64,000 bases of DNA from Leucoraja ocellata (taxonomy: Eukaryota). The DNA lies in the NCBI GenBank assembly GCA_036785375.1, contig JAWMAR010000134.1, forward strand, positions 62,001 to 126,000, given 5' to 3'. Positions 1 to 64,000 of the stretch are shown here, piece after piece. Position numbers and translations under genes: made by a program. The first letter of the stretch is position 1. Each line of letters starts with the position of its first letter. A model generated the notes under the pieces. That model did not search any database. It saw only the letters and a list, made by a program, of their open reading frames with translations, and had not been told where the DNA came from.

Positions 1-315
1 CTGAGAAAGATGGGGCACCAGCACGAATAAAATCATAAAAGTGTTATTGGAACCAGTTGCTATGAAATCATCAAAAAACAAATCCAGAGTACTGAAGTGG
101 ATTCAGAGAATAGCAACTCTACGGTGTGGAATTTTAAATGATTAAAGTTGTTACAATACAGACATGAGGAGCTGAGGGAAATTTCAATGGGATTGAAGAA
201 CGGGACCAAATTTTCAAAACAATGAGGAAATTTATTCAGATTCAGAGAGGTTATGTAAATCTACAGGAGGTGATAAGATCAGAAAGCCACAAGATAAAGT
301 TGTGGTTAGCAACCC

Positions 316-628
316 GCACAATCCCTCCTCACCTCCCCCACTGCCCTCCTTTCCCTCTATTCCCCCAATCCCTACCTCCTTCGTTCTTCTCCCTCTATTC
401 CCCCTCCTCCCCACTCTCCCTCCTCACCTCCCCAGGATCTCGAGGGTACCGCTCCTTTCCCTCCTTGCGTGCCTCTCCCTCCCTCCTTTCCCTTACCCAC
501 AGCCACTCCCTCCCTCCCTCCATAACTCCTCTATCTACCCAAACATAACTAAAACTCTGACCTTGTGCTCTTCCGGTTTGCGTGGTTTTTCTATTTGCGC
601 AAAAACGGTACACGATAGTGCTACGATT
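316..628. mobile_element. Fragment of C-rich non-autonomous Helitron-like repeat
   Basis: C-rich modules (cctcccccactgccctcct..., cactccctccctcc) match 17590-18120; followed by TCTATCTA...ATAACTAAAACTCT, resembling a Helitron 5' end. Confidence 0.4.
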
Positions 629-805
629 ATTGAGAAACCCAATTCTGGTGCACATGTCCTTCAGCAGTGAAGAGTATTTTGTTGCTTAGGGGAGTGAGAT
701 TTGCAGCACTGGGTTGGTCAGTTATCCTTTCTCCAGTTCAAATTCCCCTATATTAACTGCGGTCGCCTTCACTTGTGGGATGCAAAGATGACTAACCATT
801 GTGTT

Positions 806-993
806 TGTAGGAAGGAACTGCAGATGTTGGTTTAAACCGAAGATAGACGCAAAATGCTGGAATAACTCGGGCAGCATTTCTGGAGTGAAGGAATGGGTGA
901 CATTTAGTAGAAGGGTCTCAACCCAAAATGTCACCCATTCATTCTCTCCAGATATGCTGCCTGTCCAACTAAGTTACTCCAGCATTTTGAGTC
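806..993. mobile_element. Palindromic Penelope-derived element (inverted pLTR pair)
   Basis: Arms aaaatgctggaataactc...ggaatgggtgacattt and aaatgtcacccattc...gttactccagcatttt are reverse complements around gaagggtctcaaccc. Confidence 0.75.
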
Positions 994-999
994 CAACCA

Positions 1000-1720
1000 T
1001 GATGTTGCCTGGAATGAAAGGAAGAGAAACTGTATAGGCTGTCTTCGTTTTCCCTTCAGCCGAAGGGTGTTGGGCAGAGGTAGAGGGTGGAACAAACCAG
1101 ATATGGTATACCAAATTATGAGTGACATAAATAGGTTAGATGGTAAGAATTTTTTTCTGTAGCGGAGATGTTTAGACTAGAAGGCAAAGGTTTAAGGTGA
1201 TGAGTAAGAGGCTTAGAAGTGATCTGCATATTGGCTTGGCAATGGGAAACATGGTGAAGGTTGAGAGCTATTTTGTAATTTTGGGATTGAAGTTGTGATC
1301 CTTATTGTTTGCAATATGGAGCATTGAATACAGAAGTATGGAGATTATACTTTAATTTTATAAAACCTTGATCATGTGTTAGTTGGAGTAGTGTGTCCAG
1401 TTCTTGTCCCCATGTTGTAAGATGGATGTGGTAGTGCTAGAAAGGCGGCAGAGGAGATTCGGCAGGATGTTGTCTGGGATGGAGTCATTCAGTTATGAGG
1501 AGAGACGAGAGAAACTAGGTCTGTATTCCCTGGAGTGGACGGGGTTATGAGAGGACTTTAGTGAGGTATATAATATAATATAATGATGGGTCTCGATAGG
1601 GGAGACCTCAGGAGTTTTTTTCCTTTACCAGGGTAAATAAAATTGGAGGTCATAGATATTGGCTAAGAGGGAGAGACTTTGAGGGGATATGAGAAGGACC
1701 ATCTTTACTCTGAGATCTTT
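1000..1720 (+). mobile_element. Two degraded CR1 LINE 3' fragments
   Basis: ttggagtagtgtgtccagttcttgtcccc (LEYCVQFWSP-like), gaggagattcggcaggatgttg, gaggtatataatataat motifs; many stops. Confidence 0.6.
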
Positions 1721-2429
1721 TGCCTTCCTGGGGAGTACATAATAGATTGAACATGGTTGGGGGAAGGAGATATTTAATACCAAATATGGCTAAAATATTG
1801 CATACTGTTTGTAAAATTACACTTGTAAGCAGTAGTGAAATACTATTTTAAAAATATCAGTCAATCCTAATGGAAACATTATGACCAGAATGGCTGTCAT
1901 TCATTGTAAAATTATGATCATAGTAGGTAATTATTAGTGACAAATAATTATTAGTGACAAATAGAATATGACTAAAATATATGGGTTGGAGAATCAGTGG
2001 GAAATCACATTACATAGATCTTTCTTTTAGATCCACTTAGATCTATCTGCCAGCAGGTAAACCCGTACCTTGTTTTATGGAACACGAGCTGAGTGCAACC
2101 TTCCACTGAAGTGCACCAGCCCTGTGACTTCTGCACGTTCAACTGTTCAGTTAAAATGAACGGGGGGGGGGGGAATCAGCTCCAGAAGGTGTCTTAAGTA
2201 GCTGCTTATTTTTTTTTTTACGTTTTAATTGGTTTTGTGTAATTGCTTTATAGCCTCTTCAAAAAATAAACATTTTTTAATTGAGGCCTTTAGTGGTTTT
2301 GAAGTTTAAGAAGGTCACAACAAAATTAATACGTGATAGCCTGTGAGCTTGGTGGTGGAACCACCCTGGCAAACAAAGCCATTTCGTGATCATCTCGGGC
2401 CTGTTACACCGAGAGAGGACATGCACTGA

Positions 2430-3000
2430 ACTCAGCAGTGACCACTTGTGACCAGGATGATAGCATGATGGGTTTTCAGAGTATTGAGAAACCCAATTCT
2501 GGATACACATGTCCTTCAGCAGCGAAGAGTATTTTGTTGCTTGGGGGAACGAGATTTGCAGCACTGGGTTGGTCAGTTATCTTTTCTCCACTATCTTCAG
2601 CATCTTGAAATGGTGAGTGTTTGATATTCCAGGTGATGCCACACTGGATGTTTGTAGTATACTATTCCCAATCATGGTTGCCAATGCCTCCGTGCTTGAG
2701 GGCAATCTTTAGTGCGTCTTTGTTCTGTTTCTTGATTAACAGAAAACCGGGAGAAGGGAATCTGGCAAGGAAGATGGTTCTCGGGCATTGGGATGCAGCA
2801 GCTTTTTCATCAGAACTTGTTTCTCATGAGTAAAGTTTTGATTCTGGTGCATGCAATTTCATGGAGGAAGTGTATGTTGGTCCTCCTGTTGGATCCCCAA
2901 GATTTGATTCAATTACAGTTGGTGGAATCCCTGAGGGTCTTAATGTAACATCAGTAACTGGTCCATGTTTTGTTGTGGTGAAAGAGAGCAGTCAGCACAA
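2430..3000 (-). mobile_element. Degraded RTE (BovB-like) LINE 3' part
   Basis: Minus-strand frames give MPENHLPCQI, KDALKIALKHGGIGNHDWE and C*RTCVSRIG, matching RTE C-terminal and zinc-finger motifs; frameshifted. Confidence 0.55.
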
Positions 3001-3699
3001 GAGCTCTATAAACTCGCAATTGAGTTGGAATGGTCTCAAATTTTGTAGATACGTTTTCACAAATTGAAGAAAGCTGTAGTTGTACAATTGACAAATTGAA
3101 GAAAGCATTACTGGTACATTAATGTGAGAATTGATCACAACAAAATAAAGCCCCTGCAGTTGCTTTTCACTGCAAAATAAGACCATTACTGAAGCCCAAA
3201 CTGAAAATCATTTTGCAACTAAGTTTAATTTTAACTGGACATATCAGCAAATTTTAAGTGAGGCTGCGCTAGAAAATTACTGCAACAATTACTCTAAAAC
3301 ATAACTTGGTAAATTAATCCATATCTGTGAATCCTATCGGAAATTGGTTTGCAGAGACCTGGAGAGAAACTATCACAAAGCTGAGTGTCAAATGGAGTTG
3401 ATGGGAGAAAGTACTCAAAATGGCACAATCTTATAAGCCACTACAAAAAATGAGGGCAATTTTAGAACTTGCAGCAACTTATTAAGTGCCTCAAAGCAAG
3501 AAATTCCAGTTGCAATTTGGTAAGCGATATTTGGGGTGGGGTGAAGGGCAGCCTGGAAGCACGTTACAAGAAACTAAAATAATTGTAAAATACACAAATG
3601 AGAAGCTGTGTTTTCTGAACAAGTTGAGAAATCTCTTTAAGATTGAATCACTATTCAAATCCCAGCAAGATGCAAAACCACTGAGACAAATCTCTGTAA

Positions 3700-4367
3700 A
3701 GGGCCTGTCCCACTTGCGTGTCCTTGGCATGCAAATTAGGCGACCTCGTGGTCGCGTTGAGGCACAAGGGCATTGTATGGCCGTGCGGGGCCGGTCCCAC
3801 TGAGAAGCGTGGAGGGGTATGGAGTTGTGCGCAAGATCGTGCGGGGCGTCGCGCGCCAACAGCCTGTCGCGTAACTGATGGCCAAAGTGGGACAGCCCCA
3901 AGATCCTGGCGCGACGCAATGTCTCACCTCCAACAGCAGCAGAAGCAGGCAAACGATCGCCGAGCTTGGCCTGGGGCTCACGGCCGTTGCGGTCCGGTTC
4001 CGCCCCCACTTCTAGTCCCAGAGCGGGGCCAAGAAAATTGAAAATAGACACAAAATGCAGGAGTAACTCAGCGGGACTGGCAGCATCTCTGGAGAGAAGG
4101 AATGGGTGATGTTTCGGGTCAAGGCCCTTCTTTTCAGACTGAAGAAGAGTCTCGGCATGAAACATCACCCATTGCTTCTCTCCAGAGATGCTGCCGGTCC
4201 CGCTGAGTTACTTCAGCTTTGTGTCCATCTTCAAATGACGTCACGCACTCCAGACGGCTGTGCGTACGCATGAAATCGCGCGCGACCATTGCGTGACCAT
4301 CGCGGCTCAACGTGACCACGAGGTTGCGTAATTTGCGTTCCAAGGACACGTAAGTGGGACAGGCCCT
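3700..4367. mobile_element. PIF/Harbinger-type MITE
   Basis: ~65-bp TIRs AGGGCCTGTCCCACTT.../...AAGTGGGACAGGCCCT; TAA TSD at 3697-3699 and 4368-4370. Confidence 0.9.
4043..4232. mobile_element. Palindromic Penelope-derived element nested in the Harbinger MITE
   Basis: ~90-bp inverted arms centred on ttcagactgaag; CTGAAGA...GAAAC on the plus arm. Confidence 0.85.
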
Positions 4368-7300
4368 TAAGAAATGGAGTAACAGAACTAGCCACTTGAG
4401 AAAATCGAGTAGTACTAACAATAAATCAGGAAAATAATGGATTAAAGCACAATAATAATTACAAATAATATAGAAGATAGATTGGTTACATCAAAATTTC
4501 AGCTAATGAATTCAGAATTTGCCTCCCACTCAATATCCTATTAGAAACACTAAAGCTAAGTACACCTGCTAATTCTTGCTTAACCTCTCATAATAATGTT
4601 AATGTCTATTAAGCTCTCACAAAGTGCATTTTACACAACATCTGATTTAACTGATTGATAGTTTGAAAGACAATGAAGGGTTCTTAAAGAATGAGAATTG
4701 CTTGATTCAGAAGCAGATCATTTTGGCCTTTGAGCCTGTACTGACTCATGGGAGAGCAATCCCATCAGTCTAAGTCCCTTTTCTATTCTTAAGGGCTGTG
4801 TAACGGGTTATGGAAGTGAAGGTACATATTCTTGAAGTTGTCAGTACATACAAAATACATGGAGGTTGCAGCATCAATATTGTTGGTGTTTTATAGTAGG
4901 TAAAGCTGTCCATGAGTAAAGAAAAATTGTGGACCACATTTAAATACTGTGGGCTGTTATCCTGCATGATCTGATGGACCCATGAAAGAAAAATTACAGC
5001 AGTTTTTTCAGATCAAAATAGAAAGGAATTATGCACAACATTTTGCTTTGTCAATATGCTTCTAAGTGAGGTGAGTAATTTTGTTTCCCGCGTTGTGCCT
5101 TCATACAGTGATCTAACTGTCAGGTTGACAATAAATGTTATTGATTTAAAGAAATAATTTATTCCAGTTGGAACAGAGCAGTATTGAGTGGACAGTGATG
5201 TACTGAAGCCAAGGATAAATGGTGTGTTAGTCTTTCTTGTACATGACAATGTGTTAAAAGCATGACAAGTATGGAGAAGCAAACATGGTTTGCTCTGAAC
5301 TGAAACTAATGATCTTCCAAATGGCAGATGGTGCAGTTTTATATTTGATTGCAGTAAAAAAAAACATCTTTAATTTATGAAGCTTTGTGCTCCTGAATAG
5401 TCAACCAAATTCTCACTTTTGAAGCCAAAGCAGACAGTAATGCCTCAAGTTCTTGGATTAGGGAAATGAAATAATAAAGCTGTAACACTATTCTGCAATC
5501 TGCTGTTTTTTCCCCTGCACAACTTCTTGTATTGTATGACTTGATTGTACTCGTGTACAATATAGTTTTGATTGGATAGCACACAAACAAAACTTTTCAC
5601 TGTATCTTGGTACACTTGACAATCGTAAATCAATAGCAATATTAGGTTTCATCAATTCCTCTGATGATAGGAGCAGACGTGTCATTCTTCTTCAAATGGC
5701 ATCAGATAATTCCCATTTGAAGATATATAATTGTAGAATAAATTGTTTCAGAAAAGTATTCCCATTTGTGTTTTTGTAACTGTAGTTCCTCTTCCCAGGA
5801 TTCGATATTGGCAGTATATCTGGACCATCTCTGATGGCCCCACATCTGAGCTGTAATGTTGCATCCAAGTTTAAACACAGTTTAAATGCTCCAGCGAAGG
5901 CAGAGCAGTGCTTTATGAAGACGTTCCTGCCCTTAGAGTCGGAGTCATACAGCATTCAAACAGTCTCTTCAGCCCACCATGTGCATGCCAACCGTGGTAG
6001 CTGTTACTTAGCCAACTTCATATCTTGACCCGTGCCTGTTCTTTCTTTATCATCAACTGCACCACCCCATTGGAATCACTTGAAATCCCCTTGGTCTAGG
6101 GCTTCACATTATCCAGTAAAGAAAAGTACCATAAATCTTCAGTGTCGGGCACTAGTGTGCTTTGGATTTTTTGTTATAAATATAATCTAAAATCTTGGAA
6201 TAAGGTTTGACCACTAACCTGTAATTGTTTCTAAGGCATCCAATTTGACAATACAGTTTTAAGTTTATTTGTAAATTTGTAGTTTCCAGGGAAACTATGG
6301 GAAAGGTCTTGTATTCAGCAGAAATATATAGTGCTGTTAATACGGTTCTCTGCATGGAATTATTCATATCCGTTGGATTTTTCCAATCCCTTGGAATGTG
6401 CCAATAGATTACGCAATATCTCATACGTATGCAATGGCTTAAAGTAATCCTAGAATATAAATGGTTATCTTTTGAAACTTTTTTTAGTGCGTTTAGCTTG
6501 TTGCAACATTTCATAATTTCAGAAAACTGATTTCAGGCAAGATAAGCTGCTTTTCCAAAATTTGATCATCGTGGTCCTTAACCACTTGTGAAACATGAAA
6601 TAAGTGGCACATGGTGGTTACAATATTTCTTCTCCCAAGTAAAAACCTACAAGTGTTATCCCAGTTCCTTTTGTATTTCCTAGTGTGTAACAGCCTAAGC
6701 ACTTTGTATTTGGAGGTTTTGCTTTGAAATATGCACCTGAAATGTTTTGTTACAGTAACAGGGAACTCACATTCTCAATAATTACTGTGCAACTGACAGC
6801 ACCATCTCTATCTTATCTTTTGTTAAATGCATAAGTAGTGCATAACTGCTCAGGCTGCTTTTGCATGCTTCACTTAAGCAATCAACATGGAATCACTTTA
6901 CACACTGCTCCTCCTATAACAAATAATTGGAAATGTTATGCTTTATTTAAGGATGTGTAACTGAGCTATTAACAGTATGCTAAGCTATAGTTACTGCTGA
7001 ACAAACCCCTCTGATTTGGTTTTGTTTCTGATGTACCAAGAAACAGTGAATCTTTGCTTTGTGTGCTTTCCAGGCAAACCGTACATATGGTAGTGCAAAA
7101 GAGAAAACAAAGTACGCTGAATCTAGTGAAACAGCAAAAGAGTGCAGGGAAAATGTGCAAAGGCCGCAACAAGGAAGATTGGAAGCTCGGGAATTAATTC
7201 TTAGCATAAGAGAGGTCGGTTTAAGAGTCTGATAGCAGCAGGGAAATAGCTGTTCTTGAATCTGGTCCTCTGTGTTTCAAACACTGGCACTGATAAATCA

Positions 7301-7749
7301 ATTTTATATTTGTGGAGTCTAATCTTTCAAAATATTTAGTTCAAAATTCCTTGCTCAACAATTTGATATAACATATCACATATAAACATTACTGTCAGGA
7401 AGACTTGCCATCGATTGGAAAATATGTACATTGGTTTATGGCATTACGTGGGAGAATGTCAGGTGCAGTATTCAATACCCTGTACTACATTTCACTTTCT
7501 AATTGAGTTGTCTCAACAATGCCCAACCAGTCCCAAATCATCAGTGCAGTTAAACCAGATTATTTTATACATGGTGAAAAAGGCAACTTCTCAAAATGCT
7601 ATTTAATAACAAATGAGTATTTTAAATAATTGTGGATATCATCCACAAGGAAATACATTGTGAAGCTAAAAGTGCATGTACATATTGGCTTTAAATATTC
7701 TCTAATCTAATTTTGCGCAAATTGGATTATTGTCTATGAATCAGTACTA

Positions 7750-8985
7750 CAGGTGCACAACCTTTTATCCGAAAGCCTTGGGACCAGACACTTGTCGGAT
7801 TTCGGACATTTTTGGATTTCAGAATGGAAGATTTTTAGCGTAGATTAGGTAGGTAGCGCGGGCGGCTTGAAAAGTCTGGAGCGGCTGCCTCCTCCCCGGA
7901 GACCGGGAGAATCATTGCATAAATGTTAGTCAGTTAGTTTGGAGGGATTTTATGTGGTGGTGGTGGAGTAGGGGTGAAGGGGGAAACTTTAATTCTTAGT
8001 CCCCTACCTGGTCGGCGACTCCCAACCTCGCGGAGCTGGGGGCTCCGTCCGGCCGCGGGCGGCGCCGGTTGTAGCTCCGACCCCGGCAACTCTACCCCTG
8101 GCTGCGAGGCGCTCCAAATCCAGCGCGGCCCGCGGCCGGACATCCCAGCTCCGGGAATGTCGGGAGTCGGCGGCGTCGCAGAGCTGGGATACCAGCGGGG
8201 AGCGGGCAATGCCTTACCGGGTCGCCGTGCGGCAAGCTCCGGAGCGCTGTGGCCGCCGATTCCCAACATTCGCGGAGCGTCGCTGGATTTGGAGCCGCGG
8301 AGCTGGGGGCTCCGTCCGGCCGCGGGCGGCGCCGGTTGGAGCTCCGACCCCGGCAACTCTACCCCTGGCTGCGCGGCTCCAAATCCAGCGACGCTCCGCG
8401 GTGTTGTGTGTCGGCGGCCACAGTGCTCCGGAGCTTGCCGCACGGTGACCCGGTAAGGCATTGCCCGCTCCCCGCTGGTATCCCAGCGCTGCGACGCCGC
8501 CGACTCCCGACATTCGCGGAGCTGGGGCGTCCGGTCGCGGGCCGCGCTGGATTTGGAGCGCCTCGCAGCCAGGGGTAGAGTTGCCGGGTCGGAGCTACAA
8601 CCGGCGCCGCCCGCAGCCCCACCGGCCACAGCGCTGCGGAGCTTACTGCACGGCAACCCGGCAAGGCATTGACCGCTCCCCGCCTCTCCGACCAGGTAGG
8701 GGACTAAGAATTAAAGTTTACCCCTTCACCCCCCCCCCTTCACATAAAAGCCCTCCAAACTAACTGACTAACATTTAAGCAATGATTTACAGATGTTTAA
8801 GCGTCTCCCGGTCTCCAGGGAGGAGGCAGCCGCTACAGTAGTACAAACCTGGGTTGACCGTGGGTCGTTTTGGGTCAAGTTTGGCGCCAAACGCGATCTT
8901 TGGTGCGCAGACGACATCTGGAAAAAATGGCCGGTTTTCGGAGCTTTTCGGTTTCTGGAACTCCGGATAAAAGGTTGTGCACCTG
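7750..8985. mobile_element. Tc1/mariner-pogo (Tigger-like) MITE with GC-rich fold-back interior
   Basis: TIR CAGGTGCACAACCTTTTATCCG / CGGATAAAAGGTTGTGCACCTG; TA TSD at 7748-7749 and 8986-8987. Confidence 0.92.
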
Positions 8986-9159
8986 TATGTCAATATTAAA
9001 ATGGCTGGCCATTATATGCAACATCTGATATTTACTCGTATTGCAACCATTGGCTGATCTGATACAGTTTTTGCAATGGTAATCACAAAGTTTTGATGGA
9101 CCATTCTCTAGTGTTCTATTCTTAATCTAAATTGTATCGAACATTATCAAGTAGAGACG

Positions 9160-9312
9160 AAGAACTGCAAATGCTGATTTACCAAGAAATGACACACAAA
9201 ATGCTGGAGTAACTAAGCAGGTCAGGTAGCATCCCTGTTCAGGTTTGGGACCCCTCTTCAGATTTCTCCAGGGATGCTGCCTGGCCCATTGAATTACTCC
9301 ATTTTGTGTGCA
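9160..9312. mobile_element. Palindromic Penelope-derived element, internally deleted
   Basis: gaactgcaaatgctg...cacaaaatgctggagtaact...gatgctgcctggccc...ttactccattttgtg. Confidence 0.65.
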
Positions 9313-11489
9313 CATTATCTAGTGCTCAATTCTTGATCTAAATTTCATCATAAAAAAACCCACGAATGAAAGAAATTATGCAAGCCATATTTGAAGATTG
9401 CTTTAAAAAATTAGAAAACTCCATGACCAGTGTTCACACGAAAAATTTTGAAGCTTAATATAGTGTGATTTATAATCTATCATGCGAGCATTATAATCCC
9501 ATCAGACATGTAGGCTCTGTGAATTTTGCTGTTTGATTCATCCTGCACAACTGACTGCTCCCTGCTGATTAGTCATCAGCATCTGATTTATCAAACTTCA
9601 AATTCAATGCCACATAATAGATTTTTTGGGAATGAAATGCGATAACATCCTTTTCTTGGGTAGATGTAAAATGTGACTGGGCATCTACGACTGAAATAGT
9701 TGCTAATGCAAGTCACATGTTAGATGCACAGACGGCACTTAAAATAGTATGTCCTCATCCAGAAGAAGCTGGATCACAATATTGTTTCAGTTATTTGGAT
9801 GGTGTTAATCATATTCCTCCTTTCAATCTGTGATCTGTGTTCAGCCTATGTGTCCAGGTGAGAGAAAAGTAGACGGGACTAACAGAGAAGCACAAACTAG
9901 AACTTGTAAAAAGTGTTTATCTATTAAAACTGATTAAACTCTTTCAGCTATATTACAATACATCAGATTGCAAATAATTCTTTAAATTATCACCAGAAAC
10001 GGAAACTTATTATATGATATAGGTTTGCACAGAATGAATAACTGCAAAATAATCCATCAAATTTCAGTGCAATGATACTGACTTCATACCCCAATGATTG
10101 TACACAGTTTTTAACTCTTATTTCTAACAGTAATGTCAACTCCCATGTAGTCAATCTGGTTCTAAATACAGTTCCCCCCAGAGATCAATTGAAAGTGTTT
10201 GATGTCATCTGTACTGGTTGATATGTCTTCAATTTCTTTGTAAATTCCCGAAGTTCAAAATCCCGTTGACATTCAGTGTACTCTTGCAATTTTGGTCTTA
10301 CTACGTATGTGTTTATCACAGAAAAGTTATTTTGATGATAGGAGCACTGAGCTCATCAGTGTCTTGAAACGTTTAAATTCTTACTTCACTGTAAATACTT
10401 TGGAGATAGCACTTAATGTAAATGATGGTCTTGGATCAACCTTTTGGGGGGGGGGGAAACATTTTTTCTAGATCCTACAAGTTATTTTCCCAGTGTCAGT
10501 AGTGAAAAAGTCAAAATTTATTACTTTTATTACTTATTATTATTTTATTATTTATTACTTAAACAAACATTTGCTTAATGTGAAGATCTTTACCACTTGA
10601 AAAACATTCACCCAAAACAATTCTGTTTAAAAAGGAAGGAACAACAAAACATTCCTCTAGCTACTGTTTGGCTGATTTAAGAAGATTATGATTTAATAAT
10701 CCCCAACTATCTGCTCCTCCAAAGATCTTGACTGTGTTGCTTATCTCGTCAGTTTGTGTGGAGCCTTACATTAGTAACACGCAGAAACAGTGCTGAAACC
10801 AGGCCTGGGAATTTTGCCAGTTGAACCCGTGCCAGGGTAACTTGGGTAGAAATCCCGTGGGCCCTTAATTATAAAAACAAAAACATTGACAGAAAGGATA
10901 TTATCCAATTTCCTTAAATTAAATTGATATTTCCTAGTTGCTTTTAAACATTATATTGTAACAGATTATTTTAATAACATTTTAAAGTTTTAATAGCATT
11001 TATGTTTGAATGTCAGATACATTAACAGAAGATAAACCTGGGGTAAGGCTTAACTACTTGTATTTCTGGGAGGATGCAGACATTTTCAATTTCATGTGTT
11101 GCATTGTGCCTTTTCCGGCTTTGATGTTAGCTGATTCATGTCAGTATGCCTTTCTGATTAGAGAGAATAGGAAGTTCACTTTAAAACTATGACCATATCA
11201 AAATGTTGTACTGGCCTGTTTACAAGAAACAATACAAGGCAGTTGTAGAGAAATTGGACGGTCATCCGATAATCTGATCTTTTGAGAAATAAACAAATAG
11301 CTGCAGGAGGCAGAAAATGCTGGTGAAATATAACTTGAAGTTGGTAATTTTTTTTTAATGTTACTGCTTTAGTTATCTACCATCTTTACAGAGTGAAATG
11401 ATTTTTTTTCTTATTGAGGTAGTTTTATGACCTTGAGGACAAAGGTGCTGTTCTGATTTTTTATTAGATTAACTTATTAAGTATAAATG

Positions 11490-11900
11490 GAGACCTGAGC
11501 AACATGTTTCTATCATTCCTGACTCTAGGAGTGTTGCCAGAGGATTAGATGGCAGCCATGAGGAAAGCTTGGATAAGCTCAGATTGTTTTCTGTGGAACA
11601 AAGGGGGCTAATTAAAGTACACAAAGTTACAAGAAGTTTAGACTAAGTAGAATTGACCTGTTTCCTTGGTCAATTCTACTTAGAGTGGTCAATAGCCAGG
11701 AAGCATAGATTTAAAGGATTAAATGGGAAATGATGAAATTTGTTTACTCTGAGGAAGTAGTCGAGATCTTACTGCCTGAAATGATAATAGAGACAAAGAT
11801 ACCCGCCGTAATTAAAGTGTGTACTTGAAGAGTTGTGACTTATGGACCTAGTGCTGCAAGGTGGGCTAAAGTTGGTTAACTCCTCCAAGATCATAGATAA
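11490..11900 (+). mobile_element. Old CR1 3' fragment
   Basis: atgaggaaagcttggataagctcagattgttttc and aaagtacacaaagttac motifs. Confidence 0.45.
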
Positions 11901-13056
11901 GGAGGCCAAATAGCATTCTTCGTTATCACAATTATTTTAAGATTCTGATTCCTCTTTAGGGCAAACACGTAATGGTTGTTTAGCCTGTATTTTGACATCT
12001 TCAGGGAAGGAATATTTGTCACTGCTGGCTTCATTGAATTCTAGCCACTAAGATTTAAGATCTATTCAGATGGTGAACCACCTCTATTCCATACCTAGAG
12101 TGACTAGAGAATATGTCTCACAGTTTAAAGCAAGGGGTATCAAACCTTCAAGGGAAAACTGAAATATCATAAATATGAAGAAAGTGCTATCCCCAGGCGC
12201 TACAACATGAGCCACACCAACAGCCATATCACCGGACCGTGTGGTGGGTGAAGACGGGCTTGCTGATACACCTTGCAAGTTGTGAGTGGGGTCGGAAGCC
12301 AGGGCTCTAAATGACCGGGGAGACGGTGGGAGCCAGTGTTGGGTTTGCCAGGTCATCCATTCTCATTCAGTTTACATTTTATTTAAGTTTCGGGCACTTA
12401 GGAGGGGTGTCATTAGCAGGCCATTGTCATTTCATTATCACGAAACAAGGGTGTTGGAAAATCGTTCATCCTGTATAACCTTCAGTCCGTCACGAGCATC
12501 ACTCACTTCCACCAATGCAATTTTGGAGTTCTAATTTTACTGTAATTTCCATTGCCCCAGAAATCTCCAGTGTTCCTTTTGTCTTGGTTGCACCAGCATT
12601 CACTGTCTTGATCATCCAGGGTCCACCATACTTCGGATACAACTCAACTGGAACTGTATCTTCTGCATTTTAAACGTTCATGCTTTATTCGGTTATTGCT
12701 GTGGAGTCACATCATTCACTTCTACTGATTTCCTTTCCATTAGTATATTGATTTACTTTGGACTTTTTTTTAGTATATTTTAAAGTATGTGTTTGATGTT
12801 TCTCGGTGTGTTTTGTGTGGGGGGTGGGGTAAGGGGGAAACCGACCACCAATAGCCTTGAAGAAATTTACCTGCAAAGATCTAGAAGTTATTCAGATTTG
12901 CATTTGCCATCCCTAATGGTTGCTAAGAGGCATAATTTCAAAGAGAGCTTAATCATCCAGCAAGCATAAATCACCAAACTAGCTGTGCTGTAAATCACAC
13001 CAGGAGAAATCTTGGAGAGGGCAGCACAGTGGCACAGCAGTAGAGTTGCTGCCTTA

Positions 13057-14402
13057 AGGGCCTGTCCCACGAGCATGCGACTGCATGCGGCAAGCGCGAC
13101 CAAACAGGAAGCGGGGACCGCTCTGAGGTCGAGTGATCCCTGTACAGGGCCGGTCCCACCAGCATGCGAATGCATAGATAGATAGATAGAATTTATTTGC
13201 CACACAACCAGGGTCGGTGGAATTTGGGTTGTCTGCAGCGGTACAATAATAAAGAACACACAACCACAATAAAAATGTAACACAAACATCCACCACAGCA
13301 TTCATCACTGTGGTGGAAGGCACAAAATTTGGCCAGTCCTCCTCCATTTCTCCCCCGTGGACAGGACCAGAGTCAGTCCAGGATCGACTCTTCCTCACTG
13401 GAGACCGCGGCTTTAAGTTGGTGTAGGCCGCAGGCTGGCGGTCGAGATTTAAAGTCTCCGCCGCAGCCCTAAGCACCATAGACTGCAGGGCCGGCGGTCG
13501 AAGCCTCCTCCAGGGGTGATGTTAAGTTCACGCCGGGCCCGAGGTAGAAGTTGGCCGCGGGCTGGCAGTGGAGGCTTCTTCTTCCCCCCCGGGTCCCCCA
13601 CGAGGGATCCCGCGCTGTAGACGCTACACCAGCTGAAACTCTGCAGACCGCGACTTCAGGCTGCTGGCTGCTCCGGGCCAGCGAAAAGGAGCGCTCCCCT
13701 CCAGCGAGCCCCAGCGAGGGCTCACCCGCTCCACGACGAGAGTCCACGCTGCGCCCGCCGCTGAGCCCTGGGCGCATCTCCGGGAAAGGCCGCGCCGATC
13801 CTTGATGTTAGGCCACGGGGGAGACGACCTGGAAAAAGTCGCCTCTCCATGGAGGAGGCGACCGAAGCGGTTTCCCCCTTACCCCACCCCCCACACCACC
13901 CCCCACACAAAACACACCGAGAAACATCAAACACATACTTTAAAATATACTAAAAAAAAAAAGTTGAAAAAATTAACGCGCTGCTGACATGGCTGCTGCC
14001 AGAGCAGCACCCCCTGATGTAATGCGGCGAGCGCGACAAACCCGTGCGGCGAGTGCGACAAACACGAAGTGGGGAGGTCGAGGGAGTGACATGAAGTTCG
14101 AGCGAAGTCCGCGCGTGACGTACGGCATCAAGACAGTGCATACGGCGTCGCGGCGGTGCGTACGCCAGTCGAGGCAGTATGTACGGCCTCAATGCGGCTG
14201 CGGGCCGGCAGGCCGTTGCCGCGTGGAATGTTTTGAACACTGTCATTTTTCTAGACCCCCGCGCGATGTCGGGACCAGCTCCGCACAATTCCATACGGCT
14301 CCACCGATCGAAGTGGGACCGGCCCCACGAGGCCGTACGACTCAAGCGACCACGTTAGGTCGCGCTTGCCGCATGCAGCTGCATGCACGTGGGACAGGTC
14401 CT
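13057..14402. mobile_element. PIF/Harbinger-type MITE inserted between the A and B boxes of the SINE
   Basis: TIRs AGGGCCTGTCCCACGAGCATGC.../...GCATGCACGTGGGACAGGTCCT; TWA flanks (tta/taa). Confidence 0.85.
13175..14013 (-). mobile_element. Non-autonomous retroelement with Rex/Babar-type 3' tail, nested in the MITE
   Basis: Minus strand ends AATAAATTC(TATC)n; GC-rich body; 3' stem-loop tccaccacag/ctgtggtgga shared with 15461, 19450 and 28103. Confidence 0.7.
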
Positions 14403-14440
14403 TAACATTGCCAGAGACCCGGGTTCGATCCTGACAATAG

Positions 14441-14566
14441 GTAGGAAAGAACTGCAGATGCTGGTTTAAATCGAAGGTAGATGCAAAATGCTGGAGTAAC
14501 TCAGTGGGACAGGCAGCATCTCTGGAGAGATGGAATGGGTGATGTTTCGGGTTGAGACCCTTCTGA
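14441..14566 (-). mobile_element. Single-arm Penelope-derived pLTR fragment
   Basis: gaactgcagatgctgg...ggtgatgtttcgggttgagaccctt. Confidence 0.75.
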
Positions 14567-15171
14567 CAATGGGTGCTGTCTGTATGGAGTGTGTATGCTT
14601 TCCCTGTGATGACGTGGGTTTTATCCAGGTGCTCCGGCTTCCTCACATTCCAAAGACAACAGGATTGTTGTTTTTATCTGTAAATTATAAATTGTCGCTC
14701 GTGTGTAGGATAGGGCTAGTGTACGTGGTGGTCAGTGCAGACTCGGTGGGCTGAAGGGCCTGTTTCCACACTACCACTAAAGTCTACATTGAAGACCCAT
14801 GGAAGAGAATAATATTTTAGCTACTTATTTAATATTTTACAGGTCCATCCCTGGTTATGGCAGGGTTCCGTTCCTGGGAACTGTTTGGAACACAAACAGT
14901 TCGCAAGTCAGAAATACAGTCACAAAATGAGTTCCTGCGCAGCAGGTAACATCTGCAGAGATCGGTTGTCTCATTAGAATAGGTAGTCCAGAGAAGCTTT
15001 TTCATTCTGGTTTTGCCATTTTTAATAATAAAGCTGATATTAACAAATTCAGCCCGAACCTGTATCAGCCTGATAATTAAAATATTTTACTGAAGACAAC
15101 ATTTTAAATGCTACTGGCAGTTTAAAAAAAGACACTTCCGTTGGCCTGAACGGTGAGTCTCCCGACAAATA

Positions 15172-15355
15172 TTATAGGCAATAGGTGCACGAGTAGGCCA
15201 TGTGATCATGGCTGATCATCCACAATCAGTACCCCGTTCCTGCCTTCTCCCCATATCCCTTGACTCCGCTATCATTAAGAGCTCTATCTAACTCTCTCTT
15301 GAAAGCATCCAGAGAATTGGCCTCCACTGCCTTATGAGGCAGAGAATTCCACAGA
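15172..15355 (-). mobile_element. CR1 3' end
   Basis: Matches the reverse complement of the CR1 3' end at 36740-36935 (atcatggctgatcatccacaatcagtaccccg). Confidence 0.8.
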
Positions 15356-15617
15356 GGGCCAAAATGCTGCCGGCTATGGGAGTCAAGATCGTCCCGTCAA
15401 CGGAAGGCTCGAGGCCCCCGACCGTGGGAGAACAAAGGGAAGAGACTTGAACTTTATTTCGCCTTCCACAATGAGGAATGTGTAGGAGTCACTGTGGTGG
15501 ATGTTCATGTTAAAATGTGTTTTGGGTACAATGTATTTGTATGACTGACTTTGCAAATGAAATTCCTCGTATGTTGCAAAACATACTTGGCAAATAAAGC
15601 ACTATTCTGATTCTGAT
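15356..15617 (+). mobile_element. Non-autonomous Rex-tail element, 3' part
   Basis: gccttccacaatgaggaatg...ctgtggtggatgtt stem-loop, AATAAA and (attctg)n tail. Confidence 0.6.
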
Positions 15618-16270
15618 AATAAATTCACCTGTTTCTCTCTTCAATGGTCCAGCTTTGGTATTAACTATTTTTTTCCTCTACCACCTTTTTTCCTTTACCT
15701 AAAGAAGCTTTTTCTATCCTCCTTTATATTCTTGGCTAGCTTCCCTTCGCATCTCACCTTTTCTCCACATATTGCCTCTTTAGTTATCTTCTGTTGTTCT
15801 TTGAAAGTTTCCTAATCCTCTGGCTTCCCACTCATCTTTGCTATGTTATACTTCCCTTTTATTTTTATAGTGTCCTTGACTTCCCTTCTCGAAATGGACA
15901 TCATTGTATTAACTAGCATGTACAGTATTCTTCCTGGATTTGAAATGACAAAATTCCAGTTAGTTAAGAATAGTTGGCAAATCCATCCCACCTGCCTGCC
16001 AAACACTCGTTTGTAGGCACGGGGTATGCATAATTCAGGCCTTGATGAAGAGGGGCAACCTCTCCAGTGGACAAAGTAAAGATTAAAATACGATTAAAGT
16101 AAATGTTCAAATAATGGAAATAAAGCATTTTATTTTTTTCATTTAAAAATCCATTGACCTACAAATATTTTATACTTTAATATTTGATATTGTCGAAGCA
16201 CACACTCAACAGGTCAGGCTGAACCTGCTGAGAGAGCAAGCACTGAGTTAAAATTTCACATTAATGACCA

Positions 16271-17128
16271 GACAACGATGAGAAGGCCTACCGGGAGGAG
16301 GTGGCTGATCTAGCACTCTGGTGCCAGGATAACGGCCTCCTCTTGAACATCAAAAAAACGAAGGAGCTGATCATGGACTTTAGGAGGGCACATCATCCGA
16401 GGACGTACACTCCATTGAGGATAAATGGGGATCCTGTGGATAGGGTGAACTGTTTTAAATATCTGGGAGTCCACATCTCTGAGGATATGACATGGGCATC
16501 ACACGCCTCAGCACTCGTGAGTAAGGCAAGGCAGCGCCTTTACCACCTCAGGCAATTGAGGAAATTCAGAGTGTCTCCGAGGATCCTCCAGTGCTTCAAC
16601 GCAGCGGCGGTGGAAAGCATCTTGTCCGGGAACATTACCATCTGGTTCGGGAATTGCTCTGCCAAGGACAAGAAGGCTCTGCAGAGAGTAGTGCGTTCGG
16701 CCGAACGCACTATGGGAACTTCACTCACCCCCCTGCAGGAACTATACAACAGGAGGTGCAACTCCAGAGCAAACAAAATCATGGGAGACCCCTTCCACCC
16801 CTGCAACGGACTGTTCCAGCTGCTACGGTCAGGCAAACGCCTCCGTTGCCATGCGGTGAGAACAGAGAGGTTGAGAAGGAGTTTCTTCCCAGAGGCAATT
16901 CGGACTGTAAACGCCTATCTCACCAGGGACTAACTACTGAACGTTTTTCCTTCCATTATTTATTATGTAAAATAATATGTGTGTTATGATTGTGTTTATA
17001 ATTTGTTTGGTTGTTTTGTTGTTTGTCTTTTGCACAAAAGTCCGTGAGCATTGCCACTTTCATTTCACTGCACATCTCGTATGTGTATGTGACAAATAAA
17101 CTTGACTTGACTTGACTTGACTTGACTT
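16271..17128 (+). mobile_element. 5'-truncated Rex1/Babar LINE (RT C-terminal ORF 16301-16933)
   Basis: WCQDNGLLLNIKKTKELIMDFRR, FKYLGVHI, KARQRLYHLRQL, RRSFFPEAIR; AATAAA followed by (CTTGA)5 tail. Confidence 0.9.
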
Positions 17129-17282
17129 ACATCAAATGAAGGATATGTTCAAAAGCAATTATTAATTGAATCATTCACTCAGTTTGTCTCTACAGATGCT
17201 GCCAGATATGCTGAGCATTTCCTGCATTATCTCTTTATATTGCAGACTTCCAGCATATGCAGTTTTTTGGTTTTCAATTAAA

Positions 17283-18510
17283 ACTAGACCAAGTGGGACC
17301 CTTTGGGTCGCTGTCACACGGGAGGGCTGGTCCCCCAACGCAATATTCCACCACTCACCCATAGCCCCCAACTGCGCAGGCATGGCGGACGGGTTCCTGT
17401 TGTGACGCCAGAGATCCCCGTTGTGATGCGTCATGGCAACCCTCCCCAACTGCGCCTCGCCATCCCTCTTCCTACCTTTATCCTCCATTTCCCTCATTCC
17501 CAGCACTCCCTCCTCCTCCTCTTCACCGTCCCTCTTCTTTCCCCTCTCCTCCTCTCCCTTCCCTCACCCCTCCCTCCCCTTTCCCCTACCCCCTCTCCTT
17601 TCCCCTACCCTCAGTCACTCCCTCCCTCCCTAGCCCCCTCTCTCTCTATCTCCCCCCCCTCCCTCCCCACTCCTCACCTCCCCTATCCCACCCCCACACT
17701 GCCTCCCGACCTCCCCCACTGCCCTCCTCTCCCTCTATCCCCGACCCTACCTCCCCTACTCCCCCCCTCTCCCTCTATCCTCCCCCACTCTCTGTCCTCA
17801 CCTGCCCCACTTTCCCCTCCCTACCCTCCTCCTCTCCCTCTATCCCCCTGCTCCCCCACTACTCACCTCCCCCCCCCCTACTCCCTCCCTCACCCCTCCC
17901 TCCCTCTCCCCTGCCCCCTCTCCTTTCCACTACCCTCGGTCACTCCCTCCCTCCATAGCCCTCTCTCTCCTCCCTAGCCCCCTCCTCTCCCCCTGCTCCC
18001 TCACCTCTTCCCTGTCCCATCCACACTCTCCCTCCCGACCTCCCCCACTGCCCTCCTCTCCCTCTGTCCCCCACCCTATCTGCTCCCCTACTCCTCACTT
18101 CCCCTCTATCCCAACCGCCCACAATGAAAATCACGATGTTTTTTTTTAAATGANNNNNNNNNNNNNNNNNNNNNNNNNNNNNNNNNNNNNNNNNNNNNNN
18201 NNNNNNNNNNNNNNNNNNNNNNNNNNNNNNNNNNNNNNNNNNNNNNNNNNNNNNNNNNNNNNNNNNNNNNNNNNNNNNNNNNNNNNNNNNNNNNNNNNNN
18301 NNNNNNNNNNNNNNNGTTAAATTGAATTTTTTAATGTAAATTAAATTCGGGATCCCGTTGTGAGGTGGAACGCTGGTGACGAGCAGGGCAAAAAGGAAAA
18401 GAGGTTTTGTAAAGCGGGTTTTGTACAGTTTAAAATGTTAATAACTTGTAAAATATGGCGTCAATCTGAATGAATCTTAATTTACATTACGGGACAATGG
18501 TGAGTAAGGC
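17283..18510 (-). mobile_element. Non-autonomous Helitron-like element (3' end at left; 5' end probably in the gap)
   Basis: Minus strand ends GACCC-AAA-GGGTC hairpin, CCACTTGGT, CTAG|T, the canonical Helitron 3' signature; C-rich minisatellite interior. Confidence 0.65.
18154..18315. other. Assembly gap
   Basis: Run of N. Confidence 1.
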
Positions 18511-18679
18511 NNNNNNNNNNNNNNNNNNNNNNNNNNNNNNNNNNNNNNNNNNNNNNNNNNNNNNNNNNNNNNNNNNNNNNNNNNNNNNNNNNNNNNNNNN
18601 NNNNNNNNNNNNNNNNNNNNNNNNNNNNNNNNNNNNNNNNNNNNNNNNNNNNNNNNNNNNNNNNNNNNNNNNNNNNNNN
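18511..18679. other. Assembly gap
   Basis: Run of N. Confidence 1.
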
Positions 18680-19414
18680 ACAGTATATGTTTTACTGAAG
18701 GCCTTGCAACTGCTAAATTCCATAGTGCTCATAGCCCAAAGCCTAAAGTGCCATTGAATCCGCCTTACAGACTTTTATTGATTCTTTGAAGATAAATATT
18801 GAGGAAGTAAGGGAACCACTGTAAAAAGGCTGCAGGTCATGGGTGGCCTCGGCATTACTCAAGGAGTGTTCAGATCCTTGCTCAAGATTTCAACATCTGT
18901 AGTCTTTACTTCTCTACAATCAATGCCTTATACTGTAGGTATCCCTATGAGCTCAAATGGAATCAGATTTATGTCCTTATAGTTTTCTCCTTGTAATTAC
19001 ACATTTTAATGCCAGATGTGAAGCACGGAACTAGCCACGGTAGAAATGTGGAACTAAAGTGAAGCAGACCTACAGCTTGTGCATTGTGGTATAATACACT
19101 CACAAAAAGTAAAAGTCAGTTGAGTTGAAAGCTGGATGGTTGTTCATTTATGGAGAATAAATGAAGGGTAAAGTGTGACAATACCTTCAGCAATCTGTTA
19201 CTCCACATATTAAATTACATTTCACCATCATCTTTAGAATGCATGTTTCTGACCAAGATATTAATTTTCACGCACTTCCCGACCAATATCCCCTCTCTCT
19301 CACCATGCTCTGCGCACCATCTAATTGCAATCTGATGTTGTTGTTCCATTGCTCAAGAATGATAAATTAGCATGCAGTTAATTTAAAAAGAATAATTTTA
19401 GAATAACTATAGAA

Positions 19415-19610
19415 TAAGGAGGGGAAGAGACAGTGACTTTAAGACTTTTGCCTCCATCACAGTGAGGAGGTGTCTGGTGAACTCTTTGTGGTGGATGTTA
19501 ATTTGTGTTTATTGTGTGTTTTGTTGTTTATTATTATATGTATGACTGCAGGCAACAACATTTCGTTCAGACTGAAAGGTCTGAATGACAAATAAAGGAT
19601 CTAATCTAAG
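19415..19610 (+). mobile_element. 3' end of non-autonomous Rex-tail element
   Basis: gcctccatcacagtgaggagg...tgtggtggatgtt stem-loop; gacaaataaaggatctaatct tail. Confidence 0.6.
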
Positions 19611-20899
19611 AATTGAAATGGTGAAAGTGGACTACAGCATTTGTGATTCATTTGTTGGAATATTACATCAAATAGAGTAATGAAAACATTCACATTGCAT
19701 TTGACGGCTGTATTAGTAAAGCTAAGGTATGAAAAATTAGGAATAGAATGCATGTAGATTAATGCTGATTTCTTCAATCACGTTCCTAAGAAAAATCAGT
19801 CGAACATTTTCGAGTAGCAGCTTTGGCTGCAGTGTCTATTTCAACGTTACATAAAATTTGTATGTTGCTCTCCCTTTCTCTCTGTAGTAATCTTTCTCTC
19901 TGTAGTAATACATACTTTCACATCCATATTTATCTGCAGCAAGCCAAAAAAAATCCAGATGATTTTTCATAACTAATGCGTTATTGAATCATCATTGCCA
20001 ACAGTACATGGATCTATTTTGATAAAGAAATTTGTTCTCTTTAAAAATGTGTTTGACTTGATATTTTTGGATTGTTTAAAATACATTTAAATTATTCATT
20101 AATTTAAGTATATTTAGAATAATGGCTTTGTATTAACCATTGCTGAAACAAGTCTTTGTTGACTTCACTTGCATATTATATAAACATTTGCAAAATTTAC
20201 TATTCAAAACTTGTAGGAGTGTGAGTAAATGTTATATCAAAATTTGCACAACCCCCTTTGCCAAAATTGCCATACCACAATTTTCTATTATTCAAGGTTT
20301 TTTCAGGAATGTAACCAAACCATTATTGCAGAACTACCTGTATTTGACAGCCAACAAAAAGTATTACCAATCTTCTGCCGGCTTCTGAAACCATGCAGGA
20401 CTTTGAAAGTTCTCTCTCACATTTTGAAAAAAAAAACAAAGATTGTTAACAATCAATTATTCAGAAAATTAAAGATGTTATAAAATGAATTTGTTTAAAA
20501 TACATTCAAACAATTTTCAATTTCACATTTTCAATAATAGATAATTACCTTATTACACTGCACCTTTCTCCTCCATTCAAATTAATGGGATAATTACAAC
20601 TAAAATATATCATTGTATGAATAAATTTGGGAAATCGCTGGTGCAGTCAAGTCAGCAAATTTATTCATGCTGAAGTCCAAAACGTCCTGGACTGAAGCAG
20701 GTCGCAGACAGACTAGAACTGCCCGAATTGCACAGCTAATCAAGAAAATTCATAACAAATATTCAGAATTGTGAAGATGCATAAGCTCATTTATAACATT
20801 CAGGCCATTGCAATCACTGAATTCTGCTCTGCTATAATAAGGAGGCTGTCTGCTTTTTCAAAAATATGTTCCCAATCATCAATAAATCTTCTTCTGCAG

Positions 20900-21298
20900 A
20901 AGAGGTGCCAGAATGCTGCCTTGGTTAGAGGGTATTTGCTATATGGAGAGGTTTGACAAACTGGTATTGTTTTCTCCAGAGCTTCAAAGACTGAGGGGAA
21001 AGACTAGGTATATAAAAAAGAAGGGGCTCGACCCAAAACATCACACATTCCTTCTCTCCAGAGATGCTCCCTGTCCCGCTGAGTTACTCCAGCATTTAGT
21101 GTGTACCTTAGGTATATAAAATTATAAGTCGTAGGGTAGACAGTCAGAACCATTTCCCCATGAAATGTCAAAGACTAAAGGGCATAACTTTAAAGTGAGA
21201 GGCAAAGTTTAAAGGAGATTTTATTTTAACAGACAGGAGCCAGGAGCTGCTGCTGGGTGTGGTGGTGCAGACACGATAATGGTGTTTAAGAGGCTTTT
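20900..21298 (+). mobile_element. CR1 3' fragment carrying a single Penelope arm (21018-21108)
   Basis: atggagaggtttgacaaactggtattgttttctc; insert gaaggggctcgacccaaaacatc...ttactccagc flanked by duplicated taggtatataaaa. Confidence 0.65.
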
Positions 21299-21314
21299 AC
21301 AGTGCATTCAGAAA

Positions 21315-23788
21315 GTACTCGACCTCCATCCTTGCCTCTTCCCTCTCTCTGATCATAAGCTTATACGGTTCACCATCCCTTCTCCAACACCTCGCCCCCG
21401 CTTCCTCCGAGAATCTAAAATCCATTGATCCCCACCATCTCTCTGACCTGCTCTCCACCACTCTCCCCCTGGACTCAACCCCCATCTCACCTGATGATCT
21501 CACAAACCATCTCAACTCCACCTTGTCTACCTCCCTTAACACTATGCCCCCCCTCAAAACAAGAACCGTAACTTTCAACACTTCTTCACCTTGGTACACG
21601 CCTGCACTTTGTAAACTGAAACAGACTGGTCGCCGACTTGAACGACTCACAAATAAATCATCTGTCACAGTCCACCTTGAAGCTTACAAACTCCACCTTA
21701 CTGACTACAAAGATGCCCTCATTGCTGCAAAATCTGCCTACCTCTCCTCCATATTCACCGATCCCTGCCTAAACCACAGAACCCTCTTCTCAACAGTGGG
21801 CAACCTCCTCAAGCCTCGAGCCAACACTCTCCCTACCTCTACTCCGGATCTCTGCAACTCATTCCTCCACTTTTTCGCTGATAAAATCAGCACCATCTAT
21901 CAATCTTTATCCCCTGTACCCGACTCCCCAGCATCTACTCCACCACCTACCAAGGCCCCCCTTTCAACATCTCCACTGACCTCCTTACCCCTCCTCCACA
22001 CTGCTTCCTCTCCCAGTTTGACCTGATCACCCCTATTGAAATCTCCAAACTCATCAGCTCTTCCAAACCCACTACCTGCTCCCTCGACCCTCTCCCCACT
22101 CCCCTGCATGAGTCCTGCCTCCCCGTTCTCTGCCCCTACCTCACTAATCTCTTCAACTCCTCATTGTCCCAAGGAATTGTCCCCTCCGCTTTCAAAACTG
22201 CTGCTGTTACACCAATCTTAAAGAAACCTGGTCTTGATCCCTCCTCTCTCATGAACTATCGCCCAATCTCAAACCTCCCCTTTCTTTCAAAAATCCTGGA
22301 GCGTATCGTTGCATCGCAACTTCATTCCCACCTCCTTGCGTATAACCTACTTGAACCCCTCCAATCTGGCTTTCGCCCCCTCCATAGCACAGAAACTGCT
22401 CTCCTCAAAGTCCTCAACGACCTCCTCACCTCTGCTGACATCGGTTCACTCAACATCCTCATCCTCCTCGACCTGAGCGCAGCCTTCGATACAGTGAACC
22501 ATAACATCCTGCTCACCAGACTCAAAGACCTCAGCATTGAAGGCTCTGCACTCAGCTGGCTCCGTTCCTACCTTTCCAACAGATCCCACTTCATCTCTCT
22601 CCACAACCACACCTCTGCTACAGCCACAGTCACTCAAGGCATTCCCCAAGGCTCCGTACTCGGCCCCCTCCACTTCATCATCTACATCCTCCCCCTTGGT
22701 CAGATACTCTGCCACTTCAACCTGGACTTCCACTGTTACGCTGATGACACCCAGATCTACCTCGGCACCACAACCCCCCCCCCTCTCCCATATCAACTCC
22801 TGTTTGTCAGCTATAAAAACCTGGATGCAACATAATTTCCTCAAACTCAACAGCGATATGACAGAATTCCTCCTCATAGGCTCCAAATCCACACTCAGCA
22901 AAATCAATAACCCCACTCTCACCATCGACGGCACCACTGTCTCCCCATCTCCCCAGGCCCGCAACCTTGGCGTGATCTTTGATTCCACCCTCTCCCTTGA
23001 GCCTCACATCCGCAATGTCATTAAAACCTCCTTTCATCTCCGCAACATCGCCAAACTCTGACCCTCTCTCACACCTCCCACTGCTGAAAGACTCATCCAT
23101 GCCTTCATCTCCTCCCGACTAGACTACTGCAACTCACTTCTCCTTGGCATCAGCTCCACCTACATCAACCGACTCCAACTGGTCCAGAACGCAGCCGCCC
23201 GACTCATCACCCACACCAAATCCTGGCATCACATTACTCCAGTCCTCAAACAACTTCACTGGCTTCCCATCTCCCACCGGATCAACTACAAAATCCTGAT
23301 CCTCACCTACAAAGCCCTCCACCATCTGGCCCCCCCCAAATCTCACTGACCTCCTCTCCCCCTACCAACCCTCACGGTCCCTCAGATCCACATCTGCCGG
23401 TCTCCTCTCCATCCACATATCCAACCTCCGCAGTTTTGGGGACAGAGCCTTCTCCAGGGCAGCTCCCAGGCTCTGGAACTCCCTCCCCCAACTGATCCGC
23501 AATTCCGTGTCCCTCACCATCTTCCAGTCCTGCCTCAAGACCCATCTCTTCACCTCTGCCTATCCTTAGCCCCACGTCCCCCTCCCTTTTCATCTGTGCA
23601 TTAATTGCCTCATATTGTGTTTTGTATTGAATTCTGTCTTTACTTTGTGTACTAGTCATGTCTCTACTATTTATTTCATTCCCCTTACATGTTTTTCTCT
23701 ACCTGCTAAATTTTTGTAAGGTGTCCTTGAGACTCTTGAAAGGCGCCCATAAAATAAAATGTAGTATTATTATTATTATTATTATTAC
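21315..23788 (+). mobile_element. 5'-truncated L2 LINE with frameshifted RT
   Basis: NYRPISNLPFLSKILE, QSGFR, LLDLSAAFDT, PQGSVLGP, YADDTQIY, LHWLP motifs; (TAT)n tail at ~23765-23788. Confidence 0.93.
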
Positions 23789-24509
23789 TGTAATGGGTAA
23801 GCAGAGTTGCAATGTTTTTCTCAGCTGGAGGACAATAACTCCAACAATATTGTTGTCACCTAGAATTGAACTAGTTGTGTACCTGATTGCCAGAATGGGC
23901 TTGAAACAACATTCTTCAGATTTAGATGTAGACAGCTGCCTTTTCATTAAACCTCTTTTAGCCACCATGTAGCTAAAAGAGCCAGCTGCCATTTAGCTAC
24001 CAAACTAATGAAACTGGAGAATTTATTCTGAGAATCTATATTGGGAATAATTTTATATACTACAACTTGAGCATGTGGTGAATTTGAAATATGTTAATTT
24101 GATTACTTTAAAAATGTGAATCTATACCAATAGAAAAGGAGACTTTTTAATTAGATCTGCTTTATGTGCCTTATTATTTATGACTTTGGGAAGCAGTCAG
24201 GGGCATGTAATGAAAAACTATACTTGCCCATCATTTGAGATAGACAGTTATTTTCTTGTGAATGCAATTTAAAAGGCTACTTGTCATCTAAACACAGAGA
24301 GCTTAATTATAAGGGCTCTGAAAATGGACTTGTGCAGTGCTGCAAAAGGTTCAGTCACTTCACAGTAGTGGTTAGGGTGAGTGAACATATTCTCAAATGC
24401 TACATCCCCCAGCCATGCCATTTGTCTCCGATACAATTCAGTGCAACACACCTTATTTCTTATCAAGCAACAATTCATATCAATAGATTTGTACACAATA
24501 TTCAAATGC

Positions 24510-24860
24510 ACCAACAAACAATCTACTGGATGAACTTTGTGGGTCAAGTAGTATCTGTGGAGGGAAATTAAGTAGACGTTTTGGGTCAGAATCCTTCGTC
24601 TATACTGAAGGAGTAGAGAGATGATGGTCAATTTAAAGAGGTGCGAGGGGAGGAGAGGGGAAAGAGCTGGAAAGCGATAGGTGGATCCACATGAGAAGAG
24701 ACTGATTGGCAGTCAGGTGGGGTGAGGAAAGGGTGGAAAAGGGGTTTCAGATGATGTAATGTGATTGGAAAGTTAAATAAAGCATGGAACCATAAAAGGG
24801 TGGGCAGATGGGAACGGTGGTGAGGGACAAATGTGTAGGCGATAGACAGGTGGAGTAGAT
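24510..24860 (-). mobile_element. Old Penelope pLTR fragment
   Basis: ctggatgaact...gtatctgtggaggg...gacgttttgggtcagaatccttc followed by a purine-rich body. Confidence 0.5.
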
Positions 24861-26518
24861 GGGGAGATTAAAAATGTGTGATGAGCTGGCATGGGTTGAA
24901 AAGAAGGGCGTTTGTGAGAGTACCAGTGTAGATCAGAAAGAGGGAAAGAGACAAAGGGGGATCAGGAACAACACATGCTTCGTAACCTTCATAATTGCTG
25001 CAAATCTCGCACTTGTCTCATTGGTTACACAACTGTTAAACCGTGATCAGCAAATCGCCCATAAATGTGTGATACTCCCCAGAAAAGTTTCCCTTTCCTT
25101 TGTAGTCCCACATAATTCCATGGTATCTGGTGTTGACTGGCAGGGCACAGGGGAAGTCATCATTTCAGTCAATGAAACGTACTTTGGGAGCAGTGTACAA
25201 CATGAAAACACAAGTAGATTGTGAGTTTAGAGCATGCATGCAAGAATGAATTTATATCTCAACCTGTTTTATGCTTTTATTGCCTCAACACAGCCTTCTC
25301 TCAAGTGCCTATTCAGTTGCCTTTTGAAAAAAACGATTGATTCTGCTTCTACCTCTCTATAAGCAATGAATTACAAATCATACTTACTCTTTTTTTAAGA
25401 AAGCTTTCCTCACTCCATATCTTTTGCCGTAAATTAAAAAAATATATCTAATGCTCCTCGAATCATTTGTTATCTGATCCTCTGTCATTTTTGCTCCAAA
25501 AAGAACAAGCCCAGTTTCTATTCCTATAGCTGCAACCACTCTTCTCTGGTACCATTCTAATTAATTGTTTTGTACCTCATTAGGACCTTTGCATACTTCC
25601 TGAAATGTACAGAATTAAATGCAACTATCATAAAATCATTGTCATACAGCATGGCCCACCAATTCATGGGAGAATTTGAATTGTGACTCGGGGAAGTCAG
25701 GGAAGCATTCGGTTTCCGAGATCAATCTTTTTCTATTGGTTTAAATGAACCATTATAATTGTAATATTTTTTTCCTTGGCTAACTGTTTAGGAAGCTTTA
25801 GGAAGCATGATAATTCAGAATTTATGATAAAGAATTCAAAGAAGAATTAGCTTTCCATAACTCAGAAATTAATCCCTGTGTCTAAAATATCCTTAAAGTA
25901 CTGCCAAGGGGATGGAAGGTTGAAACAGTTCCATTATGAGAAGGTAACATGCAATGGTTGAAATAATTTCATTTCTATAATGTGCTTTTTATCATACATC
26001 ACCAAATGTTTTCTCCATTAAAAATGGAATTTGCCAAAGCCTGGTGGCCAGTGTGTGAATGACTGTGTGTGAATGACAATGTCGGTAATGAAGATACAAT
26101 TGAAATATACACTCATTTAGATTCATTAGTCTTTCCAAATAGCAATTATAAAATTGTATATGCATTGATGAAATAATATTGGAAAACATATTGAATTATA
26201 AATGTACATTCCCAAATCCGTTTGTTTTATTTCTTAATCTGTTGAGCAGTTGAGTCAATTAATAAGATGTATTGTGTTCCAAATTATTTTAATGTTTAAA
26301 AGTGTTTTAGAATTTGTTCAAAATTGCTGGAACATTTTTAAATATTTACAAAAAGAGAAGGTAACAGATACTTGGGCTTCCCTTCAAAAACATGTATAAT
26401 ATAAAACCCTCACGTAAATACATTTCAAATTCATAATTGCAAACGTTTTTAAATTTTTACTGTCACATAGAAAACCTGGCAGCCAATTTGCACACAGGAA
26501 GTTTACATAAACAGGAAA

Positions 26519-26631
26519 TAGACACAAAGTGCTGGAGTAAGACACAAAATGCTGGAATTACTCAGCGGGACAGGCAGCATCTCTGGAACGAAGGAATGGA
26601 TGACATTTTGGGTCGAGACCCTTCTTCAGAC
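26519..26631 (-). mobile_element. Single-arm Penelope-derived element with hammerhead-like core
   Basis: Minus strand CTGAAGA-A-GGGTC-TC-GACCC-AAAA-TGTC. Confidence 0.75.
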
Positions 26632-27647
26632 AGGAATGTGATTATGGCCATATAGTCTGTTTGGGTCATTTTAATTGAGGGAAATATGTTGGCAGGAAGA
26701 CTGGAGAGAACATCCCTGTTATTAAGATGTATTATATACACATGACAAAGCAGACTGTACTCCGCTGATATGTTTGACGATGTTGCTGTTTTGGAGTGCT
26801 ACATCTTTCATTTTGTGCTCAAGTCTCCAAAGTGAGATTTCAACCCACTATCATCTAACTCATAGGTAAAGGGCTACCAACTTAATGCACAAAGAAACCT
26901 GGAATAAATACTTCTAATAAAAATCTGATGTTATTTGTGTAACGTTGGTTGTGGGAAAAGTACAGCTTTAGTTCTCTCATGTAAAGTCCATGATAGTATA
27001 AGAGGTCCATGGTATTCATTGTTGAGATAGGATTGGTATAGGTTCAAGGACATGGTAGTTGGAAGAAAGTAGCTAAGCTTAGTGGGGTGGTACTTTTATA
27101 CCTCCTGCCCAGTGGTCACAGTGAGAACAGACCATTACATAGTTAATGGGGATCTTTGATGAGTGATGCTGTCTTCTTGAATCAGTGCCTCATAAAGATG
27201 CTTTTGATGGAGGGGAGGTTGTGCTTGATCAGAAGCCGGTTAAAAATGTCTCAAGGATCTGATTTGTGCTGAACTACAGCTTGGCAGACTTAGCAACATT
27301 CCATACAGAACTTTGGGAGTAGCTGAGATTAGTACAATGATTTTATTTCAATGACGTTAATTCATTTAAAAATTAACGGGATGCGAACTTAATCTCTATG
27401 TTCCTATTTACATTTATTTTAATAAATAAATCACTGCGCAGTTAAAATAATGCTAACTTTAAAAATCTAGGTTCTGTTATGCCTAACACATATTTCAGAT
27501 TTTGACTTAGATATTCTCTTTGTTTCAATACAATTTGCTGCTTGTACTGTCTAAAATCATTGTTTGTGTTGGTGGAATCAAGGGATATAACTGAAGGGCC
27601 CTTTGGTACCAGCAGCAATAGGCCATACAGTCTGTTAACCCTACTGT

Positions 27648-28152
27648 GCCGGGTGGTGCCAGCAATCGCTGCCTCACCAACAATCTGTCTGTCCCTTCCA
27701 TCCCTGTTGTTTTATTGTATGCATTAAATGTATATTTTAGTGTTCTTTAGCTGGTTTTATGTGGGGGGTAGGGGGCGAGTGGTTGGGGGAAACTTATTTT
27801 TAAATCTCTTACCTCGACGGAGATGCAATTTTTTTCCCCGTATCGTATCTCCGTCCGCACTGCAGCAAAACATCGAGGAGACCGACTACGGGAGCTCCAA
27901 TCTCGAGAGCCAGCGGGACCTTAACATCGCGAAGCTGGTGATCCCTTTGCCAGGAATCGACTTCTGAGCATCAACTGCGGACTTCAACCGTGCAGCTCAC
28001 AGATTCCGGTTGGAGACCGACTTCGGGAGCCCCAAGCCCCGACAGATGATTCGACTGCCCCGACCGCGGGAGAAAAATGAGGGAAGAAGATTAGACTTTA
28101 TTGCCTTCCATCAAAGTGAGGAATGTGGGGAATCCGCTGTGGTGGATGTTCA
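27648..28152 (+). mobile_element. Non-autonomous Rex-tail element (3' tail missing)
   Basis: Same layout as 13175-14013: T-rich leader, G-run, ggagctcc modules, gccttccatcaaagtgaggaatg...ctgtggtggatgtt. Confidence 0.6.
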
Positions 28153-28480
28153 TGCGCAGCTAGTTGGTTGAATAAGCTATTGAACGCGATATCCTTGTCT
28201 ATTCATGTTTCCCTGCATACTGTTCATTTCCTGGATTGGGAATAGAGAATGCATGCATGCACGTTTATTACAAATTTAGAATAAGAAAACATCAACAGAC
28301 CAATAATAGTAGAGCAATGAAAATAAAAGCAAATAGACTATCAACCAACTTACATGAACTTTGTGAGCTGAATCTGGAATCCTAAAATCAGATGTTTCTT
28401 CAGCATGCAAAATTGGCAATTCTTGTTATCCTTGGTGGAGTTCCTTTGTGTTACCTTTAATTAAGCTATGAATCATTATA

Positions 28481-28719
28481 CAGATGCTCCCTAATTTATG
28501 TAAGGGCTACATCCTGTGAACCCTTGGGTAAGTCATATGTTACGTAAGTCGGAAACTGAAGTACTATTGTGCACTCGTAAATTTCCTATTTGGCGCGCAG
28601 ACCACGTGGGGAACTCCGACGTGGAGACCACATAACTCGGAAATAAAGTAGTAGACTTAAAGAATTGCTTAAGTAAATACTTGCTTATGTCGCCTGTTAT
28701 GTAAGTTGGAGAGTGCCTG
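28481..28719. mobile_element. Tigger-like (MER47-type) MITE
   Basis: TA|CAGATGCTCCCTAATTTATGTAAGGG...GTAAGTTGGAGAGTGCCTG|TA; imperfect TIRs, TA TSD. Confidence 0.7.
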
Positions 28720-30261
28720 TACTTCATAAACTGCTTATCCACATGTGGCCCAAAGCTCATTCTATCCAAGGTATTTTTCGTCCTATTGATCTATCTACTC
28801 ACTGTCTTGCAGATTAGATCTCTTTTTCCTCTCACCTCCCATTTCGAACAAATGGTCTTTAATCAGGCTAACTAACTGCTTCTCTTCAACAAATGATGCC
28901 TAACTCGCTGAGTGTTTTCAGCAATCTGTTTTTGTTAAGGAGTTCCAACATTTGCAAATGACAGCATTTGGCTTTTAAAATAGTTCTAATCATGTGATTT
29001 CCTTCTTGAAGGCTTGTTATCATAAGATGACAATGGGAGAAAGTCTCCATAGTAGTAAAGTCCATCATGATTGATGAAGAATTTATGCCACTTTTCCAAT
29101 AGGAAACAAAATGGCTTGAATATAAAAGTATTGTTCAATACTATTAATAGCAAATTGCTCAATTGTCATCAGGATATACTTCTTAAGTTCTATCAGGAAT
29201 TGCTTTGGAAGGGCACCATTTATTGATTCCTCTTTAATAAGAATCCTCAAATAATATTTTTGGTCCATGCTCTGCAATCTTTCATCACCTTTTAATGACC
29301 ACTACTATATAATGTTTCTGTCTAGTGCAATAAATTGACCTTAAAACTATGGAATATTGGACAACATTCTTTTTTCAGTGAATATGAAGTGAATTTCTTA
29401 ATATTTCATATATATATATAATATATATTTCAACAACAAGAAATTCATTTTGTTATTTGTTGTTAACATTTTATGTTGGGTTTTTAATGTTGTTAATAAA
29501 ACACTGGAAATATGAAATAGAAACATAATATAATAGAAAATGCAGGAGTTTGATAACATTTGCTCAAAGGAATGGTTAACATTTTGAGTGCAGATTACCT
29601 TACAGATTTGATCCTGGAAATGGGCATGTATCTTAGAACAAAATAATGAGGGGAGGAAAAGCACCATCATAAACGGTAGTTTGTTAGGATTATTAACTTT
29701 AAGTATTTTTTAAGAAATGGACAAAATTAAAAATATTGTTTAATAACCATGGATTATTTTTGCCGGACACTAGAAAGATAATAAAAAAAGGCAGGGCAAT
29801 GTAGTAAAATGGATTCACAATGGAAAAAGGAGAGGAGAAAGGAAAGAAAACTGGGCCATTAAATTGCAGAATTGAAAGAAATAGAGATACTGAACAGGAC
29901 TTTAGGCAGGGCATGTAATTGCCATTATTGGGCCAGCTGGTAGTTATGCAATTGCCCTAATTTCCTTTTTTATCCTCAAGTTCCAATGCTGTATTTTTGC
30001 ATTCATGTATTTTTCTTTCTTGTCCTATCTATCTTTTGTATAACTCTCCTTCCCTTGTTGGACTCTTTATTAAAATCTTTTTTTCCATGTTCTTTATATT
30101 TAATAGAATATTATTTCAATTTGTGAATAAGTTTTTAATTTGAACACCTGCATGTTTTAAAAGTAATATTAAAATTTAAGAAAGGCAAAGTGATTCAAAG
30201 TAGAACGGAACCTATGAGGTCCTGCAGGGTCAGTTTGCAACATCATAGTATTTACATTATA

Positions 30262-32952
30262 TGTAGGAAGGAACTTCAGATGCTGGTTTAAACCGAAGAT
30301 AAACAATAAATGCTGGAGTGATAGCCCTGTCCGACGGTGCGAGTCCGCCCACGAGTTATCCCGAGATAAAGAAAAAATAAAACTCGTGGTTTTCTACGAG
30401 ATTTCAAGTTTATGTTCACGAGTTTCAATGAGTTCCCACGTGTATGTCTAAGTTTGCCGTTTACTTCTCATTTCTGTGATGTACCAAGTTCCTCTCCCGA
30501 GTTACTCTTGAGCCAATAACGACTACCGACGTGTGGAAAAATCATCAAATGGATAAAAATGATGTCATGCAGGTTTTTTTCACTATAAAAAGCCTCCCAT
30601 GGACAGAACTGCCCCGATGATCAGCTTCTCCGTGTCTCCGTAAGGCAGGATCTCAGCCCCACACTCGCTGCCATTGTGCAGCAAGGATGCGGTGGCGACG
30701 GACCGGACGCTTGAGGTGGTGTCTTGGGCAATTTGATAAAGCTCGGGGTTGGCCGAGCTACGGATCATCATCGGCGGGTTGAGATATTCCAGGGCTGCCC
30801 TGGTGGTGTGCCAGCGGAGCTTGCTTGTGTGGCTGCTGTTAATCTCCATAATCAGGGCCCGAATGTCCTCAGTACTTGGTCGCCACAGTACCTTTGCAGT
30901 TCAACATGTCCATACAGCGTGCAGAGCCAATGTACAATGGCCATTCATTGGCCTTGCCTTCGCAGCGCCAATTGCTCCGTAGATTCGCCTTGTAGGACAT
31001 CAGACTGTTGGAAAGTCCATGCAAACAGGTGGGTTCTGCACATCAATCTGCCTGGGGCGTGCCCGCAGTGAAATTCGCCTACCCCATCTCCCTCCCTGGC
31101 GTTGCACTAATTCCCTCCAAAGGCCAGCAGTTTGGAATGAAGAGGAAGCCTCCCTTCAGTGTGACATGCACTCCTAGTTGTACTAACATACTGCTGGTGC
31201 TGCAAACCAGAATGAAACGGGGAGGGAGCCTCGCTGCTTAACTCTAAAGTTAGATGTAGAACTCATGTTTCTCTCTGCTTCATATGCGTGGGAATTCCCT
31301 CAGTATGGTCACTTTTCACGCGCCCCGCCCGGTGTTAACCCTTCCCATCAATGCTTGAGCCCCCATCTTCGCTCTGTACCTTCAGCTTCATCGGCGGCTC
31401 TCTCCCATCGAAAGTTAATTTCAGACCCCTATATCCATCCATCCATTCATTCATTCTTTTCCTCGCGGGTCTGTTCTGTTTAGCGGTATCAGGTTTTGAA
31501 AGCAGCCCTCCGCTCGTTCGCACACTGTGGCACTTAGGAAGAGAGTGGGGAATATATACCGCCTGCCTGACGTGCAGGGAATAATGTTGAGCAATGATAT
31601 AAATGTCACTCGGCGAGCCCTATTGATTCAGCTGGGTAAACCACTGCTTCTATTTGTGTTGCTGCTTCATGGCAAGTGAAGGCTCGGAATTATTTCCACA
31701 TACAAGCTGGCAACACAAGAATTCACTGCTTACTTTCGAAATGATTTAATGCACTGCTTTCGAAGGGTAATCTTGTACTAGGTTATTTATTTCATGCATA
31801 ATAAATATGAACAAATATTTATTTCATTTGCGCTTTCATTTTGAATCTTTTTTCCCCACCAGACGAAATTTAGTCTTTCACTAATTCAGAAAGTGAGATG
31901 AATTAGGTGTTGCAATGTTAATTGACAGCCAACAATCTACTCTTGGCAGTGTCCCTGTCGCTGATTGATATGGCGATGGGATTATTCTCCCGTGGCCGTG
32001 GGGATGGAAGTTTTCTCCATACGAGCAATTTCCATGTTTAAACTAGTATCTGCAATTCCTTCCTTCAAACTTTTAGAGCAGTTTGTTTCCAGAAACAATC
32101 CAAAATTGCTCAAACTTGTTGCATTTGCCTCTTTAACTTGAGATGAACCACATTAAGATTGCATCTGAGAAAGGCTTAACTCGTTTTCCAAAGAAAACCA
32201 GGACAACTCAATGAAGCTGCATCAACTCAACATCGTCCTGCATTGAATGTTTGGTTTGATTGAGCTGCATCACTAACTGATCCGTGCCCTTCCTTGTAGT
32301 TAGTAATACTAAAAGCCATGCTGTGCTAAAACAACAGGTGTTCATTTGAACTGCATTTGTTCAAGGTCTGGCATCAATCATTAAATGGCATTACTCACTG
32401 AAAATGAATTGTTAGATCACTGTAAAATTTTCCATTAAGATCTGACTAATCTTCAACATTTCACTTCTGGCACTCAGGCCAAACCCACGAGTTACTCACA
32501 AGTCACTACAGTAAATTCACGGGCTACTACGGTATTACAAAGAGTTTAAAAGTATCAACATTTTCCTTCAAGAGTATATTTGGCTCGTGGAAATCTTTCA
32601 ACATGTTGAAAATTTTTCACGAGTTAACACGTTACCCTAGTACCTGCCGTTAGCGTTACGAGTCGCTAAGTTGCGTCCACGAGCTCCGACGTTCCCGCTA
32701 CGTTCATTCTACGTGATTACCACAAGTTTGATTTTGTTTTTAAGTCGGGATAACTCGTGGGTGGACTGGCACCGTGGGACGGGTTTAACTCAGCGGGTCA
32801 GGCAGCATCTCTGGAGAGAAGGAGGGGTGATGTTTCGGGTTGAGACCCTTCACCAGTCTGAAGAAGAGTCTCGACCCGGAATGTTACCCATTCCTTCTAT
32901 CCAGAGATGCTGCCTATCCTGCTGAGTTACTCCAGCACTGTGTGTCTATCTT
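30262..32952. mobile_element. Palindromic Penelope-derived element split by a Harbinger insertion (pieces 30262-30321 and 32786-32952)
   Basis: tgctggag(tga)...taactcagcgggtcaggcagc rejoins into the family consensus. Confidence 0.8.
30323..32785. mobile_element. 2.5-kb non-autonomous PIF/Harbinger element
   Basis: TIRs agccctgtccgacggtgcgagtccgcccacgagttatcccga / tcgggataactcgtgggtggactggcaccgtgggacgggtt; inserted at the TAA of the host; repeated subterminal acgag motifs. Confidence 0.8.
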
Positions 32953-33537
32953 AGTATTTACATTATACAATGCTTTCTTTGAATCAGAATAATTAAATGT
33001 AATTATTTGTCACAACAGATCATGTTATTGATCAGAATTTATAACTTGCTGAATCAATAGTCCACTGCAAGGAAGTAGGCCAATTAGTCCATCATCCATG
33101 TCTGCTCTATCTTATCCAGCTCGTTCCCTTTTCTTCTCTCCCAGAACCTTGCAGATTATTTCCTTTCAAATGCCTATCCATATCCATGTAGAATGCCTCG
33201 ATTAACTCCATCTGCACCATTGCAAATGCTTTCCAAATGTTAAACTGTTGCTGACTACGAAGGATTTATTTTGTGTCACTGATTGCCCCCCAAGGAATTA
33301 TATTTAGATCCTTAGTAATGCTTATCCACATGCTAATCCCCAGCAGCATCTGAAAACACAGCAATGCACTAATGGCACCCAGCCTTGCTTCAACTTCACG
33401 TCTCCTAACACCATCTACAAATTTTCAGACTACTTGTCTATTTTTATTAGCACTGCATAACTCAAAATAGATAAATATTATGCATGGATACCCTTCTGAT
33501 TTTTAGTTTCTCATACATTCAGATTGGGTATCATATG

Positions 33538-33864
33538 TCGGATAGTTGGCGACTAAACCGTCTCCCCCACCTGGTTCGCCAGGTAAGGAGGGGGCTGTGG
33601 ACCCCCAGCTGGACCAAAAACAAGACCTGTCAAAGAGCAGATGAGCTTCTAGCAAGCCAACAGCCATCCACACTTCAGTAGAAGTTGCGATCACTGTCGT
33701 ACATAGCATTGTAGGGAATGATGATAAAGCACACACACCAAAATCCTATACTTCCAGCGGCGGAAGTCCACAGGAACTGCAGGACAAAAGTGTGTGGTGC
33801 GTCCTTCACCGTTACCGTTGGAAACCAGCACCACTGCGTCGCTAATATTTTCAACGATGATGAT
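33538..33864 (+). mobile_element. Short retroposon, probably RTE-mobilised
   Basis: 7-bp TSD TCATATG (33531-33537 and 33865-33871); (GAT)3 tail; CpG-rich compared with flanks. Confidence 0.6.
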
Positions 33865-35017
33865 TCATATGATACCAAGCAATGTACATCAATGTATCTC
33901 TGCAGGGCTTTCAGCAGCTGTGCATTGAGGATATTTTTTATATACCTTTTGTAATAATGTTGTGCCCATTCAACGGACTAAATTGCTCTCTGAAGTATCA
34001 TTTCTATATAATTGCTTTGTTTATATTCTTGTAGGTAGATTGGACAGGCTAAGTAATTCAGTGTATGTATCATAGACCATTTTCACTCTCTTCTTTGCTC
34101 AATATTATTTATTATGTAAACCCCTATCGTACTCTTGTTTCCCCAATATGTAGTAACTTTCACAGTTTGTACTGGCTTTCATTCGCTTCAGATTAATTTA
34201 CCGATCTGCAAACTTTGTCCCCATCTTGCTTTAGTCTGTTACCTAATTCATTAGTTTAAATTAACACTATTATTTGAAAACTTGACCAAAATACACTGCA
34301 ATTTTGAATCCAGCTGCTTTAATTAGAATCAGACAATATTGCCTCATAAGAAGCTGAAGTTTTACGAGCAGCCACCAATCTATAGTGAAATAATCAGGCA
34401 CTGGATCTGTCTGCGAAATTCCATGGGCTTACATAAACAAACAGTGGTACAAATCATTCAGGTGATTATAGATAGGCTTCAATAAAGAAAATAGAGATCT
34501 GAATCCCTGTTTAATATATAATATAATGTTGTTTTTAAGGTGGATATTACAGGTGGATGTCAACTTCAGTAGTTGGCATTACTATTAACTGTACTACATT
34601 AGTTGCTCTTGCCCTTGTTCTTCAAGGAAATTAATTTAACTACTTGTAGAAACTGCAGATGCTGGTTCACAAAAAAAGACACAAAGTAGGCATCTTAAGG
34701 CAGTCGGCAAGAAGGCCATCTCAAGAAGGGTCCCAATCCAAAATGCCATCTACTCCTTACTATTTCTCATCAGGAACAACTGAAAACAGTCTCAATTTCC
34801 ACCTTCACCCTAATGGCATCTACTCTTGTATCTGTCACAGTACTGTTTCTAATTTGTCAGACTACTTGCCCAACACAAATATTGCTTGTTCAGAAATTTC
34901 CACCATCTGTTTACTGAAAGAGTTATTATTATCTTCAATTCAATTTTCAACCTTTGTTCCCTTTTCATTGACTCTGCCTCTGTTACTTATAACTGTCAGA
35001 AACTGAACCAAAGATAT

Positions 35018-35165
35018 GAAACTACAGATGTTGGAACTTGAACAAAAAATAAAGTGCTGGAGGAACCAGTAGCATCTGCAGATGGAAATGGACAAACTGA
35101 TGATGAGTCCTGACACACAATGTTATCTGTTCATTCCCCCCTACAGGCGCTGTCTGACCCGCTAG
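35018..35165. mobile_element. Degenerate palindromic Penelope-derived element
   Basis: gaaactacagatgttgg...gcatctgcag...ctgatgatgagtcctgac...gctgtctgacccgct. Confidence 0.55.
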
Positions 35166-35309
35166 GATATTGAACCAAATTGTTTTCAGCCTTAGTGTCA
35201 GATATTATCCCAAGTTGAGCTTGAGCTACTGTACATATCTACAACAATCCATTGGATGCTCATTTTAAACTCTGTAACTTCACTTGACTGTGTCAGAGTG
35301 TCAGCTCAG

Positions 35310-36935
35310 AATATAAAGGAGGATAGTAAATGCTTCTTTAGTTATGTGAAGAGAAAACAATTAGTTAAGACCAAAGTTGGACCCTTGAAGACTGAAACAG
35401 GTGAATTTATTATGGGGAACAAGGAAATGGCAGATGAGCTGAACAGGTACTTTGGATCCGTCTTCACTAAGGAAGCCACAAACAATCTCCCTGATGTACA
35501 TCCCAGGGTACTTAAGGAAGTGGCTCTAGAAATCGTGGACGCATTGGTGATCATTTTCCAATGTTCTATAGACTCAGAAGCAGTTCCTGGATTGGTGGGT
35601 AACTAATGTTATCCCACTTTTTAAGAAAGGCGGGAGAGAGAAAATAGGGAATTATAGACCAGCTAGCCTGACATCGGTGGTGGGAAGATGCTGGAGTGAA
35701 TTATAAAAGATGAAATAGCGGCACATTTGGATAGCACGAGTCAGCATGGATTTACGAAGGGGAAATTACGCTTGACTAATCTTCTGGAATTTTTTGAGGA
35801 TGTAACTAGGAAAATAGACAAGGGAGAGCCAGTGGACGTAGTGTATCTGGACTTTCAGAAAGCATTTGATAAGATCCCACATAGGAGATTAGTGGGAAAA
35901 ATTAGAGCACATGGATTTGGGGGTAGGGTATTGACATGGATAGAAAATTGGTTGGCAGACAGCAAACTAAGAGTAGGGATTAATGGGTCCCTTTCAGAAT
36001 GACAGTCAGTGACTAGTGGGATACCGCAAGGCTCGGTGCTGGGATCGCAGCTATTTACAATAAACATTGGTGATTTAGATGAGGGAATTGGGGGTAACAT
36101 TTGCAAATTTGCTGATGACACAAAGGTGGGTGGCAGTGTGAACTGTGAGAAGGATGCGAGGAGGATGCTATGAGGATGCAGGGTGACTTGGACAGGTTGT
36201 GTGAGTGGGCAGATGCCTGGCAGATGCAGTTTAATGTGGATAAATGTTAGGTTATCCACTTTGGTGTCAAAAACAGGAAGGCAGATTATTATCTGAATGA
36301 TGTCAAATTGGGAAAAGGGGAAGTACAAAGAGATCTGGGGGTCCTTGTTCATCAGTCAATGAAAGTAAGCATGCAGGTACAGCAGGCAGTGAATAAAGCT
36401 AATGGCATCTTGGCCTTCATAACAAGAGGAGTTGAGTATTGGAGCAAAGAGGTCCTTCTGCAGTTGTACAGGGCCCTAGTGAGACCACACTGGAGTACAG
36501 TGTGCAGTTTTGGTCTCCAAATTTGAGGAAGGACATTCTTGCTATTGAGGGAGTGCAGCATAGGTTTACGAGTCTAATTTCCGGGATGGCGGGACTGTCG
36601 TATGTTGAAAGAATGGAGCGGCTGGGCTTATATACTCTGAAATTTAGAAGGACGAAGGGATCTTATGGAAACATATAAGATTATTAAGGGATTGAACACA
36701 CTAGAGGCAGGAAACATGTTCCCGATGTTGGGGGAGTCTCAGAAGGCAGTGGAGGCCAATTCTCTGGATGCTTTCAATACAGAGTTAGATAGAGCTCTTA
36801 AAGATAGCAGAGTCAGGTGATATGGTGAGAAGGCTGGAGCGGGGTACTGAATGTGGATGATCAGCCATGATCACAGTGAATGGTGGTGCTGGTTCGAAGG
36901 GCCGAATGGCCTACTCCTGCACTTATTGTCTTTTG
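35310..36935 (+). mobile_element. 5'-truncated CR1 LINE with internal deletions
   Basis: HPRVLKE, QHGFTKGK, VDVVYLDFQKAFDK, PQGSVLG, FADDTK; 3' ggccgaatggcctactcctgcac and ttattgtc tail. Confidence 0.92.
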
Positions 36936-37149
36936 TCATCTCCTGAAACATCCTCCTCACCTGTTTTACCTCTGGATTGGAATATTCATATAATGATTAT
37001 TCATTATAATTGGTGGATTAAGATTGTATCTCTTATTCAATCCATAATAAACTGAGATAATTCAAAATGCTGATACCCAGGTACTATCATGCACCTCTAT
37101 GCCCCTGACTTTACAATGGTTCTCAATTAAGAACTTTAAGGTCTTCCTA

Positions 37150-37450
37150 CATATCCTAATACTTCCCTTTGTCTGTCCTCTTCCAGCACCATAACTCGCT
37201 GCTCCATAATTTATAGTTAAGCCATGAGCTGCCAAATCCTCGCACCCTTGAAATCCCTTCCTATAATTCACTGCCATCCTATGAGTTCATCTTTAAGGAA
37301 CTCCTTTAAATCTTTAATCCAGTTTCTGGTTATCTACCATGATTTTGCCTCAAGAGGCTCAAAGTCAAATTTTGTTTGACAATGCTTCTGTGAAACACAG
37401 TGAAAGTTTTGCTCCATTCAAGCACTATATAATACAAGTAGTTGTTGCCT
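37150..37450 (+). mobile_element. Old L2 3' end
   Basis: tcaaattttgtttgacaatgcttctgtgaaacac...gcactatataatacaagtagttgttg. Confidence 0.5.
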
Positions 37451-39243
37451 TTTAATTAAAATGTGTCTCTATATTTCCGGACTGTCATCGTTGCTACCCT
37501 CATAAGCATCTCCAACTGCTTAATGTTCTGTTTGATGAGCTCCCAATCTCAATTCAGTATCTCACTTTAGAATTCAACTACCCTTATGCTGAGTTGCATT
37601 ATGTCCCATGTGGTCATCTCTCTTATCCTCACTGCTATGCACTGATCACTACTCCATTGCCCTGAATTTAATTCAAGTTCTCATCTGTAAATTCTTCCTT
37701 TGGCTTGGCAAACTCAGCTGTGCAACCCATATGCACCCTCCACGTAGCCTTCAATCCTCAAATCTCCTCACCACAGCTAGCAAAATATTTGTGGTTGACA
37801 AGATTCTGTGGCTCGAATTTTTAAAAACATTAATTATTGTGAATAACATGTTAATTATATTGCTGATTCATTTTTAATGTTTATTTATTAGAAACATAAT
37901 TAGAGTGATAATACTGAGTTTTAAAATAACCAAAAAGCCCAAAACTTATTACTCGGCTGTAATGAGACTAAAAAGTTCTTGTATTGTGCTCTCTCATAAT
38001 AAAACATGGTTTGAATCTTAATTGTTCTGAGTTTACTGTGAGAAGTGATGGCCTGAATTAAACCGACTAACAGCTGGCGGTTCCATACCACGGGCTCTCA
38101 GCCTTGTGTGGTAAAGCTTGTTTCAGACTTTGCATGCATGCTCTTCCAAATGTGAGACTTGTTTGACCGCCTGCTTTGTCACTGGTCACAATGGTGAGTT
38201 CAGCAGTGGAGCACTGATGTGTTCGATACTGGGACGAGATGTACTATGTGTACAGCTTGGCACAACGGCTGGCTGAGATCCAAAGCCAAACTCATTCCTT
38301 TGAACGGGTGAATAACCATCTGGGCAAAATAAGAACAGATATGTGTTTAAATTGTTGATGATTAAATTGGAGTTTTAAGCAATAAAAAATATTATTTTTG
38401 AACTAGTTTTATTTGTACTATTTAAATGTATTACAATTTTTTAAAGTTTTTTAATCTCTTTGACTATCAGAGAGAGGTATTTGGTTCAAAATGTTTATTA
38501 CTGGCAACTGCCATAGTCCATCAGGGTGATCTCTCAGAGAGGGCCGATCACCTTGTAAAGCCCACTTCAGCTCATAGGAAGGCTCTCAGCAGAGAGCGAT
38601 ACTAGAAGGGTAAGAGTAGCCACCGCAGATGGTATGCCCAGGCAGTGGGCTGAGTCAGCATAATCTGGCCCATTAGTTCAATAGAATACGGGGAGAGATT
38701 TTGCTTTAGCCGTATCTCCTCCAAACCTACATGTTCTACTTTTATTGATGTATAATTAGTCTTTATTAGTTTGTTTAATTAACCAAAGAGAATATGAATT
38801 TGACAGTGCCTAAGAGCTTTAATTCGAGTCTCGGGAGGACAATTTATTATATATTCAAGTGGTGCAAGCCAGTTACTAGCAAGTTGGACAGCTGACGAAC
38901 ATAAGTTTTGGCAGTGGTTGAATAGAGACACTGGGCTGTCAAATGTTAACTGAGTTTATTGTTAGTATTAATTCATCAATCTTTGGAATCTTTATAAGGC
39001 ACAAAATCAATTAAAATGTTCTTGATGAAAAGCAAATTGTTCCATTCCCATCCACAAAAGGAATTTTTTTTATTCAATAATAAAAAATATATGGTTGCGG
39101 GAAGTCTTCAGAATTGAGCAATATAGAGTGTAAGGAATAGATAAAAATAAATAGAAACGGGACGATCGAGTGAAGTTTGAATTAAGTTTGAATCGTTTAG
39201 GAACTGGAATTATGATTTAGCATTACATGTTTTTATTGTGTAA

Positions 39244-39562
39244 AGGCTCTGTCCCACTTTCCCGAGTTGCTCATGAACTCTCCCGAGTTTTCCCCTTGAT
39301 TCGAACTCGGAGAATTACGGTAATAGCCGTTTGTAGGTACTCGGGGTTATTTTTTTAACTCGTGGACATTTTTCAACGTGTTGAAAATACGTCCCGACTT
39401 ACCTGATGCCCCGAGTTCCTACGGCTGGCATTACGAGCCGCTACGAAACATCTACGCACTCCATCGGGCTCCTACGAGCTCGCTATCGACATTCCCCGAG
39501 TTCGAATCAAGGGGAAAACCCGGGAGAATTTGTGAGTAACTCGGGAAAGTGGGACAGGGCCT
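39244..39562. mobile_element. PIF/Harbinger-type MITE (fold-back)
   Basis: ~70-bp TIRs AGGCTCTGTCCCACTTTCCCGAGTT / AACTCGGGAAAGTGGGACAGGGCCT; TAA TSD at 39241-39243 and 39563-39565. Confidence 0.92.
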
Positions 39563-39870
39563 TAAGTGTGTTTTTAACTGATAAAGTAGACTAAATCTTT
39601 CCAGGATACATGAGTAACTGCATGGGTGCCAGAGGAACTCAGTAGCTCAGAAGCATCTGTGGGCACAGGTGATATTTCAGGTTGGGAACCTTTTTCAGAT
39701 GGGTTGTAGTAGGAGGGAGAAAGTTGGAAATGAGAGGTGGAGGAAGAACAAAGCATTGCAAGTGATAGCTCGTTACAGGTGAGGGACATGATTGGCTTAC
39801 CAGGATTTATTCTGCGTAGTGTTTTGATAATACAAATAATACCATAAAAAAGTAAACATGAATGTAAGAA

Positions 39871-41940
39871 ATTTTTTTTTTTCTTTTTTTGTTAAAATGT
39901 TTTTAATTAGAAGTGCAATAAGTTGCAGTAATACACACCACATATATCTTATTACATTTGTTGTACCCCTTCATTTTTGAACTTTAAAAAAGATAGAAAT
40001 AAAAGAAGTAAGGAAAGTGAGAAAGAGTCGTGAAGGTGCAGGAAAGTGTTGGGAAAAGAAAGCCCATTAGAAAAGGAGTTAGAGAAGAAAGTTAAGAAAT
40101 AGACCCTAGAAAAGAAAGAAAGAACGAAAGAGTAACAATCGCTCTATTATGGAAAAAAAACTCCGCAAAAAGGGATATAACAACCATATTTTTCACCCCC
40201 CATTACCAGATCTTGGCACCATTTATTTTTTTAAATTACTATTGAACCTTATGCTTGTAATAAGTCCATAAATGCAGACCACGTCTTTTGGAAGTGGTCT
40301 GCTTTGCCTGCTAGGAGGAGTCTCATCTCTTCCAGATGTAATGTTTCGAACATGTTTGAAATACACATTTTTATTGTTGGTATAGGAGCATTTTTCCAGA
40401 ATTTGAATATAAGCTTTTTTCCCATTATTAGCCCGTAATTAAGTAAATTCTTTTGAAACATGTTTAGTCCAGGGCTACCTTCCGTTATTCCAAAAATAAT
40501 CCATTCTGCTTTTGGTATGAGTTTTATTTTAAATAGTTTTGTGAAGATTTCAAATATTTCATTCCAGAATTTTTGGATTTTTATACAAAAAACAAAAGAG
40601 TGCGCTATGGTAGCTTCATGAGACTTACATTTATCACAAATGGGTGAGACGTTAGGGAAAAGTTTATTTAGTTTTGTTTTTGAATAGTATAGTCTAATTA
40701 ATGTTTTGAATTGAATTAGAGTATGTCGTATATTGTTCGAGCATTTATGCACATATAGTAAGTGTTTATCCCAGCTCTCTTTTGAGATTTGTATAGCTAG
40801 TTCTTGTTCCCAGTCTCTTCTAATACCATCAGTTGTAGGTATTTCTATATTTAAAATAGTGTTGTATAAGTATGATATTAGGTTTGCTGATTCGGCCTTT
40901 GTCTTTATTGCTTCGTCCAGTAAGTCTGGAGGCATGTTATGATAGTCTTTTCTGTATTTTTTCAGATAGTCACAGAATTGAAGATATTTAAAATATTGAT
41001 TATTTCTCAAATTATATTTCAGTTGTAATTGTTAAAATGATAATAATTTTTCGAATTCATACAAGTCTCCGAGCGTTTTGATTCCTATTCTTTCCCATTG
41101 TGTAAATGATTTATCTATAGTAGAAGGTTTAAACAATGGATTATTGACTAATGGCATTTAAAGAGATAGATTTCTTAATTTTAGATTCTGTTTTATTTGT
41201 TTCCAAGTTCTAATTGCGCTATGTATGATTGGATTTCTATTGTAATTTTTGTTATTCAGATTCATTGGTGAAAGGAGAGTCACTCCTATATTACACGGAG
41301 AGCAGTCCTCTCTCTCCATTACAATCCAGTCCACCTGCTGGGCAGAATTGTCCAGCAGTTGAATCATATTTTTAATATTTACTGCTCAATTATAGTACCT
41401 AACGTTAGGGAGCGCTAGACCACCCAGCTCTTTGGGTTTACTAAGGTGTTTTCTTTGTATTCTGTGGGATTTATAGTCCCATATAAAATTTGTAATGTCT
41501 GAGTCTAGTTTTTTGAAAAACTTTTTTGGAAGATATATAGGTATTGATTGAAATAGATATAGGATTTGTGGTAGAAAGATCATTATTATAGCATTTATTC
41601 GACCTATTAAAGACATCGGGAGCATTTTCCAGAATTTGATTAGACTATTTAGTTTCTTAAGTAAGGGACTATAATTGGCGTTAAACATAGCGTGATAGTT
41701 TCTAGTAATTTCAATTCTCAAATATTTAAATTTTTCTGTGGCTATTTTAAAGGGGAATTTTAAGAGATGCGTTAAGTCTTTCGGTTTAATCGACATAATT
41801 TCACTTTTGTTCCAGTTTATTCTGTATCCTGAGAAAGATCCAAAGTCCTCAATTAGATTTAGTATGTTTGGTACACTAATTTGGAGTTTTGTGATGTACA
41901 GTAGTACATCGTCTGCATATAAAGATATTATGTTATTTGT
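39871..41940 (-). mobile_element. 5'-truncated L1 LINE (ORF2 from YADD to the C-terminus, 3' UTR, polyA)
   Basis: FKYLRIEIT, GRINAI, GGLALPN, CDKC...H...C knuckle; polyT at 39872-39890; TSD AATGTAAGAA at 39861-39870 and 41941-41950. Confidence 0.93.
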
Positions 41941-42542
41941 AATGTAAGAATTTAATCAAAGTAATATGCTATTTAAATAATCTGAAATTAATACTTTTAT
42001 AACTATTTATGCTTTTACATAATCTGATACTCCGCAGCAACAAGTATTTGATAATGAAGCAAAATGTCACAAAGCATTGACAGATGTTCCCAAACAATAT
42101 TTGATACAGGTACTGGGGAAATGGCCAAAATTGGGACAAAGAGATAGAATATCATAAAATAAAGAATTAGTGACTAAGATGTTTAGGAAGGGGTTTGAAA
42201 GATTATAGAATTGACAATTGAGTAGATGGTTGTGACGGTAGAGCATTTAAATCCAGCAATAATCAAGAGACCAGGATTAGTTGATTGACCAATAGCCAAT
42301 CTAGGATGCACTCAAGCACATGGGAAATGGAAGAATCAATGTTGTTAGAAAATAGGCAGTGGTATTTTTGATGATCTCAGATTTATGGATTCTAGAATTA
42401 GGGAGGGGACTGGAACAGTGTTGGAGTAACCAAATAAAGAGGTAACAAAGGCAAAGATGAGAATATCAGCAAGAGATAGGCTCAAACAGGGACATAGTTA
42501 AGACCTGGGCCTCTGTACCACCCTTTGCAACTGAATCCTTAA

Positions 42543-42683
42543 CTTCTGCTTCTTGCATATGGCGTGCACAGCTTAAAGTTATAGGACAATTTGTTCTATT
42601 TGATCTTATTTGATTATGCACGCTGGATTGATTGCATTCGTCGAAACAGGGCAGATCACGTGAAGGTTGCAATCTTCCACCCC
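42543..42683 (-). mobile_element. Ingi/Vingi-type short retroposon (SINE)
   Basis: ~140 nt; 5' HDV-like fold; 3' end ...GCACGCCATATGCAAGAAGCAGAAG; no pol III boxes. Confidence 0.6.
42630..42683 (-). ncRNA. HDV/CPEB3-like self-cleaving ribozyme fold
   Basis: P1 GGGGUGG/CUGCCCU, P2 GAUUGCA/UGCAAUC, P3 ACC/GAU (one mismatch), L3 UUCACGU, J4/2 CGAA. Confidence 0.75.
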
Positions 42684-42689
42684 AATATT

Positions 42690-43715
42690 TAACTTACTCA
42701 TTGGCAGACCTCAATCAGTGGCCATCAATAACAACATCTCCTCACTGACCATCAACACAGGTGCACCTCAAGGCTGCATGCTTAGATCTTTGCTCTGCTT
42801 TCTTCACATCATGACTACGTCTTAGCGCAGCTTCAATGTCATCTATAACTTCACTAATGACATCATTGTAATTGGCCGTATCACTCAACAGCATAGGGAC
42901 AGATAAAGTTCAGGTGCTTGTGTAGTATAGTGTCTCTTGTTCAGTGTCTGCACCGCCAAGGACTGAGTGGTGACTTCAGAAAGGAGAGGTTGGGAGACCA
43001 CCTGTCCATTTTTGTTGGTGGTGGAAAGAGAAAGCAGCTTCAAATTCTTGGGCATTAACATCTCAGACGATCTGTCCCATGCCTAGCATATGAATGTGCC
43101 CACAGAGAAAGTGCAAAGTATAGAGAGATTCTGTAAGTCTCTGAATACTCTCACAAGCCTTTAGGAATGTACTATAGCATGTAGCCTGACTGATTGCAAC
43201 ATAATCTGGTATGGCAATTCCAACGCACAGGAACACAGAAGGCATCAGAGAGTGGTGGACTCAGCTGTGCCCATCAAGGCCACAACCCATCCCTTAATTG
43301 AAAGCATCTACACGAGGCTTCTCAGGAAAGTGGCATCTATCACCAAGGATCCCTACCATCCAGGCCATATTCGCTTCTCCTGCTACCATTGGACAAGAGT
43401 ACAAACCCCTGAAATCTCACACTACCAGCTTCAGGAACAGCTTCTTTCCCACAACTATCAGGTTATTTAACAAACCTGAGAAAACCTAATCATACATGAA
43501 CAAGGGAACACTACAGTTCCACCTCTCTCATTACCATGGACTTTTATTTATTTTTTGCACTAATGTTCTTTTAAACAGTCTTTTAGAATATTATGTATAA
43601 TTTGGTTTATGTGTGTCTGAATCTATGTGCCTGTGATGCAACTACAAGCAAGATTTTTCATTGTACTTGAATCTCACCATACTTGTGCATATGACAATAA
43701 AGTCAACTTGACTTA
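42690..43715 (+). mobile_element. Degraded Rex/Babar LINE
   Basis: TINTGAPQGC, FTNDI, FKFLGINIS, TTSFRNSFFPTTIRL; gacaataaagtcaacttgactt tail. Confidence 0.75.
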
Positions 43716-46700
43716 AATTGAACGGATTATAAAGCGATCCCCAGCTTTGTTGTAGATATTTAATCTAATACCTTTATAACGTTCTTCCATTTACATTGTG
43801 AAACAATTAGCTTAGTAAATGCAGAAAAATCCACATTGAACACTTTCAATGCCTGAAAGTGAAACTGCTCCATCTTTGAATAAAACTAACTCAGTGCATC
43901 AACTATTTATATCCAGTTATTTTGATTTATCCTTAGCAGGTAACTTTGATGTTTTATTTCTCAAAGGGCATTGAGAAGATTTAATTTGGTATGTAACAAG
44001 CAGATTATTCAAATCAATTTTGTGTTTTTATAACTTCAGCAAAAGGCAAATAAAAAAACTTGCAATCTCATTTTGTTTCCCAGATTCCCAACACACTGCA
44101 ATGTGGACACTGTTACCTTTGATGCACCAATTATGAGTAACATGCATGGAGTGTCAAGACTTTAATCAGGCAGACTGGATATGAATAGATAACCAACTAT
44201 ACACCAAAATGGGTGACCATATTGCTGTAAATGGCTGATATTCATTTTACGCACATGACTTATGTTTTAATTTCCGTCACTGCATTTTTATTGAGAAATT
44301 ATCTATTTTCAGGAAGAGCTACTATAGGTTCTGTGGCCTTTGCTGTTTAAATTGCCTGTTATCTACACAGATTGTCTTTGTTTACTATTTTCTGTGAGTC
44401 GAATGAATTAATTAATACGTTTATTGGCCATGTATGTACACATATAAGGAATTTGCCTTGGTGATCCGCTCGCAAATAACAACACGACATACAGTAACAA
44501 TTAAGAATGACACATAATACTTTAAACATTAATAATAAAATATTATAGTTTAAACATATGAATGATATAAAATACCAAAGCAAAAGGAGGCTACAGACTT
44601 TTGGTTATTGCGTTGAGCTACTGCTCATGGAAAAAAAGCTGTTTTATGTCTTGCTGTGGCGGCATTGACAGCCCGGAGTCGCCTTCCAGAGGGAAGTGCT
44701 TCAAAGAGTTTGTGGCCAGGGTGAGAGGGGTCAGAGATGATCTTGCCCACTCGCTTCCTGGCCCTTGCAGTGTACAGTTCGTCACTGGGGGGGAAGGTTG
44801 CAGCCAACAACCTTCTCAGCTGATCGGACGATTCGCTGCAGGATGCCATGCTTGGTGGCTGAGCCAAACCAGACCATGATGGAGAAGGCGAGGACTGACT
44901 ACGATGGCAGTATAGAATTGGGCCATCATTGCCTGTGGCAGATTGTGTTTCCTCAGCTGCTGCAGGAAGTACATCCTCTGTTGTGCATTTTTGACTGTGG
45001 ATTTGTTTTCATATCCTAGCAGATGATGGTTCCAAGGAACTTAAAATACTCCACAGATGTGACTGTGGTGTTGTTGATGGTGAGTGGGGGGAGGGGAGGA
45101 GAAGCTCTCCTAAAATCTACTATCAATTCCACTGTTTAAAGAGCATTGAGCTCCAGGTTGTTACATAGGCACCAGGACACCAGCTGTGTTACTTCCTGTC
45201 TGTAGGCAGATTCCCCCCAATCCTGGATCAGTCCAATCATGGTTATGTCGTCTGCAAACGTGAGAAGCTTGACAGAGGAGTCTGTGGAGGTGCAGTCGTT
45301 GGTGTAGAGAGAGTAATGGACCCGTACCACTTAGGCGATTTATTTAGGTAACTCCAGGAGACTATGCGGTCACCATATGTTCCATGTTGTTGCCGGGGAG
45401 TCGCCTTCATGGTCGTGAGTAGTTCCCGCATTCTCTTTTTTTTTTTTTTTTTTTTAAATTTTATTTTTATTAGAAGTACGGTAAATTACAATACTACACA
45501 ACACATATATCTTAATACATTTTTTGTACCGCTTCATTTTTTTTTTTTGAGCTTTAAGAAAAAGGTAGAAGTAAGGAAAGTAAAGAAAGTGCAAGAGAGT
45601 CGTGCAGTGCAAGAGTGTAAGGAAAAGAAAGCCCCTTAGAAAAGAAGTTAGAGAAGGAAGTAAAGTGAGAAAATAGACCCTAGAAAAGAGAGAAAGAGAA
45701 AATAGAAACAATCGCTCTATTATAACATTAAACTCCGCAGAAAGGGGACTACCAACCAAGTCTGTTTTTGTTATTTTACCTCCCGTTACCAGGTCCTGAT
45801 TCCGCTTATTTATATATTTGTTTTTTTTAGATTACTATTGCACCTCATACTTGTAATAGGTCCAGAAACATAGACCACGTCTTTTGGAATTGGTCTGCTT
45901 TACCTGCTAGGAGGAATCTCATCTCTTCCAGATGTAATGTTTCAAACATATTTGATATCCACATTTTTATTGTTGGTGTCGGCGCATTTTTCCAGAATTT
46001 AAGTATAAGCTTTTTTCCCATTATTAGCCCGTAATTAATTAAATTCTTCTGAAACACGTTTAATTCAGGGTTACCTTCCGATATTCCGAAGATAATCCAT
46101 TCTGGTTTTGGTACCAGTTTTATATTGATCGATTTGAAAAAATATCAAATATTTCATACCAGAATTTTTGGATTTTTGTACAAAAAACGAAAGAGTGCGC
46201 TATGGTAGCCTCTTGACATAGGCATTTATCACCGATTGGTGAAACATTAGGGAAGATTTTATTTAATTTAGTTTTTGAATAATATAATCTATGTAATGTT
46301 TTAAATTGGATGAGCGTATGTCGTACGTTGATCGAACATTTATGCACCTGTAGTAAATGATTATCCCAGGTCTCTTTTGAGATTTTTATAGTTAATTCTT
46401 GTTCCCAATCTTTTCTAATTCCATCTGTTGTGGGTATTTCTATGTTTAAAATGATATTATATAGGTACGATATTAAATTAGCTGATTCCGCCTTGGTCTT
46501 CATTGCTTCATCCAATAAGTCGGAAGACATATTATGATAGTCTTTTGTGTGTTTTTTCAGATAATCACAAATTTGAAGATATTTAAAATATTGGTTATTT
46601 TTCAAATTATATTTCAGTTGTAGTTGTTGAAATGATAGTAAATTCCCCAATTCATACAGATCTTCGAGCGTTTTAATTCCCATTCTTTCCCATTGTATAA

Positions 46701-48353
46701 ATGATTTGTCTATGATTGATGGTTTAAACGATGGATTATTGACTATTGGTATTAAAAGAGATAGGTTTCTTAATTTTAAAGTCTGTTTTATTTGTTTCCA
46801 TGTTCTTATTGTGTTATGTATAATTGGATTTTTATTATAATTTTTATTATTCAAATTTGTTGGTGAGAGGATGGTCGCTCCTATATTACTCGGGGAGCAG
46901 TCCCCTTTTTCCATTACCATCCAGTCCGCCTGCTGTGCAGAATTGTCCAGCAGGTGAATCATATTTTTAATATTTACTGCCCAGTTATAATACATAAAGT
47001 TAGGGAGCGCTAGACCCCCCAGCTCTTTTCGTTTATTAAGGTGTGCTATTTGTATTCTATGGGATTTATAATCCCATATAAAATTTGTAATGTCTGAGTC
47101 CAATTTTTTGAAAAACTTTTTTGGGAGGTATATAGGTATTGATTGAAATAGGTATAGAATTTGTGGTAAGAAAACCATTTTAATAGCATTTATTCTGCCT
47201 ATTAAGGACATCGGAAGTGTTTTCCAGAATTTAATCAGATTATTCAATTTCTTGAGTAAAGGATTATAGTTGGCTTTAAACATATCCTGGTAATTTCTAG
47301 TAATTTCAATTCCCAAATATTTGAATTTTTCTGTAGCTATTTTAAAGGGAAATTTCCGAAGCTGTGTTGAGTCTTTTGGTTTTATCGACATAATTTCACT
47401 TTTGTTCCAATTTATTCTATATCCTGAAAAGGATCCAAAGTCCTCAATTAAGTTTAATATGTTTGGTATACTAATTTGTGGTTTTGTGATGTACAGTAGT
47501 ACATCATCGGCATATAGGGATATTTTATTCTTTGAGTATTTTGTATTATAACCATAAATATCCGGATGTGTTCTTATTTTTTCAGCAAGGGGTTCAATTA
47601 CCAAAGCAAATAACAGCGGTGATAATGAGCATCCTTGTCTATTGCCCCTTGATAGTTCAAATTTCGAGGATAAAATATTATTAGTTAATATTCTAGCCGT
47701 AGGTTTGTTATATAAGTTTTATCCATGCGATAAAGTTTTCTCCCAATTGGAATTTTTGCAATACTTTAATCATATAATCCCATTCTACTTGATCAAACGC
47801 TTTTTCTGCGTCCAGTGAGATAATAGATAATTCTTCGTCGTGAGGTTTATGTGAGTGCATTATGTTAAGCAAACGTCTCAAATTATTGAATGAGTGTCTC
47901 TTAGGTATAAATCCTGTTTGATCTCCATTTATTAATCTACTAACGTACCTGCTTAATCTACTGGCTAGTGTTTTCGCTATTATTTTTTGATCCGTATTTA
48001 ACAAAGCAATAGCTCTATATGAGCCTGGTTCTTCTATGTTTTTATCTTTTTTAAGTATTAATGTGATCGTTGATTCTGCTAATGTTTCGGGTAAGCTTTG
48101 CTCTTTAAAAGCGTGTGTATACATTTTCTGTAATCGTGGGGTAACTATATCATAAAAGGCTTTATAGAATTCACTACTGAATCCGTCTGGTCCTGGTGTT
48201 TTACCATTCTTTAGTGTTTTTATTGTGTCTTCTATCTCCTTAGAAGTAATTATTGCTCCTAGTTCCTCTTGTTCCCTCATTTCTAATTTTGGAAGGTTAC
48301 AATCTTCCAGAAATTCTGAAATTTTATTATTATCTATTGACGTTTTAGATGTA

Positions 48354-51300
48354 CAGGTGCACAACCTTTCATCCGACAGCCTTGGGACCAGACACTTTTC
48401 GTAATTCAGAATTTGTCGGTCTTCGGAATGGAAATTTTTTTGCGTAGATTTTAATGGCTGGCTCAGTGGTAGAGTGCTCGGCTCATATCCGCAAGGTCGC
48501 GAGTTTGCGCCTTGATCCCGGCAGTTACTCGGTCGCGAGTTTGAGTCTTCAATGTAGGTTTTTTTTTGCAGAATAAATGTTTGTATGAAATGCAGTGTGT
48601 TGAATGAATTCCTCAATTTGTAAATGTGCCCGCAGCATTGAATCACCTCCCGCACTCATGTCACCCTAACGGGGCTACATGCCCTTAGGCGATCTAAGGT
48701 CGCGAGTTTGCGCCTGGATCCCGGCAGTTACTCGTCGCGAGTTTGAGTCTTCAATGTAGTTTTTTCTTGCAGAATAAATGTTTGTATGAAATGCAGTGTA
48801 GGAGAGGTGTACTGACTGTGTGGGCAGAACTTTGGAAGTGATTGCCCACCAGTCTAAAAAGCCGCTGTGTCTCCCTGTCCCTGGGATAGCAGGGGGCGAT
48901 CAAACAGCACAATACCCCCCTCCCCCTCCAACTCCAGAGGAATCCGCTCCCCGATGGGCCGCTACGGCGACAAGTGGCAGTTTACCCACAGCCCGAGCTG
49001 CGCCTCCTCATCCGCCACCCCAAGACTTACCTTGCACACCATCAGGTTCGGCCCCTACGTGTTCCTCTGGGGTTGGAGCGGGGCTGGGCCGGAGTTGCTG
49101 CTGGCTGTGGGTCTCTGGGATCTCCGTCCTTGCAGTGGGCCTGGGGGTTCCTGTTGGTCCTGACGTCACCGGCCACCCCCATGGACAGGAGCTGAGACTG
49201 GGAACTGTACCGCCCTTGCCCCCTCCCTCTGCAACTGCAAACAACCCCACTCTCCTGCAAGGGCGGTACAGTTCCCGGAGGATAGCAGGTGGCCGGAGAC
49301 GTCAGGACCAACAGGAACCCGCTCCCCGATGGGCCCCTACGACGCCCCGAGCTGCGCCCCGTCATCCGCAACCCAGGTTCCTAAGTAGTTGGAGCGGGGC
49401 TGGGCTGCTGTTGGCTGTGGGTCTCTGGGATCTCCGTGCTTGCGGTGGGCCTGGTGCTCGACGTCCAATTGGTCCTGACGTCTCCGGTGACTCGCACCGA
49501 TCTGCTGCCATCGCGGACGTGAAGACAGTACAAAGCCCCCGCGCCGGTGCAATGAGCGGGGAGCTGGAGAGGGGAGGGAAGGGGTCACACACATGGCCGG
49601 GAAGCAGAGGGGTGTAGATGGGGGTGGTGACAGATGGGGCCAACAATGAGTGGAGAAAGACAGAAACACCGACGTGCAAAGGAGACCTACAACAATGCAT
49701 GATCTCTCTCCCGTGGCAGGTGACTGTCGCTGGGAAACTGAAGGGAGCGACAATCTGCTGCTGCCTCCCTGAGTTAAAGAGTTCCCACGGTAGACTCACG
49801 ATACATAGGCGGCCTAGCTCGGGGATTCTTGAATCCCCCGAATAAATAATAAAGACGAGATAAACGTTAAGTAAAACTTTAAACATAAACTGGTGAGCTT
49901 TGGTGTGCAGACGACATCCTGGAAAAAATGTCCGGTTTCTTCCAGGTAGGCGATATACCCTCCCGGGCAATATACCCTCCACTTCTCTTTTATGAAGGGG
50001 ATTTAGTTCCCCTTTTTTCGAGGACCGACCGGAGGTTCCACTGTCACCTCTGCGGGCCGCCCTCGGTGAACGCTAATTCAACTTTGTCTTTGGATTCCTA
50101 CTCTCCCGCGCAATGTACCCTCGGCTTCTCTTTTATGAATGGGGATTTAGTTCCCCTTTCTTCGAGGACCGACCGGAGGTTCCGCTGTCACCTCTGGGGG
50201 CCGCCCTCGGTGAACGTCCTGTCTCCCTGTCCCTGGGATAGCAGGGGGCCATCAAACAGCACAATACCCCACTCCCCCTCCAACTCCAGAGGAATCCGCT
50301 CCCCGATGGGCCGCTACGGCGACAAGTGGCAGTTCGCCCACAGCCCGAGCTGCGCCCCCTCATCCGCAACCCGGGTTCCTCTGGAGTTGGAGCGGGGCTG
50401 GGCTAGAGTTGTTGCTGGCTGTGAGTCTCTGGGATCTCCGTGCTTGCAGTGGGCCTGGGGGTGGGTGTCCTGATGAGGGGGCGCAGCTCGGGCTGTGGGC
50501 GAACTGCCACTTGTCGCTGTAGCGGCCCATCGGGGAGCTGCTTCTGGTAGTCCTGACGTCTCTCAGCTCCTGTCCAGGGGGATGGCCGGAGACGTCAGGA
50601 CCAACAGGAACCCGCTCCCCGATGCGCCGCTACAGCGACAAGTGGCAGTTCACCCACAGCCCGAGCTGCACCCCCTCATCCGCAACCCGGGTTCCTCTGG
50701 AGTTGGAGCGGGGCTGGGCTAGAGTTGCTGCTGGCTGTGAGTCTCCGGGATCTCCGTGCTTGCAGTCAGTGTCGCGTTGGTCCTGACGTCTCCGGTCACC
50801 CCTCTGGACTGGAGCTGAGACTGGGAACTGTACCGCCCTTGCCCCCTCCCTCTGCAACTGCAAACGACCCCACAGTTCCCAGTCTCAGCTCCTGTACAGG
50901 GGGGTGGCCGGAGACGTCACAGCCCGAGCCATCACCTGCTGCCCCTATGGGGACAGCGGAGAGCGTGTTCCTCTGGAATTGGAACGGGGCTGGGCTGCTG
51001 CTGGCTGTGGGTCTCTGGGTTCTCTGTGCTTGCAGTGGGCCTGGGGGTCGGTGTCCCGTTGGTCCTGACGTCTCCGGTGACTGGCACTGGCTCCGGCGTG
51101 AAGAAAGTGCAAAACCCCCGCGCCAGTGCAATGCGCGGGGAGCTGGAGAGGGGAGGGAAGGGGTCACACACATGGCCGGGAAGCAGAGGGGTGGGGTGAA
51201 ACTGAAGGGAGCGACAATCTACTGCTGCCTGCACGCTGAGTTAAAAAAGTTCCCACGCAAGACTCACGATACACTGTGTATCGTGAGTCTACCGTGGGAA

Positions 51301-51551
51301 CTTTATAACTCAGCGGGCAGGCAGCAGCATATTGTCATTTATTAACCCTCCCGCGTAATATACCCTCACCTTCTCTTTTATGAATGGGGATTTAGTTCCC
51401 CTTTCTTCGAGGACCGACCGGAGGTTCCGCTGTCACCTCTGCGGGCCGCCCTCCGTGAACGTTTTCAAGGACCTTTATTCAAGGACTGAAAAAATGTCGC
51501 TATTCGGAGGTTTTCGTTATTTGGATCGTCGGATAAAAGGTTGTGCACCTG
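48354..51551. mobile_element. 3.2-kb Tc1/pogo-type MITE, same TIR family as 7750-8985
   Basis: CAGGTGCACAACCTTTCATCCGAC / GTCGGATAAAAGGTTGTGCACCTG; TA TSD; splits L1 ORF2 at ENLY|TSKTS. Confidence 0.93.
48452..48523 (+). pseudogene. tRNA-Met(CAT)-like sequence inside the MITE
   Basis: A box TGGCTCAGTGG, D arm GCTC/GAGT, loop CTCATAT closed by CGG/CCG, variable AGGTC, degenerate T arm. Confidence 0.55.
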
Positions 51552-52264
51552 TATATAGATTTTCGTAGAATTGAGCAAATCTTTTATTGATATCCTTGGG
51601 TAGTGTTAATAATTCCCCACTATCTGATTTAATCTTTAGTATTGCATTCTCTTTTTCCCGTTTTTTCAACTGGCGTGCTAAGAGTTTGTGGGGTTTGTCC
51701 CCGAATTCAAAGTGTTCTTGTTTTGTAGCTTGGAATAATGTTATAACTTTCTCTGACAATAATTTATTCAGCTTGAATTTCAATAATAGGATTTTATTAT
51801 GTTTATCCATAGTTGGATCTTTAGCATTATCTGTATCTAATTGTTTTATTTGTTCTTCTAAATGTCTTTGTTCTTTCTTATTCTTTTTATTTTGGTAAGC
51901 TTGAAATGAAATAATGACTCCTCTAATAAATGCTTTAAAGGATTCCCATAATAGCGTGGGGGATATATCTGGTGTATCATTTATCTCAAAGAATAAGTCC
52001 ATCTGTTTTTTTAGATATATACTCCCTTGTGGGTCTTTTAAAAGTTGCGAATTAAACCTCCAGAACGATTTATTCATAGACATTCCTTCTAATTTTAAAA
52101 CAAAGGTTAAAGGAGAGTGATCTGAAATCGCATTAATGTGGTATTTAGGATTCATAGTGTGTGTAATTAATTTTGTATCCACAAGAAAATAATCTATCCG
52201 TGAATATGTTTTATGCACCGTTGAATAGAACGAGTAGTCCCTTCCCGTCCGTTCCCGCATTCTC

Positions 52265-52470
52265 AATAGACAATAGGTGCAGGAGTAGGCCATTCGGCCC
52301 TTCGAGCCACTTCAATGTGATCATGGCTGACCATCCCCAATCAGTACCCCGTTCCTGCCTTCTCCCCATATCCCCTAACTCTGCTATTTGTAAGAGCCCT
52401 ATCTAGCTCTCTCTTGAAAGCATCCAGAGAACCCGCCTCCACCGCCCTCTGAGGCAGAGAATTTCACAGA
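52265..52470 (-). mobile_element. CR1 3' end nested in the Harbinger MITE
   Basis: aatagacaataggtgcaggagtaggccattcggccc... is the reverse complement of the CR1 tail. Confidence 0.85.
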
Positions 52471-55400
52471 CAATTCCATAGACACTAGTTCTCGGAAATA
52501 GTCGCGGCTTCATTCTGGTCGGCGCTAATTTTTCAATATGTTGAAATGACTGGAATTAAGCCGCCATGGAGAGTAGCGAGAATTCTCATGCTGTAGGTGC
52601 AGTGGTAGTGGGTCGCCAGGAGGTCGTAGGTTCTCGTAGGTTGTAGCTGGTGCTGACTGGTGAATTTCATTGGCTCATTGGGGAACAAAATGTAAACAAT
52701 AGTTTTCAGAACCAAGGATAACCGACCATTAATGTTAATGTCCGCCAAGCTTCACAGGCTTCTCTGGCTTCTTAAAAGTTGTCTCCCCCCTTCTCCCCTC
52801 CTCTCCCCCTCTTTTAAAGGACTTAAGTGACCCTTCCCGTACACTGTGCTTTCACCGTCTTAATTACAGCGCCAACCTTCCAGTTCATCGTGGTGTGTGT
52901 CTGTATCACATTGCTTTTGCACCGTGTGAATGTCACTCAGACAGCGCTCCCCCTGCTTGCCCTGTCCCCCGCCTGCATAACTGGCTGGAGAAGGAAGCGG
53001 TGTGTGTGTGTGTGTTCCACTCTGACAGTCGCCGTTCCAGTCGCCGTTTTTTCAGAGACCTGCTACGACTTGACAGTCGCCTGAAAAATCGCCTAAGTGG
53101 GACAGGCCCATAAAGGAGAGGACAGAGAACGCAGCCTTGCGGTGCTCCTATGCTGAGGGTCTGCGGGTCCGAGATGTGCTTTCCCAGCCTCACATGCTGC
53201 TTCCTGTCAGTCAGGAAGTTGGTGATCCACTGACAGAGGGGTTCAGGCACAGTCAACTTGGAGAGTTTGGAGTGTAGTAGCTCTGGGACAATGGTGTTGA
53301 ATGCAGAGCTAAAATCAACAAACAAAATCCTTGCATAGGTCCCCTGACGGTCTAGGTGCTGCAGGATGAAGTGCAGGCCTAGGTTGACAGCTTCATCCAC
53401 AGGTCTATTGGGCGGATATGCAAACTGCAGAGGGTCCAGCTTGTGATATTTTTCAGCTTGGCCAGCATAAGTCTTTCAAGGGTCTTCATGACTACAGAGG
53501 TCAGTGCGACAGGCCTGTAGTCATTAAGACCAGTAATCCTTGCCTTTTTCGGTACAGGGACAACAGTGGAGACTTTGAAGCAGGCAGGGACAGTACATGT
53601 TTGCGGGGCCAGGTTAAAAAATGTCTGTATAGACCGGTGCCAGCTGTTTGGCACAGAGCTTAAGAGTAGAGGGGGAAACATTGTCAGGTTCTGGAGGTTT
53701 CTGGCTTTTTTGTCTTTTGAAAATCCTCTCCACCTTCTCTATTTTTATTGTTGATATTGTATACATGATGTTTTGCAGCACAGAGGGTGTGGGCGATTGA
53801 GTGTGAAGTGGTGATTGGAGGGGGGTGGGTGTAGAAGGGCCCAGTCTTTGCAGACTGACGTCAGACTGTGAGTGGGTGTGAAGTGTCGATTGGGGTGGAA
53901 AATGGTCCAGTCTTTTCATACTGGAGTCTTGCCTTAAGTAGGTGTGAACTGGTGAATGGGAAGGAGAAGGTACAGAGTCCATTCTTCGCAGACTGGTGTC
54001 TGGCTGTGTTGGTTGGGGAGGGGGCACCAGGGTTATGTTTCTGATTTTCAAACCTGCAGTAAAACTCATTCAGGTCATTGGTCAGCTGACGATTGTCCAA
54101 AGAGCGGGGGGCTTTCCTCTTGTAGCTGGTAATTTCTTGCAAGCCCTTCCAAATTGAAGAAGAGTCACTAGGTGAGAACTTGCTCCTCAGAGTACCTTTC
54201 CTTGGCAGCTCTGATTCCTCTTCTCCGCTTGTACTTGGCCTGCCTGTAGAGGTCTGCATCCCCGCTCCTGTAGGCCTCATCTTTAGATTGTTGGAGCTGT
54301 CTGACTTCTGCAGTGAACCAGGGCTTGTTGTTGTTGAACCACGTCCGGGTCTTAGTTGGAATGCAATTGTCCTTGCAAAAGCTGACATATGATGATACAG
54401 TGTCCGTACACGCATCAAGGCTTGTGGTTGCTTCCCTGAACACATTTCAATCCGTGCAGTCAAAGCAGGATTGTAGGTTCTCAATGCCCTCGCTTGTCCA
54501 CCTTTTTGTTGTTCTGACCACAGGCTTAGCAGCTTTTAGTTACTGCCTGTAGGTCGGAATAAGGTGAACTAGACAATGATCAGATATGGTTGGACTCAGG
54601 GGTTATCATGTTGGCAGATGTAAAATACCCTGATTAGATATTGACTGACTGGAAATAGCTTGTTTTATCACTTGACAAGAGGGAGGGGGAACAAAAAGCT
54701 CAGCTGCAGTTTTTCCACATTGGGTCTGGCTTGAGTGGAAATTTCTGGATGCATGTGCTCCATATACTCAGCACAACTGAGGCAAATGCTGTCACAATCA
54801 TAATTTTATTCGCCCAAACTGGATTTCAACATTGCAGGTGGTCAACATCTAATGAAAGGCCGACATGCGAACATCTCATGTAGGAAAACCTTTTTTCTGA
54901 ATTGAAAATTACAATTTTTTACCAGAAAATATACATGACTGTAAATTGTGATTTTAATTGATACAATAGTATTTAAGGATACCTAAATTAGGTCTTGTTT
55001 TATGCTGTCAAAAACCTGTTAAATTTTTAAATAAAAACAAATGTTGAGTGGCTCCATACAAATATTGTTAAGCATGAATCTACGTACAACATGACTTCTT
55101 GGAATATCATTATCACTGTTCAACATAGTGTGTTAATAATAATAGCCTCCTTGTTCCATGAACAAATGTTGTATAACGTTAGTACCTCCACCAATATAAA
55201 GCACTTTGGCCAACGAGAGTTGTTTTTTAATTGTGCTATAGAAATAAAAGTGACTTGACTTGTTCAATTCCTCATATGTCTTAGCTTCAACTTAAATGGT
55301 GTGAAATATTTATTCCACAATATCACAGAATGTAAAACCAATTTATTGAATTGTCTCATTCTGATAGCCTTGGGTGCCAGCATGTGTTCTAACTAAATGT

Positions 55401-56763
55401 ATAAAATCATTTGAGTACAATTTTTTAAAACACTTTAAAAATACTAACTCTCAGGTTATCTGCTGAGGAATCCTTATTTTATATTTTCATCTCAAAAAAT
55501 ACTTAATTGTATTGTGTGCGATTAGCTTTGATGCATTAGTCCTGTTAAATTAATTCTATGAATTGCTCCTGAGGAAAGGACTGAGAACTAAGCAAATGAG
55601 TTACTGCATCATGATCATTTCCAAAGTGGATAATAGTGGCTTTGTAAGGCAAATTGTTGCAGGAAGTAAATCAACCGACGATTTAAAAAAATTAAAGCTC
55701 TTTAAAAGGCCTGTATTTTTTTTCTTTTTGTCTGCTGTATATCAAACAACCCATGGAACAATGCAAGTATTTGTGGAGAGTATGTTTTCATGGTTTTCTC
55801 TGCTGCCCAAATGGTGGAACTATGTTTACATATTCTCAGAAAATTTGGAAACATTATGAATATGCATGTTTTAATAATGGTGAGATAAATTTTGTTTTTG
55901 ATAAAGTCAGTTTAAAAAATGGTGAAAGTAAACATTAGATTTTAAAGAGTGATTTATTTTGTGATTTATAGTACCTTATCATTGATGTTCTAAAACTAAA
56001 ATGCATTCATAAAGTGATAACACCAGATGCCATTTGAAATGTAGACTCAGTTCCAGAAAATTAAGAGGTTGGTTATTTATAACAACCACATTACAACTAG
56101 AACAAATGAAATAAACAGAAAAGTCCTGATAACATAAAAAAAACAGCAAAAGCTGGAAAACAGATAACATTAGCCAGCAATTAAAAGGGATTTTAATATT
56201 TTAGATATGATCTTTGATTGGTTTTCCTGTTTTCTCAATTTTCAACATCCTTGTTCTCGCAAGCATACACAGCCATTCAGAATTTCACACATCTTTGGAT
56301 AAATTCATTAAAATGTTAGACCCAAATTATTAATTCCAGAGAACTATTATTATTATTATCATAGAACTAAACTACACTGGCAGAGCGGTACAAATATCCT
56401 TGTTAAATCATTCAAAGTCAATCAGACATGCTTCCAGCAAGGAAAAATTGGATAAAGGTACAATCATTTGGGCAGCAGAGAAAAAAAAGCTCGAACAGAC
56501 AGACAAAACTTCATTATTCAGTAAATAAAATTGGTAAACAATAACTCATGGTGAGCATATGGAGCTTGAAAGGGTTAGGAAAGGGTGGGGAGAAAATTGA
56601 AGAATGGGGTAGCCCCAAAAGTGGAAACAGAAGAAAATGGCAAGTAAGAAATTGAAGAAAAAACGCAGCTATTGGCAGTGGCCATGTTGGGAGAGAGGCA
56701 ATGATGAAGTGGTGCTGTTTGAGGGTGAGTGCATTACTGAGGCTTTGGCTCGAGGCAGTTTGC

Positions 56764-57900
56764 CACCTCACCTTTCAAAAAACTTGATCAAGTTAGTAAG
56801 GCAAGACCTGCCATATACCAAGCCATGCTGACTATCCCTAATTAACCTATTCTCTCCCTAATGGCAGTAAATTGTATCCCGAAGAATGCTCTCCATAGCT
56901 TCCCTACCGCTAACATGAAGTTCAGCCTATTTTTCCTGGATTCCTTCTACTTCCCTTCTTAAATAAAGGTACACCATTCGCTATTCTAGTCCTCCAGGAC
57001 CTCACCTGTGGAAAGATCTTCGTCAAGCCTCCCGTAATCTCGCCTCTTGCCTCTCTCAATAACCAGGGATAGATCCTGAGGATTCATCCACCTTAGTGCT
57101 CTTCAAGAGCCCTAACATCACCTCCTCCTTAATCTCAAACTGCCCTTGAATATTAGTATTATTCTCCATACTGATCCCACTATCTTCCATGTCCTTCTTA
57201 AAAACAGATGCAATGTCCTTGTTTATAATCTCACCTATATCCCCAGACTTCAAGCACAAATTCCCATCTTTATCCTTGAGCAGTCCTACCTTCTCATTTT
57301 TACCCTCTTTTTTAATGTAGGTATAAAAAGCTTTGCGATTTACTTTAATCTGACTTGCCAAAGCCACTTCCTGGCTCCTTTTGGCCCTTGTAATTGCCCG
57401 CTTTGAATTCCTTCCACCTTTCTTTATACTCCTCAAAGACCCAGGCTGATTCCATCCTCTTAAACCCTTTTCTTTTTCACCAAATTTGTAATCTGTTTGG
57501 TTCCAAGGTTCCCTTCCTTATCCCTCCTTCCAGAACATGGCAGTCCTGAACTTCGATCAATGGGCCTTTTAACGACTCCCACATGTCAGATGTGGACTTG
57601 CTCAATAACAACTGCAACCAATGTGCCTCCCCGGGCTCCGGTGTAATAACGTTGTTGTTTGCCTTGTTCTGATTTACTACTTTCCCACATGGTCCAGCCT
57701 TCCCCCTATCAAAACAATCTTAAAACATATGGAGTTGTTATCACGATCCCCCAAAATGCTCCTCCTCTGTAACACCAGTCACCTGGCCAGGCTCATTTCC
57801 CAATACCAGGTCCGGTATGTTCATTCTCTTCCCAATAATTGCCTCAGCGGACAAACCCTCCAGTATGTTCTCTCTGAGTGCCACCATGACAGTCTCCCTG
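56764..57900 (-). mobile_element. Degraded CR1 (endonuclease end to RT start)
   Basis: DLVLGNEPGQV...EHFGGS, KAFYTYIK, VGLLKD, QHG...SCLTNL. Confidence 0.75.
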
Positions 57901-57904
57901 AATA

Positions 57905-58425
57905 CCCTATTTGGAGTATTATGTGCAGTACTCGTCACCCCATTGGAGGAAGGATATGGCGGCTTTGGAAAGGGTGCAGAGGAGGTTTACCAGAATGATG
58001 CCTGGATTTGGGGGTATTAGCTTTGGGGAGAAGCTGGACAGACAAAGATTGTTTTCTCTGGAATGCTGGAGGTTACGGAGAGCCCTGATAGAAGTATATA
58101 AAATTATGAGAAGCATAGATCGGGTAGACAATTAGAACTTTTTTTTCGCAGGAAAGATTCTTGAGGGCATAGCTTTAAATGAGAGGGACAAAGTTTAAAG
58201 AAGATGTGCATGGCAAGTTTTTACACCTAGTATGGTGAGAGCCTGAAACACAATGGTGGTTGAGGCAGATACAATAGATGCATTGAAGTGACTTTTCTAT
58301 CGGTGAATGGATTTGCAAAGAATGGAGAGACATGGATCATATGGCAGATAACAGTTGGTTTTGACATCATGTTCAGCACAGACATTGTGGGCGATGGATA
58401 TGTTCTTGTGCTGTACTGTTCTCTG
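57905..58425 (+). mobile_element. CR1 3' fragment
   Basis: EYYVQYSSPHWRKDMAALERVQRRFTRM...LIEVYKIM; gtgctgtactgttct tail. Confidence 0.8.
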
Positions 58426-59887
58426 CTTAAAAAATCATGAGAAAAATTATGCAGTAGGCAATAAATAAAAATTAGAGCTAAACCCTGCACAATGATAAAT
58501 ACAAGCTGAGCTACTTGTAGTGTGAGTAATGTGTCAGTACAAAATCTGATACGAACTGTCGCATGCTGCCAAAGCTGTGAACTAGTCCTTGCTCTCCTAA
58601 TTTTCAGGTGTCCTGCTTGGTGTTATCAAGTATGTTTAAAAAATGCATCGTAGAAACAAAATTCCAGGTATGGCTTCAATAATGCAAATATTGTTTAAAA
58701 GAAGAATGTTTTTTTTGTCTTATTTTATTGAAGTGGCATTTTTGTGGCATTTTTAGAAAAATCGTGAACGATTGTATTCCTTCGAATATATAACTTTTGG
58801 ATACACAATTCATGATATACATTTAGCAACACATGACAATTAATGCATCAACAGTGGTGACTAACATACAGTGGAGACGGTAATTATAACTTCTCCCTTA
58901 AATGCTGGGCTACCATTTTGGATACAGGAGTCCTATATCCAAATACATTCTAGGTCAGCTTCAACTTACTTTTATAATACTTGCAGACAACAATCAAGTA
59001 GACGTATATGCTTTGTGAGAAAATGGCCTCCAGCAGTGGGATGCATGGGTAAGCACAGGGGAAATCAAGTGACAGTAATCTTGATGTTAATTCTGGGTCA
59101 CCACATAATAGTGGTTGCAGGCTTTCTCTTGGAAAGCTTTTTCTTTCTTGGTGTAATCATTTTTCCAAGAAGGTGTCAATCCAAACTAGTGTCACTAATA
59201 TTTGCACAAGACATGTTTTTTCAAAATATTTACACGGTGTGATTGATATTTCGCACGTCCTGCCAGAGGAGGTGGTGGCAGTGCGTTCGAGATATCATTC
59301 AGATACAATAGCACATTTAAAAGGTACGTAGACAAGTATCTGAATAGGCAAGGCACAGGATGATACCGATCTAATATGGGCAAGTTAGTGCGAGATGAGC
59401 AAAATGGTGGTGGGTGGGCTGAAGGACATGTTTCTATGCTGTGCAGCTCTGACTGTAAGACCTTATGCCTAATCTAAGGTCACAATTGCACAGCCTCGAC
59501 TATTTCAGAGCAGCAAAGTCATAGGAAGAAGAATGTTTGCAGACCATAATAAACAGACATCCTATTTAGTTTTGACATAGAATTCACCAAGATGTCTTTA
59601 GGACCTCTCGCTTTGCTCCAGCTGCAAGTAATGGCAGAACTCTTAAACTTCCACGTTGAAGAAAACTCTATCTCATTCTGGAAGAAAATGGTCACTGCAC
59701 TTCCAAACTCATAAATTATCCAGCCAAGAGTTATAGCTTACTAACATGAAATCGACTTGTTTACTCCTACTCTTCATTTTTTTTACCATTCTCTATTACT
59801 ATTCTCTCCACGTAACTGTATTAAATCATTACTTTGGGTAGTAACCTTTTTATGTGGCACCTTTTTAAACAACGTTTGGAAATATAA

Positions 59888-60032
59888 AGGTAGACAGAAA
59901 TGCTGGAGAAACTCTGTGGGTTTCGGCCCGAAACGTTGCCTATTTCCTTCACTCCATAGATGCTGCTTCAGCTGCTGTGTTTCTCCAGTATTTTTGTCTA
60001 CCTTCGATTTCCCAGCATCTGCAGTTCCTTCT
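59888..60032. mobile_element. Palindromic Penelope-derived element
   Basis: aggtagacagaaatgctggagaaac / gtttctccagtatttttgtctacct arms; centre tttcggcccgaaacgttg. Confidence 0.75.
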
Positions 60033-61305
60033 TAAATATTTGGAAATATAAAGTTGCACTTTATCAACCCTAGTAGGTAAATTGTTATGCTTTATTAAAT
60101 GCTCAGTAATCACTTCCTTAATAAAAAATAAATCTTACAAAAAGCAGTACACTAACTGTCAACAACCAACAATTCTGGAAACAACTTGTTTTGTGTCCAA
60201 GTATTCAGTAACACTGCAGGGATTATGCAAAGCACATTACACAGTACTTCTGTATCGTTGTGTTTAGTCTAACAATTTTGTCATTGATTGTTCTAGGCTG
60301 TTCTTTTGTCTTTTAGACCACCAGTTTTTTTTTCTTGTCTGCCAGCATCTTTCTCAATTGTCCCATGATAAGATACTTTTTCTTAAAATCATGTTTGTTA
60401 GTGGTGGTTACTAGTATTCCTTGCCTGTTTGCTCAAATCGGATATCTCACTGAACATGAAAATATACCATAAAAGATATTCTTAATAAATATAAACTCAG
60501 AAAATGTTTACTGTTGTATTCATCAATGATTTGAGTGGTATTTTTGTTGAGCTATTATCCTTAGACAGAAGTTGAGGTTAATTTGTATGAAATAAATATC
60601 TTGGAAATAAGCAAAAAATGCTGCAGTTACACAGCAAATCTGTCAGCACCTAAAAAAAGACTACTTCTCCAGCTAGTTTATCTGTTATTACCTGGATATT
60701 TGATCAATATTTGAACGGAAAAGACAGTTAAAAGAAGCAGCTACTCAAATTAATTGAAAAATATTCCTGATAAATATTAAGTGAGGAGAGAGGATGTGCG
60801 TTGCAAAATCGTTCACATGGAAATATAGATGACAGAATATTACAGCTTTAGCCCACAATGTCTGTCAACTTGCTACTCAATTAAATTAATTCCTTGTGCC
60901 TGCACATGATCTATATCCCTTCTATGCATTAGCATGTGCCCCTCTAAAAGCCTCTTTAACACCACTGTTGCATTTGCTTCCACCACTAATTCTGACAGTG
61001 TATTCTAGGACCTACCCCTCATTGGGTGTAAAAAAAACACTTGCCTTGCACATCACCTTTAAACTTGTCCCCTCTCCTTTTATATGTTACATTTCCACCT
61101 TGGGAAAAAGATTCTGACTCAAAATTTTATAAACTTCTATCAGATCTCACCTCAGTCTTCGATGCTCTAGGCCAGGGTTGGGGAACGTTTTCATGATGGA
61201 ATGCCGCATTAAGTTAGCTGTAATCTAATAAGGCTGCGTCCAAGAAACTTCAATTGGATATACTTCAAAATGTACATTATTTTGTAAAAATCTAACTACT
61301 ATGTA

Positions 61306-63491
61306 CTAACTTCAAGAAAGTTCGTTGGGATGGAGAGTGGCATTGTTAATTCAGAAACAAGGGTCCTGAATTTAAAGAAAGGTGACTTTGAGGGTATGAG
61401 ACGTGAATTGGCAAAGATAGACTGGCAATTGATTCTTAAAGGGTTGACGGTGGATAAGCAAGGGAAGGCATTTAAAAACTGCATGGATGAACTACAACAA
61501 TTGTTCATCCCAGTTTGGCAAAAGAATAAATCAGGGAAGGTAGTGCATCTGTGGATAACAAGGGAAATCAGGGATAGTATCAAAACAAAAGATGAAGCGT
61601 ACAAATTAGCCAAAAAAAAAGCAGCCTACCAGAGGACTGGGAGAAATTCAGAGTCCAGCAGATGAGGACAAAAGGCTTAATTAGGAAAGGGAAAATAGAT
61701 TATGAAAGAAAACTGGCAGGGAACATAAAAACTGACTGCAAAAGGTTTTATAGATATGTGAAGAGGAAAAGATTAATTAAAACAAATGTAGGTCCCTTGC
61801 AGTCAGAAACAGGCGAATTGATCATGGGGAACAAGGATATGGCAGACCAATTGAATAACTATTTTGGTTCCGTCTTCACTAAGGAAGACATAAATAATCT
61901 GCCGGAAATAGCAAGGGACCAGGGATTAAATGAGATGGAGGAACTGAGTGAAATCCAGGTTAGCCGGGAAGTGGTGTTAGGTAAATTGAATGGATTAAAG
62001 GCCGATAAATCCCCAGGGCCAGATAAGTTGCATCCCAGAGTACTTAAGGAAGTAGCTGCAGAAATAGTGGATGCATTAATGATAATTTTTCAAAACTCTT
62101 TAGATTCTGGAGTAGTTCCTGAGGATTGGAGGGTAGCTAATGTAACCCCACTTTTTAAGAAGTGAGGGAGAGAGAAAACGGGGAATTACAGACCAGTTAG
62201 TCTAACATCGGTGGTGGGGAAAATTGTGGAGTCATTTATTAAAGATGGGATAGCAGCACATTTGGAAAGTGGTGAATTCATTGGACAAAGTCAGCATGGA
62301 TTTATGAAAGGTAAATCATGTCTGACGAATCTTATAGAATTTTACGAGGATGTAACTAGTAGAGTGGATAAGGGAGAACCAGTGGATTTGTTATATCTGG
62401 ACTTTCAGAAGGATTTCGACAAGGTCTACTTTCTAAGAGATTAGTATGCAAACTTAACGCACATAATATTGGGGGTTCAGTATTGATGTGGATAGAGAAC
62501 TGGTTGGCAGACAGGAAGCAAAGAGTAGGAGTAAACGGGTCCTTTTCAGAATGGCAGGCAGTGACTAGTGGGGTACCGCAAAGCTCAGTGCTGGGACCCC
62601 AGCTATTTACAATATATATTAATGATCTGGATGAGGGAATTGAATGCAACATCTCCAGGTTTGCAGGTGACACAAAGCTGGGGGGGGCAGTGTTAGCTGT
62701 GAGGGGGATGCTAGGAGACTGCAAGGTGACTTGGATAGGTTGGGTGAGTGGGCAAATGCATGGCAGATGCAGTATGATGTGGATAAATGTGAGGTTATCC
62801 ACTTTGATGGCAAAAACAGGAAAGTAGACTTATCTGAATGGTGGCTGATTAGGAAAAGGGGAGATGCAACGAGACCTGGGTGTCATGGTACACCAGTCAT
62901 TGAAAGTAGGCATGCAGGTGCAGCAGGCAGTGAAGAAAGCAAATGGTATGTTAGCATTCGTAGCAAAAGGATTTGAGTATAAGAGTAGGGAGCTCTGTTG
63001 TAGTTGTACAGACCACACCTGGAGTATTGCGTACAGTTTTGGTCTCCTAATCTGAGGAAAGAGAAGGTTCACCAGACTGATTCTGGGATGTCAGGACTTT
63101 CATATGAAGAAAGACTGGATAGACTTGGCTTGTACACGATAGAATTTAGAGGTTGGACATGCTAGATGCAGGAAGATTATTCCCGATGTTGGAGAAGCCC
63201 AGAACTAGGGGTCACAGTTTAAGGATAAGAGGGAAGTCTTTTAGGACCGAGATGAGAAAATAATGTTTTACACAGAGAGTGGAATTCTCTACCACAGAAG
63301 GTAGTTGAGGCCAGTTCATTGGCTATATTTAAGAGGGAGTTAGATGTGGCCCTTGTGGCTAAAGGGATCAGTGGGTATGGAGAGAAGGCAGGGATGGGAT
63401 ACTGAGTTGGATGATCAGCCATGATCATCTTGAATGGCGGTGCAGGCTCGAAGGGCCAAATGGCCTACTCCTGCACCTAATTTCTATGTTT
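61306..63491 (+). mobile_element. 5'-truncated CR1 LINE
   Basis: KSPGPDKLHPRVLKE, WRVANVTPLFKK, QHGFMKGKSCLTN, YLDFQK; (TTTCTATG)2 tail; possible TSD CTATGTA at 61299-61305 and 63492-63498. Confidence 0.93.
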
Positions 63492-63538
63492 CTATGTAAA
63501 ATGAAAACATTTTGTTAATTCTGAAGATAACTAAACTT

Positions 63539-64000
63539 TTAATGACTTTGTTGTGACTGCTTTTTGTGGGAAAGTATTTGAATATTTGGTTGCAACATGG
63601 AGATATGCAGTTTCAGCTGATCTTCTAGATGGATATCTGTCATTTGAGACCATAAGTGCGTCTTGATTTGGGTTGGGTAGGAGAATGTAGATTCGCATCA
63701 ATGAGTGGTTGAAAAGCAAGAAAGCATTTGTTGTGCATGTTGCCGAAGACGTGGGCATTCTACTGCATTTTTCCATATTTCAATCGGATCATTCTTAGTG
63801 TCAAATAAGGACTTTAAAATGTTATCTTCTGAGAGCTCAATCAATTCCATCTGTAGTTCTTTAGGAGCCTTGGAGACATCAACTAGGTGAGGTTCAAATG
63901 CAAATTTGAGTGTGATGTCATGATTCTCAAAGTCAGTGAACCTTTCATTGTATTCTTTAATAAGTCTATAACAGCTGCGTATTCTTCAAATGATTCGCAT
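63539..64000 (-). pseudogene. hAT transposase C-terminal dimerisation domain remnant
   Basis: My translation: ...ERFTDFE...APKELQMELIELSED...FSTTH*CESTFS...MTDIHLEDQLKL...QPNIQILSHKKQSQQSH*; internal stop. Confidence 0.85.

Follow-up and report, generated by a model that had tools for sequence, protein, structure and literature searches.

A 141-nt two-ended derivative of a Vingi-type LINE in Leucoraja ocellata, headed by a predicted HDV-like ribozyme

The short retroposon of Leucoraja ocellata described here consists, with a probability of roughly three in four for the reading as a whole, of the first ~75 and the last ~42 bases of a Vingi-type LINE, is likely copied by the endonuclease and reverse transcriptase of that LINE and opens with an HDV-type fold predicted to cut its RNA. 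The family is almost certainly an internally deleted, two-ended Vingi derivative (a SIDE, like NARTc and RIME). The copy under study lies in a stretch of 64,000 nt (assembly GCA_036785375.1, contig JAWMAR010000134.1, positions 62,001 to 126,000), here called the window, to which coordinates refer unless another locus is named. Papers are cited by PMC number.

The window copy is a slightly damaged retroposon copy of 141 nt at 42683-42543 on the minus strand. It is a true insertion, as shown by its 12-nt target-site duplication, of which the upstream copy (42684..42695) adjoins G1, the first base of the element, and the downstream copy (42534..42545) overlaps the final tail unit with its first 3 nt; 42695-42684 and 42545-42534 differ by 2 mismatches, and the duplicate locus L002 has 1. 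From 5' to 3' the element is composed of a predicted HDV-like ribozyme of 54 nt (42630..42683, element positions 1-54), which is common to the 5' end of the partner LINE; the remainder of the LINE 5' UTR (42607..42629, positions 55 to about 77), assigned by BLAST to full-length LINE heads; a junction segment (42585..42606, positions about 78-99), which is specific to the short family and contains a short internal duplication; the LINE 3' end (42556..42584), with the final ORF codons and stop (LQL*) and an AYACG-type motif ahead of the tail; and an (AAG)n tail (42543..42555) with one unit mutated. The arms of a predicted 5'-3' stem are located within the 5' UTR remainder (42624-42615) and inside the LINE 3' end (42570-42561). 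The preliminary description, made from the sequence of the window, had given the part after the ribozyme an AAG-like tail, and these 87 nt do end at 42543 in an (AAG)n-like sequence. A second tail-like match at 37717-37731 has no element around it and was taken as chance.

The minus-strand ribozyme sequence from 42683 was recovered by re-reading and by descriptor exactly as first given, segment for segment. In the descriptor parse of the window copy P1 joins two 7-nt strands (42683-42677 with 42654-42648), P2 is a perfect 7 bp (42674-42668 with 42636-42630), J1/2 is 2 nt long and P4 is reduced to a 6-nt linker. P3 (42667-42665 with 42657-42655) reads ACC/GAU with one C.A mismatch, L3 (42664-42658) reads UUCACGU, P1.1 is formed by C22 with the single G37 (42647), and the candidate catalytic C44 (42640) opens CGAA. 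The G1.U wobble reported earlier for P1 is present, but it is one of three G.U wobbles in the window copy (positions 1, 5 and 6). This copy departs from the family majority at 12 places, including G28A (42656) and C31T (42653) in the ribozyme, and with these two changes the best nested fold pairs the 5' strand of P2 with L3/P3 instead. Because the changes favour misfolding of the P2 5' strand, the window copy is predicted to be a weak or dead cutter, and it is itself probably a damaged passenger in repeat-filled DNA.

According to the ORF translations the window is full of LINE fragments. The element sits between pieces which we take to be L1-like and Rex1-like; the presumed Rex1-like fragment, coding for RT, occupies 42700-43400 (+) and directly adjoins the 5' end of the element. 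Fragments that we regard as L1-like are found at 40249-41955 and 46120-48655 (-), and pieces presumably of L2/CR1 type at 21280-23061 and 61596-62827. GC-rich tandem or low-complexity stretches at 7934-8710, 17288-18437 and 48802-51345 carry long spurious open frames.

A 17-mer from the middle of the element has 9,712 exact matches in the 3.44 Gb genome (reversed control 0), which as an exact-match count is a lower bound, yet the assembly holds duplicated stretches and copy counts are inflated by segmental or haplotype duplication. Many loci are paired at 96-99% including their flanks, often inverted and on the same contig (L192-L221, L084/L085, L001/L002). On contig 1 copies recur every ~2 kb or multiples thereof in two mirrored clusters (G000:C1:19261625-19279294 and 19408476-19431444), so the element there forms part of a tandem array of which an inverted duplicate exists.

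An unbiased sample was formed by the first 30 loci on contig 1, picked regardless of head and including 7 duplicate pairs. Of these 28 reach G1, where the preliminary description had placed the 5' ends (23 align from position 1 and five from positions 2-4 with altered first bases); in L209 the head lies ~220 nt upstream beyond an insertion, and one other locus is 5'-truncated. Copies extending 5' of G1, named at the outset as evidence against the ribozyme, were not seen: no sequence is shared 5' of G1 except in duplicates. A target-site duplication of 8-13 nt touches G1 in 26 of the 28 copies, compared with 23 of 756 mismatched flank pairs. The 23 independent copies have a median identity of 95% to their majority. 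With no ORF, many copies, duplications and a tail the short element has the characters of a non-autonomous retroposon.

The search for the partner LINE used a pattern in which the 3' end follows a different sequence, and then walked upstream. The pattern gave 16 matches, two of them in coding sequence (L039, L046), and the upstream walk reached full-length copies. L084/L085 are 2.78 kb long with a deletion near the end, are bounded by an equal duplication on both sides and start at G1. The undeleted LINE measures about 3.1 kb and has a single ORF, with APE (PF03372) and RT (PF00078) in one frameshifted run, a C-terminal Cys/His motif and the ORF end LDLQL. An RNase H family was matched in none of six pieces spanning RT to C-terminus and taken from decayed copies, and a PDB search with the RT piece returned 0 matches. 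By its domain content, a compact single ORF with APE and RT and, in contrast to Ingi, without RNase H, the LINE fits the Vingi type, which is defined as a compact single ORF with APE and RT (PMC13708176).

Both ends of the short element are present in this LINE. Positions 1-77 match the heads of L084, L085, L110 and L102 at 78-86% (BLAST), and positions 95/100-141 match in 25 of 28 LINE 3' loci, one more matching by head only. Positions 100-141 also match the end of full-length L084/L085; the comparison of the 3' tail with Vingi LINEs, suggested in the preliminary description, thus turns up the same last ~42 nt. The ~22-nt middle segment has no source found in the LINE, its best ungapped 17-mer match leaving 4-6 mismatches at 7 LINE loci. 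This segment, together with the SINE-like size and copy number, would suit a true SINE with an RNA-gene head and a polymerase III promoter, or the independent capture of a host ribozyme. Such an origin is extremely improbable and largely refuted by the head, which over positions 1-77 matches the 5' end of the partner LINE itself; moreover no Rfam family is found at the element, ARAGORN detects 0 tRNA genes in the window, and matches to polymerase III A and B boxes are no better than chance. The initial view of a SINE without polymerase III promoter therefore stands as to the missing tRNA head and A/B box but not as to a ribozyme joined to a borrowed tail: since a single LINE supplied both ends through internal deletion, the ribozyme is inherited from the LINE. 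The proposed dependence on an Ingi/Vingi reverse transcriptase gains support from a partner LINE that carries both element ends, and mobilisation in trans by the partner protein is likely from these shared ends; every copy of the partner that was read is broken.

A 20-mer from the LINE-type head matches at 164 places, and 30 of these loci were read. Short two-part elements make up 25 of them; two belong to a duplicated long copy, one is an inversion and two are unclear. Among the 25 short loci the head runs to three further junctions, +85 (9), +91 (7) and +96 (9). At L259-L286 at least three older short families of the same LINE, with junctions +85/+91/+96 and 120-145 nt each, can be distinguished. 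Because several distinct junctions occur among the two-part elements, internal deletion took place several times, and what survived each time was the ribozyme with the 18-40 nt behind it and the final 30-50 nt. The characterization of the element as little more than a ribozyme plus a tail has to be given up: the element invariably retains another 5' segment, for which pairing with the 3' UTR is predicted.

A genome search with the Rfam CPEB3 model (RF00622) scored 59 places, 56 of which pass the cut-off; the 42 places read constitute four further families of Vingi type, A-D. Family A includes a full-length LINE of 3.13 kb (L173:143-3270; G000:C82:979131+) with a duplication, an AAG tail and a 5' ribozyme, and family D a full-length LINE (L186) with the ribozyme at its 5' end; genome searches found no full-length family C LINE with the head in place. 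Family A looks young, its copies being 96-97% alike with long open frames. Heads passing the CPEB3 model are also located at L142, L117 and L128. The sister families reach the RF00622 cut-off, whereas the head in the window fails it, as do the short element L007 and L084 when scanned with this model. Of the descriptor searches first suggested, our own HDV descriptor thus finds the window site, but Rfam, including its CPEB3 model, stays below cut-off there; with both thresholds Rfam gave no match at the element. The HDV descriptor, written after the element had been seen, hits this element as the only site in the 64-kb window, and produces two hits in a set of 100 random sequences of equal length and dinucleotide composition.

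The fold was assessed on an alignment of 11 hand-picked, related heads from five families (S, A-D). In this alignment 95.5% of the cells are paired, against 39-50% for slid partners, and both sides have changed in 11 of 18 pairs (P2 5/7, P3 3/3, P1 3/7), against at most 3 for slid partners. Shuffles matched the count of both-sides pairs in 66/500 cases and the cell measures in 0/500 (one of five measures reached), statistics that the relatedness of the rows inflates. Covariation in P1 and P2, which the preliminary description had called for, is accordingly seen across the five families as paired changes at P2 5/7 and P1 3/7; the P1.1 pair and G1.U are invariant and thus carry no covariation signal. 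The catalytic C is present in 10 of 11 alignment rows and in 21 of 22 independent copies, and G occurs at position 28 in 21/21 independent copies with a letter there, as expected from the P3 GGU predicted for the consensus. Further features of the HDV class are the catalytic C as first base of J4/2, G.U or G-C at position 1 and the L3 consensus. Between the LINE head and the young subfamily three ribozyme changes have occurred (in J1/2; U-A to U.G; a variable J4/2 base), all of which are compatible with the fold. On these comparisons the head very probably has an HDV-type fold, and we predict with good confidence that intact copies self-cleave.

The opposite possibility is that the P4-less ribozyme is a vestige, that the head serves as a site for the LINE protein or for the 5'-3' stem, and that the G1 ends stem from rare RNAs that were reverse-transcribed. 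Wobbles in P1 and a nearly absent P4 point this way, as do the ordinary stability of the nested 54 nt (z 0.05 and 0.31) and a decay of the ribozyme resembling that of the rest of the element (4.8% vs 5.2-6.5% within the family), though nested folding is uninformative for a pseudoknot and such rates are unable to show selection. Neutral decay after insertion is expected under either model, none of the 18 pairs or the core bases has been lost, the master-lineage changes all keep the fold, and P4-less HDV-like ribozymes are active (PMC10879173), so a vestige appears quite improbable. Caution is advised by the well-folded but inactive SIDER1-beta, which demonstrates that good folds can fail to cut (PMC4035085).

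Thousands of reads of the family are present in three raw RNA runs labelled as the same species, and these reads run through G1 into varied flanks; loose ends at 42683 number 478, 287 and 284. No pile-up of read starts was detected anywhere in the three runs, whose libraries are of a kind that does not capture 5'-OH ends. The reads show read-through transcription, not cleavage. Only 1, 2 and 1 reads match the window copy at 99% or better, so the signal is one of the family and holds no locus-specific information on this copy. In RNA run X16 an abundant transcript with a variant or deleted 3' part is represented by 521 reads sharing a loose end at 42574-42607. A 3-4 fold first-mate strand skew in two runs was set aside, library direction being uncalibrated and the neighbouring LINE skewing alike.

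These data also bear on a reading of the head as mainly an internal RNA polymerase II promoter with starts at or near G1, in which the ribozyme trims read-through RNA or protects the 5' end. Pr77 combines promoter and ribozyme in a sister clade, the same 77 nt of L1Tc/NARTc having both functions (PMC3383444), starts at G1 fit promoter and cleavage equally well, and the strand skew would be sense enrichment if the libraries were forward-stranded. Yet fold and catalytic core are conserved across five families while the stem sequences change, RNA starts do not pile up at G1, and the neighbouring LINE, at low depth, is skewed in the same direction. A promoter as the main role is therefore considered unlikely, and it is probable that the predicted cleavage sets the 5' end of the element in vivo.

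Without the ribozyme an intact copy folds at z = -4.4 and the window copy at -2.1, the low value being mainly due to a 10-bp stem of positions 60-69 with 114-123. Its arms belong to the 5' UTR and 3' UTR of the LINE, where they lie 3 kb apart with one pair mismatched; the young subfamily closes this pair (G-C in 15 of 23 copies, A.C in 6). Ahead of the tail, an AYAC-type motif closes the 3' UTR of each of the five families, and the 9 nt preceding this motif were aligned with the segment 4-5 nt after P2, an anchor chosen post hoc. In this register the Watson-Crick pairs out of 9 are 8-9 in S, 9 in A, 7 in B (from one 3' end, the search having yielded the same locus with its duplicate and two further copies without a 3' end), 7-8 in C and 6 in D, where allowing one bulge gives 9, compared with a maximum of 5/9, or 7 with a bulge, in between-family controls. 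Duplex energy against 2000 shuffles is clear for S and A (0-6), marginal for D (87) and not significant for B (207) and C (357), and by the same measure other sites in the full-length LINEs pair as strongly as the predicted stem. We infer 5'-3' pairing from the complementarity across families and regard its use by the element as likely.

Head-only pieces of 60-190 nt occur inverted against 3' fragments of the same LINE, and in most of them P1 has lost its initial 3-8 nt. Among the 8 independent heads of family C, six stand back to back with the 3' fragment of one LINE (L144, L147, L222, L224, L226, L244), L142 is joined to this LINE's fragment in the same direction and one is without fragment. 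Inverted heads of the partner LINE were found at L059, L083 and L089/L091 (58 loci examined) and at L264, and others in family B (L128) and family D (L185). Twin priming is a source of inverted LINE insertions, and the inverted heads look like its products, in which the second primer would have annealed immediately behind the ribozyme; this position would be expected were the 5' end kept close to the site of insertion.

In the life cycle proposed here a host promoter reads through a copy, as the read-through RNA indicates, and self-cleavage directly before G1 would release an RNA of unit length that retains the complete head; this step is predicted from the fold, from the known cleavage of L1Tc/NARTc and R2, and from the fact that insertions begin at G1. 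Pairing between the stretch immediately behind the ribozyme and the part of the 3' UTR ahead of the tail motif would then join the ends for the LINE protein. Target-primed reverse transcription, the established mode of APE-type LINEs, would then proceed from the (AAG)n tail and yield a complete copy flanked by a target-site duplication of 8-13 nt. Both ends would be needed in cis, which would explain why at least four different deletions all keep the ribozyme, the 5' arm and the 3' end.

The kind of element is already known from NARTc, RIME, R2 SIDEs and Vingi derivatives. NARTc/L1Tc and RIME/ingi of trypanosomes likewise unite the two ends of an Ingi-related LINE, with the first base of the ribozyme being the first base of the element, and the NARTc ribozyme is active, cleavage taking place just before +1 in L1Tc/NARTc (PMC3383444, PMC4035085); here cleavage is predicted from the fold. 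NARTc measures 263 nt with a 77-nt ribozyme including P4, in contrast to 141 nt with a 54-nt P4-less ribozyme here, and the present family differs from NARTc and RIME in its large animal genome, its (AAG)n tail, a partner without RNase H match and about 10^4 copies. In the R2 SIDEs and R2/R1 hybrid SIDEs of Drosophila internal deletion has likewise brought an HDV-like head next to the 3' end of a LINE, with release from a cotranscript (PMC3414825); whereas R2 is site-specific in rDNA and rare, the present element is dispersed, of APE type and flanked by 8-13 nt duplications. Bipartite non-autonomous LINEs arise from RTE, Ingi, Vingi and R2, and Vingi, one of these four clades, is represented by Vingi-1_EE, with SINE2-1_ACar as a further comparable element; in the accessible text Vingi is listed as a source of bipartite elements, not as ribozyme-bearing (PMC5786205). 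Minimal HDV-like and theta ribozymes also lack P4 and have the catalytic C first in J4/2, but about 99% of the P4-less ones are found in phages, beside tRNAs (PMC10879173), while here such a ribozyme heads an animal retroposon. Neither Vingi ribozymes nor a 5'-3' stem of LINEs was found in the open-access articles searched; the supplements of PMC5786205 hold Vingi-derived sequences that may bear on novelty. What would be new relative to that literature is that Vingi heads are predicted HDV-like ribozymes, here without P4 and in about 10^4 copies.

The mammalian CPEB3 ribozyme (RF00622) shares L3, the single-G P1.1, G1.U and CGAA with the window head, which differs from it in P2 and P3 sequence and in lacking P4. 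Family C comes closer, with 55/62 (L131) and 55/67 (L138) positions identical to the Rfam CPEB3 consensus by hand count. As this match includes the P2 and P4 stems, which vary freely in the other families, common descent is likelier than convergence, and by sequence resemblance we hold it quite probable that the CPEB3 ribozyme is homologous to a Vingi head. The direction is likely from element to host. In mammals the CPEB3 ribozyme belongs to the host, lies in an intron and has been conserved for 100 My (PMC8233481). Humans retain a trace of Vingi (X12_LINE, PMC5753468). A transposon origin is named neither in the available parts of PMC8233481 and PMC10919898 nor in the wider literature searched. 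The near-copies at LINE 5' ends would give this well-studied ribozyme of mammals an origin that is direct and can be checked; if true, the memory-linked CPEB3 ribozyme would be a tamed Vingi 5' end.

Taken as one, we lean slightly towards a picture in which Vingi RNAs are looped and give rise to two-ended miniatures, in which one lineage cut its ribozyme down to 54 nt and dispersed some ten thousand self-cutting units, and in which a sister head became the tamed CPEB3 ribozyme. Templates for Vingi-based gene insertion contain both UTRs (PMC13708176), and the predicted stem would provide a rule for their design. Its presence across five families would be a testable answer to the clade bias of bipartite elements, the reason for which is called unknown in the available text of PMC5786205. 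If the loop model holds, the 9-10 bases following the 5' ribozyme pair with a partner up to 3 kb away and the protein takes both ends, which would explain the recurrent two-ended miniatures of the clade as well as the inverted head-only insertions.
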